Source: Candidatus Uhrbacteria bacterium RIFCSPLOWO2_01_FULL_47_17
GTDB lineage: Bacteria > Patescibacteriota > Patescibacteriia > UBA9934 > GWF2-40-263
DNA: 59,100 nucleotides
NCBI GenBank assembly: GCA_001791305.1
Contig: MGEI01000004.1
Coordinates: 1-59,100 of the forward strand
Reading direction: 5' to 3'
Of this stretch, positions 1-59,100 are shown one piece after another (within the stretch, counting starts at the first letter, position 1; every line of letters starts with the position of its first letter). The notes beneath the pieces are model-generated. The model saw only the letters and a program-made list of their open reading frames with translations. It did no database searches and was not told the origin of the DNA. A program made the translations under genes and the position numbers.

Positions 1-1
1 C

Positions 2-670
2 ATTCCGGTTGTGGTCGTCATGTTCCAACCAGACTTTGGATCCGCAGCTGTGCTTATGGGAATTTGGTTCATTCTTGCGCTGTTTGCGGGAATGCCTATG
101 CGCACACTCTTTCTTTTGTGCATTGCCGGAGTTGTTGTGTTTATGATTGCATGGTTCGGATTATTTGCGCCGTATCAAAAAGCGCGTATTGCAACGTTTC
201 TGAACCCAACCGAAGATCCACTTGGGCAAGGATACAACGTGGCGCAGGCCGTGATTGCAATTGGTGCGGGTGGCTGGTTTGGTCGTGGTCTTGGATTTGG
301 CACGCAAAGTCAATTGAAATTTTTGCCAGAAAGCCAGACAGATTTTATTTTCGCGGTGATTGCCGAGGAGCTTGGATTTTTTGGCGTCACGCTTTTGCTC
401 GGTGCGTTCTCGCTTTTGTTTCTTCGTGTCGGAAGACTCGTTCGATTGTCACGTGACAACTTCACGACGTATCTCCTCCTCGGAATTGTCGCTCTCCTCT
501 TTTTACAAATTCTCATCAACGTCGGAATGAACCTTGGAGTCTTTCCTGTCACAGGAATCGGTTTACCATTTGTGAGCTACGGAGGAAGTTCGCTTGTTGT
601 ATTTTTGTTTTACATCGGCGTCATTCAAAGCATTGCGATTCGAACCGTCCGAGTGACGTATCAAGTATAG
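2..670 (+). CDS. FtsW/RodA/SpoVE (SEDS) family protein, 5'-truncated at window edge
   Basis: ORF open from the window start. Multi-TM. Motifs GQGYNVAQAVIAIGAGGWFGRGLG and SQTDFIFAVIAEELGF are typical of SEDS proteins. TAG stop at 668-670. Confidence 0.85.
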   Translation: MPVVVVMFQPDFGSAAVLMGIWFILALFAGMPMRTLFLLCIAGVVVFMIAWFGLFAPYQKARIATFLNPTEDPLGQGYNVAQAVIAIGAGGWFGRGLGFGTQSQLKFLPESQTDFIFAVIAEELGFFGVTLLLGAFSLLFLRVGRLVRLSRDNFTTYLLLGIVALLFLQILINVGMNLGVFPVTGIGLPFVSYGGSSLVVFLFYIGVIQSIAIRTVRVTYQV

Positions 671-705
671 AAATTTGAAATGATTCGTAAACGTGATAAG
701 GTTAA

Positions 706-806
706 GTGGTAAAGTTAAAGAGTCAAAAAGTCTAGGAGTTTCTTTTTATTTTTTTGAATAAGTTTCCCTCTTCCTTCACTTTTTGACTCTTCGACTCTTT
801 GACTTT
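706..806. repeat. purine-rich 8-9-nt periodic repeat arms in inverted orientation
   Basis: AAAGAGTCAAAAAGT (717-731) pairs with ACTTTTTGACTCTT (778-791) around a T-rich centre. The right arm has tandem GACTCTT-type units. Confidence 0.55.
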
Positions 807-810
807 TCCT

Positions 811-1206
811 ATGTCCACTCCAAACAAACTTGATAAAACAACACAGGGTTTGCGTCTTGTTTCGTATTGTCCGGTTTGTGACATGCGTTCGAAATCCATG
901 AACGCGCGTACACTTGCGGCACAAGGTGAAACAAAGCTCATGCATATTCAGTGTCACAAATGCGCGAACGCCTTTTTGGCTTTTGTTCTTGTGAATCAAG
1001 TTGGAGCAAGTTCGGTGGGAATTCTCACAGATCTTGGATATGAAGACGTCATGCGTTTTCGATCAACCAAAGATGTGAGTGTGAATGATGTCATTGCCGC
1101 ACATGAGTATTTTGAGAAAGGAGCGTTTCACGTGACTGTCGAAAGGAAACGAGCAGCTCGAGTGAAAGCGCCGGTGAAACACGCAAGAAAAAAACTCGGA
1201 AAATAA
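811..1206 (+). CDS. hypothetical protein with CxxC...CxxC zinc-ribbon-like motif and basic C-terminus
   Basis: ORF track 799..1206. First ATG is at 811. CPVC and CHKC pairs are present. No family recognised. Confidence 0.45.
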   Translation: MSTPNKLDKTTQGLRLVSYCPVCDMRSKSMNARTLAAQGETKLMHIQCHKCANAFLAFVLVNQVGASSVGILTDLGYEDVMRFRSTKDVSVNDVIAAHEYFEKGAFHVTVERKRAARVKAPVKHARKKLGK

Positions 1207-1261
1207 AAGTCCCCACGGAAACATCATCCAGAGGGGATTTTTGTTTGCGTGGGGAAGAGGG

Positions 1262-1678
1262 TTACTTGCTGGAAGGATCCTGTGGCTTGACCGGCCTCGC
1301 GAGGCAGCAGCCGACGGTACGCACCTTGGGCTGCTTGCATTGCGTGTCTGACGGCGGCGGCATGTCGACGGCGCAGAAGTAGTGTTGGCATGTGTCCGCG
1401 ACGTGCGCGAACGTGTTGCCGTTCGCGTCCTTCACGAAGGCGATCACGTGATAGCCGTTGAATTTGCTGATGTCCGTGGCCGAGCTCACGCCATCGAGGC
1501 ATGCATACTCGCTGTCCGCCGGATTCATGCACATGTCTGCCTTGTGGCTTTCGTGCACCCAGTCGAGTGCCTCGCCTTGCTGTTCCGCGACGGGTTCGTC
1601 ACGAACGTTGTTCGAAGCGGCCGCCGAGCAGCCGAAGCAGAGGATTGCGGTGAGGGCGAGGAAGAGGGAACGAGCCAT
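1262..1678 (-). CDS. Cys-rich lipoprotein, hypothetical, in a G+C-rich patch
   Basis: ATG at 1678 is preceded by GGAGG. Signal peptide MARSLFLALTAILCFGCSAA has a lipobox. The mature part has 8 Cys. Local G+C is clearly above the flanks. Confidence 0.6.
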   Translation of the reverse strand: MARSLFLALTAILCFGCSAAASNNVRDEPVAEQQGEALDWVHESHKADMCMNPADSEYACLDGVSSATDISKFNGYHVIAFVKDANGNTFAHVADTCQHYFCAVDMPPPSDTQCKQPKVRTVGCCLARPVKPQDPSSK

Positions 1679-1961
1679 GGGAAACCTCCAATTGCCAATT
1701 GATGCAGTGTTTTGTCGAGACCTCCTCGACGGACAATGCATCATTCACTCCAATTTAGCGAGTGTTTTCATTGGTCTTTCGATCGAAAAACCTACAGAAC
1801 ACGTGCCAAATTGACGGAGAAGAATACCATAATTTGGGCATTTTGTCAATGAATACAATAAGGGTTGACTTTTTTTGGTAGATTCCGCACAATACTGGAT
1901 ATTTCAAGAGGAAGAAGTGAGATCTTCTCTCCTTCTCTCCTTCTTTATTCTTCTTCCAAAT

Positions 1962-2645
1962 ATGTCCACATTTACCCTCGCTGCAGATAACCGAACGCTT
2001 GCTGGCCGCAAAACAAGCAAACTCCGCGCGGAAGGAAAAGTTCCTGCTGTTGTTTATGGTTCTGGAACAGAGCCAAAAATGATTACCGTTGATCGCAACC
2101 AATTCGTAAAGACGTACAAGGACGCTGGTGAAAGTACGATCGTCGAGCTCGCGGTGAACGGCGGAAGCCCGCTTCACGTGCTTATCCAAGACTTTCAATT
2201 GGACGCGCTTCGCGACGAAGTCACCCACATTGATTTCCGTTCTGTCGACATGACAAAGGAAATTGAAGCAGAAGTGGACCTTGAGTTCGTAGGGGAGTCC
2301 ATGGCGGTCAAGGCACTTGGCGGAACGTTTGTTCCATCCAAAGATTCCGTGGAGGTTCGTTGTTTGCCGGCAAAACTTGTTCGTAAACTCACAATCGACA
2401 TCTCGATCCTCAAAACGTTTGATGACGTGATCCGTATCTCGGATATCGTTGTTCCGGAAGGAATGGTAATTTTGGATGATGCAAACACAACGCTCGCAGC
2501 TGTACAAGCTCCACGTTCTGAAGAAGAAATGGCAGAATTGGATAAAGTGGTTGAACTCGATGTTACAGCCGTAGAAGTTGAAAAGAAGACGAAGGAAGAG
2601 GAGGAAGCGGCAGCCGCTGCTCCTGCCGCAGAAGCGAAAAAGTAA
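1962..2645 (+). CDS. rplY: 50S ribosomal protein L25/general stress protein Ctc
   Basis: N-terminus RTLAGRKTSKLRAEGKVPAVVYG and later blocks match the L25/Ctc family. Acidic/Ala-rich tail. Confidence 0.9.
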   Translation: MSTFTLAADNRTLAGRKTSKLRAEGKVPAVVYGSGTEPKMITVDRNQFVKTYKDAGESTIVELAVNGGSPLHVLIQDFQLDALRDEVTHIDFRSVDMTKEIEAEVDLEFVGESMAVKALGGTFVPSKDSVEVRCLPAKLVRKLTIDISILKTFDDVIRISDIVVPEGMVILDDANTTLAAVQAPRSEEEMAELDKVVELDVTAVEVEKKTKEEEEAAAAAPAAEAKK

Positions 2646-2661
2646 TATCAATCCAACATGT

Positions 2662-3717
2662 ATGGAGAGAGGCATGTTTTCAAAAATAAAACACAAGCGT
2701 CTGTTTGCCACCGTGGCAATCACGCTTGTGTTTTTGATTGTGGGAACGGCATGGTTTGGGCTTCACGCGCAAACCAATAAGACCGATCTGACCAATAAGA
2801 CCAATACTGTGTCTGCGTCGCAGACACAGTCGCGTGACCCACTCACAGGTCTGCTCGTTGAAGAGGTACATGCAAATCAGCAAGTGTATGGAGTGATGAT
2901 CGATGAACATATGGATGCGCGTGCGCAAAGTGGAATCGATCAAGCGTTTTTGGTGATCGAAGCGCCAGTTGAAGCGGGCATTCCTCGTCTGCTCGCATTC
3001 TTCTCAGAAGACCAGAAGGTCGAGAAAATTGGACCCGTTCGATCCGCTCGTCCATACTTTGTGGATTGGGCTCTTGAATTCGATGCGCTTTATACGCACG
3101 TCGGCGGATCAAATGAAGCACTTGCGAAGATTGCGAACGGCGCAACGTTTGATCTCAATGAATTTTGGCACGATCCTCAGTTCTGGCGTGCGACAAATCG
3201 AAGTGCGCCGCATAACACGTACACATCTACGGATCGCATGGGGGAGTATGTAAAGGCAAAACGAGACGCTGGTCGTGCTGCGCCGCTTTACGGAGTTTGG
3301 AAATTTAAGACCACAAAACCAACGGAGGTGTTGCCAGAAAAATTCAGTATCCGTTACGCATCATCTGATTACACATTTTCTTGGGCGTATGACGTTGAAC
3401 AAAAAGCGTATGTGCGATTGTTTGATGATCAACCGGTAAAAACACTCGAGGGAAATAAGATTGATGCGCAAAACGTTATAGTGATGATCTCGGATGTGGA
3501 GGTGATCGACTCGATTGGTCGACGCCATATTCGTACGACGGGAGAAGGGGTCGCCTCTGTGTTCCAGGATGGAAAAAAGATGGAAGCGGTTTGGAAAAAA
3601 CCAGCCGCATCCGAGCGCCTTCGATTTTATACCAAAGAGGGGCAGGAGATTGAGATGAATCCAGGAAAGACATGGATTGAAGTGATCGCGGAAGAATCGC
3701 AGTTGATTATGCAATAA
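2662..3717 (+). CDS. DUF3048 (YerB-like) membrane-anchored protein
   Basis: N-terminal TM. Block GIDQAFLVIEAPVEAGIPRLLAFF..GPVRSARPYFVDWA is typical of DUF3048. Alternative start at 2674. Confidence 0.7.
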   Translation: MERGMFSKIKHKRLFATVAITLVFLIVGTAWFGLHAQTNKTDLTNKTNTVSASQTQSRDPLTGLLVEEVHANQQVYGVMIDEHMDARAQSGIDQAFLVIEAPVEAGIPRLLAFFSEDQKVEKIGPVRSARPYFVDWALEFDALYTHVGGSNEALAKIANGATFDLNEFWHDPQFWRATNRSAPHNTYTSTDRMGEYVKAKRDAGRAAPLYGVWKFKTTKPTEVLPEKFSIRYASSDYTFSWAYDVEQKAYVRLFDDQPVKTLEGNKIDAQNVIVMISDVEVIDSIGRRHIRTTGEGVASVFQDGKKMEAVWKKPAASERLRFYTKEGQEIEMNPGKTWIEVIAEESQLIMQ

Positions 3718-3774
3718 ATCACGTCGCTCGCGAACGACGTGATAAGCAAAAACCGATCGCACACGCGATCGGTT

Positions 3775-4683
3775 TTATAATTCCGCAATAACCACTCGAT
3801 CATGCTTTTGTATATCCTTCTCAGTTCGCATGCTTGCCTCGGGGAAGTAGTGTTTGATGAGTTGCGTTGAACGATCGAGTTGATCGGGATCGATCTCGAT
3901 GAGCACCGTGATGTTTCGCGGAAGCAGGTCACGATGTTTTTTGCATTGTCGGAATAAATCCCAGTACGCATCTAATCCATCTACGCCTGCCACAAGCGCG
4001 CGTACAGGTTCAAAACGAACATCTGGATCGAGGACATCCATTTGGGATGTTGTGAGATAGGGAAGGTTTGCGCAGACGATTAAATCTTTAAACGGATATA
4101 CAGAGGAAATATTTGGATTCCCAGAAGCGCGAATCGTCTCGAAGAGATTTACGAGAGGCTCAAGAAGGGATCCGTGTTGAAAATCGATCTGTTCCTCAAC
4201 CGTGAACGTTTGTGCATTGCGTTTGGCGATCACGAGTGCGGATTGATCGACATCAATGGCAAGGACGGGGGTTTGTGTTTCTGCGGCGAGCGTGATCGCA
4301 ATCGCGCCTGAGCCCGTGCCGATATCCACAAAGAGGGTTTTGTCTCGGTCGCATGTTGAAAATACTTCGAGTGCCTGCTCAATCATGGTTTCTGTTGCGG
4401 GGCGCGGAATCAGGACGGATGGATCCACAAAAAAGTCGCGTCCGTAAAAACTCTTTTTGTTTATGAGGTACGCAACCGGTTCGCGTTTCATACGACGATC
4501 AACCAGAATAAAGAATTTCTCTTCTTGATGTGGTTTCAGGTCATCTGCAATGTGACCAAAGAGCCAGGACTTTGGAACATCCAAAACAGCCGCAAGCAAA
4601 AGTTCTGCATCGAGCATTGGGGATTCAATCCCTGTTTTTTTGAGTTTATTGTTGGCCCATTGGAGAGCCTCGAGAATCGTCAT
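3775..4683 (-). CDS. prmC: release-factor glutamine N5-methyltransferase PrmC/HemK
   Basis: SAM motif DIGTGSGAIAI and C-terminal DVRFEP..AL block. The catalytic tetrapeptide reads NLPY instead of NPPY. Confidence 0.85.
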   Translation of the reverse strand: MTILEALQWANNKLKKTGIESPMLDAELLLAAVLDVPKSWLFGHIADDLKPHQEEKFFILVDRRMKREPVAYLINKKSFYGRDFFVDPSVLIPRPATETMIEQALEVFSTCDRDKTLFVDIGTGSGAIAITLAAETQTPVLAIDVDQSALVIAKRNAQTFTVEEQIDFQHGSLLEPLVNLFETIRASGNPNISSVYPFKDLIVCANLPYLTTSQMDVLDPDVRFEPVRALVAGVDGLDAYWDLFRQCKKHRDLLPRNITVLIEIDPDQLDRSTQLIKHYFPEASMRTEKDIQKHDRVVIAEL

Positions 4684-4717
4684 GGGTTCTACAGTATGGT
4701 ATTTTTGAAATTTTTAC

Positions 4718-4746
4718 AAAAAAAAGAGAGACCCGCAAGGAGTCTC
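4718..4746 (-). terminator. intrinsic terminator
   Basis: Minus sense GAGACUCC-UUGC-GGGUCUC followed by a U run. Confidence 0.7.
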
Positions 4747-5477
4747 GAGAAGAGTGGTGAAAAAGGGTTCCTGCGAGCCCGGAGAGTTCCTGAGAGAGGC
4801 GTGGCTTGGTCGAGATCAATTACATGCTTTGGACTTGCGTCGTTGGGCTTGCAGATTGTAGGCTTCGGACTTGCGTCTTTCAGCTTCCAATTTTGGCGAT
4901 CAAGATTTTGTACACGCATCACAGAGAACTCTCCGGACTACACAACTCGACAACTTTGCTTTTGACAGCGAATCATCGAGAAAGTGGATGGACGAGCAAG
5001 CTCATCTTGTTGTTTCCGTGGGTTTTCAAGCCACTTCAACAGGGTTCGCATTCGCGGTTCAAGTCTTACGACTTTTGCTTGAGGCTTCCGTTGTCTTACG
5101 ACTCGGTGTATTCCTGGCGTGAACGTTGAATTTGAACGAGTTCCACTTTGGAGGTTGGCAATCATCTTGAACGATTCAGTCGGCAACGGTCGGAACCATC
5201 ATCGAGAATCTGAGCTTGCGCTCTGTCCAAAATAATTACCGGGTCACCAAGCTGAAAGCCAGGCTCAAGTGGTCCGAAGACCTTCGCACGAGCAAGCTCG
5301 CACTATTGGGAGTTAACTCTCCCGATTCGCTTTGACCGAAGTCTAGACGAATCACTTGTTTGGTCTAAGACCACGCAACGAGACGAGCTCGTTTGCGTTG
5401 TGGGTACTCCCACGATCCACCTCGACTCGCGCCGATTTGGATGCCAGGCTTTGTTCTTGCGAACGTCAGCTGAAGGT
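4718..5477 (-). ncRNA. candidate large structured non-coding RNA (unclassified)
   Basis: Bracketed by a TTGACG-N17-TATGAT promoter and an intrinsic terminator. No credible ORF. UUCG-capped hairpins and helices have G-U pairs only in the minus sense. Confidence 0.45.
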
Positions 5478-5483
5478 TTCACT

Positions 5484-5512
5484 ATCATAAAGCAATAAAA
5501 AAACAGCGTCAA
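5484..5512 (-). promoter_or_regulatory. sigma70-like promoter for the 4718-5477 unit
   Basis: Minus strand TTGACG (5512-5507), 17-nt spacer, TATGAT (5489-5484). A perfect DnaA-box 9-mer lies just upstream (5521-5529). Confidence 0.55.
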
Positions 5513-5519
5513 GCGCTGT
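5496..5519 (-). terminator. intrinsic terminator after the nucleotidyltransferase gene
   Basis: Minus sense ACAGCG-cuuga-CGCUGU followed by U7. Confidence 0.65.
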
Positions 5520-5588
5520 CTGTGGATAACTGATTTAATTCGCTTATTTAAGATGCGAATTAAATCATCCTGAGCTTGTCGAAGGATC

Positions 5589-6269
5589 TCATCCTTGCGA
5601 CGAAATTTTTTCTCGCACAAATTTTAACTCATCCGGAGTACCGATTGGATACCATTCGTGTGTCATTACGACATCGATTGGAAAATGTGCGGCACGAACC
5701 GTGAGTGTTTGCGGTAAACCATATTCTTCATGCGCGCTCCCTTGGATTTTGACGGGTTCGATGTCGAAATAGGTCTGATCGAGTACGTATGCACCACAAA
5801 CACGAAAGCTTTTCGTGTTTATTGATTCGGTTAAGCCGATAAATTTTCCATACTCGTCGAGCTTTCCACCGTTCATGAGGTGCATATTGGTCGGACAGAG
5901 CAAAATTGAAGTCGCATGTGTCAACATTTCGTCGAGTGCTTCTCGAGAATACAAATCATCGCCATTTACGACAAGAAATCTATCGTGAAGCTGATCACGA
6001 AGCAACATTATCGCTCCGCCCGTTCCGTCGAGAGGGTCTTGCGTGACGTATCGAACGGGAATTCCTCGATACACATCACCAATCTTCGCTTTGATTTGAT
6101 CGCCCAAATAATTCACAACAAGAAAAATCTCGTTGATCGCGTTTGGAAGCGCATCGAGCGTGTGTTCGATCAGGGTTTTATTTCCGATCGGAATGAGTGC
6201 CTTCGGAGTGGTGAGGGTGAGTGGTCGAAGACGTGTGCCAAGACCAGCCGCAAGAATAACGGCTTGCAT
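5589..6269 (-). CDS. sugar-phosphate nucleotidyltransferase (NTP_transferase family)
   Basis: N-terminus MQAVILAAGLGTRLRPLTLTTPKALIPI is the canonical G-rich nucleotidyltransferase motif. Confidence 0.8.
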   Translation of the reverse strand: MQAVILAAGLGTRLRPLTLTTPKALIPIGNKTLIEHTLDALPNAINEIFLVVNYLGDQIKAKIGDVYRGIPVRYVTQDPLDGTGGAIMLLRDQLHDRFLVVNGDDLYSREALDEMLTHATSILLCPTNMHLMNGGKLDEYGKFIGLTESINTKSFRVCGAYVLDQTYFDIEPVKIQGSAHEEYGLPQTLTVRAAHFPIDVVMTHEWYPIGTPDELKFVREKISSQG

Positions 6270-6270
6270 A

Positions 6271-7374
6271 TTAGTCTTCGTCTTCTTCGTTTTCTGTCTC
6301 GACAGGCGCTTCGCCGAGAAGGGAACGGATCTCGGCTTGCTTGAGATCTTCGATTAATGTTCCAAGTCCACCGTTCATGATGCCTGGAATGTTGTGATAA
6401 TTTTTGTGAATGCGGTGATCTGTGACGCGATCTTGAGGAAAATTGTACGTTCGAATCTTCTCGGAACGATCACCGGTCCCAATCTGTCCGCGACGGTTTT
6501 CCTCACGTTCTTTGCGTTGGCGTTCTTGTTCCTGTTCGTACAAACGCGCACGCATAATGCTCATCGCGCGTTCTTTGTTTTGTTTTTGAGAACGTTCGTC
6601 CTGACAATAAACGATGAGTCCTGTTGGAATGTGGAGGATGCGAATCGCGGAATACGTTGTGTTCACGCTCTGTCCGCCGGCACCTGTCGAAGTTGTGGCC
6701 TCGATACGTAAATCTTTCATGTCGATTTCAAAATCGACTTCCTCGAGTTCGGGAAGGATCGCCACAGTCGCGGTTGATGTATGAACACGCCCTTGCTTTT
6801 CGGTTTCCGGCACGCGTTGTACACGGTGCACCCCACTTTCGAATTTCAATTGACTGTAAACATTTTCGCCTTTAATCCCAAAGACAACCTCTTTGAATCC
6901 ACCAATTTCGTTACGACTCGCCGAAATATGTTCGATTTTCCAGCGCTTTGGCTCCGCATACATGGTGTACATGCGCATGAGCTCACCCGCAAAGATCGCG
7001 GACTCATCACCTCCTGCACCCGCGCGAATTTCCACAATGACATCTTTTGCGTCCATTGGGTCTTGTGGAAGAAGTGCAACGAGGAGCTTCTTCTCAAGCA
7101 TGGGTACAGATGTTTCAAGCAACTCAACTTCTTCTTGCATAAACGCCTTCATGTCCGCATCGTCCGATTCTGTGAGGGCGTGTTTTGCGCTCTCGAGATT
7201 TTTGAGCGCAGTCTCATATTCCGTTCCAATCCCCATCAACTCTTTCATACGCGCATAGGCGCTTCCAACTTCTTTCATGAGTTTTGGACTCGAAAGCACC
7301 TCGGGTTCACCGAGTCTGGATTCAAGTTTGTGAAATTCATCACGTTTGATTTTGAATTGGGTCAATAATTCCAT
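6271..7374 (-). CDS. prfA: peptide chain release factor 1
   Basis: GGQ motif ([10 protein letters not shown]), RVTDHR block and RF-1-type domains. ATG at 7374. Acidic C-terminal tail. Confidence 0.95.
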
Positions 7375-7437
7375 ATTGGGGGATTGTAACACAAAAGCGT
7401 CTTCCGGGAACGGAGAGACGCTTTGTAAATTCAAAAG

Positions 7438-7743
7438 CTAAATATTTGTTTTTTGAGCGACGCCAGACTTTTCTTCCTTCTCTTTTTTGCTCGCTGCACG
7501 CTTTTCTTTCTTCACTTTCTTTCCGGTCGTAACTTTCTCGACCTTCTGAGAAGCGCGTTCTGTAAACTTTTCCACACGACGTGCTGTGTCCATCATCTTT
7601 TGCTTGCCTGTATAGAATGGGTGACACGCTGCGCAGGATTCCACGCTGATCTCTTCTTTTGTAGAACCAATTTTATAAATGGCCCCACAAGAACAGGTGA
7701 TGGTCGCGGTTTTGAAGTATTCTGGGTGAATTTCTTTTTTCAT
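7438..7743 (-). CDS. rpmE: 50S ribosomal protein L31 (Zn-ribbon type) with Lys-rich C-terminal extension
   Basis: MKKEIHPEY..CSCG..CAACHPFYTGKQ. Confidence 0.9.
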   Translation of the reverse strand: MKKEIHPEYFKTATITCSCGAIYKIGSTKEEISVESCAACHPFYTGKQKMMDTARRVEKFTERASQKVEKVTTGKKVKKEKRAASKKEKEEKSGVAQKTNI

Positions 7744-7817
7744 ATGGATAGGACACTTTGTATATGCCCGTAATTAGATGGCGGGAGTGTAGCAGGGGGG
7801 AGAAGAGGAGTCAAGGT

Positions 7818-7843
7818 CGGAAAGGGCTGAAAGGGCGGAAATG
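7818..7843 (+). repeat. CGGAAAGGGCTGAAAGGGCGGAAATG repeat copy
   Basis: 25/26 identical to 10791-10816. Confidence 0.7.
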
Positions 7844-7862
7844 TTGGAAATGCATGGAATTT

Positions 7863-7894
7863 GTAGGGGTGCCCCTTGTGGGTACCCATGCGAA
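7863..7894 (-). repeat. GC-hairpin-CTAC element, GGGTACCC type, copy 1
   Basis: In the rpmE sense: ATGGGTACCC-ACAAG-GGGCACCC-CTACAAA. Lies 120 nt upstream of the rpmE ATG. Confidence 0.7.
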
Positions 7895-7920
7895 TTAAAA
7901 AACAGATCGAAATCGATCTG

Positions 7921-8811
7921 TTAGGCGTAAGCGTCCATGAGTTGTTTGCCAAGTGTTTTCAAGTAATCTCGGCCGAACGGTCCGTTTTCGAGCTGGTCGA
8001 AGAGGACTTGTGGGAGATCATTCGGCATGCGGCAGGAGGCGATGCCAAGCGCGATCGCGGCGACCGAGTCTGTGTCGCCACCGAATTGGATGGCGCCGCG
8101 AAGGACTTCGGAGAGGGTCGAGCAGTGCGTGAGAAGATCGAAAACGGCGTGAATTGTGTTGGTCGCTGGATTTTTTACCGGACCGCGCCAACGTTTGTGG
8201 ATTTGCATGCGATGCAACAGCGTTGAGTGTGGCAAATGGATTTCAAGGAAATCCTGCAAACGATCAAACGGATCGTCTCGGTAAAGAGCGAAGTGACTCA
8301 TGAGAGCCACGGCTTGTGCACTGAAAATTCCGATGGGTGTGTCGTGCGTTGTCTCAGCTTGCGTTTTTGCAATCGAGAGAACTGTGTCGATCGATGGCAG
8401 AACGCCGATCGGAACCGCGCGCATGCACGCACCGTTTTTGATAGAGTCCGGACGAATATCGCGCATAAACGCGATTCCGGTTTTGTGCGATTCGAGGAAC
8501 GCTTGAAATCCGCGAGCATAGCCATCACGTGGATCACGATGAAACACGCGTGTGAATGCGTCTGCAAAATCAAGGGGTGTGGGCATGCGTCCAGGAATCA
8601 GGACTTCCGCCACCGCAATCGACATCTGTGTGTCGTCTGTGTACATCCCGGGTTTGAGATCGAGATGTGTTGGATGCTGATAGTACCCGTCGAGGCGCAA
8701 CGCGCTCTCGATCAATTTCGGATGTTCGTGCGGTTTCACATATTCCGTTGCGGCCGCAACCGCGTCACCAATCGCAATGAACAGCAGTATGTCGTCGTTT
8801 CTGCGCAACAT
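7921..8811 (-). CDS. ADP-ribosylglycohydrolase family protein
   Basis: GDAVAAATE, YTDDTQM and GGDTDSVAAIALGIA motifs. SD GGAGAA upstream. Confidence 0.8.
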   Translation of the reverse strand: MLRRNDDILLFIAIGDAVAAATEYVKPHEHPKLIESALRLDGYYQHPTHLDLKPGMYTDDTQMSIAVAEVLIPGRMPTPLDFADAFTRVFHRDPRDGYARGFQAFLESHKTGIAFMRDIRPDSIKNGACMRAVPIGVLPSIDTVLSIAKTQAETTHDTPIGIFSAQAVALMSHFALYRDDPFDRLQDFLEIHLPHSTLLHRMQIHKRWRGPVKNPATNTIHAVFDLLTHCSTLSEVLRGAIQFGGDTDSVAAIALGIASCRMPNDLPQVLFDQLENGPFGRDYLKTLGKQLMDAYA

Positions 8812-8944
8812 TGTTTCTCCAAATCCTCAATCTTGAGGATCGTGCATCATACGGTTTTCTGCCCAGATCGTCAAGGAATCCTTGACGTTTTCGTATTCTC
8901 GTGCTAAAAACATCCGTTGTCGTTTCTTGGCAACGGAGGTACAG

Positions 8945-9247
8945 ATGCGTTCTTTGATCATCTGTTTGCTTCTCAGTCTTTTGCTCGTTGCGTGTCGTGA
9001 TCGCACGGAGTCTTTGTCGAGTTGTCCGGAAGGAATGACTCAGGTGATTCCGAATGTGTGTGATGATGAGATTGACACTGTGTACATCAATATCTTTGAA
9101 ATGCACGGTCGGGATTTGGATAATGCTCTCTGGCTTAAGCGAGAGTGGCAAAAGAAGTTTCCGAAGAAACACGTCATTTCATTTTCCTATTCGAACGCGC
9201 ATCAAACGATGATGCTCATTGTGTATGAACAACGTGTCGCTCGATAG
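8945..9247 (+). CDS. small lipoprotein, hypothetical (paralog 1)
   Basis: GGAGG SD. Signal MRSLIICLLLSLLLVAC lipobox. Shares C..G.T.V...CDD and W..KFP.K blocks with the next gene. Confidence 0.6.
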   Translation: MRSLIICLLLSLLLVACRDRTESLSSCPEGMTQVIPNVCDDEIDTVYINIFEMHGRDLDNALWLKREWQKKFPKKHVISFSYSNAHQTMMLIVYEQRVAR

Positions 9248-9262
9248 CGATAGGAGGTTAAC

Positions 9263-9577
9263 ATGTTGCGTTTCATTCTATTGACCATTGGGTGCGTGAC
9301 GCTTCTCGGGTGTGAATTGAAACCTGAACAGATATCTTGTGTATCTGGATCAACAGAAGTTTTGTCTGGACTCTGTGATGACGGAAACGGAATTGCTTAT
9401 TTCAGTTATGGGAACGAGACAATCTCCTCGGACGAAAGTCTGCAGAAACTCATCCGTTATCGTCGCGCTTGGACCGACAAGTTTCCGAACAAGGAAATCT
9501 TTGCTGTGAATATGACATCGTATTCAAGAGCTCGCGATGTCTGCATCATCTGGTATAAGTTTCGCGAAGCGCGTTGA
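9263..9577 (+). CDS. small lipoprotein, hypothetical (paralog 2)
   Basis: AGGAGG SD. Signal MLRFILLTIGCVTLLGC lipobox. Paralogous to 8945..9247. Confidence 0.6.
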   Translation: MLRFILLTIGCVTLLGCELKPEQISCVSGSTEVLSGLCDDGNGIAYFSYGNETISSDESLQKLIRYRRAWTDKFPNKEIFAVNMTSYSRARDVCIIWYKFREAR

Positions 9578-9660
9578 CATCCGATCTGCAATCTCCAAAA
9601 GAGATTGTTTTTTGTTTGATTGAATCAAAACATTGATATACTGTGCACGTCCGATCAAAC

Positions 9661-9693
9661 GCATGGGTACCCACGAGGGGCATCCCTACGAAT
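9661..9693 (+). repeat. GC-hairpin-CTAC element, GGGTACCC type, copy 2
   Basis: ATGGGTACCC-ACGAG-GGGCATCC-CTACGAAT, directly abutting the queA ATG (9694). Confidence 0.7.
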
Positions 9694-10803
9694 ATGTCTA
9701 CACACATTTCCCAATTTGATTACACTTTTCCAAAAGAATTGATTGCCCAACATTCGGTTGAACCGCGTGATTTCTCGAGGCTGATGTTGCTCGATCGAAC
9801 AACTGGCGAGATTGAGCACAAGCATTTTTACGATATTCTCGATGAGCTCGTTTTGGGTGATGTTTTGGTTTTTAATGATACGAAAGTTTTTCGGGCGCGG
9901 ATGATTATAGGCGGGGTGCCCTCACCCCGCTCCCCGCAAGAAATTTTTTTATTGCGATGCGTATCTTCGGTGGGGTCTGCTGACCCCACTCATAACACGG
10001 GTTCGATCTGGCAAGCGTTATTGCGTCCCGGTAAGAAAATTTCTGTTGGCGATATGATCACGATCGGAAACGTAGGGGACGGTCGCGACCGCCCCCTACA
10101 AATCATTGTGCGTGAAAAACATGAAGACGGCGTCGCACTTCTTGAATTTCCTCTCGACGAAGCCGGTGTTCTTGCGTTTACCGATTCGCACGGCTCGATC
10201 CCGGTTCCGCCTTACGTTGACGAGGTTCCTGACGACGCAAACAAATATCAAACCGTTTACGCGCGCGAAGTTGGATCGGTTGCGGCACCGACGGCGGGGT
10301 TTCATTTTACGCGAGAGCTTCTCGAAAAAATAAAAGCGAAAGGCGTCGAAATCGCATTCGTCACACTTCATGTTGGCATTGGAACATTTCGTCCGGTTCA
10401 GACAGAGACAATCGAAGAGCACGCGATGCATGCAGAGTTTGTGCAAATTTCGCCGATGACGGCGCGTGTCATTAATGCAGCAAAGAACGAAGGAAGACGC
10501 GTGATTGCGGTGGGGACAACGACTGTGAGGAGTCTCGAGGGAGCCGCGATGTTGTCTGGTGGAAAACTTCTCGAAGAATTTTCGGGCGATGTAAACATGT
10601 TCATTAAGCCTGGGTTTGAATTTAATGTTATCGACGCACTCATCACGAATTTTCATTTACCAAAGTCTACACTTCTCGTTTTAGTTTCCGCGCTTGCAGG
10701 TCGAGAGAATATTTTGTGTGCGTATGAAGAAGCGGTGCACGAGAAGTATCGATTCTTTTCGTTTGGGGACGCGATGTTTATTCGGAAGGGCGGAAAGGGC
10801 TGA
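9694..10803 (+). CDS. queA: S-adenosylmethionine:tRNA ribosyltransferase-isomerase
   Basis: FDYTFPKELIAQ, PPYV, YQTVYA..GSVAAPTAGFHFT, VGTTTVRSLE and NFHLPKSTLLVLVSA blocks. Confidence 0.9.
   Translation: MSTHISQFDYTFPKELIAQHSVEPRDFSRLMLLDRTTGEIEHKHFYDILDELVLGDVLVFNDTKVFRARMIIGGVPSPRSPQEIFLLRCVSSVGSADPTHNTGSIWQALLRPGKKISVGDMITIGNVGDGRDRPLQIIVREKHEDGVALLEFPLDEAGVLAFTDSHGSIPVPPYVDEVPDDANKYQTVYAREVGSVAAPTAGFHFTRELLEKIKAKGVEIAFVTLHVGIGTFRPVQTETIEEHAMHAEFVQISPMTARVINAAKNEGRRVIAVGTTTVRSLEGAAMLSGGKLLEEFSGDVNMFIKPGFEFNVIDALITNFHLPKSTLLVLVSALAGRENILCAYEEAVHEKYRFFSFGDAMFIRKGGKG
9911..9930 (+). repeat. perfect GC hairpin embedded in frame in queA
   Basis: GCGGGGTG-ccct-CACCCCGC. Encodes GGVPSPR. Confidence 0.65.
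9970..9989 (+). repeat. perfect GC hairpin embedded in frame in queA
   Basis: GTGGGGTC-tgct-GACCCCAC. Encodes VGSADPT. Confidence 0.65.
10082..10109 (+). repeat. GC palindrome with GTAG/CTAC ends embedded in frame in queA
   Basis: GTAGGGGACGGTCGCGACCGCCCCCTAC. Encodes VGDGRDRPL. Confidence 0.65.
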
Positions 10804-10816
10804 GAGGGCGGAAATG
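10791..10816 (+). repeat. CGGAAAGGGCTGAGAGGGCGGAAATG repeat copy overlapping the queA stop
   Basis: 25/26 identical to 7818-7843. Encodes the queA C-terminal KGGKG. Confidence 0.7.
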
Positions 10817-10847
10817 GCGACAAAGAAAAAACAGAACACAAGTTCTG

Positions 10848-11423
10848 TTAGGGTTGCGACGGATCAGGAAAATCGATTGCGGCGCGATGAAGCGTGTGTG
10901 GTTTTGCATCTGATGACTCGGTCTTCATTTCATCGCGTTTGATTTTGTCGATCAGCGCTTCATTCTCAAGACGGACAATGAATCCATTTTCGAGTTTGAC
11001 ATCATATGTCGTGTGATGCGGACGTACCTTTTTTTCACATGCGACGCCGCACATGATAAGCATCGCGGCCATCACTTCAAGCGTGACTTTGGTCGGATAG
11101 ATTTCGATATGATCGAATCCGCTCATCTGACTTCCGTCCGGCTTCTGATCGGAAAGTTCAAGGACCCAGATGTCTCCAAGAAGTGTCGGGATCGCGCGCG
11201 GAAGTTTGACGATTGCGATGCGACGTTCTGAAATTATCGATTGATAAACGAACGCGCTTTCGCATTCAAGCAGTGCACGCATCGATTCGAACTCTGTTGA
11301 ATCACTACATTTGAAACAGATGTGATCCGCATGGGCGGCGTTGCGCAGTTTTGAAACCCATGTATTGAACACATCGACAAACGGTTGTGCGGCTTCGTAG
11401 AATGCGTTGATGGTTTGAAACAT
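10848..11423 (-). CDS. YecM-like VOC-superfamily protein
   Basis: ADHICFKC, RRIAIVKL and GFDHIEIY blocks resemble E. coli YecM. GGAGAA SD before the ATG at 11423. Confidence 0.55.
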   Translation of the reverse strand: MFQTINAFYEAAQPFVDVFNTWVSKLRNAAHADHICFKCSDSTEFESMRALLECESAFVYQSIISERRIAIVKLPRAIPTLLGDIWVLELSDQKPDGSQMSGFDHIEIYPTKVTLEVMAAMLIMCGVACEKKVRPHHTTYDVKLENGFIVRLENEALIDKIKRDEMKTESSDAKPHTLHRAAIDFPDPSQP

Positions 11424-11528
11424 AGAATTTTCTCCAGGGTATTGAATCCTGGAGGATTGTAACATGAATTGTTTGATTGTCTATTTTTTTTATCAGTGCT
11501 ACACTTTAGGCACACTTAAATTGATTTT

Positions 11529-11750
11529 ATGCCTACCGCGAAATATCGTATCCATGTCAGTGTTCCAAGAGATGTTGAGATGGCGCTTCAGCGTCTCGCA
11601 AAACGCGATGACGTTCCTTGTGCATCCAAGGCTCTTGAATTGATCAAGGCGGCTTTGGAACTAGAAGAAGATCAGGTTTGGAATCGTCTTGCCATCAAGC
11701 GGGACACGAAAAAGGCCAAATTTGTTTCTCACGAAAAGGTATGGGGATAG
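11529..11750 (+). CDS. ribbon-helix-helix type II antitoxin (RelB/ParD-like)
   Basis: 73-aa ORF overlapping the start of a RelE-family toxin gene. N-terminal beta-strand/helix pattern. Confidence 0.6.
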   Translation: MPTAKYRIHVSVPRDVEMALQRLAKRDDVPCASKALELIKAALELEEDQVWNRLAIKRDTKKAKFVSHEKVWG

Positions 11751-12028
11751 ATTTTATTCTTCAGTATCATGAGTTTGTTCTGAAAGAAGATGTCGTGAAG
11801 TTATCTGCATCAAATAAAAAACAGATCAAGCGCGCCATCGAGGAAAAACTCACGACACATCCGGAGCTCTATGGAAAACCCCTGCGTCAGTCCTTAAAAG
11901 GATATCGTAAATTACGCGTTGGGGATTATCGCGTGATTTTTCGTATTGAGAAACAAACGGTTAAAATATTGATGATTGGGCACAGGTCACGAGTGTATCA
12001 ATCGATTTATATGAGAATCGAACCGTGA
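11741..12028 (+). CDS. RelE/ParE-family type II toxin
   Basis: KKQIKRAIEEKL..P..YGKPLR..LKGYRKLRVGDYRVIFRIE...V.IL.IGHR is the classic RelE/StbE signature. Overlaps the antitoxin stop. Confidence 0.75.
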   Translation: MGIDFILQYHEFVLKEDVVKLSASNKKQIKRAIEEKLTTHPELYGKPLRQSLKGYRKLRVGDYRVIFRIEKQTVKILMIGHRSRVYQSIYMRIEP

Positions 12029-12110
12029 ATAAATTAGTATGCAAGATTCACGCCACCCGATCGAGACGATTGGTGCGATGGTTGTTTATCTTTTGCGGAA
12101 ATAATTTTGT

Positions 12111-13013
12111 ATGAACATCGCCATCATCACCGGCGGAGAAACAGGCGAGCGCAATGTTTCGATTGCGTCCGCAAAGAATGTCGCAAGCGCGTTATCCTCC
12201 CCCGAGCGCGGGGGAGGCATGGTGGGGGCAGTCGTCTCGACATTTGTGTTTCCAGAAGAGCGAGCGAGATTTATCGAGAACGCCTTGAAGTTTGATCTTG
12301 TGATCCCCATGATTCACGGAAAAGGAGCGGAAGACGGCTCGGTTCAGCAGCTTTGCGAATCACTCGGTCTCCCGTTTATATTTTCGCCGATCGAAGCACA
12401 CAAGATTGGGATTGATAAAGTATTGTCAAAAGAATTTGTTGTGCGCGCAGGAATCAAAACAGCAAAACGGTTTTCGAGAACGAACGCGATTTTTCCCGTA
12501 TTCGTAAAGCCGCGTTTCGGCGGATCGTCTGTGCATACAGCGCGCGTCGAGTCGAGTGAGGAACTCGAAGCGTTTCTCGAAAACACAACCGAAGAGATGA
12601 TGATCGAAGAATCTGTGAGTGGTCGAGAGTTTACGGTTGGAGTTATTGAACAAAATTCAGGAGATCCAGAAGCGTTGCCTGTGATTGAGATTGTGTTGAA
12701 GAATAAGTTCTTCGATTACGAAAGCAAGTACGACGCGGATCATCTCGCAAGCGAGATTTGTCCAGTGCGAATCGACCGCATACTCTCGAAGCAGCTCCAA
12801 GACGCCGCGGTCGCGGCACACACGCTCATCGGCGCGTCACATATTTCACGATCAGATTTTATTGTGACCGATGCAGGCGAAATCTATTTTCTCGAGATCA
12901 ATACGATTCCCGGCCTCACGAACACATCGCTCATCCCAAAAATGCTCAATCAGGCGAATATCTCATTTCCTGGGCTTTTGGAGCGATGGTGCCGAAATAC
13001 CCAGATTTCTTGA
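12111..13013 (+). CDS. ddl: D-alanine--D-alanine ligase
   Basis: GG.S.ER.VS N-terminus, ATP-grasp blocks and C-terminal EINTIPGLT. Confidence 0.9.
   Translation: MNIAIITGGETGERNVSIASAKNVASALSSPERGGGMVGAVVSTFVFPEERARFIENALKFDLVIPMIHGKGAEDGSVQQLCESLGLPFIFSPIEAHKIGIDKVLSKEFVVRAGIKTAKRFSRTNAIFPVFVKPRFGGSSVHTARVESSEELEAFLENTTEEMMIEESVSGREFTVGVIEQNSGDPEALPVIEIVLKNKFFDYESKYDADHLASEICPVRIDRILSKQLQDAAVAAHTLIGASHISRSDFIVTDAGEIYFLEINTIPGLTNTSLIPKMLNQANISFPGLLERWCRNTQIS
12196..12217 (+). repeat. perfect CCTCCCCC/GGGGGAGG hairpin embedded in frame in ddl
   Basis: CCTCCCCCG-agcg-CGGGGGAGG. Encodes SSPERGGG. Confidence 0.65.
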
Positions 13014-13038
13014 CGCATTCCCTGATTTTCCTTATACT
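13010..13038 (+). promoter_or_regulatory. sigma70-like promoter for rpsB-tsf
   Basis: TTGACG (13010-13015, overlapping the ddl stop), 17-nt spacer, TATACT (13033-13038). Implies a leader of about 225 nt. Confidence 0.55.
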
Positions 13039-13269
13039 CCCGACATAATTTATAACATCAGATGGGTTAAACATTTACGGATCCTCCCCCGAGATTGGCT
13101 CGCGGGCCCATGATTGTCCATCGACGAACAAAAGGAGACTATTTAAAAATTGGCGATCTGCTCGTGCTTCGGGAAAAAGACGCTTCGTCGTATGTGAATA
13201 CGCCTTCAGCGGCTTTTTCCCTCCAACACTTCGCATCTCATCCAATTTTTGAAATAGTCACACAAAAAT

Positions 13270-14049
13270 ATGCCAAAATTACCGAATTTGGTTGAAATGC
13301 TTCAAGCGGGAATGCATTACGGCCACGGTGCCTCACACTGGCACCCAAAAATGGGACCATTTATTTACGCGGAAAAGAGTGGAATTCACATTATTGATCT
13401 TGAGAAAACACAAGCTCAATTGGAGAGTGCACTCAATACATTGAAGGAGATTGCGTCTCGCGGTGGAGTGATTTTGTTTGTTGGAACGAAAGTTCAAGCA
13501 AAAGGAATCGTTCAAAAGTACGCAGAAGCTTGCGGAATGCCATACGTCACAGAACGTTGGCTTGGTGGAACGCTCACAAACTTTCAACAGTTGAAAGAAA
13601 CCTTGAAGCGTTTGAAAATGTTGAAGGACCAACGTGAGAAAGGTGAATTGAAAAAGTATACGAAGAAAGAACAATTACTTCTTAACCGTGAGATTGACGA
13701 AATGGAAGTGAAAATTGGAGGAATCCAACACATCACAAAAGTTCCAGACGCGATTTTCGTGATCGATGTCCGTAATGAAAAGACCGCTGTACAAGAAGCA
13801 CAAGTCACACATACAAAAGTCATTGCGCTTTGTGACACAAACGTAAATCCAAAAGGAGTCGACGCAATCATTCCAGGAAATGATGACGCGGTTAAATCCA
13901 TCGAACTTGTTTGTAAGCTTGCGTGTGAAGCGGTGAAAGAAGGAAAAGCAAACATGGCAAAAATGGTTGCAGATAAGGTTGCAGCAGATACAAAAGCGGT
14001 GGCAGATAAGGTTGTTGTGGAAGATGTTGTGACGGAATCGGTTGCATAA
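13270..14049 (+). CDS. rpsB: 30S ribosomal protein S2
   Basis: MLQAGMHYGH....WHPKM..FIY and later S2 blocks. Confidence 0.95.
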   Translation: MPKLPNLVEMLQAGMHYGHGASHWHPKMGPFIYAEKSGIHIIDLEKTQAQLESALNTLKEIASRGGVILFVGTKVQAKGIVQKYAEACGMPYVTERWLGGTLTNFQQLKETLKRLKMLKDQREKGELKKYTKKEQLLLNREIDEMEVKIGGIQHITKVPDAIFVIDVRNEKTAVQEAQVTHTKVIALCDTNVNPKGVDAIIPGNDDAVKSIELVCKLACEAVKEGKANMAKMVADKVAADTKAVADKVVVEDVVTESVA

Positions 14050-14068
14050 GCATGTATACATAAATCGT

Positions 14069-14092
14069 GCAGGGTCTGGGGACCCTGCCTAT
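14069..14092 (+). repeat. GC hairpin plus CTAT tail upstream of tsf
   Basis: GCAGGGTC-tggg-GACCCTGC-CTAT. The tsf ATG is 10 nt further on. Confidence 0.6.
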
Positions 14093-14101
14093 AACCAACT
14101 T

Positions 14102-14689
14102 ATGTCCATTACAGCCAGCCAAGTTGCCGAGCTTCGTGAAAAAACCGGAGCCGGACTCATGGATGCAAAGCGTGCTTTGGAAGAAACAGGGGGAGATATG
14201 GAAAAAGCCGCAGAGGATCTTCGCAAAAAAGGAATTGCAAAAGCGGGAAAGAAATCTGAACGCGAAACACACGAAGGTCGTGTGCACGCGTACATTCACT
14301 CGAATGCAAAGCTCGGTGCGATGGTTCAAGTGCTCTGTGAAACAGATTTCGTTGCGCGTACAGATGCGTTTATCGACATGTGCAATGATCTTGCTATTCA
14401 CATAAGCGCGATGGATCCAATGTATCTCACGCGCTCGGACGTTCCCGCAGAAGTTGTCATGAAGGAACAAGAGCTGACACGTGGAGAGCTTGCCGCTCAA
14501 AACAAACCGGCCGACGTCATTGAAAAGATTATGGAAGGAAAGATGAACAAGTTTTTTGGAGAAAACGTTCTCATGGAACAAGCGTTTATCAAAGATGACT
14601 CAAAGACGGTAGAAGAATTTTTGAAAGAAAAGATGTCTGTCCTTGGAGAGAATATGCAAATCAAGCGATTTAGCAGATTCAGCTTTTAG
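14102..14689 (+). CDS. tsf: elongation factor Ts (short form)
   Basis: VAELREKTGAGLMDAKRALEETGGDMEKA UBA-like N-terminus and CETDFVA block. Confidence 0.9.
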   Translation: MSITASQVAELREKTGAGLMDAKRALEETGGDMEKAAEDLRKKGIAKAGKKSERETHEGRVHAYIHSNAKLGAMVQVLCETDFVARTDAFIDMCNDLAIHISAMDPMYLTRSDVPAEVVMKEQELTRGELAAQNKPADVIEKIMEGKMNKFFGENVLMEQAFIKDDSKTVEEFLKEKMSVLGENMQIKRFSRFSF

Positions 14690-14697
14690 GAAAAGAA

Positions 14698-14727
14698 ACC
14701 GGATTACCACAAGGGATCCGGTTTTTG
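14698..14727 (+). terminator. intrinsic terminator after tsf
   Basis: ACCGGAT-11 nt-ATCCGGT followed by T5. Confidence 0.65.
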
Positions 14728-14780
14728 ATTTTCCAAAAAAGTGTTAAACTAGGCCGTGAGTTATCCACATTTTACTTGCA

Positions 14781-14803
14781 CGCAGGCTGAAGCCTGCGGC
14801 TAC
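14781..14803 (+). repeat. GC hairpin plus GCTAC tail upstream of gap
   Basis: CGCAGGC-tgaa-GCCTGCG-GCTAC. The gap ATG is 12 nt further on. Confidence 0.6.
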
Positions 14804-14814
14804 CAACATCTCTT

Positions 14815-15825
14815 ATGCTTCGAGTCGCCATTAATGGTTTTGGTCGTATTGGTCGTGTCGCTCTTCGCGCGGCCTATGAACGAAAGGATCTTGAGATTGT
14901 CGCCATCAACGACTTAACGGAGCCGTCTATTCTTGTGCACTTATTGAAGTACGATTCCACGTTTCGTGTATGGGGTCATGATGTGAAGGCGGGGAAAGAT
15001 CATCTTGTGATCGACGGAGTGAAAATTCCGGTTCTTACAGCCATGGATCCCGCGACACTGCCGTGGAAAGATTTGAAGGTGGATGTTGTGATTGAATCAA
15101 CTGGACGTTTCACAAAAAAAGAAGATGCAGGAAAGCATATTACAGCTGGCGCAAAGCGTGTTGTGATCTCGGCGCCTTCTGAGGATGCGCCGACGTATCT
15201 TATGGGTGTGAACCACAAGCTTTGTAAAAAAACAGATACGGTTGTGAACAACGCATCGTGCACAACAAACTCGGCGGCTCCTGCTGTGCAGATTATGACT
15301 GAAACACTCGGTGTCAAAAAGGCGATGCTGACAACTGTACATTCCGTAACGGCAGAACAAAATCTTGTCGACGGTCTTCCGCCCGCTCGTCACCCAGATC
15401 TTCGTCGTGCGCGATCCGCTCTGATCAACATTGTTCCAACCTCGACCGGTGCGGCAAAGGCAACAACAGAGGTTGTGCCATCACTGAAAAACAAGTTTGA
15501 TGGAATCGCGATTCGCGTTCCGTCCATCGATGTTTCGCTGACAGATTTCACGTTCGTGGTTGGAAAGAAAACCAGCAAAGAAGAAGTGAATAAGATTTTT
15601 AAAGACGCGGCAAAGTCTCCTCGCTGGAAAGGGATTCTTGGAGTCACCGAAGATCCGCTTGTATCCACAGACTTTATTCAAACTCCTTTTGGATCGGTTA
15701 TTGATTTGCAAATGACACGCGTGGTTGATGGGGATCTCGTAAAAGTTCTCGCTTGGTACGACAACGAGTGGGGATACACGCAACGTTTGCTTGATCTGGT
15801 TCAATATGTTGGAAAATTAAAATAA
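14815..15825 (+). CDS. gap: glyceraldehyde-3-phosphate dehydrogenase
   Basis: INGFGRIGR, NASCTTN and WYDNEWGY motifs. Confidence 0.95.
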   Translation: MLRVAINGFGRIGRVALRAAYERKDLEIVAINDLTEPSILVHLLKYDSTFRVWGHDVKAGKDHLVIDGVKIPVLTAMDPATLPWKDLKVDVVIESTGRFTKKEDAGKHITAGAKRVVISAPSEDAPTYLMGVNHKLCKKTDTVVNNASCTTNSAAPAVQIMTETLGVKKAMLTTVHSVTAEQNLVDGLPPARHPDLRRARSALINIVPTSTGAAKATTEVVPSLKNKFDGIAIRVPSIDVSLTDFTFVVGKKTSKEEVNKIFKDAAKSPRWKGILGVTEDPLVSTDFIQTPFGSVIDLQMTRVVDGDLVKVLAWYDNEWGYTQRLLDLVQYVGKLK

Positions 15826-15829
15826 ACTT

Positions 15830-16327
15830 ATGAAAACTTCGTCGTTTGATCGTCTTGCCCACGCAACCGATGCGAAAGGATTTATTATTCTTTGTCTTTT
15901 GTTGCGTTTTGGAATGGCTATATTGTTGCTCTACGCCGCATGGGCAAAAATCACCGCTCCAGACTGGAGCGCGGCAGGATATTTGAAATTCGCAAGCGGT
16001 CCGTTTGCGCTTTGGTTTCAATCGCTCGCAGGAAATGCGCTTGTTGATGGGCTCGTCATGTACGGCGAACTCTTGATTGGTCTTGCGTTTTTGTTTGGTT
16101 GTCTTATTAAGCCCGCTGCGTTTTTTAACATCATTCTCATGATGTTATTTTTTGTGTCTGGTTGGATCATGAATACGTCACACGGACCTGTGAATGAGCA
16201 TATTATTTACGCCCTCGTTTCCGGATTGTTTTTGTTTGGGGAATTCGGCCACTGGTACGGATTAGATTATTTTATTTCGCGTACAAAGTTTGTTCAATCA
16301 AGAAGCTGGCTTTTGCGACTCTTTTAG
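15830..16327 (+). CDS. DoxX-family membrane protein
   Basis: Four predicted TM segments. GELLIGLAFLFG-type block is typical of DoxX. Confidence 0.55.
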   Translation: MKTSSFDRLAHATDAKGFIILCLLLRFGMAILLLYAAWAKITAPDWSAAGYLKFASGPFALWFQSLAGNALVDGLVMYGELLIGLAFLFGCLIKPAAFFNIILMMLFFVSGWIMNTSHGPVNEHIIYALVSGLFLFGEFGHWYGLDYFISRTKFVQSRSWLLRLF

Positions 16328-16336
16328 ATTCCGGGT

Positions 16337-17524
16337 ATGAAATTGCGAAAATTAAAATCGGATGCGGATTTTGCGGGGAAGCGTGTGCTCATTCGCATTG
16401 ACGGAAATGTTCCGATTAAAAATGGAAAGGCCATTGACGGCCCACACGGACGCATTGCGCGTTCCGCGGTTGATATTGATTGGCTGAGTCAGCGCGGCGC
16501 GAAAGTGATTGTACTTTCTCATCTTGGACGTCCAGATGGCAAGCGCGTCTCCGCGTATTCTTTGAAGCCGGTCGCAAAACGACTCGGCGGACTTTTGAAA
16601 AATCGCGTGACGCTTAGTCGAGATATTGTCGGACCAAAAGTCGTGAAGCTTGTTGAGAAGATGAAAAATGGAGATGTGTTGCTTCTTGAGAATTTGCGAT
16701 TCGATCCGCGCGAAGAATCGAATGCGCCTTCGTTTGCGCAAGCACTCGCGTCTCTCGGAGATTTGTATGTGAACGATGCGTTTGCGGTTTCGCATCGTGC
16801 GCACGCGTCGGTAGATGGAATCGTTTCTGATCTTCCCTCGTTTGCAGGTCCATTGCTTGCAAACGAGATTGCGATTCTCTCGAAACTCGATAAACAGCTA
16901 AAACATCCGTTCATTCTTGTAATGGGTGGACTCAAAATTGAAACCAAACTTCCGGTGATTGAACGATTCCTTGGTTCCGCCGAAAAAATTCTGATCGGTG
17001 GAGCCCTTGCAACAACGTTTTTGGTTGCGCAAGGATTTGCTGTTGGAAAATCTGTGTACGACGCGGATGGTGTGAAAGAAGCAAAAGCGTTGCTCGCAAA
17101 AGCAAAAGACAAATTGGTTTTGCCTATTGATGTGATTGTCTCAAGTTCTGTTCGAAAGGATGCACAGACGCGTTGTGTGTCTGTCGATGCTGTAAAGGCA
17201 GGGGATCGTATCGTGGATTTGGGAAAGAAAACACTTGCCAGATTCGAAGATGAACTTGAGCACGCAAAGACGGTTGTTTGGAATGGTCCGCTCGGCATGA
17301 CGGAGATTCCGAAGTTTTGTCATGGCACCCTCGCAATCGCAAAAGCAATCGCCGAACGAACAGGTCCTGCGACAACGATTGTTGGTGGAGGAGATACAGT
17401 TCCTGTCCTCGAGTCGGCACATTTGGCGGATAAGTTTACACTTCTCTCGACAGGAGGCGGTGCGCTCCTCGAGTTTCTCGGAGGAAAGAAGCTGCCAGGA
17501 CTTGAGGTTTTAGAAAGTGAATAA
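16337..17524 (+). CDS. pgk: phosphoglycerate kinase
   Basis: RIDGNVP, SHLGRP, AVSHRAHAS and GGGD...L motifs. Confidence 0.95.
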   Translation: MKLRKLKSDADFAGKRVLIRIDGNVPIKNGKAIDGPHGRIARSAVDIDWLSQRGAKVIVLSHLGRPDGKRVSAYSLKPVAKRLGGLLKNRVTLSRDIVGPKVVKLVEKMKNGDVLLLENLRFDPREESNAPSFAQALASLGDLYVNDAFAVSHRAHASVDGIVSDLPSFAGPLLANEIAILSKLDKQLKHPFILVMGGLKIETKLPVIERFLGSAEKILIGGALATTFLVAQGFAVGKSVYDADGVKEAKALLAKAKDKLVLPIDVIVSSSVRKDAQTRCVSVDAVKAGDRIVDLGKKTLARFEDELEHAKTVVWNGPLGMTEIPKFCHGTLAIAKAIAERTGPATTIVGGGDTVPVLESAHLADKFTLLSTGGGALLEFLGGKKLPGLEVLESE

Positions 17525-17532
17525 AATATTTT

Positions 17533-18792
17533 ATGTCCAAAATCGAATCCATTCATGCACATGAGATCCTCGACTCGCGCGGGAATCCAACCGTAAACGT
17601 AACGGTGCTCCTCGAAGATGGAACGAGTGGTTCTGCTTCGGTTCCAAGTGGTGCGTCGACGGGCATTCATGAAGCGCTTGAGCTTCGTGATGGAGATGCA
17701 AAGCGTTACAACGGACAAGGGGTGTTGAAAGCGGTGAAGCATGTGAATGGGTTGATCGCAAAGGTGCTTGTGGGAATGGATGTGATGGATCAACGCAAAC
17801 TCGATGTGACAATGATCGCGCTTGATGGAACACCAAATAAATCGAAGCTCGGGGCAAACGCGATTCTTGGTGTCTCGCTTGCGTGTGCGCATGCGGCGGC
17901 GCGTTCGAAGAAGATGCCGCTCTACGCCTATCTTCGCACAGCCTTCGACCTTCCATACAAAAATTATCGCATGCCGATTCCAACCATGAACGTCTTGAAT
18001 GGGGGAGCGCATGCAGGATGGATTTTGGATTTTCAGGAGTTCATGATTGTACCGACACAAAAGAAATTTAAAGAACGTGTGCGTTGTGGCGCAGAAATTT
18101 TTCATGCGCTCGGCGGACTCCTCAAGAAAAAAGGTTTCTCGACGCTGAAAGGAGATGAAGGTGGATACGCGGTTCCGTTCAAGAAGAATGAAGATGCGTT
18201 TGTCGCGATCATGCAAGCGATTAGACTCGCGGGATACAAAGCGGGAAAAGATGTGTTTCTCGCCATGGATCCGGCTGTGTCCGAACTTTACGATGCAAAA
18301 TCGAAGCGTTATAAACTTCGCGTCGATAAGAAATCGAACACATCCAAAGACATGATTGCGATGTGGAAAAAATGGCTTGCGAAGTATCCGATTATTTCTC
18401 TCGAGGACGGACTCGATCAAGATGATTGGGCGGGATGGACGGAGCTTACGCGTCAGCTCGGAAAGAAAACGGTTCTCGTTGGAGATGATTTTTTTGTGAC
18501 CAATTCGAAACGTCTCGCAGAAGGAATTGAGAAAAAAGCCGCGAATGCCATTTTGATCAAGTTGAACCAGATCGGTTCATTGTCCGAGACGATTGATACG
18601 ATTTTGCTCGCACAACAATACGGTTATAAAGTTTCCGTTTCGCATCGTTCCGGCGAGACAGCCGACACAACCCTTGCGGATCTTGCGGTCGCCGTAAACG
18701 CGGATTACATTAAGACCGGATCGTTGTCGCGTTCCGAGAGACTCGAAAAGTATAATCGCGTGATGGAGATAGAAGAAGAAGTGAAAAAGTGA
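17533..18792 (+). CDS. eno: enolase
   Basis: ILDSRGNPTV, SGASTG..EA.ELRD, LKLNQIGS.SET and SHRSGETAD motifs. Confidence 0.95.
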   Translation: MSKIESIHAHEILDSRGNPTVNVTVLLEDGTSGSASVPSGASTGIHEALELRDGDAKRYNGQGVLKAVKHVNGLIAKVLVGMDVMDQRKLDVTMIALDGTPNKSKLGANAILGVSLACAHAAARSKKMPLYAYLRTAFDLPYKNYRMPIPTMNVLNGGAHAGWILDFQEFMIVPTQKKFKERVRCGAEIFHALGGLLKKKGFSTLKGDEGGYAVPFKKNEDAFVAIMQAIRLAGYKAGKDVFLAMDPAVSELYDAKSKRYKLRVDKKSNTSKDMIAMWKKWLAKYPIISLEDGLDQDDWAGWTELTRQLGKKTVLVGDDFFVTNSKRLAEGIEKKAANAILIKLNQIGSLSETIDTILLAQQYGYKVSVSHRSGETADTTLADLAVAVNADYIKTGSLSRSERLEKYNRVMEIEEEVKK

Positions 18793-18882
18793 AAGAGTGG
18801 AAGAGTGAAGGAAGTTGCTATTCATTTTTTTTAACAAATAAATTTTCTTCCAACACTTTTTCACTTTTCTACTCTTTCACTC
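18781..18882. repeat. purine-rich periodic repeat arms in inverted orientation between eno and gpmI
   Basis: GTGAAAAAGTGAAAGAGTGGAAGAGTGAAGGAAG ... CTTCCAACACTTTTTCACTTTTCTACTCTTTCACTC. Confidence 0.6.
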
Positions 18883-18894
18883 TGCCTCCCCTCT

Positions 18895-20472
18895 ATGCCC
18901 GAACTCAAAAAACCCACGGTCCTTATGATCCTCGATGGTTTTGGTGTTGCGCCGGCGTCGGATGGAAATCCGATTGCGAGCGCGAACATGCCGAATTTCA
19001 ATAAGTACATTCGCCTGTATCCAACCATGACCCTCAAGGCTTCTGGAGAAGAAGTTGGTTTGTCGTGGGGAGAAATGGGAAATTCGGAAGTGGGTCACCT
19101 TGCGATCGGTGCGGGACGTGTTTACTACCAACTGTTTCCACGCATCAATCGCGACATCCTCGCGGGAGAATTTTTTCAGAAGCAAGCGCTCATTGATGCG
19201 GCGGAGCATGTGAAGAAACACAAAAGCAAATTGCATCTCATTGGCCAAATCAGTCCAGGTGGGATTCATGCGATGGATGAACATTGCTACACCCTTCTTG
19301 AGTTTGCAAAGAAGCAGGGAATCAAAGACGTGTATGTGCAAGCGATCATGGATGGTCGCGACACGATTTACAATGCGGGAATTGATTTCATTACAAATCT
19401 GCAAAACAAGATAAAAGAAATTGGTGCGGGAAAAATCGCTTCACTTTCAGGTCGTTACTTTGCGATGGATCGCGATAACCGATGGGATCGTGTTGAGAAG
19501 GCGTATAACGCAATGGTTCTTGGCCAGGGTGAAATGGCGACCGATCCAATCGAAACGCTCAAGGCTTCGTATCAAAAAGAAGTGTACGATGAACAGGTTG
19601 TTCCAACGGTGATGACTGAGAATGGAAAACCAATCGCGACCGTTTCGGAAAATGATGCGGTGATCTTTTTCAACTTTCGTCCCGACCGCATGCGCGAAAT
19701 CACAAAAGCGTTTGTGATGCCAACATTTGATTCGTTTGCGCGTACGCATGTGGAGAATCTGTTTGTTGTCACGATGGCCGAGTATGAAAGTGGATTGCCC
19801 GTCGAGGTTGTGTATCCACCAGAGAAGATTGAGCAATGCCTCTCGCAAGTTTTTTCGGAGAAGGGAATGACGCAGTTGCATATTGCAGAGACGGAGAAGT
19901 ACGCGCACGTCACGTTCTTTTTGAACGGAACACGTGAAGAACCGTTTCCGGGCGAGGATCGACAAATTGTTCCATCGCCAAAAGTTGCGTCGTATGATCT
20001 CGCGCCGGAAATGAGCGCGTATGAAGTCACGGATCGCATGGTGAAAGCGATTGAGTCGAATGCGTATGATTTTATCGCAATGAACTTTGCAAATCCGGAC
20101 ATGGTGGCGCACACGGGAAACATGGAGGCAACGCGTAAAGCTGTGGAGTGTATCGATGCTTGCATTGGCAAGATTGTTGATGCAGTCCTCTCACGAGAAG
20201 GGTTTGTGTTTATTACGGCGGATCACGGAAACGCGGAGGAGTTGAAGAATTTGCGAACGGGCGACATCGACAAAGAACACGCAACGAATCCGGTTCCGTT
20301 TTTGATTATTGGAAAGCAATTCGAAGGACAGCCTAGTATCGCGGGCGAGGTGCCGGATGGAGATTTGTCCCTCATGTCACCGGTCGGAATGTTGGCCGAT
20401 GTTGCGCCAACGATTTTGACTGTGCTCGGAATTCCACAACCAGAGCTGATGACGGGACAGCCGTTGGTTTAG
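18895..20472 (+). CDS. gpmI: 2,3-bisphosphoglycerate-independent phosphoglycerate mutase
   Basis: LMILDGFG, MGNSEVGH, ADHGNAE and 525-aa iPGM architecture. Confidence 0.95.
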   Translation: MPELKKPTVLMILDGFGVAPASDGNPIASANMPNFNKYIRLYPTMTLKASGEEVGLSWGEMGNSEVGHLAIGAGRVYYQLFPRINRDILAGEFFQKQALIDAAEHVKKHKSKLHLIGQISPGGIHAMDEHCYTLLEFAKKQGIKDVYVQAIMDGRDTIYNAGIDFITNLQNKIKEIGAGKIASLSGRYFAMDRDNRWDRVEKAYNAMVLGQGEMATDPIETLKASYQKEVYDEQVVPTVMTENGKPIATVSENDAVIFFNFRPDRMREITKAFVMPTFDSFARTHVENLFVVTMAEYESGLPVEVVYPPEKIEQCLSQVFSEKGMTQLHIAETEKYAHVTFFLNGTREEPFPGEDRQIVPSPKVASYDLAPEMSAYEVTDRMVKAIESNAYDFIAMNFANPDMVAHTGNMEATRKAVECIDACIGKIVDAVLSREGFVFITADHGNAEELKNLRTGDIDKEHATNPVPFLIIGKQFEGQPSIAGEVPDGDLSLMSPVGMLADVAPTILTVLGIPQPELMTGQPLV

Positions 20473-20475
20473 TTT

Positions 20476-21180
20476 ATGTCGGATATTGTTGCAACACTCA
20501 AAATTCTTAAAAAATCTTTTCCTAATCCGGGCGCAATGGAACTTGGCTCTCCGTATCAGAATCTTGTTGCGGTGATGTTTTCTGCGCGCACGCGAGATGA
20601 ACAAGTTTTGAAATTGCTTCCGGGATTTTGGAAAGCATTTCCATCCGTCGAGGTACTCTCGAAGGCAACAACCTTGCAGATCGAGGCACGGATCAACACA
20701 ATCGGGATGTATAAACAGAAGGCAAAGAATTTGAAAAAGATGGCGGGGGATGTTGTCTCGAAATTCGACGGAAAGATTCCGTCGACCATGGAGGAACTTG
20801 TGTCCCTTGCAGGAGTCGGTCGTAAGACGGCGAGTGTTGTGCTCGTGTGCTCCTTCGACAAGACGGCTATCGCGGTTGATACGCATGTTTTTCGCGTGAC
20901 GAATCGTCTCGGTTGGATCAAATCAAAGACGGTCGAGGATGCGGAGCGGAAGTTGCTCGAGAAGGTTCCGGCGAAACATCATCAAACCGTGAATCGCGTG
21001 TTCGTGAAACTTGGGCGGTACATTTGCATTCGAAGTCCTCGTTGTTGGGCGTGTCCGGTTCGCGAGATGTGTGCATTTAAGAAAAAGAATTTGGTGCCGC
21101 CGAAGAATGCAAACGAGATCCTCGAGGATATCGAGAAACGGGAAAAGAACTTAGAAATATTACGTGAGAACGCTACATGA
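20476..21180 (+). CDS. nth: endonuclease III
   Basis: HhH-GPD block LAGVGRKTASVVL and C-terminal 4-Cys FeS cluster CIRSPRCWACPVREMC. Confidence 0.9.
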   Translation: MSDIVATLKILKKSFPNPGAMELGSPYQNLVAVMFSARTRDEQVLKLLPGFWKAFPSVEVLSKATTLQIEARINTIGMYKQKAKNLKKMAGDVVSKFDGKIPSTMEELVSLAGVGRKTASVVLVCSFDKTAIAVDTHVFRVTNRLGWIKSKTVEDAERKLLEKVPAKHHQTVNRVFVKLGRYICIRSPRCWACPVREMCAFKKKNLVPPKNANEILEDIEKREKNLEILRENAT

Positions 21181-21722
21181 AAAATCTCGACGCACAACTT
21201 TCTGATAAACTGTTCTTCGCCACGAAGTCCTCGCGTGTCTTTTCGAAGATCGCGATTTTTTGTGCAGCGTACTTGCTTTGGATGTGTATTGCCGCACTCG
21301 TTGTGTTTGTTGCATGGTCGCAAATCAAAACTCCAGGACAATTCTCTTGGACAAATTTTTTATTTCTCGAGTCCGCTGTTTTTCTCCGCGTGTTTATTCC
21401 ATGGATTGTGACCATGATCTTCTCGCTCTCGATTCGCCGTAAGCGACCATTTCGCGCAGAGCATCACAAGCCACTCATTCACATGCCGTTTGAAACACCT
21501 TCGTTTCCATCTGCACATGCGACGATCTCGTTTGCGTTTGCAACGTTATTCATCGGTGACATGATCTTGTTTCCGATCGCCATCGCCATGGCAATCGCGG
21601 TGGTTTACGGACGCGTGGCCGTTGGGGTACATTATATTTCCGATATTCTTGCGGGTGCGGTTGTTGGACTTATATTCGGAGTACTCGTCTCGAGGTTTCT
21701 TCCTTTATTTATTGGGAGCTAA
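21177..21722 (+). CDS. PAP2-family phosphatase (undecaprenyl-diphosphatase-like)
   Basis: RRKRPF...PSFPSAH...GVHYISD tripartite PAP2 motif. Multi-TM. Confidence 0.75.
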   Translation: MKNLDAQLSDKLFFATKSSRVFSKIAIFCAAYLLWMCIAALVVFVAWSQIKTPGQFSWTNFLFLESAVFLRVFIPWIVTMIFSLSIRRKRPFRAEHHKPLIHMPFETPSFPSAHATISFAFATLFIGDMILFPIAIAMAIAVVYGRVAVGVHYISDILAGAVVGLIFGVLVSRFLPLFIGS

Positions 21723-21748
21723 TCGACAAGCCTTTCAAACCTTTCCCT

Positions 21749-22183
21749 ATGTCTAAAATCGTTGCCGTATCTGGCGGATTCGATCCTATTCACATTGGCC
21801 ATGTCCGAATGATTCGCGAGGCGCGTGCGCTTGGTGATGAGCTTGTGGTTATTTTGAACAACGATAAGTGGCTCATGCGCAAGAAGGGATTTGTGTTTAT
21901 GCCGGAGGAAGAACGCAAAGAAATTATCGAGGCTCTTGAAGGCGTCTCGAAAGTTGTCCTCACGAAGCATGTCGACAATGATCCGGACACGAGTGTCTGT
22001 GGAGCATTGCGCGAGATTCAACCGAATATTTTTGCAAACGGTGGGGATCGATTCGCCGACAACATTCCCGAAGCGGTGCTCGCGCGCGAACTCGGGATCG
22101 AATGTGTGTTTGGTGTGGGTCGAGGAGGGAAGGTACAATCGAGCTCGTGGCTCACATCGAAAATCAAATCTTCTTCTGTATGA
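21749..22183 (+). CDS. cytidylyltransferase-like nucleotidyltransferase (RfaE-II/TagD-like)
   Basis: VAVSGGFDPIHIGHVRMI (HxGH motif). 144 aa. Confidence 0.7.
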   Translation: MSKIVAVSGGFDPIHIGHVRMIREARALGDELVVILNNDKWLMRKKGFVFMPEEERKEIIEALEGVSKVVLTKHVDNDPDTSVCGALREIQPNIFANGGDRFADNIPEAVLARELGIECVFGVGRGGKVQSSSWLTSKIKSSSV

Positions 22184-23109
22184 TGCGAAATTTTTTTCTT
22201 GTTTGCGCCGCTCTGATCGCCCTTGTGGGAGCGCCGTTTGTGTATGATGTTTTTTTGATTTCCCCAAAAGAAAATGCGGCCCCTGTCGAAATCATCATCA
22301 CACCTGGCTCGAGTGTCAGTGCGATTGCGAATCAATTGAACGAAGCAGATCTTATTGCGCACCCAACATTTTTTAAATGGTTCGTTGCGCTGTCACGAAC
22401 GTCAAACAACGTGCAGGCGGGAACGTTTTTGATTTCACCGAATACGTCCATTGCCGCAATTGTTCTTCAGTTATCCAATCCGCAGAGCACAGAAATTCAG
22501 ATCACGATCCCAGAAGGATTCACAAAAGATCAGATCAAAATAAAGCTGGTAGGCGCGTTTCCGAATTTTGATGTAACGGCGTGGGAGACGCAAACGAAAA
22601 ACCTCGAAGGATATCTCTTCCCAGACACATATCGTTTCGAGAAAAACGCGAGCGTTCAAGAAATCGTGCAAAAAATGCGCTCGACACTTGATCGTCGATT
22701 GCGCGAAAATGGCATTGCGGAAATTTCCACGGACAAGTTGATCATGGCATCGATCATTGAAAAAGAAGTACAAACTCCAGAGGACATGAAGCATGTTGCG
22801 GGCCTCCTGTTTAATCGCATGAAAATTGGCATGGCGCTTCAGGTGGACTCGACCCTCACCTATGTGACACAAAAAACGAGCGCGGAGCTGACGACCGCAG
22901 ATCTCAAACTCACATCGCCTTATAACAGTTACACACACAAAGGGTTGCCACCGGGCCCAATTTGTAACCCTGGCATGAACGCCATTTTAGCCGTGTTGCA
23001 TCCAAGCCCCACAGACGACTTCTATTTTTTGACCACCAATGACGGAAGAACCATTTACGCAAAGACGCATGACCAGCATGTGGTGAATAAGCAAAAATAT
23101 CTTAAATAA
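22180..23109 (+). CDS. mltG: endolytic murein transglycosylase MltG (YceG family)
   Basis: N-terminal TM. LEGYLFPDTY, ASIIEKE, L.VDST..Y and Y.SYTHKGLPPGPI.NPG motifs. ATGA overlap with the upstream gene. Confidence 0.85.
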   Translation: MMRNFFLVCAALIALVGAPFVYDVFLISPKENAAPVEIIITPGSSVSAIANQLNEADLIAHPTFFKWFVALSRTSNNVQAGTFLISPNTSIAAIVLQLSNPQSTEIQITIPEGFTKDQIKIKLVGAFPNFDVTAWETQTKNLEGYLFPDTYRFEKNASVQEIVQKMRSTLDRRLRENGIAEISTDKLIMASIIEKEVQTPEDMKHVAGLLFNRMKIGMALQVDSTLTYVTQKTSAELTTADLKLTSPYNSYTHKGLPPGPICNPGMNAILAVLHPSPTDDFYFLTTNDGRTIYAKTHDQHVVNKQKYLK

Positions 23110-23128
23110 AAACAACCCATGTGGGTTG
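23106..23128 (-). terminator. intrinsic terminator after the alpha-CTD-like gene
   Basis: Minus sense CAACCCA-CA-UGGGUUG followed by a U run. Confidence 0.5.
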
Positions 23129-23132
23129 CAGG

Positions 23133-23870
23133 TTATCCATAGATCACTTTTTCAAAGGCGGTTTTGGTTTCTTGATCAAGTACGGTGTCAAACGCGAGAC
23201 CAAGATTCTCAAGCTCGTAGACGTATTCCTGGAGCGTGAATTTGCCGCACTGTTTTGTCCTGAGCATGTCATTTTTACGTCGTTGCGTGAGTTCACCAAC
23301 GAATCGGATATTGAGGTTGGCGAGGATATTGCGTGCACGTGTTGACAGATGTCGAAGATCCTCGATGCGAATGAGAAGACGAAGAAACAGATCGTTTTGC
23401 ATATCGTCATTTTCGATTCTGCGTTCGTGTGACTTGAGGTTGATGTCATGACGCCACAAGCGCACATAGAAGATGGCCAGATCTTTTTGCATCGCTTCGA
23501 CGGACGCGGGAACCGGACGCTTGCCTTCGAGAAATGTTTGAAGGTACAGCATCCAGATGAGACCTCGTTCACAATTCGGATATGGTGTTCCCAATTCTTG
23601 CAAAAACACATCTCCCAAACCTGTATTTTTCATATCTCCGACGAGGAGGTCTTTCGTTGTTCGCATTCCATCAATGAATGCAAGGAAATTTTGTTCGAAT
23701 ACGTCGTCTCGCAATGTCTCGAGTTCTTGTTTTTCCGCTGTGGTTCGAGATTCTGTCGGCTGAATCTCAAGATGCGCATAGCGCAAGATTTGATTGGAAA
23801 AGCTCTCGGTGCTCACGGTTCTCCTTTGCAAGAAATATCTCGAGAAGATCTCAAGATGAAGGCAGTTCAT
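23133..23870 (-). CDS. hypothetical protein with C-terminal RNA polymerase alpha-subunit CTD-like (HhH) domain
   Basis: The C-terminal 60 aa (IEDLRHLSTRARNILANLNIRFVGELTQ....ML....CGKFTLQEYVYELENLGLAF) resemble the RpoA alpha-CTD. The N-terminal ~170 aa are unrecognised. No clear SD. Confidence 0.5.
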   Translation of the reverse strand: MNCLHLEIFSRYFLQRRTVSTESFSNQILRYAHLEIQPTESRTTAEKQELETLRDDVFEQNFLAFIDGMRTTKDLLVGDMKNTGLGDVFLQELGTPYPNCERGLIWMLYLQTFLEGKRPVPASVEAMQKDLAIFYVRLWRHDINLKSHERRIENDDMQNDLFLRLLIRIEDLRHLSTRARNILANLNIRFVGELTQRRKNDMLRTKQCGKFTLQEYVYELENLGLAFDTVLDQETKTAFEKVIYG

Positions 23871-23885
23871 CAAAATTATCTTGTA

Positions 23886-23929
23886 TTGTCAAGGGAAGGA
23901 TTGACAAAACCTTCCTTTTTTGTTATCCT
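23886..23929. promoter_or_regulatory. divergent promoter/operator region
   Basis: Inverted repeat TTGTCAA-N8-TTGACAA (23886-23907). TTGACA (23901-06)-N17-TATCCT (23924-29) faces the + gene. A GGAAGG/CCTTCC hairpin overlaps. Confidence 0.5.
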
Positions 23930-23966
23930 GCCGCTTCGACTCAACCAAAACACAAGGAGGTGTTCC

Positions 23967-25280
23967 ATGTCGAAATTGGCAGAAGATGTTCGTTTGATTC
24001 ATGATCGGGAGCTCATTGCTACGCTCGATCTTCACAATCCGCAATTCGAACGGCGTTCATTCGTTCTTCGGATGCGAGGTTCAAAGGAACAAGAACTCAC
24101 CTTGCGTTTGCAGGTGCTTGTTCCGAGCTCGATGTACTTGGTTCTCGAAGACGGCTACGGCCTGAAGTCTGGACAAGTGCTCATTCGAAACTTGGAGATG
24201 ATGCGTCGACTCGGCTGCGCGGGTGCACCGTATGACAAGCAGATGTTCGTGCGTTACGACAATTTGTTTGATGCCTGGCGCGCAATGTCGCGATTGAATC
24301 CGACCTACAAGGCGGAAGAGATTCCCGCGATGGATGCTTGGCAGCGGAGTTCGGACGAGCTCATGGAGCTCGCGTGGTCGCTCGAAGTTCGCAATGTTGC
24401 ACAGCATCACGAGTACAAGGTGCGTGCGTGGGAGGCTGTGAAGCCGCACGCAAACGTGGTCAACCCGAATAAGGTTGAAGCGCGTGCACAACATGTTCGT
24501 GCGACGGAACTGCAGGATCGGCGAGGTCGATTCAATGCGGGACGTTTGCCGCTCATGTTGGGCTCGATCGATGTTGCGGTCTGGAAGCGGATTCGCGAAG
24601 TGCGTAGCATTGGTCACCGCATGGATTTCCGCGCGATGGTGCTCGAACTGTACATCCACAAGCTCTCTGAGATGGTGGAACGTACACGACTCGATCTCGT
24701 TCAACTCCTTCGGGTGAACGGTGTGTTTGGCAAAGGGCCGAATCGGACACCTCGCAAAGTGGAGGAAGTGGCGAGGCGCGTTCGCGGAACAGCAAAGCAC
24801 TTGGATACGCTTGTCGCCCGTCCGTTTGAACACGTGTTCCAAAATGTGGCGATGGATTTCGAAGAAGCGGCAGCCCTCATGGAAGAGGCTGCGGCGAATC
24901 GTGAACCGATCAAGATGGATGAAGCAAAGTTGTACGTGCATCGTGCCTATCGTTCGCTCGTGCTATTTCAGCAAGGGTGTCTGATTCACGAAGTGCTCGC
25001 AAGCGTTGCGGCGATTCATCATCGCAAGCTAGGGTGGGGAAAAGACGTTTTTCCGGATGCTAAAGATATTCTCGAGTCGGCTGTCTATAAGATTCGTACG
25101 GGTGAATGGTTCACAAACGAACCGTTCGAACAAGGATTCCGTCGGCCGATCGTTGATCGCGTCGTTGTCTCTTTGCAAGCCGCGCTTGGCCGATTGGAAA
25201 TGCTCGAAACCGAACCTCACAGTACAAAGCATCTCACAGAGCTCCACAAGCAACTCAAGCTTGCGGTCGCGCCGTTCTAG
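23967..25280 (+). CDS. hypothetical 437-aa Arg-rich, predicted helical protein (no recognisable domain)
   Basis: AAGGAGG SD 7 nt before the ATG at 23967. Own promoter and own terminator. G+C-richer than the flanks. Confidence 0.6.
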   Translation: MSKLAEDVRLIHDRELIATLDLHNPQFERRSFVLRMRGSKEQELTLRLQVLVPSSMYLVLEDGYGLKSGQVLIRNLEMMRRLGCAGAPYDKQMFVRYDNLFDAWRAMSRLNPTYKAEEIPAMDAWQRSSDELMELAWSLEVRNVAQHHEYKVRAWEAVKPHANVVNPNKVEARAQHVRATELQDRRGRFNAGRLPLMLGSIDVAVWKRIREVRSIGHRMDFRAMVLELYIHKLSEMVERTRLDLVQLLRVNGVFGKGPNRTPRKVEEVARRVRGTAKHLDTLVARPFEHVFQNVAMDFEEAAALMEEAAANREPIKMDEAKLYVHRAYRSLVLFQQGCLIHEVLASVAAIHHRKLGWGKDVFPDAKDILESAVYKIRTGEWFTNEPFEQGFRRPIVDRVVVSLQAALGRLEMLETEPHSTKHLTELHKQLKLAVAPF

Positions 25281-25288
25281 ACCTCTCA

Positions 25289-25316
25289 CGAACTCTGAAA
25301 CAGGGTTCGTTTTTTT
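25289..25316 (+). terminator. intrinsic terminator
   Basis: CGAACTCTG-AAA-CAGGGTTCG followed by T7. Confidence 0.7.
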
Positions 25317-25396
25317 GTTGAATCTAGACGTCTGTGATTTTTTTTGATAACGTCACGCGTACGGAACCCCATTCTTTTACAACCACGAGGTGTGTC

Positions 25397-25909
25397 ATGG
25401 AACAAGAACTTCTGGCCGAGACTTCCGAATCCCGTCCGAATGCCACGCGATTCGCTGAGTATTTTGGTGGAACGGTGGCTGTCATTCTTTGCATCATGCT
25501 CACCTTCGCGCATTTTGTGTCTTGGGATTTTGCGTACATCATGGCCTTGTCTTCGTGTGTCCTCGGTGGGCATCTCTGTTTCTATCGTTTCGAGGAACGC
25601 GAGGCTCCTACTCAGATGATCGCTGGAGCGTGTGCTGTCTTGTTTATCGGCGGTATGACGGTTCCGTTTACAGCAAGCTTTCTTCGCATCCTCGGCGTGC
25701 CGGATCGCTCATTGGGATGGATGGTTCTTATGAGTGTTTGCAGTATCGGTGTATGGGTGGCATTCATTGAATTCATCGATCGCGCGGTCAGGCGTCATGG
25801 GTCGGATCAACAAATGGCATACCCAAAATGGCTGGTCATGCTCGCTGGCGCAACTTCCTCCGCTCTTTTTCTGATCATCGTCTTTGCCTCCGGTGTGAAG
25901 ATGACATGA
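25397..25909 (+). CDS. hypothetical polytopic membrane protein
   Basis: Four to five hydrophobic segments. ATG at 25397 after GAGGTG. Confidence 0.5.
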   Translation: MEQELLAETSESRPNATRFAEYFGGTVAVILCIMLTFAHFVSWDFAYIMALSSCVLGGHLCFYRFEEREAPTQMIAGACAVLFIGGMTVPFTASFLRILGVPDRSLGWMVLMSVCSIGVWVAFIEFIDRAVRRHGSDQQMAYPKWLVMLAGATSSALFLIIVFASGVKMT

Positions 25910-25925
25910 CAACGCATCCTCTTTT

Positions 25926-25950
25926 TCGATCCTTGTGGGTCGATTTTTTT
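25926..25950 (+). terminator. intrinsic terminator
   Basis: TCGATCC-TTGT-GGGTCGA followed by T7. Confidence 0.65.
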
Positions 25951-25957
25951 GTCTCTT

Positions 25958-25986
25958 TTGACTCTCCTCATTTTTTTTGCTATTAT
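25958..25986 (+). promoter_or_regulatory. sigma70-like promoter
   Basis: TTGACT-N17-TATTAT ending 12 nt before the ATG at 25998, implying a very short leader. Confidence 0.45.
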
Positions 25987-25997
25987 TTGATTAAATT

Positions 25998-26402
25998 ATG
26001 CCAGTCCTCTCACCACTCAAATATCGACTTTCTCTTTTGCGAGATGTTCTCTTCGGTGATCAAGAAATCATCGGAGAGGTTTTGGTTTGTCATCAAAATA
26101 AATTGTCAGGTAAAAGCGTGCAGGTCTCTTGGCAAAGAGATGGCAAATACATCGTCGGATCCATTTTTATGGATGGTCAAAAATTCATGACACAAGCACT
26201 CTCTGCGAAAGAGTTTGTTGAAATGGTAAATGATACGATTTATGCCGCTTATGACATTCCGCCAAAATACATAAAGAAACTTGGTTCGGATTATTATTTT
26301 CGTCCTTCTCAAGAAGAATTTGAAAAATTAAATAATCAAGCGGTAAAAAAAGCTGTTTTTAATTTTAGTGGAACAATGCAAAAAATACCTGCCGTTGCTT
26401 AA
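25998..26402 (+). CDS. possible HicB-like antitoxin
   Basis: Gene pair with the downstream HicA-like ORF. Central block GKYIVGSIF.DG..FMTQALSAKEFVEMVNDTI resembles the HicB/UPF0150 fold signature. Weak. Confidence 0.3.
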   Translation: MPVLSPLKYRLSLLRDVLFGDQEIIGEVLVCHQNKLSGKSVQVSWQRDGKYIVGSIFMDGQKFMTQALSAKEFVEMVNDTIYAAYDIPPKYIKKLGSDYYFRPSQEEFEKLNNQAVKKAVFNFSGTMQKIPAVA

Positions 26403-26408
26403 AATTTT

Positions 26409-26660
26409 ATGGGGGAATATGCTGATGTAAAACGTAAAAAGATTCTTAGAATGTTGGAATGGCTTAAAACACAATCAGGATTTTCTGTCGATAACGGAGG
26501 TGATCACCAATGGGTGATCCGACATATCGCCTGGAAAAGACCATTTCCAATTTCGTTTAAGCATGAGGTGATGAATAAGTTTATTCTTAAAGAACTGGTA
26601 GGGAAAATTGTAGCAACAGGTGTTTGTACCAAGGAACAATTTGATGAACATTTGAAATAA
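26409..26660 (+). CDS. possible HicA-like toxin
   Basis: 83 aa. KKILRMLEWLKTQSGFSVDNGGDHQWVIRH parallels the HicA pattern (L..L...GF......GSH). Weak. Confidence 0.35.
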   Translation: MGEYADVKRKKILRMLEWLKTQSGFSVDNGGDHQWVIRHIAWKRPFPISFKHEVMNKFILKELVGKIVATGVCTKEQFDEHLK

Positions 26661-26661
26661 A

Positions 26662-26698
26662 GATCGTTTTGTCGACGTTAACAAAACGATCGTTTTGT
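26662..26698 (+). terminator. intrinsic terminator
   Basis: GATCGTTTTGT-8 nt-ACAAAACGATC (11-bp perfect stem) followed by a T-rich tail. Confidence 0.65.
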
Positions 26699-26750
26699 TA
26701 TCCCCACAACCCTTGATTCATCGTCTCAAATAGAGGAAAATGGACGCGTT

Positions 26751-28865
26751 ATGAAAGAAATCATCCTCACCGATTCTCCCGCCTTCGACTCGAACATTGA
26801 TTATCGCAAGGAATTGAATGAAGAGCAGCTCTCGGTCGTAGAAAACGGCGACGGGGCGTGTTTGGTTTTGGCGGGAGCGGGATCGGGGAAGACACGGACG
26901 ATTACGTATCGCGTCGCATATCTTCTCGAACGCGGGGTCGCACCGCAGAATATTTTGTTGCTGACGTTTACGAATAAAGCGTCGAAGGAAATGCTTGCGC
27001 GTGTGGAGTCGCTGCTCGGTTCATATCCGAAGGGACTTTGGGGAGGCACATTCCACTCAGTGGCGAATCGCATTCTGCGTATGTACGCGGACGCAATTGG
27101 CTTTACGCAGAACTTTACGATTCTCGATAGCGAAGATTCTGAATCGCTCATCAAAACGATTTTGAAAGAATTACAGGTCGACACAAGCGAGCGACGATTT
27201 CCATCCGCGTCGAAGTTGAACTCGATTTTGAGTTACGCGCGTAATGCCGGTCGATCCATTAAACAAATTGTCGAAGAGAAGCACGAACACTTTTTTGATC
27301 TGATTCCAACCATTGAACGCATCGGTGAGGTTTACGAGCTTCGCAAACGCCAAGCGGACGCGATGGACTTTGATGATCTTCTCATTCGACTGCGCGATCT
27401 TCTCGTTCAAAACCCCGTTGTACGCGACCGGCTCGCGATGCAGTTCGAATATGTCCTCGTCGATGAGTATCAGGACACGAACATGCTCCAGGCGCAGTTG
27501 ATCAATATGCTCGCGAGTGTGCATAAAAATATTCTCGTTGTGGGCGATGACGCACAATCCATTTACTCGTTTCGTGCGGCTGAGATCAAAAATATCTTGT
27601 CGTTTCCGGATCAGTACGGAAGCGCAAAGACCTTTCGGCTTATGACGAACTACCGCTCGTCACCCGAGATTTTGTCGATTGCGAATGATTCGATTGCGAA
27701 TAATAAAAATCAATTCAAGAAAGATTTAACGGCTGTTCGAGGAAGCTCGGAGAAACCACAACTGGTTCCGGCCGCGAACGCGCCGCAAGAAGCGCAGTTT
27801 ATTGCGCAACAAATCACAACGCTTCGAGATGCAGGCACACCACTTCGCGAAATCGCCGTGCTGTTTCGTGCCGCATTCCATTCGCAGATGCTCGAACTTG
27901 AACTCATGCGTCGAGATCTTCCATACGAGTATCGTGGAGGTTTGAAGTTTTTCGAACGCGCACACATTAAAGATCTGGTGATGCACTTGCGCATCAAGGC
28001 GAACTTGAAAGACGAAGTGGCATGGATGCGTGTGCTTGGATTGCAAACGGGAATCGGACTCGTGACGGCACAAAAAATGATTTCGCAAATTCACGGATTT
28101 GAGTCTCTCGAGGAGCTCGTCGAACAGTCGATCGGAAGCGGCGCGCGCGCATCGGCCGGATGGAAGACGCTCGCGGTCACGCTCAAAAAGTTTTCGCAAC
28201 AGTCTCTACCAGCAGATCTTATTCGCACGGTCGCATCGAGTGAGTACCGCGCGTACCTCGAGGCTGAGTATCCAGATTTTAACGATCGTTGCGAGGACAT
28301 CGAGCAATTTGCAATCTTTGCCGAGCAATACAAAGATCTCACGACATTTCTCACAGACGTTTCGCTCACGAGCGACTACGGGATTCTCGACGAAGAAACA
28401 CACGGCGATGAAGAGCGATTAATCCTCTCAACCATCCACCAAGCGAAAGGTCTTGAATGGGACGCGGTTTTTATCATGAACCTCGTTGATGGGAAGTTTC
28501 CGAATGGTCGCGCACTCGAGGAACGAGATGGGCTTGAAGAAGAACGCCGATTGTTTTACGTTGCAACTACGCGTGCACGAAAGTTTCTTTACTACACGTA
28601 TCCACTCGTGACCGGAACAGAATCGCTTTTGTTCAACCAACCATCCATGTTCCTCCAAGAACTTGATCCTGCTATGATGGAGGAAGTGAAACTTAAACGA
28701 GAGGTCGCGAAACAAACAACTTCGTGGAATACCACGGAATGGGATTCGTCAGAATGGGATTCCTCGAGCAGTGATGATGGACCAGCGATTGTGTTGGATG
28801 ATTTTGGGGAAGAGGTGAAAAAGAAGACTGTGAAGTCGAGTGGAAGTTTTTTGAGGGACGTATAA
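26751..28865 (+). CDS. UvrD/PcrA/Rep-family ATP-dependent DNA helicase
   Basis: Walker A AGAGSGKTRT. VDEYQDTN, VGDDAQSIYSFR, TIHQAKGLEW and YVATTRAR motifs. Confidence 0.9.
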   Translation: MKEIILTDSPAFDSNIDYRKELNEEQLSVVENGDGACLVLAGAGSGKTRTITYRVAYLLERGVAPQNILLLTFTNKASKEMLARVESLLGSYPKGLWGGTFHSVANRILRMYADAIGFTQNFTILDSEDSESLIKTILKELQVDTSERRFPSASKLNSILSYARNAGRSIKQIVEEKHEHFFDLIPTIERIGEVYELRKRQADAMDFDDLLIRLRDLLVQNPVVRDRLAMQFEYVLVDEYQDTNMLQAQLINMLASVHKNILVVGDDAQSIYSFRAAEIKNILSFPDQYGSAKTFRLMTNYRSSPEILSIANDSIANNKNQFKKDLTAVRGSSEKPQLVPAANAPQEAQFIAQQITTLRDAGTPLREIAVLFRAAFHSQMLELELMRRDLPYEYRGGLKFFERAHIKDLVMHLRIKANLKDEVAWMRVLGLQTGIGLVTAQKMISQIHGFESLEELVEQSIGSGARASAGWKTLAVTLKKFSQQSLPADLIRTVASSEYRAYLEAEYPDFNDRCEDIEQFAIFAEQYKDLTTFLTDVSLTSDYGILDEETHGDEERLILSTIHQAKGLEWDAVFIMNLVDGKFPNGRALEERDGLEEERRLFYVATTRARKFLYYTYPLVTGTESLLFNQPSMFLQELDPAMMEEVKLKREVAKQTTSWNTTEWDSSEWDSSSSDDGPAIVLDDFGEEVKKKTVKSSGSFLRDV

Positions 28866-28870
28866 AAAAA

Positions 28871-29482
28871 TCACCCAGGAGGTGATAAAAAAATTTTTGC
28901 TTGCAATGCGTAGTGTGCGCTCACACACATAACAAGGCTGACCATAATGATTCCTCGAAGTGCGTAGATGACCGCAAGTGTGTCGTAATCGAGGATTGCG
29001 GGTACGAGTCCGACGAAGCCCGCCAAAAGCACGATGCTCCACGTCTGAAATGATTCTGTGTTTTTCTTCCAGCTAATCATTCGGTGAATTGTTGGAATGT
29101 AGCCGATCATGATGAGCATCTGCGCAAGTAAATTTGCGGTCATTGCATTTTCGGTAAGTTTCCATACCATGACGATGCATATTGCGACAATGATCGAAAA
29201 CTTTTCAAGAACGGTAAACGGAACAGAACGATTTCCCCAGAGCCACACGGCTACAAACGAAAGGCCAGTGCAAGTGAAGTCCATGATGTTTAAGATACCG
29301 GATTGTAGATCATGCTTCTTGAATGTCACGTATGTCCCAATGCTGATGCCTGTGCCAAGCAAGAAAATGAACCAGGTGGTCACGGGCGGGGTGGTTTCTT
29401 TTTTCCGTACGTTCGAAATGAATCGAACGACAAATCCAATCTCAATGATTGCGACAAGCCAAATACATATCTCTTTGATCAC
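28871..29482 (-). CDS. hypothetical polytopic membrane protein
   Basis: 203 aa with 6-7 hydrophobic segments. No family recognised. Confidence 0.5.
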   Translation of the reverse strand: MIKEICIWLVAIIEIGFVVRFISNVRKKETTPPVTTWFIFLLGTGISIGTYVTFKKHDLQSGILNIMDFTCTGLSFVAVWLWGNRSVPFTVLEKFSIIVAICIVMVWKLTENAMTANLLAQMLIMIGYIPTIHRMISWKKNTESFQTWSIVLLAGFVGLVPAILDYDTLAVIYALRGIIMVSLVMCVSAHYALQAKIFLSPPG

Positions 29483-29548
29483 GATTGCCTCCGTCTATAT
29501 CTGATCGACAGACATAAAAATCTAGCAGTGAATGTAAAAATTGTCAAT

Positions 29549-30691
29549 ATGAACTCCTCAGAACAATCCTTGATTGAACACAAAAAACATCACGGTAAAC
29601 TCTCGATTGCCTCAACCTTCCCGCTTGAAACGCGCGAGGATCTTTCGGTTGCGTATACACCGGGTGTTGCGGAGCCGTGCCGCGTGATCGCAAAGAATAA
29701 AGAGCTTGCGTACGACTACACCATCAAAGGCCGATCGGTCGCGGTCGTTACAGATGGATCAGCTGTACTTGGTCTTGGAAACATTGGACCAGAAGCTGGG
29801 CTGCCTGTCATGGAAGGCAAGGCGGTTTTGTTTAAGCGATTCGCAAATATCGATGCATACCCAATTTGTCTTGCCACACAAAACGTGGACGAAATTGTTG
29901 CTACCGTGAAAAATATTTCTCCTGGATTCGGCGGAATCAATCTTGAAGACATCTCTGCACCGAACTGTTTCGAAGTCGAACGTCGGTTGATCGAGGAACT
30001 CGACATCCCTGTGATGCATGATGATCAGCATGGAACAGCCGTGGTTGTTCTCGCTGGACTTCTCAACGCGCTCAAGCTCGCCGAGAAAAAAATCGAAGAT
30101 GTTCATGCGGTTATATCCGGTGCGGGTGCAGCTGGGATGGGAGTTGTTTCGCTCCTCATGGAAGTTGGACTCAAACACATCGACATGATCGACTCGAAAG
30201 GGATGATTGCAGAAGGCCGAGAGGGAATGAATGATTCAAAGAATGCGCTTGCAGCTCGAATCAACCCCGAGAAGAAAACCGGCACGCTTGCGGATGCACT
30301 TCGTGGCGCCGACATCTTTATTGGTGTGAGTCAGCCGAATTTGCTTTCGATTGAGATGATTCAGTCGATGGCAGCAAAACCAATTGTGTTTGCGATGGCG
30401 AATCCGGTGCCTGAGATTATGCCGGACCTCGCGAAAGAAGCGGGGGTCTTCGTCATTGCAACCGGACGATCAGATTTTCCAAATCAAGTAAATAACGTGC
30501 TTGCGTTCCCGGGAATATTCAAAGGTGCGCTTGAAGGACGTATTCGAAAATTCACACCCGCGATGTTTATTGCTGCAGCACATGCGATTGCCGGAATGGT
30601 TCTTGAGCCTTCAACCGAGAAAATTTTACCTACGCCATTTGAACACGGAATTGCAGACGCGGTTGCGAATGCCGTTCGTGCATCTGTCTAA
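29549..30691 (+). CDS. NAD(P)-dependent malic enzyme (short form)
   Basis: LSVAYTPGVA, VVTDGSAVLGLGNIGP.AGLPVMEGKA.LFK, GGINLEDI and GAGAAG motifs. Confidence 0.9.
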   Translation: MNSSEQSLIEHKKHHGKLSIASTFPLETREDLSVAYTPGVAEPCRVIAKNKELAYDYTIKGRSVAVVTDGSAVLGLGNIGPEAGLPVMEGKAVLFKRFANIDAYPICLATQNVDEIVATVKNISPGFGGINLEDISAPNCFEVERRLIEELDIPVMHDDQHGTAVVVLAGLLNALKLAEKKIEDVHAVISGAGAAGMGVVSLLMEVGLKHIDMIDSKGMIAEGREGMNDSKNALAARINPEKKTGTLADALRGADIFIGVSQPNLLSIEMIQSMAAKPIVFAMANPVPEIMPDLAKEAGVFVIATGRSDFPNQVNNVLAFPGIFKGALEGRIRKFTPAMFIAAAHAIAGMVLEPSTEKILPTPFEHGIADAVANAVRASV

Positions 30692-30693
30692 GT

Positions 30694-31260
30694 ATGCGTT
30701 ATCGCCACTCGTATAAAGGATTACAACAGCGCACTTCGCGGTCTGGAGCGCGCATTCCTAATCATATTCATCTTTGGTTGATGATTGGTGGGTTTGTTGT
30801 TTTGTTTATTGTATCGGTCTTTTTCTTTCGCAACACGAAGCCAGAAAAAATCGTTGCCGCTACAGGAATTCTTGCCACCACAGAATCATCTGTCGCTTTC
30901 TCACCTGTTCCACCCCCAACATCGGACGCAACACTGATCGGCGTCTCTTCCCAAAAAGCTGTCGGAAGCGCTGCGCGTCTTTTGGAGAATGGAACATTTC
31001 ATTTGAATATACGAGCCACACTCCCGGGCATTGATCGAGAATCTCAATTTTTTCAAGCCTGGCTTGTGCGTCCGGTTCCATACGATTATTTTTCTGCCGG
31101 TGAACTCGTGACAAATGACCTCGGAACGTTTGTCCTCGATTGGGCTGGATCTGCAGACACGGATTATAACGGATACACAGATGTGGTCATCACATTACAA
31201 ACCCGAAACGGAGATCCGGATCCGCAGGTGCATATTGTGGAAGGGGAGTTTGGGAAATAA
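30694..31260 (+). CDS. membrane-anchored hypothetical protein, RskA-like C-terminal domain
   Basis: Single TM. C-terminal F.AWLV......SAG.L........TLQ...GDPDP...V.EG resembles the anti-sigma-K RskA C-domain. Low certainty. Confidence 0.4.
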   Translation: MRYRHSYKGLQQRTSRSGARIPNHIHLWLMIGGFVVLFIVSVFFFRNTKPEKIVAATGILATTESSVAFSPVPPPTSDATLIGVSSQKAVGSAARLLENGTFHLNIRATLPGIDRESQFFQAWLVRPVPYDYFSAGELVTNDLGTFVLDWAGSADTDYNGYTDVVITLQTRNGDPDPQVHIVEGEFGK

Positions 31261-32532
31261 TTACAGTTCATGATCATACCCAAGCCCACTCGCGCGATTT
31301 TGAAACGCGATCGGTAGCAGTGACGCGCGTGTCCAGGCCTTCGAGCCATAGCGCGTTTGAATTTTATCGAGAGCGGAAAGAACAGAAAGATTCTTCTGTT
31401 CTTTTTGAAATAGAGAGTTTGGCGCGGATGTGTGCGACAGGTGTGAGGTGCTGACGCCGAGGAGGCGTACGGGTTTGCTTCGATCGCGTATTTTCTCGAG
31501 CAGACCCCAGGCAATCTCAAACAACCGGAGACCATCGGCTGTGGCTTCTTTGAAAACATGTTGTTTACCATTGCCCGAAAAATCTCCGTATCGGACGTAT
31601 GTCGATACAGCATTCGCAACGAACCCATCGCGCCGCATGCGCCACGCAACTTTTTCGCACATGCCGAGGAGGTAACGTTGCATGAGCACGGGGTCGAATG
31701 TGTCTTTTGGTAAGGTGTACGAATGTCCGACGGACTTTGGATCCTCTTCTTCGATGGACACTTCGGATGTTTCTCGACCATACGCCGCCTCGTGTAACCA
31801 GTATCCGTACGAGCTAAACTCATCGACGAGTTCCTCGCGCGGGAATTCTCGCAGTTGTTTGAAGTTCCTGATACCAAGATCATTCAGTCTTCGCCCCATG
31901 CGCGGACCTATGCCGCACAGATCGGTGAGCTGAACTGAATCAAGACGTGTAATTGCGTCTTCTTTTCGAGTCAGAGTGATGCCATTTGGTTTCACGCATT
32001 CGCTTGAGAGTTTCGCGAGGAGTTTATTTGGTGCGATCCCTATCGAAGCGGTTATTCGTTCGCCGCATTCTTCTTTGAGTCTCTCGCGTAGACTATGTGC
32101 GAGGTACACAGCACCGAACCAATCTTTTGCTTGTTCTGTAATGTCGAGAAAAGATTCGTCGACACTGAATTCCTGAACAAGCGGGGTGAATTCAAAAAAA
32201 AGTTTATTAAAACGATGTGTGATTTCTGAATATTTTTCAGGATCACCTGTGATGAGAATCAAACTCGGACAAATCTTTTTTGCCTGCCACGTGGACATGG
32301 CGGTTTTCACGCCGAGTTTTTTTGCTTCGATAGACGCTGTTGCAACAATGGATCGTTCTGATCGTTTACCCGTAATCCCAATCGGCTTCCCACACAAAAA
32401 CGGATTCGCCTGTTGCTCGACCGAGGCGAAGTAGGAGTTCATGTCGATGTGAAGGATGATTTTATGCACAAAGCGGGTCTTGATTTTTGTTTTTAAACGT
32501 GTTACATTTTTACTGTTGTTATCGTGACCCAT
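31261..32532 (-). CDS. dinB: DNA polymerase IV
   Basis: ILHIDMNSYFASVEQ, DESFLD and LCGIG Y-family motifs. Confidence 0.9.
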   Translation of the reverse strand: MGHDNNSKNVTRLKTKIKTRFVHKIILHIDMNSYFASVEQQANPFLCGKPIGITGKRSERSIVATASIEAKKLGVKTAMSTWQAKKICPSLILITGDPEKYSEITHRFNKLFFEFTPLVQEFSVDESFLDITEQAKDWFGAVYLAHSLRERLKEECGERITASIGIAPNKLLAKLSSECVKPNGITLTRKEDAITRLDSVQLTDLCGIGPRMGRRLNDLGIRNFKQLREFPREELVDEFSSYGYWLHEAAYGRETSEVSIEEEDPKSVGHSYTLPKDTFDPVLMQRYLLGMCEKVAWRMRRDGFVANAVSTYVRYGDFSGNGKQHVFKEATADGLRLFEIAWGLLEKIRDRSKPVRLLGVSTSHLSHTSAPNSLFQKEQKNLSVLSALDKIQTRYGSKAWTRASLLPIAFQNRASGLGYDHEL

Positions 32533-32555
32533 TTAATTCATGTTGATTTTTTCTT

Positions 32556-32864
32556 ATGTTAACAAAAGAAGATTTGGGTCAAATCCGTGAGGTAGTTCGT
32601 GATGAGGTGACGGCCTCAGAAAAACGTGTAACCAAAACAATCATTGAAGCCGTTGGCCAGATGATTGATGATAATATCTTGCCGCAATTTGATGAAATCC
32701 ATGAAGAGATCGGAGAATTGAAGAAAGACGTAAAAGTCTTGAAACAAGATGTTTCTGAGATAAAACAAGAAATGCGTTCTATGAATGCAAAAATGGTCAC
32801 AAAGGGCGGGCTTGAAGATCGATTGGTTGATTTTCGTCTTTCTCTTTCTGGAACATCGGCCTAG
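32556..32864 (+). CDS. hypothetical coiled-coil protein
   Basis: 102-aa ORF with heptad-like E/K-rich sequence, followed by a bidirectional terminator. Confidence 0.4.
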   Translation: MLTKEDLGQIREVVRDEVTASEKRVTKTIIEAVGQMIDDNILPQFDEIHEEIGELKKDVKVLKQDVSEIKQEMRSMNAKMVTKGGLEDRLVDFRLSLSGTSA

Positions 32865-32871
32865 TTTATCG

Positions 32872-32896
32872 AAACACGCCCCAAAAGGGCGTGTTT
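32872..32896. terminator. bidirectional intrinsic terminator
   Basis: AAACACGCCC-caaaa-GGGCGTGTTT between convergent genes. Confidence 0.65.
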
Positions 32897-32899
32897 GCG

Positions 32900-33145
32900 T
32901 TATGAACTGTATACCTCGACCAAGTGCCATTCGAGCGTTTCTGTATCAAGTCGTAGTTTGAAATAATTTGCAATGTCTGAGACAGAGAAATAAAAGATTT
33001 TTTTCTGACCCTCTCGCGCCGTGTGCACAAGGTTTACGTTTTTAATGGAATAGTTGCGGTCGTTCCAGCGCATATGAAGCGGGCGCACGCGGCGATCGGC
33101 AAAGGTGGCGAGAACGTCAACGGAGTCATGGAGAATGTTGTGCAT
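32900..33145 (-). CDS. hypothetical 81-aa protein downstream of lexA
   Basis: ORF only. No SD. Same strand as lexA. Confidence 0.35.
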   Translation of the reverse strand: MHNILHDSVDVLATFADRRVRPLHMRWNDRNYSIKNVNLVHTAREGQKKIFYFSVSDIANYFKLRLDTETLEWHLVEVYSS

Positions 33146-33440
33146 ATGGGGAGGAGATGAGAGGAAAGGGGTTATGGTTAGAAATATTTACGATTGAGAG
33201 ATTTGAATACGTGACGACGCAATAATTTTTTCATACGTCGTCCGCTAATGGCTGCGAAAATGGATAATCGTTTTTTTGGAGCGGATTTATAGCGGCGAGC
33301 AATGGAAACATATGCGGGTTCACGATAGCCGAGTGCGTATGTGGGCATAAGCGAAAAATTAATTTCGAATTTTGGCAACAAAAAAACAAGGGTTGTTACG
33401 AATTAACGAATTGGCTACGAATCTACAAATGGGAAATTTA

Positions 33441-34079
33441 TTACACTGGCTGAAACTTGCGGATCACAGCTCTTACAACTCCCTGAATAATACAGTCCTG
33501 AACGTAAATAGGATCCATGGTTTTGTTTGCGGGTTGCAAGCGAATGCGTGATGGTTCGCGGTAAAATCGTTTGAGTGTTGCAAAGGCGTTATCAAGGAGA
33601 GCTACGACGACTTCTCCATTACGAGGGGAGGGGTTTCGTTCAATGACTACGAAGTCTCCGTCGAGAATTCCATCGTCGATCATTGACTGACCTTTGATTT
33701 TGAGAACGTACGAGTTTGCGCCATCCAAGACAAAGCTTGCTGGAACCGCCATTGTCTCGTTGTCTGTGATTGCCTCGATAGGTTGTCCGGCAGCAATGAG
33801 TCCCATCATTGGCAAATTGATGACATCTGCCGAAAGTCGGAAGCCCCTGTGGATAGGTTCTGGCTGTGCGACGAGTTCAATGGATCTTGCCTCACCTTCG
33901 TCTCCGATGCGGATCATGCCCTTATCAACAAGACTCTGAATGTGTCCGTGGACGGTTGCCGAAGAGGAGAGTTTGAGATGTTCACCGATTTCTCGGTAAG
34001 ACGGAGCATATCCACAATCTCGGATGTGATCTTTGATGAATTGCAGAACATCGTTCTGTTTTTTTGTTAAATTTCCCAT
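33441..34079 (-). CDS. lexA: LexA repressor
   Basis: wHTH N-terminus (LTKKQNDVLQFI...GYAPSYREIG). AG cleavage region. S24 peptidase GQSM...GI.DGD.VVI. Confidence 0.9.
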   Translation of the reverse strand: MGNLTKKQNDVLQFIKDHIRDCGYAPSYREIGEHLKLSSSATVHGHIQSLVDKGMIRIGDEGEARSIELVAQPEPIHRGFRLSADVINLPMMGLIAAGQPIEAITDNETMAVPASFVLDGANSYVLKIKGQSMIDDGILDGDFVVIERNPSPRNGEVVVALLDNAFATLKRFYREPSRIRLQPANKTMDPIYVQDCIIQGVVRAVIRKFQPV

Positions 34080-34086
34080 AATGTTT

Positions 34087-34110
34087 GTAGGGGAGGCTTG
34101 TGAGTCTCCC
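34087..34110 (-). repeat. GC hairpin plus CTAC tail upstream of lexA
   Basis: In the lexA sense: GGGAGAC-tcacaa-GCCTCCC-CTAC-aaacatt-ATG. Confidence 0.6.
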
Positions 34111-34118
34111 GTGCATAT

Positions 34119-34172
34119 GAACGATTAGTCGTTCGCGTTATGTTCGTATTCTAAACCGAACAAAAACCGAAC
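34119..34172. promoter_or_regulatory. cluster of GAAC/GTTC repeats, candidate LexA operators
   Basis: GAACGA-ttag-TCGTTC palindrome (34119-34134). GTTC-N7-GTTC (34131-34145). TGTTCG-N10-CGAACA (34141-34162). GAAC-N7-GAAC (34158-34172). Confidence 0.45.
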
Positions 34173-34255
34173 GCAAGGGGTGGGGTGTGGATAACCTCGA
34201 AAAGATCTGAGAGGTTGGAGGTTGATGAAAAATTTGTTATTGTGTCGGCAATCTT

Positions 34256-35290
34256 ATGCGAAAAACTGTCGAATCTACGCTTCAAGGACAGCCGGATAAA
34301 GTTTGCGATCAAATTGCGGATGCTCTTGTGGATGAGTACATTCGTCGTGATCCAGAAGCACATGTGGATGTGAATGTTATGGGGTCTCACGGAATGATGA
34401 TGATTGGTGGTGAGGTCACATCAACTGCGGATTTGGATGTTGGAGCGATTGCAAAAAAGGTTTATGCGGATATTGGCTATACAGATGAGATTGAAGTCTT
34501 TGCAAACATCGAAGAACAGTCACCAGAAATAAAACGTGCGTCTCATGGTGCGCAAGATACGGTGATTGTCAATGGATACGCGACGAACGAAACACGCGAA
34601 CGTCTTCCACGCGGACTTGTGTATGCGCATAATATTGCGAGGCGCATTGATGACTTGCGAAAAATGGATCCTGCGTTCTCCTGGCTTCGACCGGATGGAA
34701 AAGTGCAGATCATGACGGAGAAAGACATAGTCGTCGGTGTCACGATTCTTGCATCGCATCATTTGAACATAAAAGATCAGGAAGTTCGAAACGCAATTCT
34801 CGAACGCGTAGTTGTTCCGATTCTTGGAGAGGGAATTCAGATTTTTATTAATCCGATCGGTTCGTTTACCGATGTCTGTTTTCGATCAGACTCGGGTGTG
34901 AGTGGCCATAAAGTTCATGTCGACACATACGGCGGGCTCATTCCACATGGTGATGGAGTGATGATCGGCAAAGATCCGATGCGTGTTGAGCGTGCGGGGG
35001 CGTACATGGCACGTGCGGCGGCGAAGTATCTTGTCGATCAAGATCTCGTTCAGTCGGCGATGGTGCAAGTTGTGTATACGCTTGGCCGCGCGGAACCGAT
35101 TCATCTTCACGTTGTGGGAATGGGTGAAAAATCACGAGGATCAAAAATCGACTTTACGAATCTCATCAAACAACAATTTGATTTTCGACCAGAAGCGATC
35201 GTCGAGCGACTCGCTTTGCGCAAACCGATCTATCAAGCCGCAGCGGTGTATGGAAGTTTTGGAAGAGAAGGATTTCCTTGGGAAGGATAA
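34256..35290 (+). CDS. metK: S-adenosylmethionine synthetase, short divergent form
   Basis: PDK..DQI.D, GYATNET, WLRPDGK, VDTYGG and GKDP..V.R.GAY.AR blocks. 344 aa. Confidence 0.8.
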   Translation: MRKTVESTLQGQPDKVCDQIADALVDEYIRRDPEAHVDVNVMGSHGMMMIGGEVTSTADLDVGAIAKKVYADIGYTDEIEVFANIEEQSPEIKRASHGAQDTVIVNGYATNETRERLPRGLVYAHNIARRIDDLRKMDPAFSWLRPDGKVQIMTEKDIVVGVTILASHHLNIKDQEVRNAILERVVVPILGEGIQIFINPIGSFTDVCFRSDSGVSGHKVHVDTYGGLIPHGDGVMIGKDPMRVERAGAYMARAAAKYLVDQDLVQSAMVQVVYTLGRAEPIHLHVVGMGEKSRGSKIDFTNLIKQQFDFRPEAIVERLALRKPIYQAAAVYGSFGREGFPWEG

Positions 35291-35340
35291 AAATAACCAT
35301 CCGAATTTCGGATGGTTTTTTGTGTTACAATAGAGTCACT

Positions 35341-35808
35341 ATGGCACGGAGGAATCTTACAATTAAAAAATCCTCGGAATCTTTTTTGGTTCCTCTTTTG
35401 TTTGGTCTTATTGTCGCAAGTTTTTTTGTGGTGTTTGCTCGCGCGCCCGAGCGTGTCGTTGCGGCCTCTTCGGATCGAATGGTCAGCGTCGAAGGGGTTT
35501 CGCATGAAGCAACCTCTGTTCAGATTTTGCGACTGACCAATGTTGAGCAATCGATTCCGCTCATGCGAGGACCGGTCTATGAATTTGTTTTGCAAGATGG
35601 AGGAGTCCTCAATCCATCGGTTATTCAATACCGCATCCCAAAGGACTTACGATCCGCTCCTTCGCATCTTTTGACACTCATTGCCTTTGATGCTCGATCT
35701 TTATCTTGGAAACCCATTTCAACAACCATTGATGAAAAAAATGAAGTTGCACAGACAAATGTGCCTATTGAACAGACACTCATGGTCGGTCTGGGGACAA
35801 AATTCTAA
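35341..35808 (+). CDS. hypothetical membrane-anchored/secreted protein
   Basis: N-terminal TM (FLVPLLFGLIVASFFVVFA). No family recognised. Confidence 0.45.
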   Translation: MARRNLTIKKSSESFLVPLLFGLIVASFFVVFARAPERVVAASSDRMVSVEGVSHEATSVQILRLTNVEQSIPLMRGPVYEFVLQDGGVLNPSVIQYRIPKDLRSAPSHLLTLIAFDARSLSWKPISTTIDEKNEVAQTNVPIEQTLMVGLGTKF

Positions 35809-35882
35809 CCTGTTTTGTCTCTTCGAAAAAAGTTTGTTATAATCTTTGTACATTTTAAGTTCTTTCATTAAGGAGGAAACCT

Positions 35883-36323
35883 ATGGCAACCAAAAAAGCC
35901 GTCACAACAAAAAAAACAGTTAAAAAAATGACTGTCGCGTCAGAAAGCGTTGTTCCTGCACTCACATTTGCACCGCTTGTCATCTCTCCAAAAAAGAGTG
36001 CAAAGAAGTCTTCTGCTAAAAAATCTGCAGCAAAAAAGTCATCCAAGAAACCAGAAGTGATTGTTGTAGAAGAAGTGACGCTCGGCGCAAAAGAATCGCT
36101 CAAACTTCCGTATGAAGTTTCAAAGGAATACGTCATTGTGCATCGTTGTACAAATTGTGAGCATGTTCCGTTTTCTATCTCAAAACTCGTTACGCTCTTT
36201 TCTGTTTTGATCATGTTGCTTTCTGTTTCTGTGTTGATCCAAGTTGGAACGATTGATATCTCAAAAATAATTGCTTTTGTGTCGCCGGTTGTGAACGCCG
36301 CTTCCGCATTTGCGAATCGATAA
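35883..36323 (+). CDS. hypothetical Lys-rich protein with CxxC and C-terminal TM
   Basis: AAGGAGG SD. KK-rich N-terminal half. CTNC. Hydrophobic C-terminus. Confidence 0.5.
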   Translation: MATKKAVTTKKTVKKMTVASESVVPALTFAPLVISPKKSAKKSSAKKSAAKKSSKKPEVIVVEEVTLGAKESLKLPYEVSKEYVIVHRCTNCEHVPFSISKLVTLFSVLIMLLSVSVLIQVGTIDISKIIAFVSPVVNAASAFANR

Positions 36324-37015
36324 TGTTTTTTATGAAACGTTTGACTCTCTTTTTGTCTCTCGCCCTTCTCTTGCTCGTTGGATCTGGATGTGTTAAATCA
36401 AAGGATGCATCTTCAGATGTCACCTTTAATTATCCTGATCAAAAACCTGCGGAACAGACCGCGCCGTCATCAGACGCGATACCTCTCCCCCCGCCCTCTC
36501 CTTCGAAAGGAGAGGGGGCCGCGGCAGCAACAACCAAACCTATGACATGGACTTTTCCAGGAAAACTTTCGGATAAAGAGATTGCAAAGAAACAAATTCG
36601 CTTAACAACAGAAAAGGGAGACATTGTGTTTGAACTTTTTGCAGAGACAGCACCTCTTACCGTCTCAAACTTTGTCTATCTCACAAACGGCGGTTACTAC
36701 AATGGCCTCACATTTCATCGCCGTGAAGAAGGATTCGTCATTCAGGGCGGAGATCCAAGTGGAAATGGAACAGGAGGTCCTGGTTACAAGTTTCAAGACG
36801 AACTCGCAGATAAATATACCTACACGCGCGGAATTGTTGCGATGGCAAATGCGGGTCCGGCAACAAACGGCTCTCAATTTTTCATCATGCTCGCGGATGC
36901 ACCGTTGCCAAAAGCGTATAGCATTTTCGGTCGCGTGACTGTTGGAATGGATGTTGTCGATAAAATCAAAATCGGAGACAAGATGGTGAAGGTTACGGTG
37001 GAGGATAAAAAATAA
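36323..37015 (+). CDS. peptidyl-prolyl cis-trans isomerase, cyclophilin type, lipoprotein
   Basis: Lipobox LLVGSGC. NF..L...GYYNGL.FHR...GFVIQGGDP.G.GTGGPGY.F.DE and MAN.GP.TNGSQFFI. Confidence 0.85.
   Translation: MFFMKRLTLFLSLALLLLVGSGCVKSKDASSDVTFNYPDQKPAEQTAPSSDAIPLPPPSPSKGEGAAAATTKPMTWTFPGKLSDKEIAKKQIRLTTEKGDIVFELFAETAPLTVSNFVYLTNGGYYNGLTFHRREEGFVIQGGDPSGNGTGGPGYKFQDELADKYTYTRGIVAMANAGPATNGSQFFIMLADAPLPKAYSIFGRVTVGMDVVDKIKIGDKMVKVTVEDKK
36494..36516 (+). repeat. perfect CCCTCTCC/GGAGAGGG hairpin embedded in frame in the cyclophilin gene
   Basis: CCCTCTCCTT-cga-AAGGAGAGGG. Encodes PSPSKGEG in the linker after the lipobox. Confidence 0.65.
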
Positions 37016-37017
37016 AA

Positions 37018-37091
37018 GGCGGAAAGGGTGGAGAAGGCGAAAAAAACAAGAGACATTGTGCTCTTGTTTTTGTTTTATCACCCTTTCCGCC
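37018..37091. repeat. GGCGGAAAG-type repeat arms flanking the cyclophilin terminator
   Basis: GGCGGAAAGGGTG paired with CACCCTTTCCGCC (13 bp perfect). The right arm continues as CCTTTCCGCC. Confidence 0.65.
37046..37072 (+). terminator. intrinsic terminator nested inside a 13-bp purine-repeat inverted repeat
   Basis: ACAAGAG-8 nt-CTCTTGT followed by a T run. Flanked by GGCGGAAAGGGTG (37018-30) and CACCCTTTCCGCC (37079-91). Confidence 0.65.
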
Positions 37092-37120
37092 CTTTCCGCC
37101 CTCCTGTATGATGACATCAT

Positions 37121-38401
37121 ATGGAGACCACTTTTTTTACCTCAAAAAAATTTATCGTGGTTACGATTATTTGTGTGGTGCTCGTGAGTGTTTTTATTGC
37201 CTCTATTCAAATTGTTCGATCCATCCGTGCGCGCTCGACCGTGGTTGCCGTTGCGCCAACAGCCGAAGTAGTTCCGAAGACAATCGTTCCTGAATCGCCG
37301 CCACTCGCACCGGAACCGCCTCCTATCATCCACATTCCGCTTCCAGAAGAAGCACGTGGGATTTATTGGACGGCGGTGACGGCTGCAACGTCTCGAGGGG
37401 ATGTGCTTATCGATTATATGCAAAAGACAGGGCTTAATACGGTCGTGATCGATCTAAAAATGGACAATGGGCAACTTGCGTTTGTTCCGAATGACGCATC
37501 GCTTTCACCTTATGCCATGAAGAAACCCGCCATTCAGGATCTTGATGCGCTTTTGAAAAAACTCGCGGATGACAACATGTACCGCATCGCGCGCATTGCG
37601 GTGATGCGTGATAGCGCGTTTGCAAGCGTTGTGACATCGTCCGCACTTCGATCCTCCGGCGGAGGATTATGGCGCGACAAAACAGGATCCGCATGGATTG
37701 ATCCAACTTCACCAGAAGCTGTCACATATGCACTTGCGCTTGCACGGGAAGCATACGCACGCGGGTTTGATGAAGTGCAATTTGATTATGTTCGGTTTGC
37801 CTCTGACGGAAGAATCTCGGCGATTGTGTATCCACTTTATAAAACATCCGAGCTCAAGGTAGATGCCATGAAACGATTTTTTGCGGCAGTGGGTGATCCT
37901 CTTCGACAAGAAAAAATTCCCGTCTCGTTTGATTTGTTTGGACTCGTTTGTATGGGAAATGACGGACTTGGAATCGGTCAGCGCCTTTCGGACGTCATGC
38001 CTAGTACGGATTTTGTGTCTCCCATGGTTTATCCCTCCCATTACGCAAACGGCTTTCAAGGATTTCCAAATCCCGCCACACGTCCGTATGAGGTGATTAA
38101 GATTTCGCTTGATCACGCGCTCGAATTGTTGCTTCCACCAAAGATTGAAACCATGTCGATCAAAAACACGGATGGTTCGGAGACAATCTTGAAAAAAACG
38201 ATTCCTCGAACGGCAGAAGAACACGCGGCCACCGCAAAACAATTCCGTCCTTGGATTCAAGATTTTGATATCGGCGCAGTCTACACAGGCGCCATGATCG
38301 AAGCACAAATAAAAGCGGTGCGCGACGCAGGCGGATCCGGGTACCTGATTTGGAACGCACGGAATGTGTACGAGCCAGCGAAGTATGTTGAGACAAAGTG
38401 A
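37121..38401 (+). CDS. DUF4015-type putative glycoside hydrolase, membrane-anchored
   Basis: N-terminal TM. GIYWTA, NTVVIDLK.D.G and FDEVQFDYVRF blocks. Confidence 0.7.
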   Translation: METTFFTSKKFIVVTIICVVLVSVFIASIQIVRSIRARSTVVAVAPTAEVVPKTIVPESPPLAPEPPPIIHIPLPEEARGIYWTAVTAATSRGDVLIDYMQKTGLNTVVIDLKMDNGQLAFVPNDASLSPYAMKKPAIQDLDALLKKLADDNMYRIARIAVMRDSAFASVVTSSALRSSGGGLWRDKTGSAWIDPTSPEAVTYALALAREAYARGFDEVQFDYVRFASDGRISAIVYPLYKTSELKVDAMKRFFAAVGDPLRQEKIPVSFDLFGLVCMGNDGLGIGQRLSDVMPSTDFVSPMVYPSHYANGFQGFPNPATRPYEVIKISLDHALELLLPPKIETMSIKNTDGSETILKKTIPRTAEEHAATAKQFRPWIQDFDIGAVYTGAMIEAQIKAVRDAGGSGYLIWNARNVYEPAKYVETK

Positions 38402-38425
38402 AAGAGTGAAAAAGTGGAAGAGTGA
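38398..38425 (+). repeat. GTGAAAGAG-type purine-rich repeat at the DUF4015 gene stop
   Basis: GTGAAAGAGTGAAAAAGTGGAAGAGTGA. Shares AGTGGAAGAGTGA with 18796-18808. Confidence 0.6.
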
Positions 38426-38525
38426 TTGTGTGGGAAGTTATTTGTTGTGATAGAATAAAATAAAGTGCCGAAAGGATCCGAGAAACTACGTCGTGATTGA
38501 CGAGGTTTCGATCAAGAAAAAGAAT

Positions 38526-38556
38526 CAAAAATCAATCCGATGAACGGATTGATTTT
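38526..38556. terminator. bidirectional intrinsic terminator
   Basis: A5-ATCAATCCG-atgaa-CGGATTGAT-T5. Confidence 0.7.
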
Positions 38557-38583
38557 TCGGTCCCGGAACCATGACTCTCGACA

Positions 38584-38738
38584 TGGTGGACCCGACGGGA
38601 TTCGCACAACAAACGGAGCGAGAGAAAAACAAAATTCGATTTTGGTTTTCCGAGCGAGTTCAGTTGTGTTGCCTGAAAGGCAAAACCCGTAATTGTCGGT
38701 GTCAAATCGACTAAGGTTGCCATTACCTCCACAGGCCC
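38584..38738 (-). tRNA. tRNA-like gene interrupted by a 79-nt insertion in the T-loop; encoded CCA; identity uncertain
   Basis: In the minus sense:
- Acceptor GGGCCUG/CGGGUCC with G3-U70, then U8.
- D arm GAGG-UAAUGGCAA-CCUU.
- Anticodon arm GUCG(A)-UUUGACA-(C)CGAC.
- T stem ACGGG/CCCGU.
- The T-loop reads UUCGAAU only if 38605-38683 is removed.
- ACCA end, followed by a terminator. Confidence 0.5.
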
Positions 38739-38749
38739 ATATTTCCGGG

Positions 38750-38790
38750 AAAAAATAAAAGAACCCCCAGGATAAGCACAGGGAGTTCTT
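38750..38790 (-). terminator. intrinsic terminator-like hairpin 12 nt upstream of the tRNA-like gene
   Basis: Minus sense AAGAACUCCC-12 nt-GGGGGUUCUU followed by a U-rich run. The G-U pair exists only in the minus sense. Confidence 0.5.
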
Positions 38791-38885
38791 TATTGATACC
38801 GACAGGATAGTGAAGTTAATCACCTTAATCGTGTATCTATTACCTCATCAAAAAATATTTTTTTGTCAATAGTCGTTCTGTGGAT

Positions 38886-38911
38886 AAAAAAATCGAGCTT
38901 GATTGCTCGAT
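38886..38911 (-). terminator. intrinsic terminator after the small membrane-protein operon
   Basis: Minus sense AUCGAGC-aaucaa-GCUCGAU followed by U7. Abuts the stop codon at 38911-13. Confidence 0.65.
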
Positions 38912-39078
38912 CAGAGATGCGAACCCCACGAGGGATCGCTTGAGGCATTGGTGAGGTCGGAAGTCGATTTGGAATCGAGAGGCTTTGACGGTTTCTCTTT
39001 GTCGAAGGCGCCTGCGTGCATGAATTGGCAATACCAAAATCCGAAGAGGGTACCGATGACAAATCCAGCAATGAACAT
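38911..39078 (-). CDS. small hypothetical membrane protein (55 aa)
   Basis: AAGGAAG SD before the ATG at 39078. One TM (FIAGFVIGTLFGFWY). Terminator at the stop. Confidence 0.4.
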   Translation of the reverse strand: MFIAGFVIGTLFGFWYCQFMHAGAFDKEKPSKPLDSKSTSDLTNASSDPSWGSHL

Positions 39079-39104
39079 GTGTGCTTCCTTGGTGGTCGTT
39101 TGGT

Positions 39105-39458
39105 TCACAGACTCATGTCAGTGGGGCTATATCCACTCGGTTCCGGATCCGGTTCTTTGTCGCGCATGGCATTGCGTCCACTCAGCAGAAGCGTGATTCC
39201 TTGGATGATTACGATGATTGCGATTTGCGTATACATCCAAAGAGGACTCATGTGCCGATCCGCATTGGCTGCGAGGACAGGAGCAAACGGCACGATGAGA
39301 GAAACAACGAGCCCGATGAGTATGCACCACACGTTGAGAAACGTGCGTGATTCTTTGAATCGCAACAAGTGAATGACACAGCGAATGAACATGAATGGCA
39401 TCACAATTGCCATCAAAAGAACACACAAGCTCATGAACACGGTCACGACCAGTTCCAT
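39105..39458 (-). CDS. hypothetical 3-TM membrane protein
   Basis: 117-aa ORF with three hydrophobic segments. Confidence 0.5.
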   Translation of the reverse strand: MELVVTVFMSLCVLLMAIVMPFMFIRCVIHLLRFKESRTFLNVWCILIGLVVSLIVPFAPVLAANADRHMSPLWMYTQIAIIVIIQGITLLLSGRNAMRDKEPDPEPSGYSPTDMSL

Positions 39459-39567
39459 CGCTTCCCTCGCTATTTTTGAACCTATTCAAACGATATGCCG
39501 CACAGGGGTTTTTGTCAAAGTCGATCATTCCAATAAAAAATCCGAGCCTGTTGCTCGGTAAGGGGTT

Positions 39568-40068
39568 TCACACTGTGTTGTACATCCACCGTCGGAGTCG
39601 ACGGACAAAGCGTTGCCATGGTGTGAACGGCTTCGGCATCTCCCAACCGACAGGAAATGGAGTAAGACACATCGGACGGAAATCAGTCGGTTGCGTGAGC
39701 GCAATACGCTTCCTCTCAGAGGGCTTTTTTTCACCCTGCGTATCAATCGCGACTCCCGTTGAATCTGTCGGGATATTTATGATCGATGTAAATGCGTTTG
39801 TGTGATTTTGCAATTCACGTTTGGCTTCGATGATAGCAAAGACATGCACAGCGAGATCATCAGGCACATCTACTTCGCCCAAAAGGACACATTCTTCGAT
39901 GTTCGACAAAAGATTTGTTGCCGGTTCATCGTAGTTGATGAAGGTTTTGCCTTCATATGTGCTGATTGAGACGCGGGTTCCATCTCGTTCAAGGAGTAAC
40001 TCACGGCGTTTGTAGCGCGGTTCATGGATATCGAACAACACAAAACCTTCGATCACAAGCGCTTTCAT
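39568..40068 (-). CDS. hypothetical protein
   Basis: ATG at 40068 after AAGGAAAAAC. 166 aa. Basic, Trp-rich C-terminus. No family recognised. Confidence 0.45.
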   Translation of the reverse strand: MKALVIEGFVLFDIHEPRYKRRELLLERDGTRVSISTYEGKTFINYDEPATNLLSNIEECVLLGEVDVPDDLAVHVFAIIEAKRELQNHTNAFTSIINIPTDSTGVAIDTQGEKKPSERKRIALTQPTDFRPMCLTPFPVGWEMPKPFTPWQRFVRRLRRWMYNTV

Positions 40069-40136
40069 TTGTTTTTCCTTTGTGAATGTACGGGCATTTA
40101 ATCCGTTTTTTTTGATTCTGTCAATCTTCTCAAAAT

Positions 40137-40162
40137 AAAAAAACCTGATCCATTGGATCAGG
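40137..40162 (-). terminator. intrinsic terminator
   Basis: Minus sense CCUGAUCC-aau-GGAUCAGG followed by U7. Includes the stop codon. Confidence 0.6.
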
Positions 40163-40646
40163 CAAGTCTGAGTTTCTTTGCCTTCTTGTCGCCTGTGCAC
40201 ATGGCGAGTTTTGTCCACGAGGGGCAGCGTTCGTTTGTGCAGAGTTCTTTGTCGGCCGCGACGACCTCGCCGCATTCGCAGGTCCATGTTTTGTGGGGCT
40301 GGAGGTCGTAGATGTCTTTGCGACAAACCCGTTGGCGCGAGTTTCGATGGATCCACCAGAGAATGAGGCCGAACAGCTCTTCGAAGTCTTCCTCCTCTCG
40401 CAAGAAGCGAAGATCGAAGGGGTGTGTGCCCGCAAAGGCTTGATGTGTTCGACCTGAATGAAAGTCGATGTGCTCAATGCGTCTCTGCTGGAGTCCGTGC
40501 AAAATGCCACGGATTCTGTTTTGCAGAGGTTTGGGGAGGTCGCTGTAAGTGAGGACGAGCGATCCTGAGGCGGTGAAATGAACGAAATGGATGTCGTCAA
40601 AATCGATTTGGATCTCGAGTCGTACCGGTCTTACACCATCAGGCAT
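40158..40646 (-). CDS. hypothetical protein with C-terminal Cys cluster
   Basis: GGAGG SD before the ATG at 40646. C-terminus has CxC...C....C....C. G+C-richer than the flanks. Confidence 0.5.
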   Translation of the reverse strand: MPDGVRPVRLEIQIDFDDIHFVHFTASGSLVLTYSDLPKPLQNRIRGILHGLQQRRIEHIDFHSGRTHQAFAGTHPFDLRFLREEEDFEELFGLILWWIHRNSRQRVCRKDIYDLQPHKTWTCECGEVVAADKELCTNERCPSWTKLAMCTGDKKAKKLRLA

Positions 40647-40695
40647 GGAACCTCCACGAAAAGACCATAAGCACAATAACAGAAGTGGAAAAGAA

Positions 40696-42111
40696 ATGGT
40701 ATACTGGCGTTACATGTTCCACAAAATCACCGAGAAAACGTTTTATCAGTACGTGAAATGCCCACATTGGGTGTATTTTGATGTGCATTCTGATCGCAAG
40801 CGTCCGCACCATCCGCTTATGGAGCGGCTCATTGATGACGGCATGATTGATGCGCGTCAGCGTGAAGTCATTTCTGATCGTGAAGATGTTGCGGAAGTTA
40901 TGGCAGAAGATCCGGATGATGCATTCAGACAAACACTTGCCTTCATGGCAGAAGGCAGACAAACGATTTTTCATGGCGTCCTCGTCGACAGGCACTGGGT
41001 CGGACATCCAGATGTGCTTGAAAAAGTTGAGGGCGTCTCACGATTGGGAAACCATTATTATGTTGCGGCGGACATGAAGCGTTCGCGGTATCTTCGCGAT
41101 GAATTTAAGTTTCAAGGGTGTTTTTACGCGGAGCTTCTCTCAAAAATTCAGGAAGTAAAACCTGTAAACGGATATGTCATCACCCCAGACAAAACTGTTT
41201 TGTCCTACCCCATTGAAGAAATGGAGGCGCAGTTTCATTTGAATTTGATGGAGATTGAAAAGATTATTGCCGGGCTGAAGCCTGCACACTTTGTGACCAC
41301 AGGCTGCAAACAGTCTCCATGGTTTTCGGAGTGTCGCACAGAATCGGAATCGTGTGACGATTTGTCCCTTTTGAATCGTGTATGGCGAGAAGAAGTTGCT
41401 GCACTTCAGTCGTCCAACATTCGTACGATCACAGAATTATCGAAACTGACGTTTGCAGAACTTGAACGTCGCGTGCCAAATATGAGTGTTGCTCGATTAG
41501 AAATCATGCACGACCAAGCGCTCGCCATCAAACACGGAAAACATTTCATCCGAAAATCCATTAAGCTTCCAAAAGCGGATATTGAATTGTATTTTGATAT
41601 TGAAAGCGATCCACTTCGAGATTTCGATTATTTGTTTGGTGTGCTCAAGATCGAAAATGGAAAAGAGAGTTATCATCCATTCATGGCAGCATCCGCCGCG
41701 CAAGAATCTGATATGTGGCTCGAGTTTTGTGATTTTGTTGCACAGCATCTCGAGGCGCCCATTTATCATTATGGATTCTTTGAACAAGAAGTTGTTCGTC
41801 GCTTTGCCTCGCGTTACGGCATTTCAGAGATCGTGCAAGAAGCGCTTGATCGCAACATGATTGATTTAATCGAGCTTGTTCGTCCTGCAATCATTTTTCC
41901 CTTATCGTTCTATTCGCTGAAAGACATCGCAAGCTACATTGGATTTCACTGGCGTGCGGATGATGCGTCTGGAGCAAACTCTGTGTTATGGTTTGAAGAT
42001 TGGCTTGCGTCCAAGAGTCCAACACTCCTCCAGAAAATTATGGAATATAATGAAGACGACGTCATGGCAACATGGAAATTAAAAGTATGGCTCACAAAGC
42101 ACGCAAATTAG
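40696..42111 (+). CDS. TM0106-family RecB-like nuclease (PD-(D/E)xK N-domain plus RNase H-like C-domain)
   Basis: N-terminal Cas4/RecB-like block with Cys (YVKCPHW ... DMKRS ... C..SPWFSEC). C-terminal YFDIESDP and YNEDDV DEDD-like motifs. Alternative start at 40714. Confidence 0.65.
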   Translation: MVYWRYMFHKITEKTFYQYVKCPHWVYFDVHSDRKRPHHPLMERLIDDGMIDARQREVISDREDVAEVMAEDPDDAFRQTLAFMAEGRQTIFHGVLVDRHWVGHPDVLEKVEGVSRLGNHYYVAADMKRSRYLRDEFKFQGCFYAELLSKIQEVKPVNGYVITPDKTVLSYPIEEMEAQFHLNLMEIEKIIAGLKPAHFVTTGCKQSPWFSECRTESESCDDLSLLNRVWREEVAALQSSNIRTITELSKLTFAELERRVPNMSVARLEIMHDQALAIKHGKHFIRKSIKLPKADIELYFDIESDPLRDFDYLFGVLKIENGKESYHPFMAASAAQESDMWLEFCDFVAQHLEAPIYHYGFFEQEVVRRFASRYGISEIVQEALDRNMIDLIELVRPAIIFPLSFYSLKDIASYIGFHWRADDASGANSVLWFEDWLASKSPTLLQKIMEYNEDDVMATWKLKVWLTKHAN

Positions 42112-42905
42112 AGGTTTTGAAAGAGAAAAAATGGTTTCCTATTGCTCTTGTGGCCATGGTTATTCTTGGGTTGTTTTACGTGGAACGCGGACGTATTTTA
42201 GATGTTTTACGAACGCAGACAGCTCCAGCGCTTCCAGATGCAATTGATTATCAAGGTGACCAATTTGCGGAATCAAAACCCGGGACAACCAAACCTGCTC
42301 AATCACCCGCAACACATACGACTATTGTCGCGGAAATAAACCTTGCCGTTCCGTTTACGGTTCAGGCTCCAACGACAGACTGGAATCAGCCGTATCAAGA
42401 TGCGTGTGAAGAAGCGTCTGTGCTTATGGTGAAAGAATATTACGCAAAAGGTCCGAGGCTGATCGATCCTGACGTCGCAACAAAAGAGATTCTCGCCATG
42501 GTTGCGTTTGAAGATCAGTTATTCGGATACAACATTGATACAACCGTTGCAGAAACGGCTTTGTTTGCAGAAGAGATGTATGGATTACAAGCAGAAATTT
42601 TGGAAAATCCAACCGTTGAGCAATTAAAAGTGCGATTAGACAAAGGGCAGCCGATTATTTTTCCCGCAGCCGGACAGGTGTTGAAAAATCCGTATTTCAC
42701 TCCGCCGGGACCAACGTATCACATGGCGGTTATTCGAGGATACACAAAAAACAACTTGTTTATTGTGAATGACCCAGGGACTAAACGTGGTAATGCGTAT
42801 GTGTATTCATTTGATACCCTCATGAGCGCGATCCATGATTGGAACGCGGGGGCAGATATTTTGGAAGGCAAAAAAGTTGTGCTTATTTTACATCCAAAAA
42901 AATAA
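42087..42905 (+). CDS. peptidase C39-like (YvpB/C39_2) domain protein, membrane-anchored
   Basis: N-terminal TM. VPFTVQAPTTDWNQPYQDACEEASVLM and later H-containing blocks are typical of C39_2. Confidence 0.55.
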   Translation: MAHKARKLEVLKEKKWFPIALVAMVILGLFYVERGRILDVLRTQTAPALPDAIDYQGDQFAESKPGTTKPAQSPATHTTIVAEINLAVPFTVQAPTTDWNQPYQDACEEASVLMVKEYYAKGPRLIDPDVATKEILAMVAFEDQLFGYNIDTTVAETALFAEEMYGLQAEILENPTVEQLKVRLDKGQPIIFPAAGQVLKNPYFTPPGPTYHMAVIRGYTKNNLFIVNDPGTKRGNAYVYSFDTLMSAIHDWNAGADILEGKKVVLILHPKK

Positions 42906-42906
42906 T

Positions 42907-43380
42907 ATGGACTATCTTCTTGGCGCATCTCTTGGGGGACTCATTGCGTTCGCATACTCGATTCCCGCGATTATGCTCGAACTCATTGAGCGTGGGAAAG
43001 CATCTGTCGCTCCTCCGGTTATCACCGTCAAAACAATTTTTGGGTATACGATCAAAAAACGAGAAGCGTTTTGGGTTGGATTGTTGCTTCATTTGTGTAT
43101 CGGCATGTTGTTCGGTTTGATCTATATTTTATTTGTTGAGCGCGGATGGTTGTTCGTGACACATCGTCCGTACACTTTTTTGTCCTTTGCCGTGTATGGA
43201 TTTTTGAGCTGGATTTTTGTCGGACTTGTTGTGTATCCTCTCTTACAAATGGGTCTGTTCGGCCGACGTGAAGGAAAGGGGATTTGGCTCGAGACCCTCG
43301 TCACACATATGCTCCTCGGCGTCACGATGGCCGCACTCGTCTATTGGTTTCAGCCGTATTATTTTGCTGTAACATTTTAA
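42907..43380 (+). CDS. hypothetical 4-TM membrane protein
   Basis: 157-aa hydrophobic ORF starting 2 nt after the upstream stop. Confidence 0.5.
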   Translation: MDYLLGASLGGLIAFAYSIPAIMLELIERGKASVAPPVITVKTIFGYTIKKREAFWVGLLLHLCIGMLFGLIYILFVERGWLFVTHRPYTFLSFAVYGFLSWIFVGLVVYPLLQMGLFGRREGKGIWLETLVTHMLLGVTMAALVYWFQPYYFAVTF

Positions 43381-43382
43381 AC

Positions 43383-44594
43383 ATGGAACCTGTTGTTTTA
43401 CACGTTGCGGATTATCTTGCGCTTTTAAACGAGGTGCTTCACGATCGCGTGCCGTCAAATGAGATCCTGATCGAAGGTGAGGTTTCGGATTATCGCGTTG
43501 CCCAGCAGAAGTGGGTGAGTTTTGATTTGAAGGATGAAAAGGCGGAAGCGGTCTTGAAATGTTTTGCAACCGTGTGGCAGATTGGTACGCCGATCGAAGA
43601 CGGGATGCGTGTACATGTGAAAGGGTTTCCAAAAATGTATGAGCGATTCGGAACGCTCAAGTTGAATGTGCAATCGATCGAGCCGATCGGTGAAGGAGCG
43701 CTCAAGCGTGCGTACGATCTTTTAAAGAAAAAACTCGAGGTCGAAGGGTTATTTGATGTTTCTCGAAAACGCACACTGCCGCGATTTCCAAAGAAGATTG
43801 GCTTGATTACATCTCGAGATGCCGCGGCGTACGGAGATTTTTTGCGTATCGTAAATAATCGTTGGGGAGGAATCGAGATTGATCACGCACATGTGCATGT
43901 ACAAGGGCGCGAGGCTGTGCCCGAGATTCTCGGAGCGTTTCGACATTTCAATGCGTTACCTCTCGAGGAACGACCGGATGCAATCGTCCTCACGCGAGGC
44001 GGCGGTGGTCTCGAGGATCTCCATGCGTTCAACGACGAGCAAGTTGCACGCGCGGTTTATCAATCCATCATTCCGGTTGTTGTGGCGGTTGGACACGAAC
44101 GTGATGAGTCGCTTGCGGATTATGTTGCGGATATTCGTGCGAGCACGCCGTCAAACGCGGCAGAGCGCGTTGTGCCTTCTCGAGCCGATGTAAAATATGA
44201 GATCGACATGATGCTCACACACAACGAACAGCGATTGCAGTTTGTGATGGACGAATATCGTACAGCCGCAGAAAAGATTGCGACGCGCGTGGGACACATT
44301 CTCGAGCGTGAACGTGAGCGACTTGTAATGATCAACGCACGATTGCATGATCGCGCTGAGCGTTGGTTGCCTCTGCTTCGAGAATCCGTTGAGTCGTCGG
44401 CGCGCATGCTTCGACAAGTGGATCCAACGCGTATCCTCGCGCGAGGATACGCCATTGTCCGCATCGGCGGGGAAGTTGTAAAAGACGCGTCCTTGCTTGC
44501 GATCGGACGCGAAGTCGCGATACAATTGGGCGCAGGCGCAGTGGATGCAGAAGTTTTACGTGTAAATGGAAAGGGAAAGCAAAAACTTGTATGA
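43383..44594 (+). CDS. xseA: exodeoxyribonuclease VII large subunit
   Basis: OB-fold N-terminus (I.GEVS.......W.SF.LKD). ITS...AA..DF, RGGG..EDL..FN and GHE.D..LAD.VAD.RA.TPS blocks. Confidence 0.9.
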   Translation: MEPVVLHVADYLALLNEVLHDRVPSNEILIEGEVSDYRVAQQKWVSFDLKDEKAEAVLKCFATVWQIGTPIEDGMRVHVKGFPKMYERFGTLKLNVQSIEPIGEGALKRAYDLLKKKLEVEGLFDVSRKRTLPRFPKKIGLITSRDAAAYGDFLRIVNNRWGGIEIDHAHVHVQGREAVPEILGAFRHFNALPLEERPDAIVLTRGGGGLEDLHAFNDEQVARAVYQSIIPVVVAVGHERDESLADYVADIRASTPSNAAERVVPSRADVKYEIDMMLTHNEQRLQFVMDEYRTAAEKIATRVGHILERERERLVMINARLHDRAERWLPLLRESVESSARMLRQVDPTRILARGYAIVRIGGEVVKDASLLAIGREVAIQLGAGAVDAEVLRVNGKGKQKLV

Positions 44595-44800
44595 CCAAAA
44601 AACAATCACCTGTAGACTTCGCGAAATCTTTTGAGGAACTCGAAAAAATCACGCAGTGGTTTGATTCGGAAGAGCATCTCGATCTCGACAAAGGACTCAA
44701 GCAATTTGAACGCGGACTAGAACTTGCGTCAATGCTCAAAGAGAAATTGTCCGAAGTGGAAAATAAGGTCGTCGAAATTAAAAAACGCTTTGAAGATTAA
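44591..44800 (+). CDS. xseB: exodeoxyribonuclease VII small subunit
   Basis: 69 aa. FE..L.ELE.I......E..LD..L..FE.G pattern. 4-nt overlap with xseA. Confidence 0.85.
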   Translation: MTKKQSPVDFAKSFEELEKITQWFDSEEHLDLDKGLKQFERGLELASMLKEKLSEVENKVVEIKKRFED

Positions 44801-44828
44801 TTCTTGATCGGTCTTGTGACCCCATTTT

Positions 44829-45176
44829 ATGGAACTGCTTCTTCGTTGGCTCCTGAATGCGCTTGCGCTTATCATCGTCGCAAACGTTGTCCCAGGAATT
44901 CATGTGGATAGTTTTTATCATGCGCTCATTGCTGCCCTTATTCTTGGGCTCGCAAACGCGCTCGTTCGCCCCATTCTCATCGTGCTTACGCTTCCGGTCA
45001 CGATTCTCACGCTTGGATTATTCATCCTCGTGATCAATGCCCTCATGATTTTACTTGCTTCCACAATTGTAAAAGGATTTACGGTCACTGGATTTGTTCC
45101 AGCGTTTTTGGCAGCGATCGCGCTTTGGTTCATGAGTATGGTGACCAACTGGTTTATTCAATCAACGGAAAAATAA
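44829..45176 (+). CDS. DUF360/phage-holin-4_2 family membrane protein
   Basis: LLNALALIIVANVVPGI.V.SF..AL.AAL.LGL.NA.VRP.L..LTLP typical block. Confidence 0.7.
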   Translation: MELLLRWLLNALALIIVANVVPGIHVDSFYHALIAALILGLANALVRPILIVLTLPVTILTLGLFILVINALMILLASTIVKGFTVTGFVPAFLAAIALWFMSMVTNWFIQSTEK

Positions 45177-45205
45177 ACGCCATATGGCGTTTTTTCGTAT
45201 ACGAT

Positions 45206-45238
45206 CGAATGGGTACCCATGAAGGGCACCCCTACAAA
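45206..45238 (+). repeat. GC-hairpin-CTAC element, GGGTACCC type, copy 3
   Basis: ATGGGTACCC-ATGAA-GGGCACCC-CTACAAA. Lies 13 nt before the pyrH ATG (45251). Confidence 0.7.
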
Positions 45239-45250
45239 CAAAATTCAATT

Positions 45251-45946
45251 ATGAAACATGAAAACATTTTTATTCTTTCGGTCGGTGGCTCGCTTGTGGT
45301 TCCGAAATCGGGCATTGATGTAAAATTTTTACAGGATTTTAAAAAACTGATTGTGAAGCACGCGAAGCTTGGCAAGCGCTTCGTTATTGTTGTGGGTGGA
45401 GGAACAACCGCGCGGAATTATCAAGACGCCGCTCGACGTGTTGGAAAACTTACACGTGATGACATCGATTGGCTCGGCATTCACGCGACGCGTTTGAACG
45501 GACACTTGATGCGAACCGTGCTTCGAGATATTGCGAACCCCATCATGGTCAAAGATCCAACACGTCCAATCGGGAAATGGACCGAGCCCGTGCTTGTTGC
45601 GGCCGGATGGAAACCTGGTTGGTCGACCGATTATGTGGCGACACGTCTCGCAAAGAAGGTTGGAGCGACCACGATCGCGAATCTTTCGAATATCGATTAC
45701 GTCTACACCAAAGATCCAAACAAGTTTCGCAATGCGAAAAAGATCGAGTCGATCTCGTGGAAAGCATTTCGAAAAATGGTCGGTGATGTCTGGGATCCAG
45801 GGATGAACGTTCCGTTTGACCCGATCGCCTCAAAACTCGCCGAGCAATGCAAAATGCATGTCGCGATCGTAAACGGCACGAATATCAAGAATTTGGATCG
45901 ATTATTGTCAGGTAAGTCCTTCGAAGGGACGCAAATCGAGGATTGA
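45251..45946 (+). CDS. pyrH: UMP kinase, archaeal-type
   Basis: ILSVGGSLVVP, VVGGG..AR.Y and GW.PG.STD... pattern, with a length (231 aa) like archaeal PyrH rather than the bacterial YKR..LK.SGE type. Confidence 0.75.
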   Translation: MKHENIFILSVGGSLVVPKSGIDVKFLQDFKKLIVKHAKLGKRFVIVVGGGTTARNYQDAARRVGKLTRDDIDWLGIHATRLNGHLMRTVLRDIANPIMVKDPTRPIGKWTEPVLVAAGWKPGWSTDYVATRLAKKVGATTIANLSNIDYVYTKDPNKFRNAKKIESISWKAFRKMVGDVWDPGMNVPFDPIASKLAEQCKMHVAIVNGTNIKNLDRLLSGKSFEGTQIED

Positions 45947-45964
45947 CAAATCCTCGATTTTTTG
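45934..45964 (+). terminator. intrinsic terminator (stop codon in the loop)
   Basis: AATCGAGGATT-gaca-AATCCTCGATT followed by a T run. Confidence 0.7.
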
Positions 45965-46028
45965 TTATTCTGTGCGGTTCGGAAATAAGTTCGAACATCG
46001 GTGCTTCAACGATTTCGCGGAGGAAATC

Positions 46029-46856
46029 ATGCGTTTCGAGTATAGAATCGTGACGCGTACAGCGTCGCGTCATCGTCGATCGGAAGATGCGTGCGAGGCG
46101 ATGATCGATTCTCTGAATCGGTTCGTGGCCGTTGTCGCAGATGGACACGGTCCGGATCTGCAAACCGATCGCGCACAAGAGCTGTCGAAGCAAGTCGCTT
46201 CGGAGTTGGTGCGAGAGGTGGTGGAGCGTCAGGATCTGGGAGTGTTCCCGGAAATCTGTGGTGCTGTACAGACTCGAGTCAAAGTGACGTTCAAAAAGAT
46301 TCCTGTCGGTGCGGTTGCAACCTGTGTGGTTGCAGACGAGCGCGGAATTACAATCGCCCAGGTGGGAGATTGTGTGGTCCTGAAGTTTATACCGGATGAA
46401 TCGTTCCGTGTTGAACGGTTGACGCAGGACCACGTGCCAGATAATCCGACGGAGATTCCTCGTCTCCGTCCGTATTACGCAGATGGAAAATTCGATTCGC
46501 ACATTTATGAGCACGGAAATTTCTGCGTTTCTCGGCTGCATTGTAAAAAGACAGGAGCCACAGCTGCGTTCACACGCAGTTTCGGAGATCCGGATTTTCG
46601 TCCGATCGTGACACATGAGCCGGAAGTGAAGTTTTTCGAACATGTCTCGGAAGACGAGCTGTACGCGGTTTGTTCGGATGGGGGCGAAGATACGGCACGT
46701 ATCGCATTTCGTCGCTTGAAAAACAAGCGAGTGCCTCATGACGATCAGTTCATGGATACTCTCGAACGGTTTGCCACAGAAGAATTGCCTGACCGTCCCG
46801 ATGATGACATCACGATCATATTCTTTCGCGTTTTGCGCGACTCGCCGACCTCATAA
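46029..46856 (+). CDS. PP2C-family Ser/Thr phosphatase
   Basis: GGAGGAA SD. Motifs SED, VADGHG, VGDC, SFGD, CSDGG and DDITII. Confidence 0.75.
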   Translation: MRFEYRIVTRTASRHRRSEDACEAMIDSLNRFVAVVADGHGPDLQTDRAQELSKQVASELVREVVERQDLGVFPEICGAVQTRVKVTFKKIPVGAVATCVVADERGITIAQVGDCVVLKFIPDESFRVERLTQDHVPDNPTEIPRLRPYYADGKFDSHIYEHGNFCVSRLHCKKTGATAAFTRSFGDPDFRPIVTHEPEVKFFEHVSEDELYAVCSDGGEDTARIAFRRLKNKRVPHDDQFMDTLERFATEELPDRPDDDITIIFFRVLRDSPTS

Positions 46857-46869
46857 GAGGTCGGTTTTT
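46845..46869 (+). terminator. intrinsic terminator
   Basis: CCGACCTC-ataa-GAGGTCGG followed by T5. Confidence 0.7.
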
Positions 46870-46963
46870 CTTTCTCTCTTTACATTTTGCACATCTATGC
46901 TATTTTATTCTCCTCTCGATTTTGAGAGACGGGTTTTGTGCAACCACAAAAAGGTAAAGAGGC

Positions 46964-47815
46964 ATGATCATTGACCATACGGTTCTTTCGCTAAAAAGGC
47001 GGCATGAATACGTTTCGGAAGATGCGTATCATGTGCCGAAAAAAATGAGATTTCCGTTTTTTGCAGCGGTTGTGAATGGTGGCAGCATGTCTGTGCCACA
47101 ATCGCGCGTAGCGGAATTTTCAACATGCATCGTTCAGCGTTTGGTTGCCTCGTTTGAAGAACTTGGTTCATCTCCGGACGCCTTTGTCAGGATGTTTGAT
47201 CAAGCCGAGCAAGAGGTTGAAATCAGGTTTCCGCATCAGCCGATTGGAGCGACCGCCGCTTGTGTGAGTCTCACAAAGGAAGGGGTTCTGAACATTGCGC
47301 ACATTGGCGATTGTCGTCTGGCGCGCTATGCCAAAGATAATTTTGACGGCATGGATCGACTGACACATGATCACAACGCAGACAGAAAAGAGGAGCTTGA
47401 TCGTTTGCAGCCGTTTGTGAAGAGTGGATCGTTTCAAATTCGTTTGTGCGGAGAGTGGACGCCCATTCTTGATTTTCGCAAACGTCGGTTGCATTACTTT
47501 GAAACACAGCGCGGTTGGTCGGACCATTCCTTGCGCTCGACACGTGCGTTTGGACATCCGCAGTTTCGTCCCGCCGTCACTCATGAGCCGTGTGTCCAAA
47601 CACAGCAGATTGATCCAAACGAACCCGCCTTGTACGCGCTCAGTTCAAAAGAAGGCTACAAGATCGTTCGCAAAGTGTTCCATCGTCTCCAGGATCGCCG
47701 AGAAACAGATGTGAGTCTTGAGCAGGCAGAAGGTCTTGCGCGTGAGTTTTTCGCGCAAAAACCAAAAGGTCCGAAACAAGACATCACCATCATCTTCTTC
47801 AAGGTTTCCCCTTGA
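46964..47815 (+). CDS. PP2C-like paralog with degenerate metal-binding motifs
   Basis: Collinear with 46029..46856, but VADGHG becomes VVNGGS, SFGD becomes AFGH, CSDGG becomes SSKEG, and DDITII becomes KQDITII. Confidence 0.6.
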   Translation: MIIDHTVLSLKRRHEYVSEDAYHVPKKMRFPFFAAVVNGGSMSVPQSRVAEFSTCIVQRLVASFEELGSSPDAFVRMFDQAEQEVEIRFPHQPIGATAACVSLTKEGVLNIAHIGDCRLARYAKDNFDGMDRLTHDHNADRKEELDRLQPFVKSGSFQIRLCGEWTPILDFRKRRLHYFETQRGWSDHSLRSTRAFGHPQFRPAVTHEPCVQTQQIDPNEPALYALSSKEGYKIVRKVFHRLQDRRETDVSLEQAEGLAREFFAQKPKGPKQDITIIFFKVSP

Positions 47816-47820
47816 TTCTG

Positions 47821-47846
47821 CCGATTTCGCAAGAAGTCGGTTTTTT
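47821..47846 (+). terminator. intrinsic terminator
   Basis: CCGATTT-cgcaag-AAGTCGG followed by T6. Confidence 0.6.
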
Positions 47847-47847
47847 C

Positions 47848-47876
47848 TTGACATAAATCCAGCTTTCCCTTATTCT
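47848..47876 (+). promoter_or_regulatory. sigma70-like promoter for rplJ-rplL
   Basis: TTGACA-N17-TATTCT. Confidence 0.55.
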
Positions 47877-48033
47877 TTTCACAAATCCAATCGCCCAAGA
47901 CAGCAGGTGCCGCAAGGCATAAGTCCTGCCGAGGTGAAACGAGTGTCGAGTTTCGACATGTTTCATGTAGTCCTGGCGAAAAGCCCGGATTTTTTATTAA
48001 AGGTCGAAGACTCAAACATCGGATAAAAATACT
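47877..48033 (+). promoter_or_regulatory. rplJ 5' leader, probably structured (L10-leader-like)
   Basis: A ~155-nt UTR with hairpins (e.g. GCAGG..CCTGC) and a terminator-like CCTGGC-gaaaa-GCCCGG-T6 just before the start. Position is analogous to known L10 leaders. Confidence 0.35.
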
Positions 48034-48555
48034 ATGCCAAAAACCAGAAAACAGAAGGCTGAGATTAAAGATGAACTCGCGGACAAGTTCGGAAGAATGA
48101 AGTCTGTTGTGTTCACCTCCGTCTCTGGCTTCACCATGAAAGACGCAGATGCGCTTCGTACAAAGGGAAAAGCTGAAGGTGTGGACTTCTTGGTAACAAA
48201 GAAAACACTCCTTGTGCGCGCCTTGGAAGATAAAGGAATCACGTTGTCAAAAGACCTCGTATCCGGAAGTCTTCTTACCGCCATCAGCTATACCGATGAG
48301 GTTGCACCAGCCAAAATCATCGCAGACTTTTCAAAGGGTCGCGAAGGATTCAAGATGGTTGGAGGAATTTTGGAAGGATCATTTGTGGATTCACAAGCGG
48401 TTATCATGCTTTCAACCCTTCCATCTAAGCAAGAATTGCTTGCGAAATTGGTTGGTACATTGAACGCTCCGGTTTCAGGATTTGTAAACACTCTTGCTGC
48501 GAACGTTCGTGGCCTTGTGGTTACGCTGAACGCCATTTCGGAAAAGAAGGCGTAA
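48034..48555 (+). CDS. rplJ: 50S ribosomal protein L10
   Basis: Typical L10 N-terminus and length, immediately upstream of rplL. Confidence 0.95.
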   Translation: MPKTRKQKAEIKDELADKFGRMKSVVFTSVSGFTMKDADALRTKGKAEGVDFLVTKKTLLVRALEDKGITLSKDLVSGSLLTAISYTDEVAPAKIIADFSKGREGFKMVGGILEGSFVDSQAVIMLSTLPSKQELLAKLVGTLNAPVSGFVNTLAANVRGLVVTLNAISEKKA

Positions 48556-48576
48556 TTAAAAATTTATTTTATCTCT

Positions 48577-48978
48577 ATGGAAATGGAACAAGTAGAAGTC
48601 CCAGCAAAGTTCAAGACCCTCGTTGAGTCTATTGAAACAATGTCTGTTCTCGACCTTGCAGAACTCGTTAAACTTTTGGAAAAGAAATTTGGCGTCAGTG
48701 CAGCTGCTCCAGCCATGATGATGGCAGCAGGTGGTGCAGCAGCAGGAGCTCCAGCAGCAGAAGAGAAAACATCTTTTGATGTTGAGCTCACCGCTTGTGG
48801 AGACAACAAGATCGGTGTGATCAAAGTTGTTCGTGAAATTACGGGTCTTGGACTCAAGGAAGCAAAAGATATGGTTGATGGAGCACCAAAGGTTGTCAAA
48901 GAAGGTGTGTCAAAAGACCAAGCAGAAGAAATCAAAAAGAAATTGGTTGAAGCAGGTGGAACAGCGATTGTTAAATAA
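48577..48978 (+). CDS. rplL: 50S ribosomal protein L7/L12
   Basis: Ala-rich hinge. C-terminal domain [46 protein letters not shown]. Confidence 0.95.
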
Positions 48979-48990
48979 TCGCAACAAAAA

Positions 48991-49020
48991 ATCCTCCCCG
49001 CCGTGGCGGGGAGGATTTTT
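48991..49020. terminator. bidirectional intrinsic terminator
   Basis: ATCCTCCCCGC-cgtg-GCGGGGAGGAT flanked by A and T runs, between convergent genes. Confidence 0.75.
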
Positions 49021-49024
49021 TTTA

Positions 49025-49417
49025 TTACTTTTTATACAACTTCATCCCATCAATCATGATGGTTTTTTCATCAATGATGGAGATGTAAATGTCATACGTT
49101 TTATTGTAGGGAATGGATGTTTTTTGCATTTGCACAGAAACATTGTCTTCAAAACGTTTGATGATTTGATAGGTTCCATTGTCTTTAAACGCAGATTCGG
49201 TTTTCATGTCATAGGTTCCATTTTTGAAGGAATATTCCACAAACCACGCATATCCATCTTTTGTGACCGCATCTGCACGCCATGTTCCGGTGAATTCATC
49301 TTTCATTTCTTGAACCGCTGGAGAAGAGGTTTTTTGGAACAGAACAAATCCGCCCACACCAAGAAGAGCTGCTGCAAGGACGATCGAACCAAGAAGGGAG
49401 AGCTGTTTTTTTGTCAT
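49025..49417 (-). CDS. hypothetical membrane-anchored protein
   Basis: N-terminal TM, then a beta-rich sequence. 130 aa. Confidence 0.5.
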   Translation of the reverse strand: MTKKQLSLLGSIVLAAALLGVGGFVLFQKTSSPAVQEMKDEFTGTWRADAVTKDGYAWFVEYSFKNGTYDMKTESAFKDNGTYQIIKRFEDNVSVQMQKTSIPYNKTYDIYISIIDEKTIMIDGMKLYKK

Positions 49418-49423
49418 ATGAGG

Positions 49424-51643
49424 TTAAATTTTCAAATGTCCTGACGAAATCGTATAAATATTCGCTCCGGACAAAAGATAAATGGTTTGAGAGGTTTCGT
49501 CAACCACGAAGTCGGTGAGTTCCGTAAATGTTTCCGAGGTGTATTGCACAACAAATGCCCCAGTGTCTTTTTTGTAAACAATCACACGTCTTGTTTTTGG
49601 TTCAAGAACGTAGATAAATTTACTTGTTCCGTCCGTCCAAATGCGTGTCGGTTCTGTTGCGGACGGTTCCACAATGCCAAGTTGCCATCCAACTTCTGCT
49701 CCATTTTGAAAACGCGAGATGTTTCCTGCGCCATGAAGGACGTAAATGGATCCATCGATCGTGAAGGCATGAGGATCTGTAAGCGCTTTTGTTTTTGAAG
49801 AGATCCAAGATGTTCCTGTGCTGTAGGCTGATCCGGACTTTGTGGACTTGAGGATTTCTGCGTCTTGTGAATCCGCCGTGCGGCGTAAGACATACATCCG
49901 ATTCGCGTAGGCAAGAAGAGAAATCGACTGGCTTGTGGATGGCATGGTGAGCGAGACAGGTGTCACGGTTCCACCCTTTGTGTCTATATCAAGGAGTTGA
50001 TCGGATGTATTCAGAGCAAAGATATGACCACCATCCTCGGACGCATCAAGAATAGGCGTTGGAGAAACAATCAGTCCTCCGGAAAAAGCCTCGATTGTTT
50101 TTGCAGGAGAATTTATTTTCCAAACCGCTTGGTGATCATCGATCACGTACAAGAGCGAACCGGATCGGATGATTTTTACCCCTTTTTGTTCTTCGCCTGT
50201 TTGTGTTTTTATCGTGGCAACAAGAGCTGGGCTTGGAATGGTTACGACATGGCGCAGTTCGTTCATGGCTGTTTCAATGTCTTTCATGAGTTTTTCGATT
50301 GTTTCTTGTTGTGCGGGTTTGTCTGTTGGGAGCTGTTGAATCAAGGTTGTGGCTTGTTGGTAAAGCGAGCGAGCTTGATTTTCATCTTTATAAATCATGG
50401 CCCCACCCGCTCGATCAATCGTGTCTTGAATCAGTGAGACGCGTTCGGTGAATTGTTTCTGTCCTTCAGACGTTTTACGAAATTGGGCAAGGCTTGTGAG
50501 ACCAATTCCCAAAACAAAGACAAGAATAAGACCAATTTGTGCGAAGCGTCTTGTGCGAACAGGGAGCGCACGATAGGCATGCATGCATGTTCGCGCCCAT
50601 TGATTTAGGTGTGTCTTGAGTGTTGGAAGAGATTTCCATGCCGCGTTTCTTCGTTCTTTATTGACGAGTGTGACGGCAGCAAAGGAAAGTCCTTTCACGG
50701 TGCGTCGGAGTGTTTTCCAGATGTTGTGGGAAAGAGAGTGCGTGATGTTGAGAAGGATTTTTAATCGTGGTTCTCCGCGGCGAAGATCTGAAAGGATACG
50801 CGATCGTTCCGTGAGTTTTTTGTACAAGAGATTGAGATGTGTTTTCAGAAACCCAATAAGATCCGGTTTTTGGTCTTCAAGGAGTTTGGAGGTTTCATCT
50901 TGTCCGCGAACAAAGGAATCAATGGAAACATCCGAAAGGGGTTTTGCGTAAGATTCTGGAACGGAAGAGATGGAAGATTCTGCTTTGATAATTAAAAGCA
51001 GAAGGCCATCGTTTGCCGCAAAGTATTGTCGGATTTTTTCCGTGGCACTTTTTGGAGGGAGGGAAGTTAGAATGGAGTTTAAATCATCTTGCGGGATTTG
51101 GTGTTGGATATCTTTTTGTGAAACACAGAAGACATCTCCATCTTCTAAATCGCCGTCGAGGACGACCGCAAAGGGTTTTTCCCACGTTGGGAGCGCTTGC
51201 TCTGTTTGGATTCCCCGAAAAAGATTGAAGACTTGATAGCGTTGTGTTGGTTTACGATGCAAAAAAAGAGCGGACAGTTCACCTGTTCCAGAAAGAAACA
51301 TGCGATCATCACAGATAATACCAACGGCGGCATGGAAAAAATGGATGGGAATGTGAAAACGGCCATCGCGCACGGTTTGTGAAACGGTTTCATTCAGTGC
51401 GCCCAAAAATTGTTCAAAACGATGTTGGGCGTTTGCATCTTTTCCAAACGAACTTGCGAGTCTGTGGACGTGGTCGCTCAAAAGTTGAAGTAAAACTTCA
51501 TTGTCTGGATTTTTTTTCCCTAAATAGGCGAGAACAAAAACATATCCACTTCTTCCTTCAAGAGGAAGCATGACAGAAAGCCCCTCCACATGTTCATTTG
51601 GGGATTTAGGCTCATATTGTGCCGCTTTAAGATAAGGGACCAT
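49424..51643 (-). CDS. large hypothetical membrane protein: degenerate PP2C-like N-domain, TM, beta-rich C-terminal ectodomain
   Basis: ATG at 51643. N-domain blocks (VFVLAYLG, AAVGIICDDRMFLSGTGE, DGDVFCVSQKD, NDGLLLLII) are collinear with PP2C motifs but lack the acidic residues. One central TM. Confidence 0.55.
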   Translation of the reverse strand: MVPYLKAAQYEPKSPNEHVEGLSVMLPLEGRSGYVFVLAYLGKKNPDNEVLLQLLSDHVHRLASSFGKDANAQHRFEQFLGALNETVSQTVRDGRFHIPIHFFHAAVGIICDDRMFLSGTGELSALFLHRKPTQRYQVFNLFRGIQTEQALPTWEKPFAVVLDGDLEDGDVFCVSQKDIQHQIPQDDLNSILTSLPPKSATEKIRQYFAANDGLLLLIIKAESSISSVPESYAKPLSDVSIDSFVRGQDETSKLLEDQKPDLIGFLKTHLNLLYKKLTERSRILSDLRRGEPRLKILLNITHSLSHNIWKTLRRTVKGLSFAAVTLVNKERRNAAWKSLPTLKTHLNQWARTCMHAYRALPVRTRRFAQIGLILVFVLGIGLTSLAQFRKTSEGQKQFTERVSLIQDTIDRAGGAMIYKDENQARSLYQQATTLIQQLPTDKPAQQETIEKLMKDIETAMNELRHVVTIPSPALVATIKTQTGEEQKGVKIIRSGSLLYVIDDHQAVWKINSPAKTIEAFSGGLIVSPTPILDASEDGGHIFALNTSDQLLDIDTKGGTVTPVSLTMPSTSQSISLLAYANRMYVLRRTADSQDAEILKSTKSGSAYSTGTSWISSKTKALTDPHAFTIDGSIYVLHGAGNISRFQNGAEVGWQLGIVEPSATEPTRIWTDGTSKFIYVLEPKTRRVIVYKKDTGAFVVQYTSETFTELTDFVVDETSQTIYLLSGANIYTISSGHLKI

Positions 51644-51709
51644 AACAAAGTTGCTCAAGATCAGGTGTTTGTGTACATTATACCTGTAAAGGAGGAGGCT
51701 GCAACCACT

Positions 51710-52312
51710 ATGAACAAGCACACCTTCAACCTCGAACACATGTTTGGTTCAAAGACACGAGCTCGCTTGATGAGCTTGTTTTTGCAACAGCCAAAAGAAT
51801 TGTTTTTTGTGCGAGAACTCACGCGTCGGATTGGAGCGCAACTCAACTCCGTACGTCGCGAATTGAAAAACCTCATTGACATGGGGCTTATTTTAGAAAA
51901 ACAATCGGAACATGCCCGATTAACCGGAGCTCTTGCGGAAAAGAAAAAGTTTTACACCGTGAACACCGATTTCATTCTTTATGAAGATTTGCGGTCTTTG
52001 TTTCAAAAGGTCCAAATTTTGTTGAAACAAAATTTAGTCCAAGAGATCGATCAAAAAGGATCGATCGCGTATTTTGCGTTTACAGGACGATTTGTAGACG
52101 CGAAAGATATTTCAACAGATTTGTTGATCGTTGGAGATATTAAACAGGAACTTCTCGAAGAGGTGATCAAAAAGTTTGAGGCCGAGATTCCGTATGAGAT
52201 TAACTACACCCTCATGCCAAAAGATGAGTTTCGTGACCGACGACAAGTTGCAGATCGATTTTTGTCGAGTATTTTAAATGCGGAGAAGGTTGTGATGATT
52301 GATCGCATCTAA
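51710..52312 (+). CDS. winged-helix (ArsR-like) DNA-binding domain protein
   Basis: AGGAGG SD. N-terminus SKTRARLMSLFLQQPKELFFVRELTRRIGAQLNSVRRELKNLIDMGLI. Confidence 0.55.
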   Translation: MNKHTFNLEHMFGSKTRARLMSLFLQQPKELFFVRELTRRIGAQLNSVRRELKNLIDMGLILEKQSEHARLTGALAEKKKFYTVNTDFILYEDLRSLFQKVQILLKQNLVQEIDQKGSIAYFAFTGRFVDAKDISTDLLIVGDIKQELLEEVIKKFEAEIPYEINYTLMPKDEFRDRRQVADRFLSSILNAEKVVMIDRI

Positions 52313-52314
52313 TT

Positions 52315-52722
52315 ATGGATTTGTTCCTTTGTGCACAAGACATTCAATTCATAACGTTTGGCCTTGTCTCCCACCCCACCCCAACCCTCCCCTCAGGCAG
52401 GGGAGGGGGACTTCGAATCGAAAAAACGTTTGAGGTTCCTCCAGAAAAGTATCTCGCCTCTTTTGATGCTTTTTTGCGTGAACAACAGGTTTTGCCGGAG
52501 CACATCTCTCGTTTGCTTGTGGTGAATGGTCCTGGTTCGTTCACCGCGAGTCGTGTGAGTGTTGTGATCGCAAATACATTTGCATTTGTTCGCAAGATTC
52601 CGGTTATTCCCGTCGAGAATCCAGACCGTCTCCCCATTGAAAAACTTTTACCGATTCTCCAAACACTCCCGGAACACATCTTTGTGACCCCGGCATATGA
52701 CAGGCCGCCGAATATCACATAA
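52315..52722 (+). CDS. TsaB/YeaZ-like protein, truncated form
   Basis: The LLVVNGPGSFTASRVSVVIANTFAF block matches the TsaB GPGSFTGLR motif. Only 135 aa. Confidence 0.5.
   Translation: MDLFLCAQDIQFITFGLVSHPTPTLPSGRGGGLRIEKTFEVPPEKYLASFDAFLREQQVLPEHISRLLVVNGPGSFTASRVSVVIANTFAFVRKIPVIPVENPDRLPIEKLLPILQTLPEHIFVTPAYDRPPNIT
52385..52407 (+). repeat. perfect CCCTCCCC/GGGGAGGG hairpin embedded in frame in the tsaB-like gene
   Basis: CCCTCCCCT-caggc-AGGGGAGGG. Encodes TLPSGRGG. Confidence 0.65.
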
Positions 52723-52759
52723 AATAGAAACAAATCGTTTTGATTCTTAATTTACCTCT

Positions 52760-53440
52760 ATGTTATTTGACACCACTCTTTTGCAGGCGCCGCTTCTTGA
52801 GCTTTGGAGCACTATCGTTGCGTTTTTGCCAAACGTGATTGGGGCGGTGATCGTTTTTGTGGTTGGAATTTTGATTGCAGTCGTTTTTCGTCAGGTGGTC
52901 ATGCGCATCATCGCGCTCTTGCGCATTGATGATCTTGCGGAAAAATTGGAGATCAAAAAGCAATTCGAGCGCATGGGAATCCGATTGCACATCGGTTCAC
53001 TTCTTGGCTGGATCGTAAAATGGTTTTTCATTATTGTTGCGCTTATTGCGGCAACCGATATTTTGGGATGGAATGAAGTGACGGATTATTTAAAGCAAGT
53101 CGTGTTATTCGTTCCAAACGTCATTATTGCCGTGATTATTCTTCTTGCCGGAATTTTGCTTGGAAATTTTGTTCAGAATGTTGTTCGTTCAGCGGTCGAA
53201 GCGGCTGAGCTTGCATCCGCTCAATTTCTCTCTGCGCTCGCGAAATGGTCCATTCTTGTTTTCAGCTTTATGGCTGCACTCGTACAGTTACAAATTGCTC
53301 CAGATTTGATTCGAACTTTATTTACCGGACTTGTGTTCATGATTGCACTTGCGGGCGGACTCGCATTTGGACTTGGTGGGAAAGAACACGCCTCACAGAT
53401 GTTGAGTCGACTCAAAAAAGAAATTTCGTCGGAGAAATAG
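52760..53440 (+). CDS. TM-helix-repeat membrane protein (mechanosensitive-channel-related N-domain family)
   Basis: Repeated pattern of a TM segment followed by LPN(V)I.A(V)IV..VG.L. Confidence 0.55.
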   Translation: MLFDTTLLQAPLLELWSTIVAFLPNVIGAVIVFVVGILIAVVFRQVVMRIIALLRIDDLAEKLEIKKQFERMGIRLHIGSLLGWIVKWFFIIVALIAATDILGWNEVTDYLKQVVLFVPNVIIAVIILLAGILLGNFVQNVVRSAVEAAELASAQFLSALAKWSILVFSFMAALVQLQIAPDLIRTLFTGLVFMIALAGGLAFGLGGKEHASQMLSRLKKEISSEK

Positions 53441-53441
53441 C

Positions 53442-54926
53442 ATGGAGCGTTATCACTACGGACAATTGCGTTTTTGGGAAATGCTCCCCGGCCTTGTGGT
53501 CTGGGGAACATTTTTGCTCGCCCTCGTTTTGTCATTTGTGGCGCCGCTTTGGGTGATAATCTTTATCATCGTGTTCGATCTCCTGTGGCTTTATCGCGTG
53601 ATCTATTTCAATCTATTTGTGATCATTGCATGGGTTACGTATCGCAAAACATTGAAAATGGATTGGAAGCAAAAATTGATCGGCATCTCAGGCGCCGAGT
53701 CGAAGGTGCATCTCGTATTTCTTCCAACCTACAAAGAGGGCTACGAGATTATCGAAACGACACTCACGTCTCTTCAACACAATTCATTTCCCGCACATCG
53801 CATGATCATTGTGATTGGCGGAGAGGAAGGGGATAAAACGCATTTTCAGGAAGTGGCCGCACGCGCGCAGGCGAAGTTTGGGGATGTGTTTAAAAAATTA
53901 ATCGTCACGATGCATCCAAAAGGATTACCGGGTGAAATGTCGGGGAAGGGCTCGAACTTGAATTGGATGGGGCACCGTACAGAAGAAGTGTTGAAAGCAG
54001 AATTTCCAGAACTCAAAGACGAGGACGTAATTGTTTCGGCGTTTGATGTTGATACGATCGCACATGAGCATTATTTTTCGTACCTCACGTATTTGTACTG
54101 CACGGTAAAGGATCCGACACGCAGTTCGTATCAACCGATCGCTTTATTCTCGAATAACATCTGGACCGCATCTGCTCCTGTGCGCATCGGAGCCTTTGGA
54201 ACCACGTTTTGGTTGTTCGGCGAACTTGCCCGGTCAGAACGCTTGTGGACTTTTTCTTCACACTCCATGTCTTGGAAAATGTTGCGGGATGTTCGGTTCT
54301 GGCAAAAAGATATCGTGAGCGAAGATTCGCGTATTTTCATGCAAGCGTTTTTGCATTATCACGGGGATTACCGCGTGACGCCCATGTTCCTTCCGGTCTC
54401 GATGGATGCTGTGACGGGAAAAACATACACCGAATCGCTCGTTGGATTGTACAAACAAATGCGTCGTTGGGCATGGGGAGTCGAACATCTTCCATATCTG
54501 ATTGACGGATTTCGACGAGACCCGTTGATTCCACGATTCAAAAAGGCACAATATATTTTCAATCACCTGGAAGGAATGTTTACGTGGGCGACCGCACCGA
54601 TCATCATGTTTCTCCTCGGTTGGCTTCCTCTTTGGGTGGCAAAAGGACAAACGAACGCCATTATTCAAGCCGCACCGTTTACGCTTGAACAACTCATGCG
54701 CCTCGCTATGATCGGAATTTTGCTTTCGGCAAGCATGTCCCTTACACTGCTTCCACGGAGACCCGGAACGGTTCGACCGCACGCATGGATCATGATGTTG
54801 CTTCAATGGGCGCTGCTTCCAATCACATTTATCGTCTTCGGATCTCTTCCGGCGGTAGACGCACAAACACGTCTTATGATCGGAAAGTATCTTGGGTTTG
54901 AGGTAACAAAAAAACAGAGAAAATAA
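53442..54926 (+). CDS. membrane-embedded family-2 glycosyltransferase (processive synthase-like)
   Basis: TMs flank a GT2 domain. D-containing blocks (FDVD) and a QxxRW-type motif (QMRRWAWG). Confidence 0.75.
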   Translation: MERYHYGQLRFWEMLPGLVVWGTFLLALVLSFVAPLWVIIFIIVFDLLWLYRVIYFNLFVIIAWVTYRKTLKMDWKQKLIGISGAESKVHLVFLPTYKEGYEIIETTLTSLQHNSFPAHRMIIVIGGEEGDKTHFQEVAARAQAKFGDVFKKLIVTMHPKGLPGEMSGKGSNLNWMGHRTEEVLKAEFPELKDEDVIVSAFDVDTIAHEHYFSYLTYLYCTVKDPTRSSYQPIALFSNNIWTASAPVRIGAFGTTFWLFGELARSERLWTFSSHSMSWKMLRDVRFWQKDIVSEDSRIFMQAFLHYHGDYRVTPMFLPVSMDAVTGKTYTESLVGLYKQMRRWAWGVEHLPYLIDGFRRDPLIPRFKKAQYIFNHLEGMFTWATAPIIMFLLGWLPLWVAKGQTNAIIQAAPFTLEQLMRLAMIGILLSASMSLTLLPRRPGTVRPHAWIMMLLQWALLPITFIVFGSLPAVDAQTRLMIGKYLGFEVTKKQRK

Positions 54927-54927
54927 T

Positions 54928-55980
54928 ATGTATCCAAGAATCTCCATTCATATCGTCTCTTGGAACTCGATGCAATTCATCCCGGATCTTTTGGCATCCA
55001 TTGAAAAGCAGACCATGAAGGATTTTCAGGTTCTGATTGTGGACAATGGATCAAGTGATGGGATCGAAGCGTTTTTGCAAGAGAAATATCCGAGTGTGCG
55101 TTTTATTCGCAATGCTCGCAATTTGGGATTCTCGGGAGCACATAACCAAGGCATTCGTTATGCCCTCGAGCATTGGGGGGAAACGGAACTCGATGACAAA
55201 TTTATTTTGATTACAAACCCAGATATTATTTTTACACCCACATATCTTGAAAAACTCATGGAGGCGACGCGCAGCAAGGATGCATTCGGCGCATTCGGCG
55301 GAAAGCTTTTGCGTGCGTACGGAGAAGGAGTTGCCGATGAAGTTTTGCGAGAAACGGTTCGTTCGGATCGGATTGATTCTACAGGTTTGCGGTTTCACAA
55401 AAATTTTACGTTTACCGACCGCGGTGCCGGAGATTTAGACGAAGGTCAGTTTGATCAGGCGGAAGAAGTCTTTGGATTATCCGGCGCACTCGTTTTATAC
55501 AGAGCACGCGCGCTTCAGTCTATTCGCTACAACGACGAATTTTTTGATCATGATTTTTTTGCGTACAAAGAAGATGTCGACATGGCCTTCCGTATGCAAT
55601 ACGCTGGATGGTCTGCGTGGTACACACCGCGCGCGGTTGCATATCATTATCGTGGAATGTATGGGCAAGAACAGATGGGGATTTGGGCGCGCATCAAAAA
55701 TCGCAAAAAGAAATCTCTGCACCGCAGCTATTTTTCCACGCGAAACCATTGGTTGCTTTTGCTGAAAGATTTGGATGTTATTTCCGCTTTCGTGCTTTTC
55801 CCTCGACTGTTCCTTGCAGAAGTTGCACGTTGTGGATACATCATTCTGCTCGAGATGAAAAACGTGAAAGCGATTTTCGATGCACTCAAATTGATCCCGC
55901 GCATTTGGAGCAAACGTCGCAGAACGATGCAAACGAAAGTTGTCCCTGGTCGGTTGATTCGTAAGAAATTCGCAGAATAA
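54928..55980 (+). CDS. family-2 glycosyltransferase
   Basis: ISIHIVSWNS.....L.S...Q......VLIVDNGSSDG. Confidence 0.8.
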   Translation: MYPRISIHIVSWNSMQFIPDLLASIEKQTMKDFQVLIVDNGSSDGIEAFLQEKYPSVRFIRNARNLGFSGAHNQGIRYALEHWGETELDDKFILITNPDIIFTPTYLEKLMEATRSKDAFGAFGGKLLRAYGEGVADEVLRETVRSDRIDSTGLRFHKNFTFTDRGAGDLDEGQFDQAEEVFGLSGALVLYRARALQSIRYNDEFFDHDFFAYKEDVDMAFRMQYAGWSAWYTPRAVAYHYRGMYGQEQMGIWARIKNRKKKSLHRSYFSTRNHWLLLLKDLDVISAFVLFPRLFLAEVARCGYIILLEMKNVKAIFDALKLIPRIWSKRRRTMQTKVVPGRLIRKKFAE

Positions 55981-55986
55981 TTTTGT

Positions 55987-56799
55987 ATGAAAAAAGACGT
56001 CTCCATTCTCATTGTCCACTACAATACTCCAAAGTTGTTGCGCCAAACGTTGAAAGGTATTTTTGCGATGCAATCAAACGCGACGTTTGAAGTTATTGTC
56101 GTTGATAACAATCCAAACATGCGGGTCGACAATATGATTCGTGGAGAATTTCCGCAAGTGAAATTACTCATGTCAGATCACAACATTGGATTTGGAAACG
56201 GCATGAATCTTGCGATGATAAATGCGGTTGGACGCTATTTGTTTATTTTTAATCCAGATATTGCCATCAACAACCACGCCCTCGATGACCTTATTCGTTA
56301 CATGGATGCTCACGCGGATGTGGGAATGGTTGCACCGCGTCTCTCGAATCCCGACGGAAGTTTGCAAAGCAGTTGTTACCGATTCATGGGGCCGGAAATT
56401 ATTTTGTATCGACGTGTGCCCTTGCTCGCCAAACTTTCGTTTGCAAAAAAAGCGGTTGACCATTACCTCATGAAAGATTGGGATCATGCAGAAACGCGCG
56501 ATGTCGACTACGTGCTTGGAGCCGCAATGTTCGTTCGTCGTGAGGCGTACGAAGCGGTTGGAGGATTCGATCCAAACTATTTTATTTACTTCGAAGATCA
56601 GGATTGGTGCCGACGTTTCTGGAAAGCGGGATGGCGCATTGTGTACCACCCAGAAGCGAATTTTGTGCACTATCATCGTCGAGAAACCGCCGAAGGGGGA
56701 TTTCTCGGTCAGATTCTGAACCCGCTGACACGCAAACAAATGAAAAGTGCGATATACTACTATCGTAAATATCGCGGAGAAAAACATCCGCGCATGTAA
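55987..56799 (+). CDS. family-2 glycosyltransferase
   Basis: VSILIVHYNT..LL...L........FEVIVVDNN and DQDWC blocks. Confidence 0.8.
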   Translation: MKKDVSILIVHYNTPKLLRQTLKGIFAMQSNATFEVIVVDNNPNMRVDNMIRGEFPQVKLLMSDHNIGFGNGMNLAMINAVGRYLFIFNPDIAINNHALDDLIRYMDAHADVGMVAPRLSNPDGSLQSSCYRFMGPEIILYRRVPLLAKLSFAKKAVDHYLMKDWDHAETRDVDYVLGAAMFVRREAYEAVGGFDPNYFIYFEDQDWCRRFWKAGWRIVYHPEANFVHYHRRETAEGGFLGQILNPLTRKQMKSAIYYYRKYRGEKHPRM

Positions 56800-56801
56800 A
56801 C

Positions 56802-58868
56802 ATGTCCCACACTCCTTCGTTTCTTGAACATGCGTCAAAGGCGTCCCATAAAGCGCATCGCAGAAATGTTCTTCCGCGAAGGATTTTGTTTTGGTTGCTC
56901 GTTGCAGTGGTTGTGTACGGCGCCGCCCTAGCTTTTTCTGTCATACAAGTGGTCGCTGAGACAAATCAGGCGATGACTTCTTTGAAAGAGGCAAAAGCAG
57001 AGGGAACCCTGTTGCGTTTTGAAAGTGCGAATCGTGCGCTTGCAGATGCACAAGGGTCGTTTGCAGAAGCAAGACGGTTTTCTCCTTTTTTAAAAACAGC
57101 TGTCTTTCTTCCGCTTATTGGTTCCACGATCGCACAATCAGATGAACTCATTACGGCCGGGCAAGATGTTGTGACATCATTGCAATCCGTTTCGGATATT
57201 GGAAAGAGTGTGTTGCAGCTTTCCGGATTGAGTGAAGCCTATTTTGAAGAGGTGAAACGTGGAACACGTCCACGTGTTTCGTTTTCTGATTTAACACCCG
57301 AGGCGAAGCATCTTGTTCTTGCACGACTTTCCGCATCCTCAAATCAATTTTCCCTTTTATCGAGCCGCCTTGCGCTTGTGCAAGATGAGCTTGAGGAACT
57401 GTTGCACAAATCATCTGTCGATGCATCTGTTGAATTTATTTCTGTGGCGAAAGAGGATCTTTCTGAAACACAAAAAATGCTTGAACGCGCCAGCCTCTTC
57501 ACAGATTTGGTTCCAGTCTTTGCTGGGGTTGGAAAAACGGCGCATCATCTTGTTCTTTTTTTGAATAATACCGAGTTGCGTCCTGCGGGTGGGTTTGTGG
57601 GAAATTATGGAATCGCGACGGTCACGAACGGCTCACTTGATTCGTTGAAAACAGCGGATGTCTACGCGCTTGATCGTTTGGCAGAGGCGCAAAAGGGGTT
57701 TGTCAAAGAACCAGCGCCATTTGCCCTTCAAAAATATAACGCAACGCCCTATTGGTATTTCCGTGATGCAAACTGGTCACCGGATTTTTCGGTGAGCGCG
57801 CAGAAGTTGATTGCAAAGTATAAAGAGGAAACAGGAGTTCTTCCTGCCGCACTTCGCGGAACGATTCCTTACACAGACACAGTTGATGGCGTGATTGCGT
57901 TTACACCAACGTTTGCGGCGCGTATTTTAAACATGGTTGGACCTGTGACGATTGGCGGTCAAACATTTACGGCACAAAACATGGCGGATAAGCTCGAGTA
58001 TCAAGTGGAATATGGATACGCTGCGCAAGGGATTCCGGAAGCGCAACGCAAAGAGGTGATTGGACAGCTTGTGGATGCCGTTGTGAAAAAATTATCGGAC
58101 ATGCCGCTTTCTGAGTGGGGGAGCGTGCTTGCGCTTATGGAAGATGCATTCACCACAAAACAATTGTTTGTGTATCACACAAAACCAGATGTGGAAAAAG
58201 TGATTGTGCGTGCAGGATGGTCGGGGAATGTTGGAAGGGCGGAAAAGGCGGAAGGGGCGGAAAGGGCGAATAAGACAGGGGCGGATGTGCAAATGGTTGT
58301 GGATGCAAACCTTGCAGGTTTGAAATCAGATCCCGCCGTTCTTCGGACCATCACGTATGAAATCGCGAAAGATACAAATGGAAATCGCATTGGACGCACA
58401 TCTATTACGTATCGACACAAAGGCAAATTTGATTGGAAGACCACGCGATACCGAACGTACACCAGATTGTATGTTCCGCTTGGTTCAGAATTGATTCGTG
58501 TGACCGGATCTTTGAAAAATGATCGCACACAAAATCCAAATCTGGAATCCGGAGCTCCGGACATCTCTTCTGAACTTGGGATGAGCGTCTTTGGGGCGTT
58601 TATTGCGATTGAACCAGGTCAAACCGGAACGCTCACCTTTGAATATAAACTCGCGGACTCCGTTCGTGCCATGATTGCACGCGGAACATACATACTTGAC
58701 GTTCTGAAACAAGGTGGCGCAGGAAATCATGCGTTGACGCTCGACCTTGATTTTGGTAAGAATGTCCTACGCGCAACTCCCGGCGAAGAGAAAAACGAAT
58801 GGGGAGATGCACGCTATCGCATGAAGGAAGTGCTGGATCAGGATAAACAGTTTGTTGTTGGATTATAA
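56802..58868 (+). CDS. DUF4012 domain protein, membrane-anchored
   Basis: N-terminal TM. The block [19 protein letters not shown] is characteristic of DUF4012. Confidence 0.75.
58233..58273 (+). repeat. GGCGGAAAG-type repeat inside the DUF4012 CDS
   Basis: GGAAGGGCGGAAAAGGCGGAAGGGGCGGAAAGGGCGAATAAG, translated as [14 protein letters not shown]. Confidence 0.6.
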
Positions 58869-58869
58869 T

Positions 58870-59100
58870 ATGTTCGGAAAAAAAATTGGGATTGATCTTG
58901 GGACAACCACCGTGCTGGTTTATGTTCCGAAACGCGGCATTATTATTCACGAACCTTCGGTCGTGGCTGTTTCGTATACAGATAAAAAAGTGCTTGCGGT
59001 TGGAAAAGAAGCAAAGGACATGTTGGGTCGAACTCCAGACACGATTGTTGCGCGTCGACCATTGAAAGATGGGGTGATTGCAGATTACAGAACAACAGAA
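58870..59100 (+). CDS. mreB: rod shape-determining protein MreB, 3'-truncated at window edge
   Basis: Own translation: [34 protein letters not shown]...[29 protein letters not shown]. Open to the window end. Confidence 0.85.

Follow-up and report, generated by a model that had tools for sequence, protein, structure and literature searches.

Large structured bacterial RNAs without known function (OLE, ROOL, GOLLD) are rare. Patescibacteria (the Candidate Phyla Radiation, CPR) have genomes of ~1 Mb and experience strong pressure to lose dispensable DNA. To our knowledge, no large structured RNA like OLE, ROOL or GOLLD has been described for this group, and the literature searched contained no description of such an RNA. 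OLE, ROOL and GOLLD have been visualised by cryo-EM; they form RNA-only homo-oligomeric assemblies (PMC12286853). The predicted RNA presented here is encoded in a 59,100-nucleotide stretch of DNA (the window) from a Ca. Uhrbacteria genome. Like these three RNAs, it corresponds to an independent promoter-to-terminator non-coding gene of 0.4–1.1 kb, is lineage-restricted and has no known biochemical function; it also shares with them many covariation-supported helices, abundant GNRA-type tetraloops and A-rich junctions. Unlike them, it has no match to any of their covariance models, is not found beside tRNAs, prophages or OLE-associated protein genes, and is far more variable, with modules that come and go. 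Its host belongs to the Patescibacteria, whereas OLE, ROOL and GOLLD occur in Firmicutes, phages or rumen metagenomes.

Other systems resemble the locus in part. With CsrB/RsmZ-type sponges and 6S RNA, the Uhrbacteria RNA has in common modular hairpin repeats that vary in copy number between relatives (a duplication of an 85–90-nt module), fast sequence turnover with preserved architecture, and a strong, regulated promoter of its own. In contrast to CsrB/RsmZ, its loops are generic stable tetraloops without a recurrent motif such as GGA, its domains are set by long-range helices instead of resembling beads on a string, and there is no Rfam match. The succession of promoter, structured RNA, intrinsic terminator and same-strand ORF is also that of attenuation leaders (riboswitches, T-boxes), and a conserved element at the extreme 5′ end followed by a tetraloop hairpin recalls antitermination RNAs (nut/put, EAR). 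However, the RNA is 3–10 times larger than such leaders, has neither a conserved sensor core nor an evident antiterminator, and the downstream gene appears to have its own promoter. Finally, DnaA-regulated promoters are known from the DnaA regulons of E. coli and B. subtilis. As in those, a consensus TTATCCACA lies just 5′ of a sigma-70-type promoter; unlike in those, the product is a large structured RNA, and DnaA binding is predicted from the sequence.

With a probability of roughly 0.7, the locus encodes a large (~760 nt), highly structured non-coding RNA that is transcribed as a unit of its own and belongs to a previously undescribed family specific to Ca. Uhrbacteria. The RNA gene would occupy positions 5477–4718 of the minus strand, from the predicted +1 through the U-tract of the terminator; this extent is based on promoter, terminator, fold z-score, homologue alignment, covariation, neutral-site comparison and indels. 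It sits between an NTP-transferase (NTase) gene and prmC in the order rpmE-prfA-NTase-RNA-prmC, and is single-copy within the window. An earlier note had described an orphan promoter-to-terminator unit on the minus strand, and both signals are indeed present where it placed them, with no conserved coding frame between. The wider neighbourhood is syntenic (S2 / L31-RF1-(NTase)-RNA-PrmC / DUF3048-L25-FtsW); the neighbours of the RNA region comprise rpmE, prfA, the NTP-transferase gene, prmC, DUF3048 and L25. In every locus examined, the RNA is co-oriented with prmC and lies directly 5′ of it, despite extreme sequence divergence.

The near-consensus promoter claimed in the earlier note, TTGACG-17-TATGAT (5512–5484, minus strand), agrees with the sigma-70-type consensus at 10 of 12 positions. 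It is conserved in all subfamilies of the RNA as TTGAC(G/A), a 17-nt spacer and a −10 hexamer; both promoter and terminator are retained in 9 close homologues as well as in every other subfamily. The 5′-terminal motif ACCUUCAGC (5477–5469) has its first A 7 nt past the −10 hexamer, and this A (5477) is taken as +1. With at most one mismatch, the motif ACC[GUA]UCAGC is found at the same spacing from the −10 hexamer in the subfamilies sub1, sub2 and sub3 as well as in loci L009, L034 and L008. The promoter overlaps a terminator-like hairpin (5521–5501) that, as read from the sequence, would close the upstream prfA/NTase transcript. The RNA promoter has its −35 hexamer in the loop and 3′ arm of this hairpin and its spacer in the T-tract; the 5′ arm varies in homologues, while pairing with the fixed TTGACGCT is retained.

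Upstream of the promoter lies a perfect DnaA-box 9-mer, TTATCCACA (5529–5521), as the note had also pointed out. It ends 8 nt 5′ of the −35 hexamer and spans −52 to −44 from the inferred start. All 19 of the 19 homologous loci have a DnaA box, with at most one mismatch, in the 150 nt that precede the RNA start, whereas the background rate is 0.04 per 150 nt. Sub1 and sub2 have it at −52/−53, the other loci between −53 and −96. No other feature of the locus is as conserved as this box. An origin of replication was considered and rejected: GC skew is uniformly positive across the 59 kb, and each locus has only one or two boxes. For these two reasons the box is interpreted as the binding site of a transcription factor, which may be a protein other than DnaA.

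At the other end of the unit, the strong intrinsic terminator predicted at 4718–4746 is confirmed as GAGACUCC-UUGC-GGGUCUC followed by U8, with the stem at 4746–4728 and the U8 tract at 4725–4718; compensatory changes affect 3 of the 7 pairs of this helix (H45). In each homologous locus a terminator precedes the prmC ATG by 30–130 nt, with the exception of L014, whose terminator is situated farther 5′. A promoter for prmC may be read from the sequence at 4738–4693 on the minus strand. Its candidate −35 element, TTGCGG (4738–4733), is located in the terminator loop, and after a spacer of 16–17 nt the candidate −10 element would be TAAAAAT (4716–4710) and/or CATACT (4698–4693). The gene has no Shine-Dalgarno sequence. 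In L007, L010, L013 and L031, an extended −10 element (TGnTAnnnT) ends 6–7 nt before the prmC ATG, from which it follows that the prmC mRNA would be leaderless in these loci.

The longest ORFs in the region, on either strand, comprise 77–146 aa, and the six longest have no Pfam match, in keeping with the claim that no ORF has a recognisable product. Pairwise indels between homologues are mostly not multiples of three (170 of 197), and close relatives differ by insertion or deletion of whole hairpins. Identity of the RNA to its homologues amounts to 69–80%, as compared with 36–50% at four-fold degenerate sites of prmC in the same genome pairs. Judged by these comparisons, the region is non-coding and the RNA sequence is under purifying selection. 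The note had asked whether relatives carry an intact protein gene here; wherever relatives have the gap, it contains no ORF, and in more distant relatives prfA, NTase and prmC are contiguous, without the RNA. The RNA is present at PrmC identities to the window of about 56% or more and absent from L025 and P0118. For two ORFs that can be annotated at the same position in L008, tblastn found no similarity. One of these ORFs is probably spurious, since the RNA, complete with box, promoter and 5′ motif, is present in L008 as well.

Syntenic RNAs are found upstream of prmC across Uhrbacteria, with covariation within each of three subfamilies. In sub1, 84.5% of 1625 cells are paired over 232 proposed pairs in 9 homologues, a structure derived from 9 sequences (8 close) and partly from the window sequence plus a MAFFT alignment, which favours the proposed pairs. 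With statistics that ignore phylogeny and with shuffles and slid registers as controls, 55 sub1 pairs are compensatory compared with 27.0 ± 3.7 in shuffles (none of 500 reaches the observed number) and 9–24 in slid registers, and the covariation score is 0.150 versus 0.03–0.055. The corresponding figures are 337 pairs, 96% paired and 31 compensatory against 3–7 in slid controls for sub3, and 142 pairs, 89% paired and 31 compensatory against 2–9 for sub2. As far as these alignments allow, secondary structure is maintained by compensatory substitutions; the covariation check proposed in the earlier note has thus come out in favour of a structured RNA, as compensatory changes exceed both kinds of control.

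Common to all subfamilies are the promoter, 5′ end, terminator and DnaA box. The RNA body is unrecognisable between subfamilies, although their PrmC proteins are ~58–77% identical to that of the window. Intersection of 7–9-nt k-mers gave no internal motif common to all subfamilies, and nhmmer profiles (--max) crossed between subfamilies only at the promoter and 5′ end. The case for homology between subfamilies consists of synteny, the promoter and its box, the 5′ 9-mer and some short words in common, e.g. GAAAGACGC and YCCNNNGUGGAA. Length ranges from about 0.36 kb (L031) to 1.1 kb (sub3), with about 560 nt in L002, and long variable inserts lie between the conserved helices. The conserved 5′ motif of sub3 is predicted to form local pairs, in contrast to the long-range helix P1 described below; consequently, no common architecture is established across subfamilies. 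A trans-acting RNA whose partner is fixed would not usually change so fast.

The minus-strand RNA consists of modules of stable-tetraloop hairpins (GCAA/GUAA, UUCG, CUUG), A-rich linkers and long-range closing helices. In the comparative structure, a 5′ domain (5471–5250) is closed by helix P1 (5471–5466 with 5255–5250) and contains a GCAA-capped hairpin (5464–5453) and two tandem four-hairpin modules of 85–90 nt (~5444–5356 and ~5355–5271), of which the second is missing in L002, L003 and L028. An invariant GGUGACCCGGU stands 5′ of a central, hairpin-type domain (5240–5157). This is built from the helices 5240–5235/5162–5157, 5230–5225/5172–5167 and 5197–5195/5190–5188 and a GCAA hairpin at 5223–5212; all three pairs of its helix H24 are compensatory. 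Further downstream, the long-range helix H26 (within 5149–4981) joins AAAGUGGA (5149–5142) to UCCACUUU (4988–4981), with 91.5% of cells paired. It replaces a local hairpin that the note had drawn at about 5113–5145 and for which no support was found. Inside H26 lies a variable insert whose hairpins have GUAA, GUAA and CUUG caps. The insert is missing in L002, L003 and L027, and the H26 pairing is kept in homologues without the ~150 intervening nucleotides. Hairpin H36 (CUCGAUGAUUCGCU...AGCAAAGUUGUCGAG, 4980–4946) has 13 pairs, four of them compensatory.

The 3′ domain (4944–4772) is closed by H37 (4944–4924 with 4790–4772), the helix best supported by covariation (19 pairs, 7 compensatory, 89.7% paired). 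The 14-bp long-range helix noted earlier between 4926–4939 and 4776–4789 is part of H37. Nested in this domain are H38 (4 of 8 pairs compensatory), H39 and two copies of a GAC-GCAA-GUC hairpin. There follows the conserved segment 4774–4747, made up of GCAGGAACCC (4774–4765) and a tail that is rich in U/C, poor in G and apparently single-stranded and contains the invariant UUUUCACC; in L031 this tail is expanded to ~180 nt. Pairing between GGUGA (5248–5244) and UCACC (4760–4756) is possible; it shows no covariation in sub1, and one compensatory change in L031 is anecdotal. In the alignments, close relatives are seen to gain, lose or duplicate whole modules.

The fold z-score relative to shuffled sequence is −5.1 for the minus strand and −4.0 for the plus strand. 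Minus-sense RNA has 8 stable-tetraloop hairpins (GNRA/UUCG/CUUG caps, stems of at least 4 bp) versus 0.6 ± 0.9 in shuffles, while the plus strand has one and the flanking genes have none or one; the density of such hairpins on the minus strand is highest in the RNA region of the whole window. After U-rich words, the 5-mers CGCAA, GCAAG and UUCGG are the most enriched in nine representatives. The hairpins GGUC-UUCG-GACC (5282–5271), GAC-UUCG-GUC (5343–5334) and GGGAG-AGUUAA-CUCCC (5323–5308) are all where the note had seen them. The short direct repeats that it listed are real, and each unit is itself a short tetraloop hairpin (GAC-GCAA-GUC, AGUC-GUAA-GACU, GAGC-UUGC-UC). An 11-nt GNRA tetraloop receptor (CCUAAG/UAUGG) is not conserved. 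The note had assigned the strand by G-U pairs. The minus strand stands, by virtue of promoter, terminator and tetraloop identities, whereas the G-U argument itself is weak (127 G-U versus 85 A-C cells), and pairing across the structure is 84.5% in the sense and 81.9% in the antisense direction. Antisense folding was discarded as a strand test, since RNAalifold energies and pair counts are nearly symmetric and hence uninformative.

If the preferred reading is correct, the RNA would owe its action to its three-dimensional fold, serving as a scaffold that binds protein or assembles with itself; it would neither act through conserved linear sequence nor be a leader that senses a ligand. From one subfamily to another, only the promoter, the 5′ end and the general architecture would survive. 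Because the locus has no feature more conserved than the DnaA box 5′ of the promoter, DnaA, or a factor of the same DNA specificity, may control RNA synthesis. In the case of DnaA, the RNA level would follow replication or growth state. The prmC gene would be expressed from its own short-leader or leaderless promoter, in which case the RNA would not be needed in cis. Only the neighbouring genes (L31, RF1, PrmC, L25) hint at a connection with translation termination or the ribosome. A further-reaching proposal, and a rather doubtful one, is that the locus represents a new class of giant, modular, fast-evolving, DnaA-switched ornate RNA confined to one CPR lineage, working either as an assembly, of RNA only or as an RNP, or as a regulator of unprecedented size; it would tie translation termination (RF1/PrmC) or the function of the ribosome to the state of replication or growth of an ultra-small symbiotic bacterium.

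The position of the RNA raises the question of whether it could be a giant cis-acting leader of prmC, transcribed from the RNA promoter, whose fold decides between a stop at the 4746–4718 terminator and read-through. It could do so by sensing RF1, the ribosome or a metabolite, or through processive antitermination loaded at the 5′ motif and the adjacent GNRA hairpin; the conserved 9-mer and tetraloop hairpin loosely recall boxA/boxB-type sites. The classical attenuator layout with an ORF 35–130 nt beyond the terminator, the invariably co-oriented placement directly 5′ of prmC despite divergence, the absence of a Shine-Dalgarno sequence and the fact that the promoter of prmC is a candidate from sequence would all fit. 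Yet a leader of 0.4–1.1 kb would be several times larger than any known, no aptamer-like core is conserved between subfamilies, and inspection revealed no conserved antiterminator and no convincing complement to the arms of the terminator, which is strong (7–8 bp stem, U8). The extended −10 element 6–7 nt from the prmC ATG in several lineages suggests a separate, leaderless promoter, and with the entire neighbourhood syntenic, a fixed position alone is no argument for a cis role. A leader is therefore considered unlikely. Alternatively, the locus might function at the level of DNA or transcription, with the RNA body as a tolerated by-product: a DnaA-controlled promoter between two terminator-promoter cassettes would insulate prmC from the prfA operon, or would titrate DnaA or RNA polymerase. 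The RNA would need only to be stable and inert, hence its rapid turnover. That only the DnaA box, promoter, initial 9-mer and terminators are conserved across subfamilies, that −35-like hexamers are apparently embedded in both terminators, and that length varies from ~0.36 kb (L031) to 1.1 kb (sub3) can all be accommodated in this way. This is nevertheless judged very unlikely. In every subfamily, conservation of the body far exceeds that of neutral sites, and the compensatory changes in three subfamilies require selection on the RNA fold; moreover, a reduced genome of ~1 Mb is not expected to retain 0.4–1.1 kb of inert sequence, and relatives without the RNA, in which prfA, NTase and prmC abut, need no insulator.

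Membership in a known class (RNase P RNA, tmRNA, group I/II intron, OLE/ROOL/GOLLD, 6S), too divergent for covariance models, has to be considered because patescibacterial RNAs are often divergent; the size range and tetraloop richness also resemble those of ribozymes and ornate RNAs. The 4227 models of Rfam 15, which include RNase P, tmRNA, SRP, 6S, group I/II introns, OLE, ROOL, GOLLD, HEARO, raiA and riboswitches, identified only an L10 leader (47876–48004) in the window at gathering score. For region 4600–5700, a search at E ≤ 10 gave three chance snoRNA/sRNA matches of 15–21 bits, compared with gathering scores of 50–75. Even at E ≤ 1, no family was matched in the RNA region of the window or of nine homologous loci, which agrees with the note, where the region could not be matched by eye to RNase P, tmRNA, SRP, 6S or group I/II intron cores. 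ARAGORN detected no tRNA or tmRNA anywhere in the window. An intron is rejected on the same Rfam results and on context: the RNA is intergenic with its own promoter and terminator, and there is no interrupted gene, flanking exon context or intron-encoded protein. The cores of RNase P, tmRNA and introns are invariant, whereas no universal core exists between the subfamilies, and a divergent known RNA is highly improbable. A decayed pseudogene or mobile-element remnant might be suspected from ORFs of up to 146 aa and from the region being an insertion relative to more distant relatives. Against this, there are no Pfam matches, frame-breaking indels occur throughout, and there is no similarity to the genes at the same position in L008. 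A mobile or viral origin is likewise dismissed: no match came from blastn searches of phages and plasmids or from scanning viral contigs by pattern, and the RNA is single-copy in the window. Together with strong purifying selection and covariation, this effectively refutes a remnant of either kind.

Two further resemblances were set aside. Similarity to the 3′ end of 16S rRNA (AAGUCGUAA...GAACC, and UCACC plus a CU-rich tail) is attributed to chance, since by our own estimate several 9-mer matches are expected between sequences of 760 nt and 1.5 kb; no SSU model matched. A hammerhead-like CUUGAUGAGAAAC in sub2 has no helix II and no Rfam match.

An RNA of 0.4–1.1 kb that is retained across a whole candidate phylum, with a covariation-backed fold, a modular, variable architecture and an invariable DnaA box, is worth pursuing. 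It provides a testable candidate for new RNA biology, be it a DnaA-regulon RNA, an RNP scaffold or an RNA assembly, and a defined construct for structural work and metatranscriptome mining.

The box is not confined to this locus. The window contains four perfect copies of TTATCCACA, compared with 0.25 expected, and the other three are located 6–9 nt upstream of −35-like hexamers. The arrangement of TTATCCACA and promoter recurs at the gap and lexA promoters, and its presence at all three genes (RNA, gap, lexA) offers a first handle on transcriptional regulation in such uncultured organisms.

On comparative sequence evidence, the ORF-less stretch upstream of prmC holds a member of a genuine family of large structured RNAs that has not been described before and occurs in a CPR lineage; support for this candidate is good, its structure is rich, it lends itself to experiments, and it comes from a little-explored part of the tree of life. 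Genes on the minus strand run in the order rpmE (7743-7438), prfA (7434-6271), an NTP-transferase gene encoding 226 amino acids (NTase; 6269-5589), the ORF-less stretch and prmC (4683-3775), with DUF3048 and L25 genes beyond. The window's PrmC shares 89% identity with the protein from a Ca. Uhrbacteria MAG, and every close relative is an Uhrbacteria or Patescibacteria MAG. The RNA gene (5477-4718) is delimited by the signals that the earlier note had recognised: a TTGACG-17-TATGAT promoter (5512-5484, minus strand), a perfect DnaA box, TTATCCACA (5529-5521), and a strong terminator with a stem at 4746-4728 followed by U8. Terminators with an embedded promoter appear to sit at both ends of the gene (5501-5521 and 4728-4746, minus strand); in each such element, an intrinsic-terminator hairpin contains the −35 hexamer in its loop and 3' arm, and the T-tract forms the promoter spacer. 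The −35 hexamer of the RNA promoter is part of the upstream hairpin (5501-5521), the terminator of the prfA/NTase transcript; the 5' arm of this hairpin varies in homologues yet still pairs with the fixed TTGACGCT.

Homologue searches anchored on PrmC yielded 14 genome loci, 11 metagenome loci and 9 loci in assemblies that encode close PrmC relatives (L numbers denote these loci). The RNA is directly detected by nhmmer in L001, L026, L028, L002, L003 (identical to L015 and L033), L029, L027 and L032, and partially in L030; L031 has a reduced version. None of these homologues has a protein gene at the RNA position, a case the earlier note had considered: the stretch from prfA/NTase to prmC is ORF-less in all of them, L031 included. 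Within the window, none of the six longest ORFs of the region, whichever the strand, matches a Pfam family. Among pairwise indel runs, 170 of 197 are not multiples of three, most being 1-2 nt long. The RNA is 0.69-0.80 identical over aligned columns, compared with 0.36-0.50 at prmC four-fold degenerate sites, which are saturated, in the same genome pairs. The comparisons show that the region is a non-coding, structured unit under selection, with a predicted promoter and terminator of its own.

The folding z-score of the region is −5.1 for the minus strand and −4.0 for the plus strand. The minus-sense RNA has eight hairpins capped by GNRA, UUCG, CUUG or UYCG on a stem of 4 bp or more (0.6 ± 0.9 in shuffles), the densest cluster of stable-tetraloop hairpins on the minus strand of the window; the same count gives one for the plus strand of the region and 0-1 for prmC, the NTase gene and prfA. 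The UUCG-capped and AGUUAA-capped hairpins and the short direct repeats described earlier are present. The earlier note also held that G-U pairs fix the strand; G-U does exceed A-C (127 versus 85 cells), yet this tells the strands apart only weakly.

The proposed structure merges an RNAalifold consensus for the eight closely related sequences with a constrained folding of the window's RNA, projected onto a nine-sequence alignment; it has 232 pairs in 45 helices, and 84.5% of 1625 cells are standard pairs. Covariation, named in the earlier note as a check, is evident: both sides change in 55 pairs, compared with 27.0 ± 3.7 in column shuffles (none of the 500 gets as high as 55) and 9-24 when the 3' partners are slid by ±1-3 columns, and the covariation score is 0.150 versus 0.03-0.055 in controls, statistics that ignore phylogeny and derive from few sequences, a MAFFT alignment and a fold based partly on the window sequence. 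The best-supported elements, by compensatory pairs (both sides changed, pairing kept), are all on the minus strand: H37 (4944-4924/4790-4772; 7 of 19), which corresponds to the 14-bp long-range helix already spotted by eye, H36 (4980-4967/4960-4946; 4 of 13), H38 (4923-4912/4800-4791; 4 of 8), H34 (5034-5031/5021-5018; 3 of 4), H24 (5197-5195/5190-5188; 3 of 3), H13 (5303-5297/5292-5286; 3 of 7) and the terminator, H45 (4746-4739/4734-4728; 3 of 7).

From its 5' end, the minus-strand RNA comprises a 5' domain closed by helix P1 (5471-5466/5255-5250), a central hairpin domain (5240-5157), a conserved long-range helix (5149-5142/4988-4981) around a dispensable insert, which replaces a hairpin previously proposed at 5113-5145, a 3' domain (4980-4772), the conserved GCAGGAACCC, a pyrimidine-rich tail and, at the 3' end, the terminator. 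In the nine-sequence alignment, the DnaA box, −35 hexamer, RNA 5' end and terminator are identical or nearly so, and GGUGACCCGGU, UCCAAAGUGGAA, CCACUUUCUCGA, GUCGAGUUGC and GCAGGAA form strongly conserved blocks. Hairpin modules are gained or lost as whole units; the window, L001 and L026 carry a tandem duplication of an 85-90-nt four-hairpin module in the 5' domain. In L031 (2270-2440), roughly 160 structured 5' nt precede some 180 nt of nearly pure, G-poor C/U and then the terminator; this tract resembles a Rho-utilisation or S1-binding tract.

An ORF-less stretch of 0.45-1.7 kb also lies upstream of prmC in loci whose PrmC is 56-77% identical; by nhmmer, these stretches align with the window RNA only at the promoter and 5' end. 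Each further subfamily tested has covariation support of its own. One (L011, L018, L012, L014 and L023; ~1.0-1.1 kb) has 337 predicted pairs, 96% paired, with 31 compensatory pairs versus 3-7 in slid controls; another (L004, L005 and L006) has 142 pairs, 89% paired, with 31 versus 2-9. Most gaps show an excess of stable-tetraloop hairpins on the prmC-sense strand (10-12 versus ~1 expected in L011-L014), and CGCAA, GCAAG and UUCGG rank among the 5-mers most over-represented in nine representatives. Common to all subfamilies are TTGAC(G/A)-17-(−10) and ACC[G/U/A]UCAGC (at most one mismatch), which is taken as the transcript 5' end because it starts 7-8 nt past the −10 hexamer. All loci but L014 have an intrinsic terminator 30-130 nt ahead of the prmC ATG; in L014 it is further upstream. 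This terminator usually follows a C/U-rich tract. No linear motif of the RNA body is conserved between subfamilies; their orthology is inferred from the common position, promoter and 5' motif, together with a few short words that they share (such as GAAAGACGC and YCCNNNGUGGAA). In L008, a 100-nt run of N (5461-5560) falls within the RNA region; an opposite-strand ORF (5238-5888) is probably spurious, since the locus carries DnaA boxes, a TTGACA-17-TAATCT promoter and the 5' motif ACUGUCAGA. In L025 (PrmC 47% identical) and the contig of P0118 (54%), synteny is otherwise identical and prfA, NTase and prmC are contiguous without the RNA, which is thus a lineage-specific insertion. The NTase gene, found in most relatives, is missing in L027, L029, L006 and L034, and is therefore no obligate partner; L027 and L029 retain the RNA despite this loss.

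The putative DnaA-box promoter is the most conserved feature of the family. At least one box (at most one mismatch, mostly perfect) lies within 150 nt upstream of the RNA start in 19 of 19 loci, against a background of 0.04 per 150 nt, at −52/−53 in the subfamily of the window RNA and that of L004-L006 and between −53 and −96 elsewhere; inverted pairs of boxes are frequent. Perfect TTATCCACA occurs four times in the window (0.25 expected), always intergenic and 6-9 nt upstream of a −35-like hexamer: before the RNA (5521-5529, minus), gap (GAPDH; box 14761-14769, plus; gene 14815-15825), lexA (box 34186-34194, minus; gene 34079-33441) and an unannotated unit at ~38.8 kb (box 38879-38887, minus), in which an ORF without Pfam match (38823-38512) follows a hairpin-rich leader. 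Judging from these predicted boxes, DnaA, or another factor with its specificity, would govern RNA expression, and the shared box suggests a small regulon tied to replication or growth state. The four promoter-proximal boxes look like a DnaA or transcription-factor regulon rather than an origin; GC skew is positive throughout the window, so the box does not mark oriC.

The layout would also fit a giant attenuator of prmC. This is unlikely: the size is unfitting, a conserved core is missing and prmC likely has its own promoter. No Shine-Dalgarno sequence precedes prmC in the window (4684-4717, minus strand) or any homologue, and an extended −10 (TGnTAnnnT) ending 6-7 nt before the ATG in L007, L010, L013 and L031 suggests a leaderless mRNA there. 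In the window's subfamily, the invariant terminator loop holds a −35-like TTGCGG with an A/T-rich hexamer 16-17 nt on, mirroring the upstream end, where the prfA/NTase terminator contains the RNA −35 hexamer. From these candidate promoters we infer that the RNA is a separate transcript rather than a prmC leader. An insulator acting at the DNA or transcription level, with an inert RNA, is less probable still, being contradicted by purifying selection and by covariation in three subfamilies.

A divergent member of a known RNA class is very improbable. No Rfam family matches the region at gathering score or permissive E-values in the window or nine homologous loci, and the literature searched contains no description of such an RNA. 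By phenomenology it groups with OLE, ROOL and GOLLD, the large ornate RNAs of bacteria (PMC12286853), yet is a member of none of these families, having no model match, another phylum and context, and far greater variability. Its modular expansion recalls CsrB-type sponge RNAs, from which it differs in having no recurrent loop motif. Least credible is a pseudogene or mobile remnant; phage records, plasmid records and viral contigs show no similarity to the RNA, and no second copy was found in the window. As a structured RNA, it would act through its fold, given a body of many generic stable tetraloops and A-rich joints, long-range helices that close domains, modules duplicated and lost, and no linear motif shared between subfamilies. 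The neighbours L31, RF1, PrmC and L25 hint at a role in translation, though only faintly, since synteny extends over the entire neighbourhood.

Past the NTase stop codon and ahead of the DnaA box lies an AT-rich 18-nt inverted repeat (5531-5567; 89% complementary, 1-nt spacer), only partly conserved among homologues, which could be a protein-binding site or an extra terminator. Elsewhere, a GC-rich island (1201-1800; GC 0.59-0.62 versus ~0.47 for the window) has no Rfam match, and an overlapping ORF (1262-1744, minus strand) has no Pfam match. ARAGORN finds no tmRNA or tRNA, and no tRNA genes were detected across the 59 kb. At gathering score, Rfam gives a single match in the window, the leader of ribosomal protein L10 (RF00557, 51.8 bits) at 47876-48004 on the plus strand.

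Follow-up and report, generated by a model that had tools for sequence, protein, structure and literature searches.

A tRNA-like gene on the minus strand of an Uhrbacteria genome, interrupted in its T loop by 79 nt, belongs to a hitherto unrecognised family of tRNA-like RNA genes of the alanine type in this lineage of the candidate phyla radiation (CPR). The element forms the core of a conserved cassette of ~350 nt, which also supplies a dedicated promoter box, a leader, a leader-trailer helix and a terminator. The DNA analysed, referred to as the window, comprises positions 1-59,100 of the forward strand of contig MGEI01000004.1 (GCA_001791305.1) from Candidatus Uhrbacteria bacterium RIFCSPLOWO2_01_FULL_47_17. 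The 599-nt intergenic region that holds the gene was 100% identical across six independent assemblies, which rules out an assembly artefact at this locus. No description of the family was found in the literature searched. The parts of the gene are as follows.

38738-38584, minus strand: tRNA-like gene with T-loop insert.
38684-38738, minus strand: 5' part of the tRNA-like domain (positions 1-55), with the acceptor 5' strand including G3, D arm, anticodon arm with loop UUUGACA, 4-nt variable loop, T-stem 5' strand, U54 and U55.
38605-38683, minus strand: 79-nt insert between T-loop positions 55 and 56, a 5' hairpin UUGCC/GGCAA followed by a long imperfect hairpin closed by CACAAC/GUUGUG.
38584-38604, minus strand: 3' part of the tRNA-like domain, with C56-U60 of the T loop, T-stem 3' strand, acceptor 3' strand including U70, A73 and an encoded CCA.

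A sequence-only reading of this DNA had drawn a full cloverleaf here, and we recovered each of its elements: the acceptor helix GGGCCUG/CGGGUCC with G3·U70 and U6·G67, U8, the D arm GAGG-UAAUGGCAA-CCUU, the anticodon arm GUCGA-UUUGACA-CCGAC with its A·C mismatch, the 4-nt variable loop, the T stem ACGGG/CCCGU, A73 with the encoded CCA, and a terminator on the 3' side. The D arm can alternatively be read as a 5-bp stem with an added U-A pair and the loop AAUGGCA, which keeps an A14-like base. Automated detection depended on the insert. In the native window, ARAGORN at default settings called neither a tRNA nor a tmRNA, and on the native sequence Rfam reported neither a tRNA (RF00005; gathering scores and E<=10) nor a tmRNA. 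When 38605-38683 was deleted in silico, the T loop became the canonical UUCGAAU and ARAGORN at default settings called a 76-nt tRNA(tga), which supports the proposed interruption between T-loop positions 55 and 56. The family model R1 scored 50.6 bits at 38684-38738, and the cloverleaf with a separately folded insert lay only 0.8 kcal/mol above the minimum free energy structure.

Four intact relatives were identified on other Uhrbacteria contigs, one (L086) by a pattern scan of the loops only and three (L093a, L093b and L097) by synteny with Dus. Four genomes contributed the five members compared, and for two of these the search pattern used had fixed the loops; across the five sequences, 96% of the cloverleaf cells were paired and compensatory changes occurred in 9 of 21 pairs. 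The intact relatives that were scored against RF00005 reached 43.3, 40.2 and 48.5 bits, and together these data support the fold beyond chance. G1-C72, G2-C71, G3·U70 and A73 were invariant in all five members. The G3·U70 pair, which the sequence-only reading had singled out as an AlaRS identity element, stayed G·U beside covarying acceptor pairs 4-7, indicating a real and selected feature. Reading the locus as a single disrupted ordinary tRNA proved too narrow, since the intact relatives share the same non-canonical features.

The decoding end of the molecule was abnormal throughout the family. All five members had the anticodon-loop pattern N-UUG-R-Y-A, with C or U at position 37, and a variable loop of 4 nt; the 31-39 pair was unpaired in three, and the "anticodon" was UGA or UGG on an otherwise conserved body. 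The earlier statements that the anticodon loop is aberrant and that the gene is no bacterial tRNA-Ser therefore extend to the family, tRNA-Ser identity being excluded by the missing long variable arm, a type II feature. An ordinary decoding tRNA that carries an insertion, whether tRNA-Ser(UGA) or an Ala-charged mistranslating tRNA reading UCN codons, is a highly unlikely account of the window copy, even though ARAGORN labels the shortened gene tRNA-Ser(tga), G3·U70 would make it an AlaRS substrate and mismatched-identity tRNAs exist in bacteria (PMC11415595). It runs against the short variable loop, the pyrimidine at position 37 in five of five members, the mismatched 31-39 pair in three of five, an "anticodon" that varies and whose position 36, like position 37, covaries with the leader (see below), and the occurrence of the cassette in accessory, patchy loci. 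Pyrimidine 37, the frequent 31-39 mismatches and the variable "anticodon" make ordinary decoding unlikely for any member of the family.

Upstream and downstream of the tRNA-like domain, the window copy contains the following cassette elements.

38864-38883, minus strand: promoter region, with a CCACAG box (38883-38878), an 8-nt spacer and a TTGACA -35-like hexamer (38869-38864).
38821-38834, minus strand: leader segment S1 (ACACGAUUAAGGUG), antisense to positions 21-34 (D-stem 3' strand, A26 and anticodon-stem 5' strand).
38809-38824, minus strand: small leader hairpin P1 (GGUGA-UUAACU-UCACU) of the folded leader, with a hairpin at the equivalent place in all five leaders.
38792-38805, minus strand: leader segment S2 (CUGUCGGUAUCAAU), antisense to positions 33-46 (anticodon loop, anticodon-stem 3' strand and start of the variable loop).
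38751-38791, minus strand: leader hairpin P2 (AAAGAACUCCC, 12-nt loop, GGGGGUUCUUU) followed by a U tract, terminator- or attenuator-like.
38743-38750, minus strand: 5' strand of the leader-trailer helix P3 (UCCCGGAA), ending a few nt before G1; inverted repeat I7.
38561-38568, minus strand: 3' strand of P3 (UUCCGGGA).
38527-38557, minus strand: intrinsic terminator, a 13-bp stem and then a U run; a conserved terminator follows all five cassettes.

The CCACAG box, TTGACA, a structured leader, a covarying leader-trailer helix and the terminator were common to all five cassettes. The motif CCACAG-N(4-16)-TTGAYA occurred only once in the 59-kb window, at the cassette, and the same promoter box precedes L093a, L093b and L097; in L086 the CCACAG box is present but lies ~55 nt upstream of the aligned TTGACA. 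The leader of the window copy folded with z = -3.0. The P2 stem and its U tract were conserved in all five cassettes, with apical loops ranging from 12 to ~77 nt, and a helix equivalent to P3 was found in each, its sequence differing every time. The symmetry of the cassette terminator means that it may also terminate the DUF4015 gene on the plus strand.

The two antisense segments were supported by covariation. With S1 and S2 aligned by hand over the five cassettes, S1 paired in 87% of cells, against 24-48% in slid controls, with 7 of 14 pairs compensatory, and S2 paired in 90%, against 27-44%, with 5 of 14 pairs compensatory. The S2 changes include anticodon-loop positions 36 and 37, and compensations specific to the window copy were seen in S1 (AAGG/CCUU and CGAU/GUCG). 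Two A·C mismatches mark the window copy, one midway along S2 and one in the anticodon stem. Because G·U pairs contribute, the complementarity is an RNA-level and strand-specific one, and for the same reason a DNA-level inverted repeat for a recombinase was rejected. Ordinary CPR tRNAs in the compared loci showed no leader complementarity at the anticodon arm. A leader segment antisense to positions 21-34 and another antisense to 33-46, both with compensatory changes, explain the odd anticodon loop, which on this covariation appears to co-evolve with the leader rather than with codons. In a simple stacked pseudoknot, only one of the two segments could pair along its full length, since no linker separates their targets. 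We also considered an anti-CCA reading of the GGUG motif in the leader, of the T-box UGGN kind, and rejected it, as the covarying S1 pairing with positions 21-34 fits better.

As the earlier reading had proposed, the insert folds on its own, through UUGCC/GGCAA, CACAAC/GUUGUG and CAAAAU-CGA-AUUUUG, at -21.4 kcal/mol (z = -3.5; matched by 0 of 200 shuffles), and it carries the direct repeat CUCGCUC(G/C)G. The insert is missing from all four intact relatives, whose T loops are uninterrupted, and is specific to the window lineage. Hairpins of ~77 nt occupy the loop of leader hairpin P2 in two relatives. The core of the insert was identical at 22 of 28 positions to the P2-loop insert of L097; none of 500 shuffles and 13 of 3000 natural 77-mers with equal GC content attained this alignment score. 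Its first hairpin resembles the P2 loop of L093a (reached by 1 of 500 shuffles). These likenesses to the P2-loop inserts involve AU-rich sequence and are only moderately significant. Pairing of the insert with the leader, the trailer or the tRNA halves did not exceed that of shuffled controls.

True splicing, with the 79 nt excised and the exons ligated between …GGGUU and CGAAUCCC… to give a 76-nt RNA, is very unlikely. It would fit the restoration of an exact 7-nt T loop and of a default ARAGORN call on removal, and the folding of the insert as a separate domain. However, no relative has an insert at 55/56, and Rfam found no group I or group II signature at E<=10, 79 nt being too short for a ribozyme core. 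Enumeration of bulge-helix-bulge (BHB) registers yielded a single weak candidate, with an A-U outer helix, a central helix containing two G·U pairs and no inner helix, which is one among many trial registers. Neither of the intron types weighed in the sequence-only reading is thus borne out. Archaeal BHB introns in the T loop share with the insert its location and the recovery of a tRNA upon removal, but here the host is bacterial, no convincing bulge-helix-bulge is present and an insertion at this site is not conserved in relatives. Group I introns of bacterial tRNAs differ further, as they lie in the anticodon loop and have a core of >200 nt.

Removal of the insert without religation, as in the intervening sequences (IVSs) of bacterial rRNA, would involve cutting of the hairpin by RNase III or a similar enzyme and would leave a two-piece RNA held together by the 7-bp acceptor and 5-bp T stems. 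Insertions in rRNA that are absent from the mature molecule are a known trait of CPR bacteria, and the anatomy is alike, with a lineage-specific, extended imperfect hairpin of ~24 bp replacing an apical loop in a CPR genome while the acceptor and T stems remain fully paired. The host molecule here is instead a tRNA-like RNA, for which excision would be hypothetical; the insert also has an additional 5' hairpin (UUGCC/GGCAA) outside the long one, and to our knowledge IVSs have no precedent in tRNAs or tRNA-like RNAs. We regard this outcome as improbable.

A more serious alternative, though still an unlikely one, is that the T loop was hit by a small hairpin element, palindromic or mobile, which left a recent pseudogene in an accessory island. 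The T-loop/D-loop elbow is used by RNase P, EF-Tu and the ribosome. Because insertion between positions 55 and 56 destroys this elbow, the window copy could simply be dead. The structurally critical insertion point, the uninterrupted T loop in four of four relatives and the failure of the Rfam (E<=10) and BHB searches to reveal a splicing signature agree with such a loss, as do ~77-nt hairpins in other loops of the relatives, which a promiscuous element would show, and cassettes that are dispensable and decaying (a remnant in L095; none at L100, L101, L107 or L108). On the other hand, the remainder of the copy is intact and carries lineage-specific compensatory pairs in the T stem (A49-U65), in S1 (as listed above) and in P3 (UCCCGGAA/UUCCGGGA), the T-loop halves that flank the insert are exact, and the sequence is fixed, being identical in the six assemblies. 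No second copy of the 79-mer was present in the 59-kb window or in ~1 Mb of other loci, and the insert junctions showed neither a target-site duplication nor terminal inverted repeats. In this it differs from small mobile palindromic elements of the MITE or REP type, which occur in multiple copies with terminal inverted repeats and a target-site duplication; the only related sequences were the P2-loop inserts of relatives, with partial similarity.

The cassette resides in a lineage-specific island with the following features.

38402-40130, no strand assigned: lineage-specific island of 1.7 kb, with the cassette and two minus-strand ORFs without known homologues.
39105-39458, minus strand: ORF117, membrane-like.
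39568-40068, minus strand: ORF166.

ORF166 had no homologue among 5.8 billion proteins, neither island ORF belonged to a Pfam or PHROG family, and neither was shared with L086. The closest relatives lack the island: in L001 and L107 DUF4015 is followed directly by the orf162 homologue, and in L108 by a PemK-like gene, with no match to the family model in any of the three. A search of 80 genome loci anchored on DUF4015 by BLAST, nhmmer and the family model likewise returned no copy. In related genomes the orthologous site holds no tRNA of any kind, and the intact relatives lie at other loci, which argues against an ordinary tRNA disrupted at this position. An att-site scar, another origin suggested earlier, was rejected as well, since both halves of the gene are complete, no 3' fragment is duplicated and the island contains no integrase.

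The distribution of the family was patchy. Further Dus relatives (L095, L100-L106) gave no more members, only a decayed cassette remnant in L095 and ordinary tRNA-Gln; L100 and L101 had no cassette. IMG/VR scans with the 5', loops, leader and family patterns produced no match, nor did INPHARED phages queried with two cassettes. Pattern matches in L085 and L025 were discarded as chance matches.

Taken as a whole, these data lead us to favour, with somewhat better than even confidence, the view of a self-contained RNA gene cassette, so far seen only in Uhrbacteria, that has the element as its tRNA-like domain, a leader acting as a switch or attenuator, and the insert as a hairpin module. AlaRS reads the acceptor stem and not the anticodon, and the G3·U70 and A73 identity set therefore predicts that the RNA would be charged with alanine. 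In the primary transcript, the leader-trailer helix would bracket the tRNA-like domain, and S1/S2 pairing could let the RNA alternate between leader-bound and cloverleaf forms. A second possibility is that the mature RNA binds nascent leaders just 5' of the terminator-like P2. By analogy with T-boxes, we infer that the leader works either in cis, as a pro-sequence, or by feedback, as an attenuator that reads its own product. The insert would be an apical hairpin module, similar in size and kind to the ~77-nt P2-loop hairpins of the relatives and partly sharing their sequence, that landed between T-loop positions 55 and 56 in the window copy. Its most likely fate would be to remain in the transcript, where it would act as an expansion that costs the RNA its canonical elbow but spares the acceptor helix, the leader-trailer helix and the antisense pairings. 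A double-strand RNase may instead clip it out to give a two-piece molecule, and true splicing would be the least likely fate. The dispensability of the cassettes, decayed in L095 and missing from L100, L101 and the orthologous loci, counts against this favoured explanation.

A bolder version seems doubtful to us. In it, the family would be a self-monitoring, alanine-accepting tRNA-like riboregulator whose antisense leader segments sense the free or uncharged product and gate read-through of the leader terminator or maturation, and the window insert would be the first bacterial T-loop IVS that is neither group I nor BHB, with processing that yields either a split or a religated molecule.

If the family is real and expressed, it would represent a new kind of bacterial tRNA mimic, in which an alanine identity pair is under strict selection while the "anticodon" drifts together with an antisense leader. 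It would point to the use of an aminoacyl-tRNA-like RNA outside decoding, or to a regulatory RNA built on a tRNA scaffold, in a lineage with largely unexplored RNA biology. The window copy offers a natural experiment, with a 79-nt hairpin at the tip of the T loop and all other elements maintained, on which parts of the tRNA fold the function needs. The locus also offers a concrete place to study whether the presumed processing of rRNA insertions in CPR bacteria extends to insertions in small RNAs.

We compared the family with known RNAs. It resembles canonical class I elongator tRNAs (RF00005) in its 7/4/5/5-bp stems, U8, G18G19, T arm (GCGGG-UUCGAUU-CCCGC) and A73-CCA. It departs from them in pyrimidine 37, an extra base before A14, the frequent 31-39 mismatch and a non-conserved "anticodon" that covaries with the leader; the window copy in addition has a T loop that is not contiguous and is missed by ARAGORN and Rfam unless the 79 nt are removed. 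With tRNA-Ala and AlaRS minihelix substrates the family shares the invariant acceptor end described above, G3:U70 being sufficient for AlaRS (PMC11415595), but it has no Ala anticodon, its anticodon loop is abnormal and its charging is a prediction. The bacterial mismatched-identity tRNAs named in the same review are tRNAProX and Sec/Cys hybrids, not the Uhrbacteria family (PMC11415595).

Like the tRNA-like domain of tmRNA, the family combines a G3·U70 acceptor with A73-CCA and a T arm; unlike tmRNA, it has complete D and anticodon arms and lacks both pseudoknots and a tag reading frame. RF00023 gave a sub-threshold local match on L094 (26 bits, where the gathering score is 47). A scan with the 18-nt 3' end found the identical stretch only in permuted tmRNAs and odd tRNA-like genes of IMG/VR contigs, which are unrelated to the family. 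A further candidate, skipping-rope RNA (RF02924), was rejected as well: it matched relatives only, at 27.9 and 26.3 bits against a gathering score of 36.7, and was coextensive with the tRNA match.

T-box riboswitches are similar in that a transcribed leader pairs with a tRNA anticodon and adjoins a terminator-like hairpin, and S2 carries a codon-like triplet, UCA or CCA, after which comes an A that faces U33. In contrast to a T-box, the pairing covers 12-14 bp and reaches into the anticodon stem, the D/anticodon junction is the target of a further antisense segment, and the downstream "gene" is the tRNA-like RNA itself rather than a synthetase or transporter. The T-box model RF00230 had no match in the window region at E<=10 or in L097 and L094 at E<=1. 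Non-proteinogenic tRNAs of cell-wall synthesis, such as staphylococcal tRNA-Gly, may offer an analogy, since they can be aminoacylated but have lost decoding and elbow features and stay out of translation; however, the cassette has no linked Fem/MurM-type gene.

Finally, we considered whether the element could be part of a small protein-coding gene. A minus-strand ORF of 66 aa with a GTG start (38532-38732) overlaps it, and the GenBank record annotates a 63-aa hypothetical protein across it (L088 5412-5603). The ORF owes its existence to the insert and is preserved in no homologous cassette, no homologous peptides were seen in other genomes, and the substitutions keep RNA pairs and not codons, which leaves the coding explanation with a negligible probability. 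In practical terms, the current annotation places a hypothetical protein across a tRNA-like gene, and tRNA finders mislabel its intact relatives as tRNA-Ser or tRNA-Pro.

The minus-strand element at 38738-38584 contained every part of the cloverleaf claimed for it in the sequence-only reading, and the terminator reported after it was found at 38557-38527. ARAGORN called no tRNA or tmRNA anywhere in the window on the native sequence. After in-silico removal of 38605-38683, its default call was a 76-nt tRNA with the anticodon tga, a 4-nt variable loop, the T loop UUCGAAU and an encoded CCA, as expected from the earlier claim that this canonical T loop forms only without the 79 nt. The only Rfam family in the window at gathering scores was the ribosomal protein L10 leader (RF00557, 51.8 bits) at 47876-48004 (+), and no tRNA-like or intron-like match was obtained in 38450-38850 at E<=10. 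When the cloverleaf was imposed and the insert left to fold separately, the energy was -45.9 kcal/mol, against -46.7 for the unconstrained MFE; the two structures are therefore thermodynamically compatible. Six independent assemblies agreed at 100% identity over the 599-nt intergenic region, which rules out the insert as an assembly artefact. In the GenBank record, a 63-aa hypothetical protein is annotated across the element (38532-38732 (-) in the window; 5412-5603 in the fetched contig L088); this protein is almost certainly spurious, since its ORF exists solely because of the insert. A 17-nt inverted repeat, 82% complementary, connects the anticodon-arm region (38696-38712) with the 3' region of ORF117 (38962-38978), 250 nt apart, and is probably due to chance.

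Four intact relatives on other contigs, from Uhrbacteria or other Patescibacteria, all lacked the T-loop insert. L086, a 73-nt uninterrupted homologue located upstream of a Dus gene (RF00005, 43.3 bits), came from a metagenome scan whose pattern was fixed at the D loop, anticodon loop and G1-G3 and nowhere else. L093a (40.2 bits), L097 (48.5 bits) and L093b were recovered by inspecting the region upstream of Dus in relatives, with no sequence constraint. Rfam matches to the intact relatives were to tRNA and otherwise only to sub-threshold skipping-rope and tmRNA models; L093b had no RF00005 row and kept a sub-threshold tmRNA match. The five members were 64-85% identical in pairwise comparison. 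All of them shared a 7-bp acceptor stem with G1-C72, G2-C71 and G3·U70, A73, U8, the D arm GAGG-(U/C)AAUGG..AA-CCUC, a 4-nt variable loop and the anticodon loop N-UUG-R-Y-A (UUUGACA, CUUGACA or GUUGGUA); the T arm was GCGGG/CCCGC. Across the five sequences, 96% of cloverleaf cells were paired (33-55% in slid controls), with two-sided changes in 9 of 21 pairs. A search of some 0.6 Mb of fetched CPR loci with a covariance model built from these members yielded no further ones. In L093a (L093 2827-2903, minus strand), the D loop reads UAAUCGAUAA and the T loop UUUGAGU, at the places where the other members have GG and C56. This difference may reflect a compensatory switch of the tertiary pair 19-56 from G-C to A-U; if so, the elbow would be under selection in the intact members.

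A long variable arm is required for bacterial tRNA-Ser. The 4-nt arm excluded this identity, in line with the earlier view that Ser(UGA) does not fit, and the odd anticodon loop with a non-purine at position 37, first noted in the window copy, proved to be a property of every member (C or U in 5 of 5). The 31-39 pair was mismatched in three of the five, and three of the members have the "anticodon" UGA and the other two UGG, with the rest of the body conserved. Taken together, these features indicate that the element is probably not a decoding tRNA. G3·U70 with A73 constitutes the AlaRS identity set (PMC11415595), and the G3-U70 pair seen in the window copy was invariant in all five members although pairs 4-7 all covaried; charging with alanine is thus the natural inference for the family. 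Among other fetched loci, two IMG/VR viral contigs (L081 4686-5071 and L084 2036-2416) carried permuted two-piece tmRNA genes, adjoined by tRNA-Gln and tRNA-Met genes, with a 3' end, CGAATCCCGTCGGGTCCA, identical to that of the window element. ARAGORN gave the label 'tRNA-???' to genes on high-GC viral contigs (L082 1102-1196 (-) and L083 1833-1904 (-)). Their anticodon loops are abnormal, and they share their 3' acceptor strand with the window element; combined with a 5' strand that begins GGGCC, it would produce G3·U70.

Judged from the five sequences, the element belongs to a conserved cassette that extends beyond it.

Features of the cassette (window coordinates where given)
38883-38864: promoter, box (T)TTTTCCACAG(A/G) located 8-12 nt upstream of TTGACA or TTGATA, conserved in cassettes
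38834-38821: S1, leader segment farther upstream than S2, antisense to tRNA-like positions 21-34
38805-38792: S2, leader segment directly upstream of P2, antisense to tRNA-like positions 33-46
Leader: small hairpin, then the long hairpin P2, flanked by A-rich sequence on its 5' side and followed by a U tract
Leader-trailer helix: 6-10 bp joining the 3' end of the leader to the trailer, stopping 2-3 nt before G1
38557-38527 (-): terminator 3' of the element, conserved at the 3' end of the cassette

The box-TTGACA pattern occurred once in the 59-kb window, at the promoter, and in the fetched loci at cassettes and as chance matches; L086 differs in having its box some 55 nt upstream of the aligned TTGACA. 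The P2 stem was conserved, with an apical loop from 12 nt (window) up to about 77 nt (L093b, L097). The leader-trailer helix differed in sequence in every one of the five members.

Leader-trailer helices
Window: UCCCGGAA/UUCCGGGA
L086: CGUCGGU/ACCGACG
L093b: GUCGGCU/AGCCGAC
L093a: CGUGAUUGGU/ACCAAUUACG
L097: UUUCGG/CCGAAA

The cassette has no family of its own in Rfam 15, none is listed in a 2024 review of mismatched-identity tRNAs (PMC11415595), and further literature searches turned up no account of one. The cassette is classed among tRNA-like RNAs or non-canonical tRNAs; its unusual features are the antisense pairing of the leader and the insert in the T loop.

The antisense segments were compared in five sequences only, aligned by hand, with the loops of two members fixed by the search pattern. 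S2 formed 12-14 contiguous pairs per member (90% of cells paired versus 27-44% in slid controls), with compensatory changes in 5 of 14 pairs, including loop positions 36 and 37 (UGUCAA with UUGACA; UACCAA with UUGGUA). For S1, 87% of cells were paired versus 24-48% in controls and 7 of 14 pairs were compensatory, including the window-specific AAGG/CCUU and CGAU/GUCG. Several G·U pairs indicate that this complementarity is RNA-level and strand-specific, and ordinary tRNAs in the CPR loci showed no comparable leader-to-anticodon-arm complementarity. The odd anticodon loop is explained by the antisense leader. Because the S1 and S2 targets are adjacent with no linker between them, the two segments may act sequentially or alternatively, not together. 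The leader could hold the D/anticodon core in an alternative pairing, and its removal, for which RNase P would be the obvious candidate since the leader-trailer helix stops just before G1, would free the cloverleaf. Alternatively or additionally, the mature RNA might bind S2 and S1 on nascent leaders beside the terminator-like P2 and feed back on its own synthesis. Such a leader would work like a T-box reading its own product; however, membership in the T-box family was rejected, as the cassette has no RF00230 match and its pairing is far longer and invades a stem.

The 79-nt insert lies exactly between U55 and C56 and folds by itself into the hairpins described earlier (-21.4 kcal/mol, z = -3.5; none of 200 shuffles folded as well). 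The P2-loop inserts of L093b and L097, 77 nt each, are also self-folding (z = -3.5 to -6.3 for all three). Sequence similarities speak for a common origin with these inserts: the insert core CGGAAAACCAAAATCGAATTTTGTTTTT and the stretch CGAAAAAACAAATTTGAATTTTATTCTT in the L097 insert agree at 22 of 28 positions, with an alignment score of 32 (shuffles 15.7 ± 3.2, 0 of 500 as high) that was reached by 13 of 3000 natural 77-mers of equal GC content, and its first hairpin UGCCUUUCAGGCAAC resembled the L093a P2 loop UGCCUUUUUUAAGGCAAC (1 of 500 shuffles). The P2 loop of the window copy itself is short, and the insert thus resembles an apical hairpin module of the same type, placed here in the T loop. 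It showed no terminal repeats, target duplication or second copy in the window or fetched loci, and its pairing with the leader, trailer or tRNA halves was not above background. Of four fates, a retained expansion module is the most likely. A recently inactivated copy ranks second: where it sits, the insert abolishes the elbow, and elsewhere cassettes are clearly not essential. The rest of the window cassette, however, is intact, and its T stem, S1 and P3 (the leader-trailer helix) carry compensatory pairs specific to this lineage, so that the cassette was under selection there. IVS-type excision ranks third. True splicing ranks last; neither a convincing BHB motif nor a ribozyme signature (Rfam, E<=10) was found.

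The large neighbouring genes are all on the plus strand: metK, cyclophilin, DUF4015 and then a gene for an RNase_H_2-domain protein. In the closest relatives the next gene, within about 20 nt downstream of DUF4015, is an orf162 homologue (L001, 69% amino-acid identity; L107, 79%) or a PemK-like gene (L108). The intact tRNA envisaged for this site in related genomes was not seen, the element being wholly missing from these DUF4015-anchored loci, which by locus comparison marks window 38402-40130 as a lineage-specific island. Besides the RNA gene it holds two ORFs on the minus strand that matched nothing in Pfam or PHROG; one of them, ORF166, had no homologue among 5.8 billion proteins. Three tandem 8-nt units (GTGAAAGA-like) lie at 38392-38423 (+), at the extreme end of the DUF4015 gene and slightly beyond.

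The spot directly upstream of Dus, which holds the cassette in L086, L093 and L097, is occupied by a tyrosine integrase in L100 (135-947 (+)), by HTH/Abi_alpha/PIN_12 genes in L095 and by HTH/Gp49 genes in L102, and on this gene content the site acts as a hot spot of integration or variability. L095 also carries a decayed cassette (3113-3175 (-)) without promoter, S1, S2 or tRNA-like domain, in which what is left of a TTTTTGCACAG box immediately abuts the 3' half of the P2-loop insert and GGGGGTTGTTTTGT; 40 nt of the L097 insert persist there. In a related Uhrbacterium (L108/L109 12494-12859 (+)), a '23S rRNA intervening sequence protein' gene (PF05635) lies between two exonuclease VII subunit genes.
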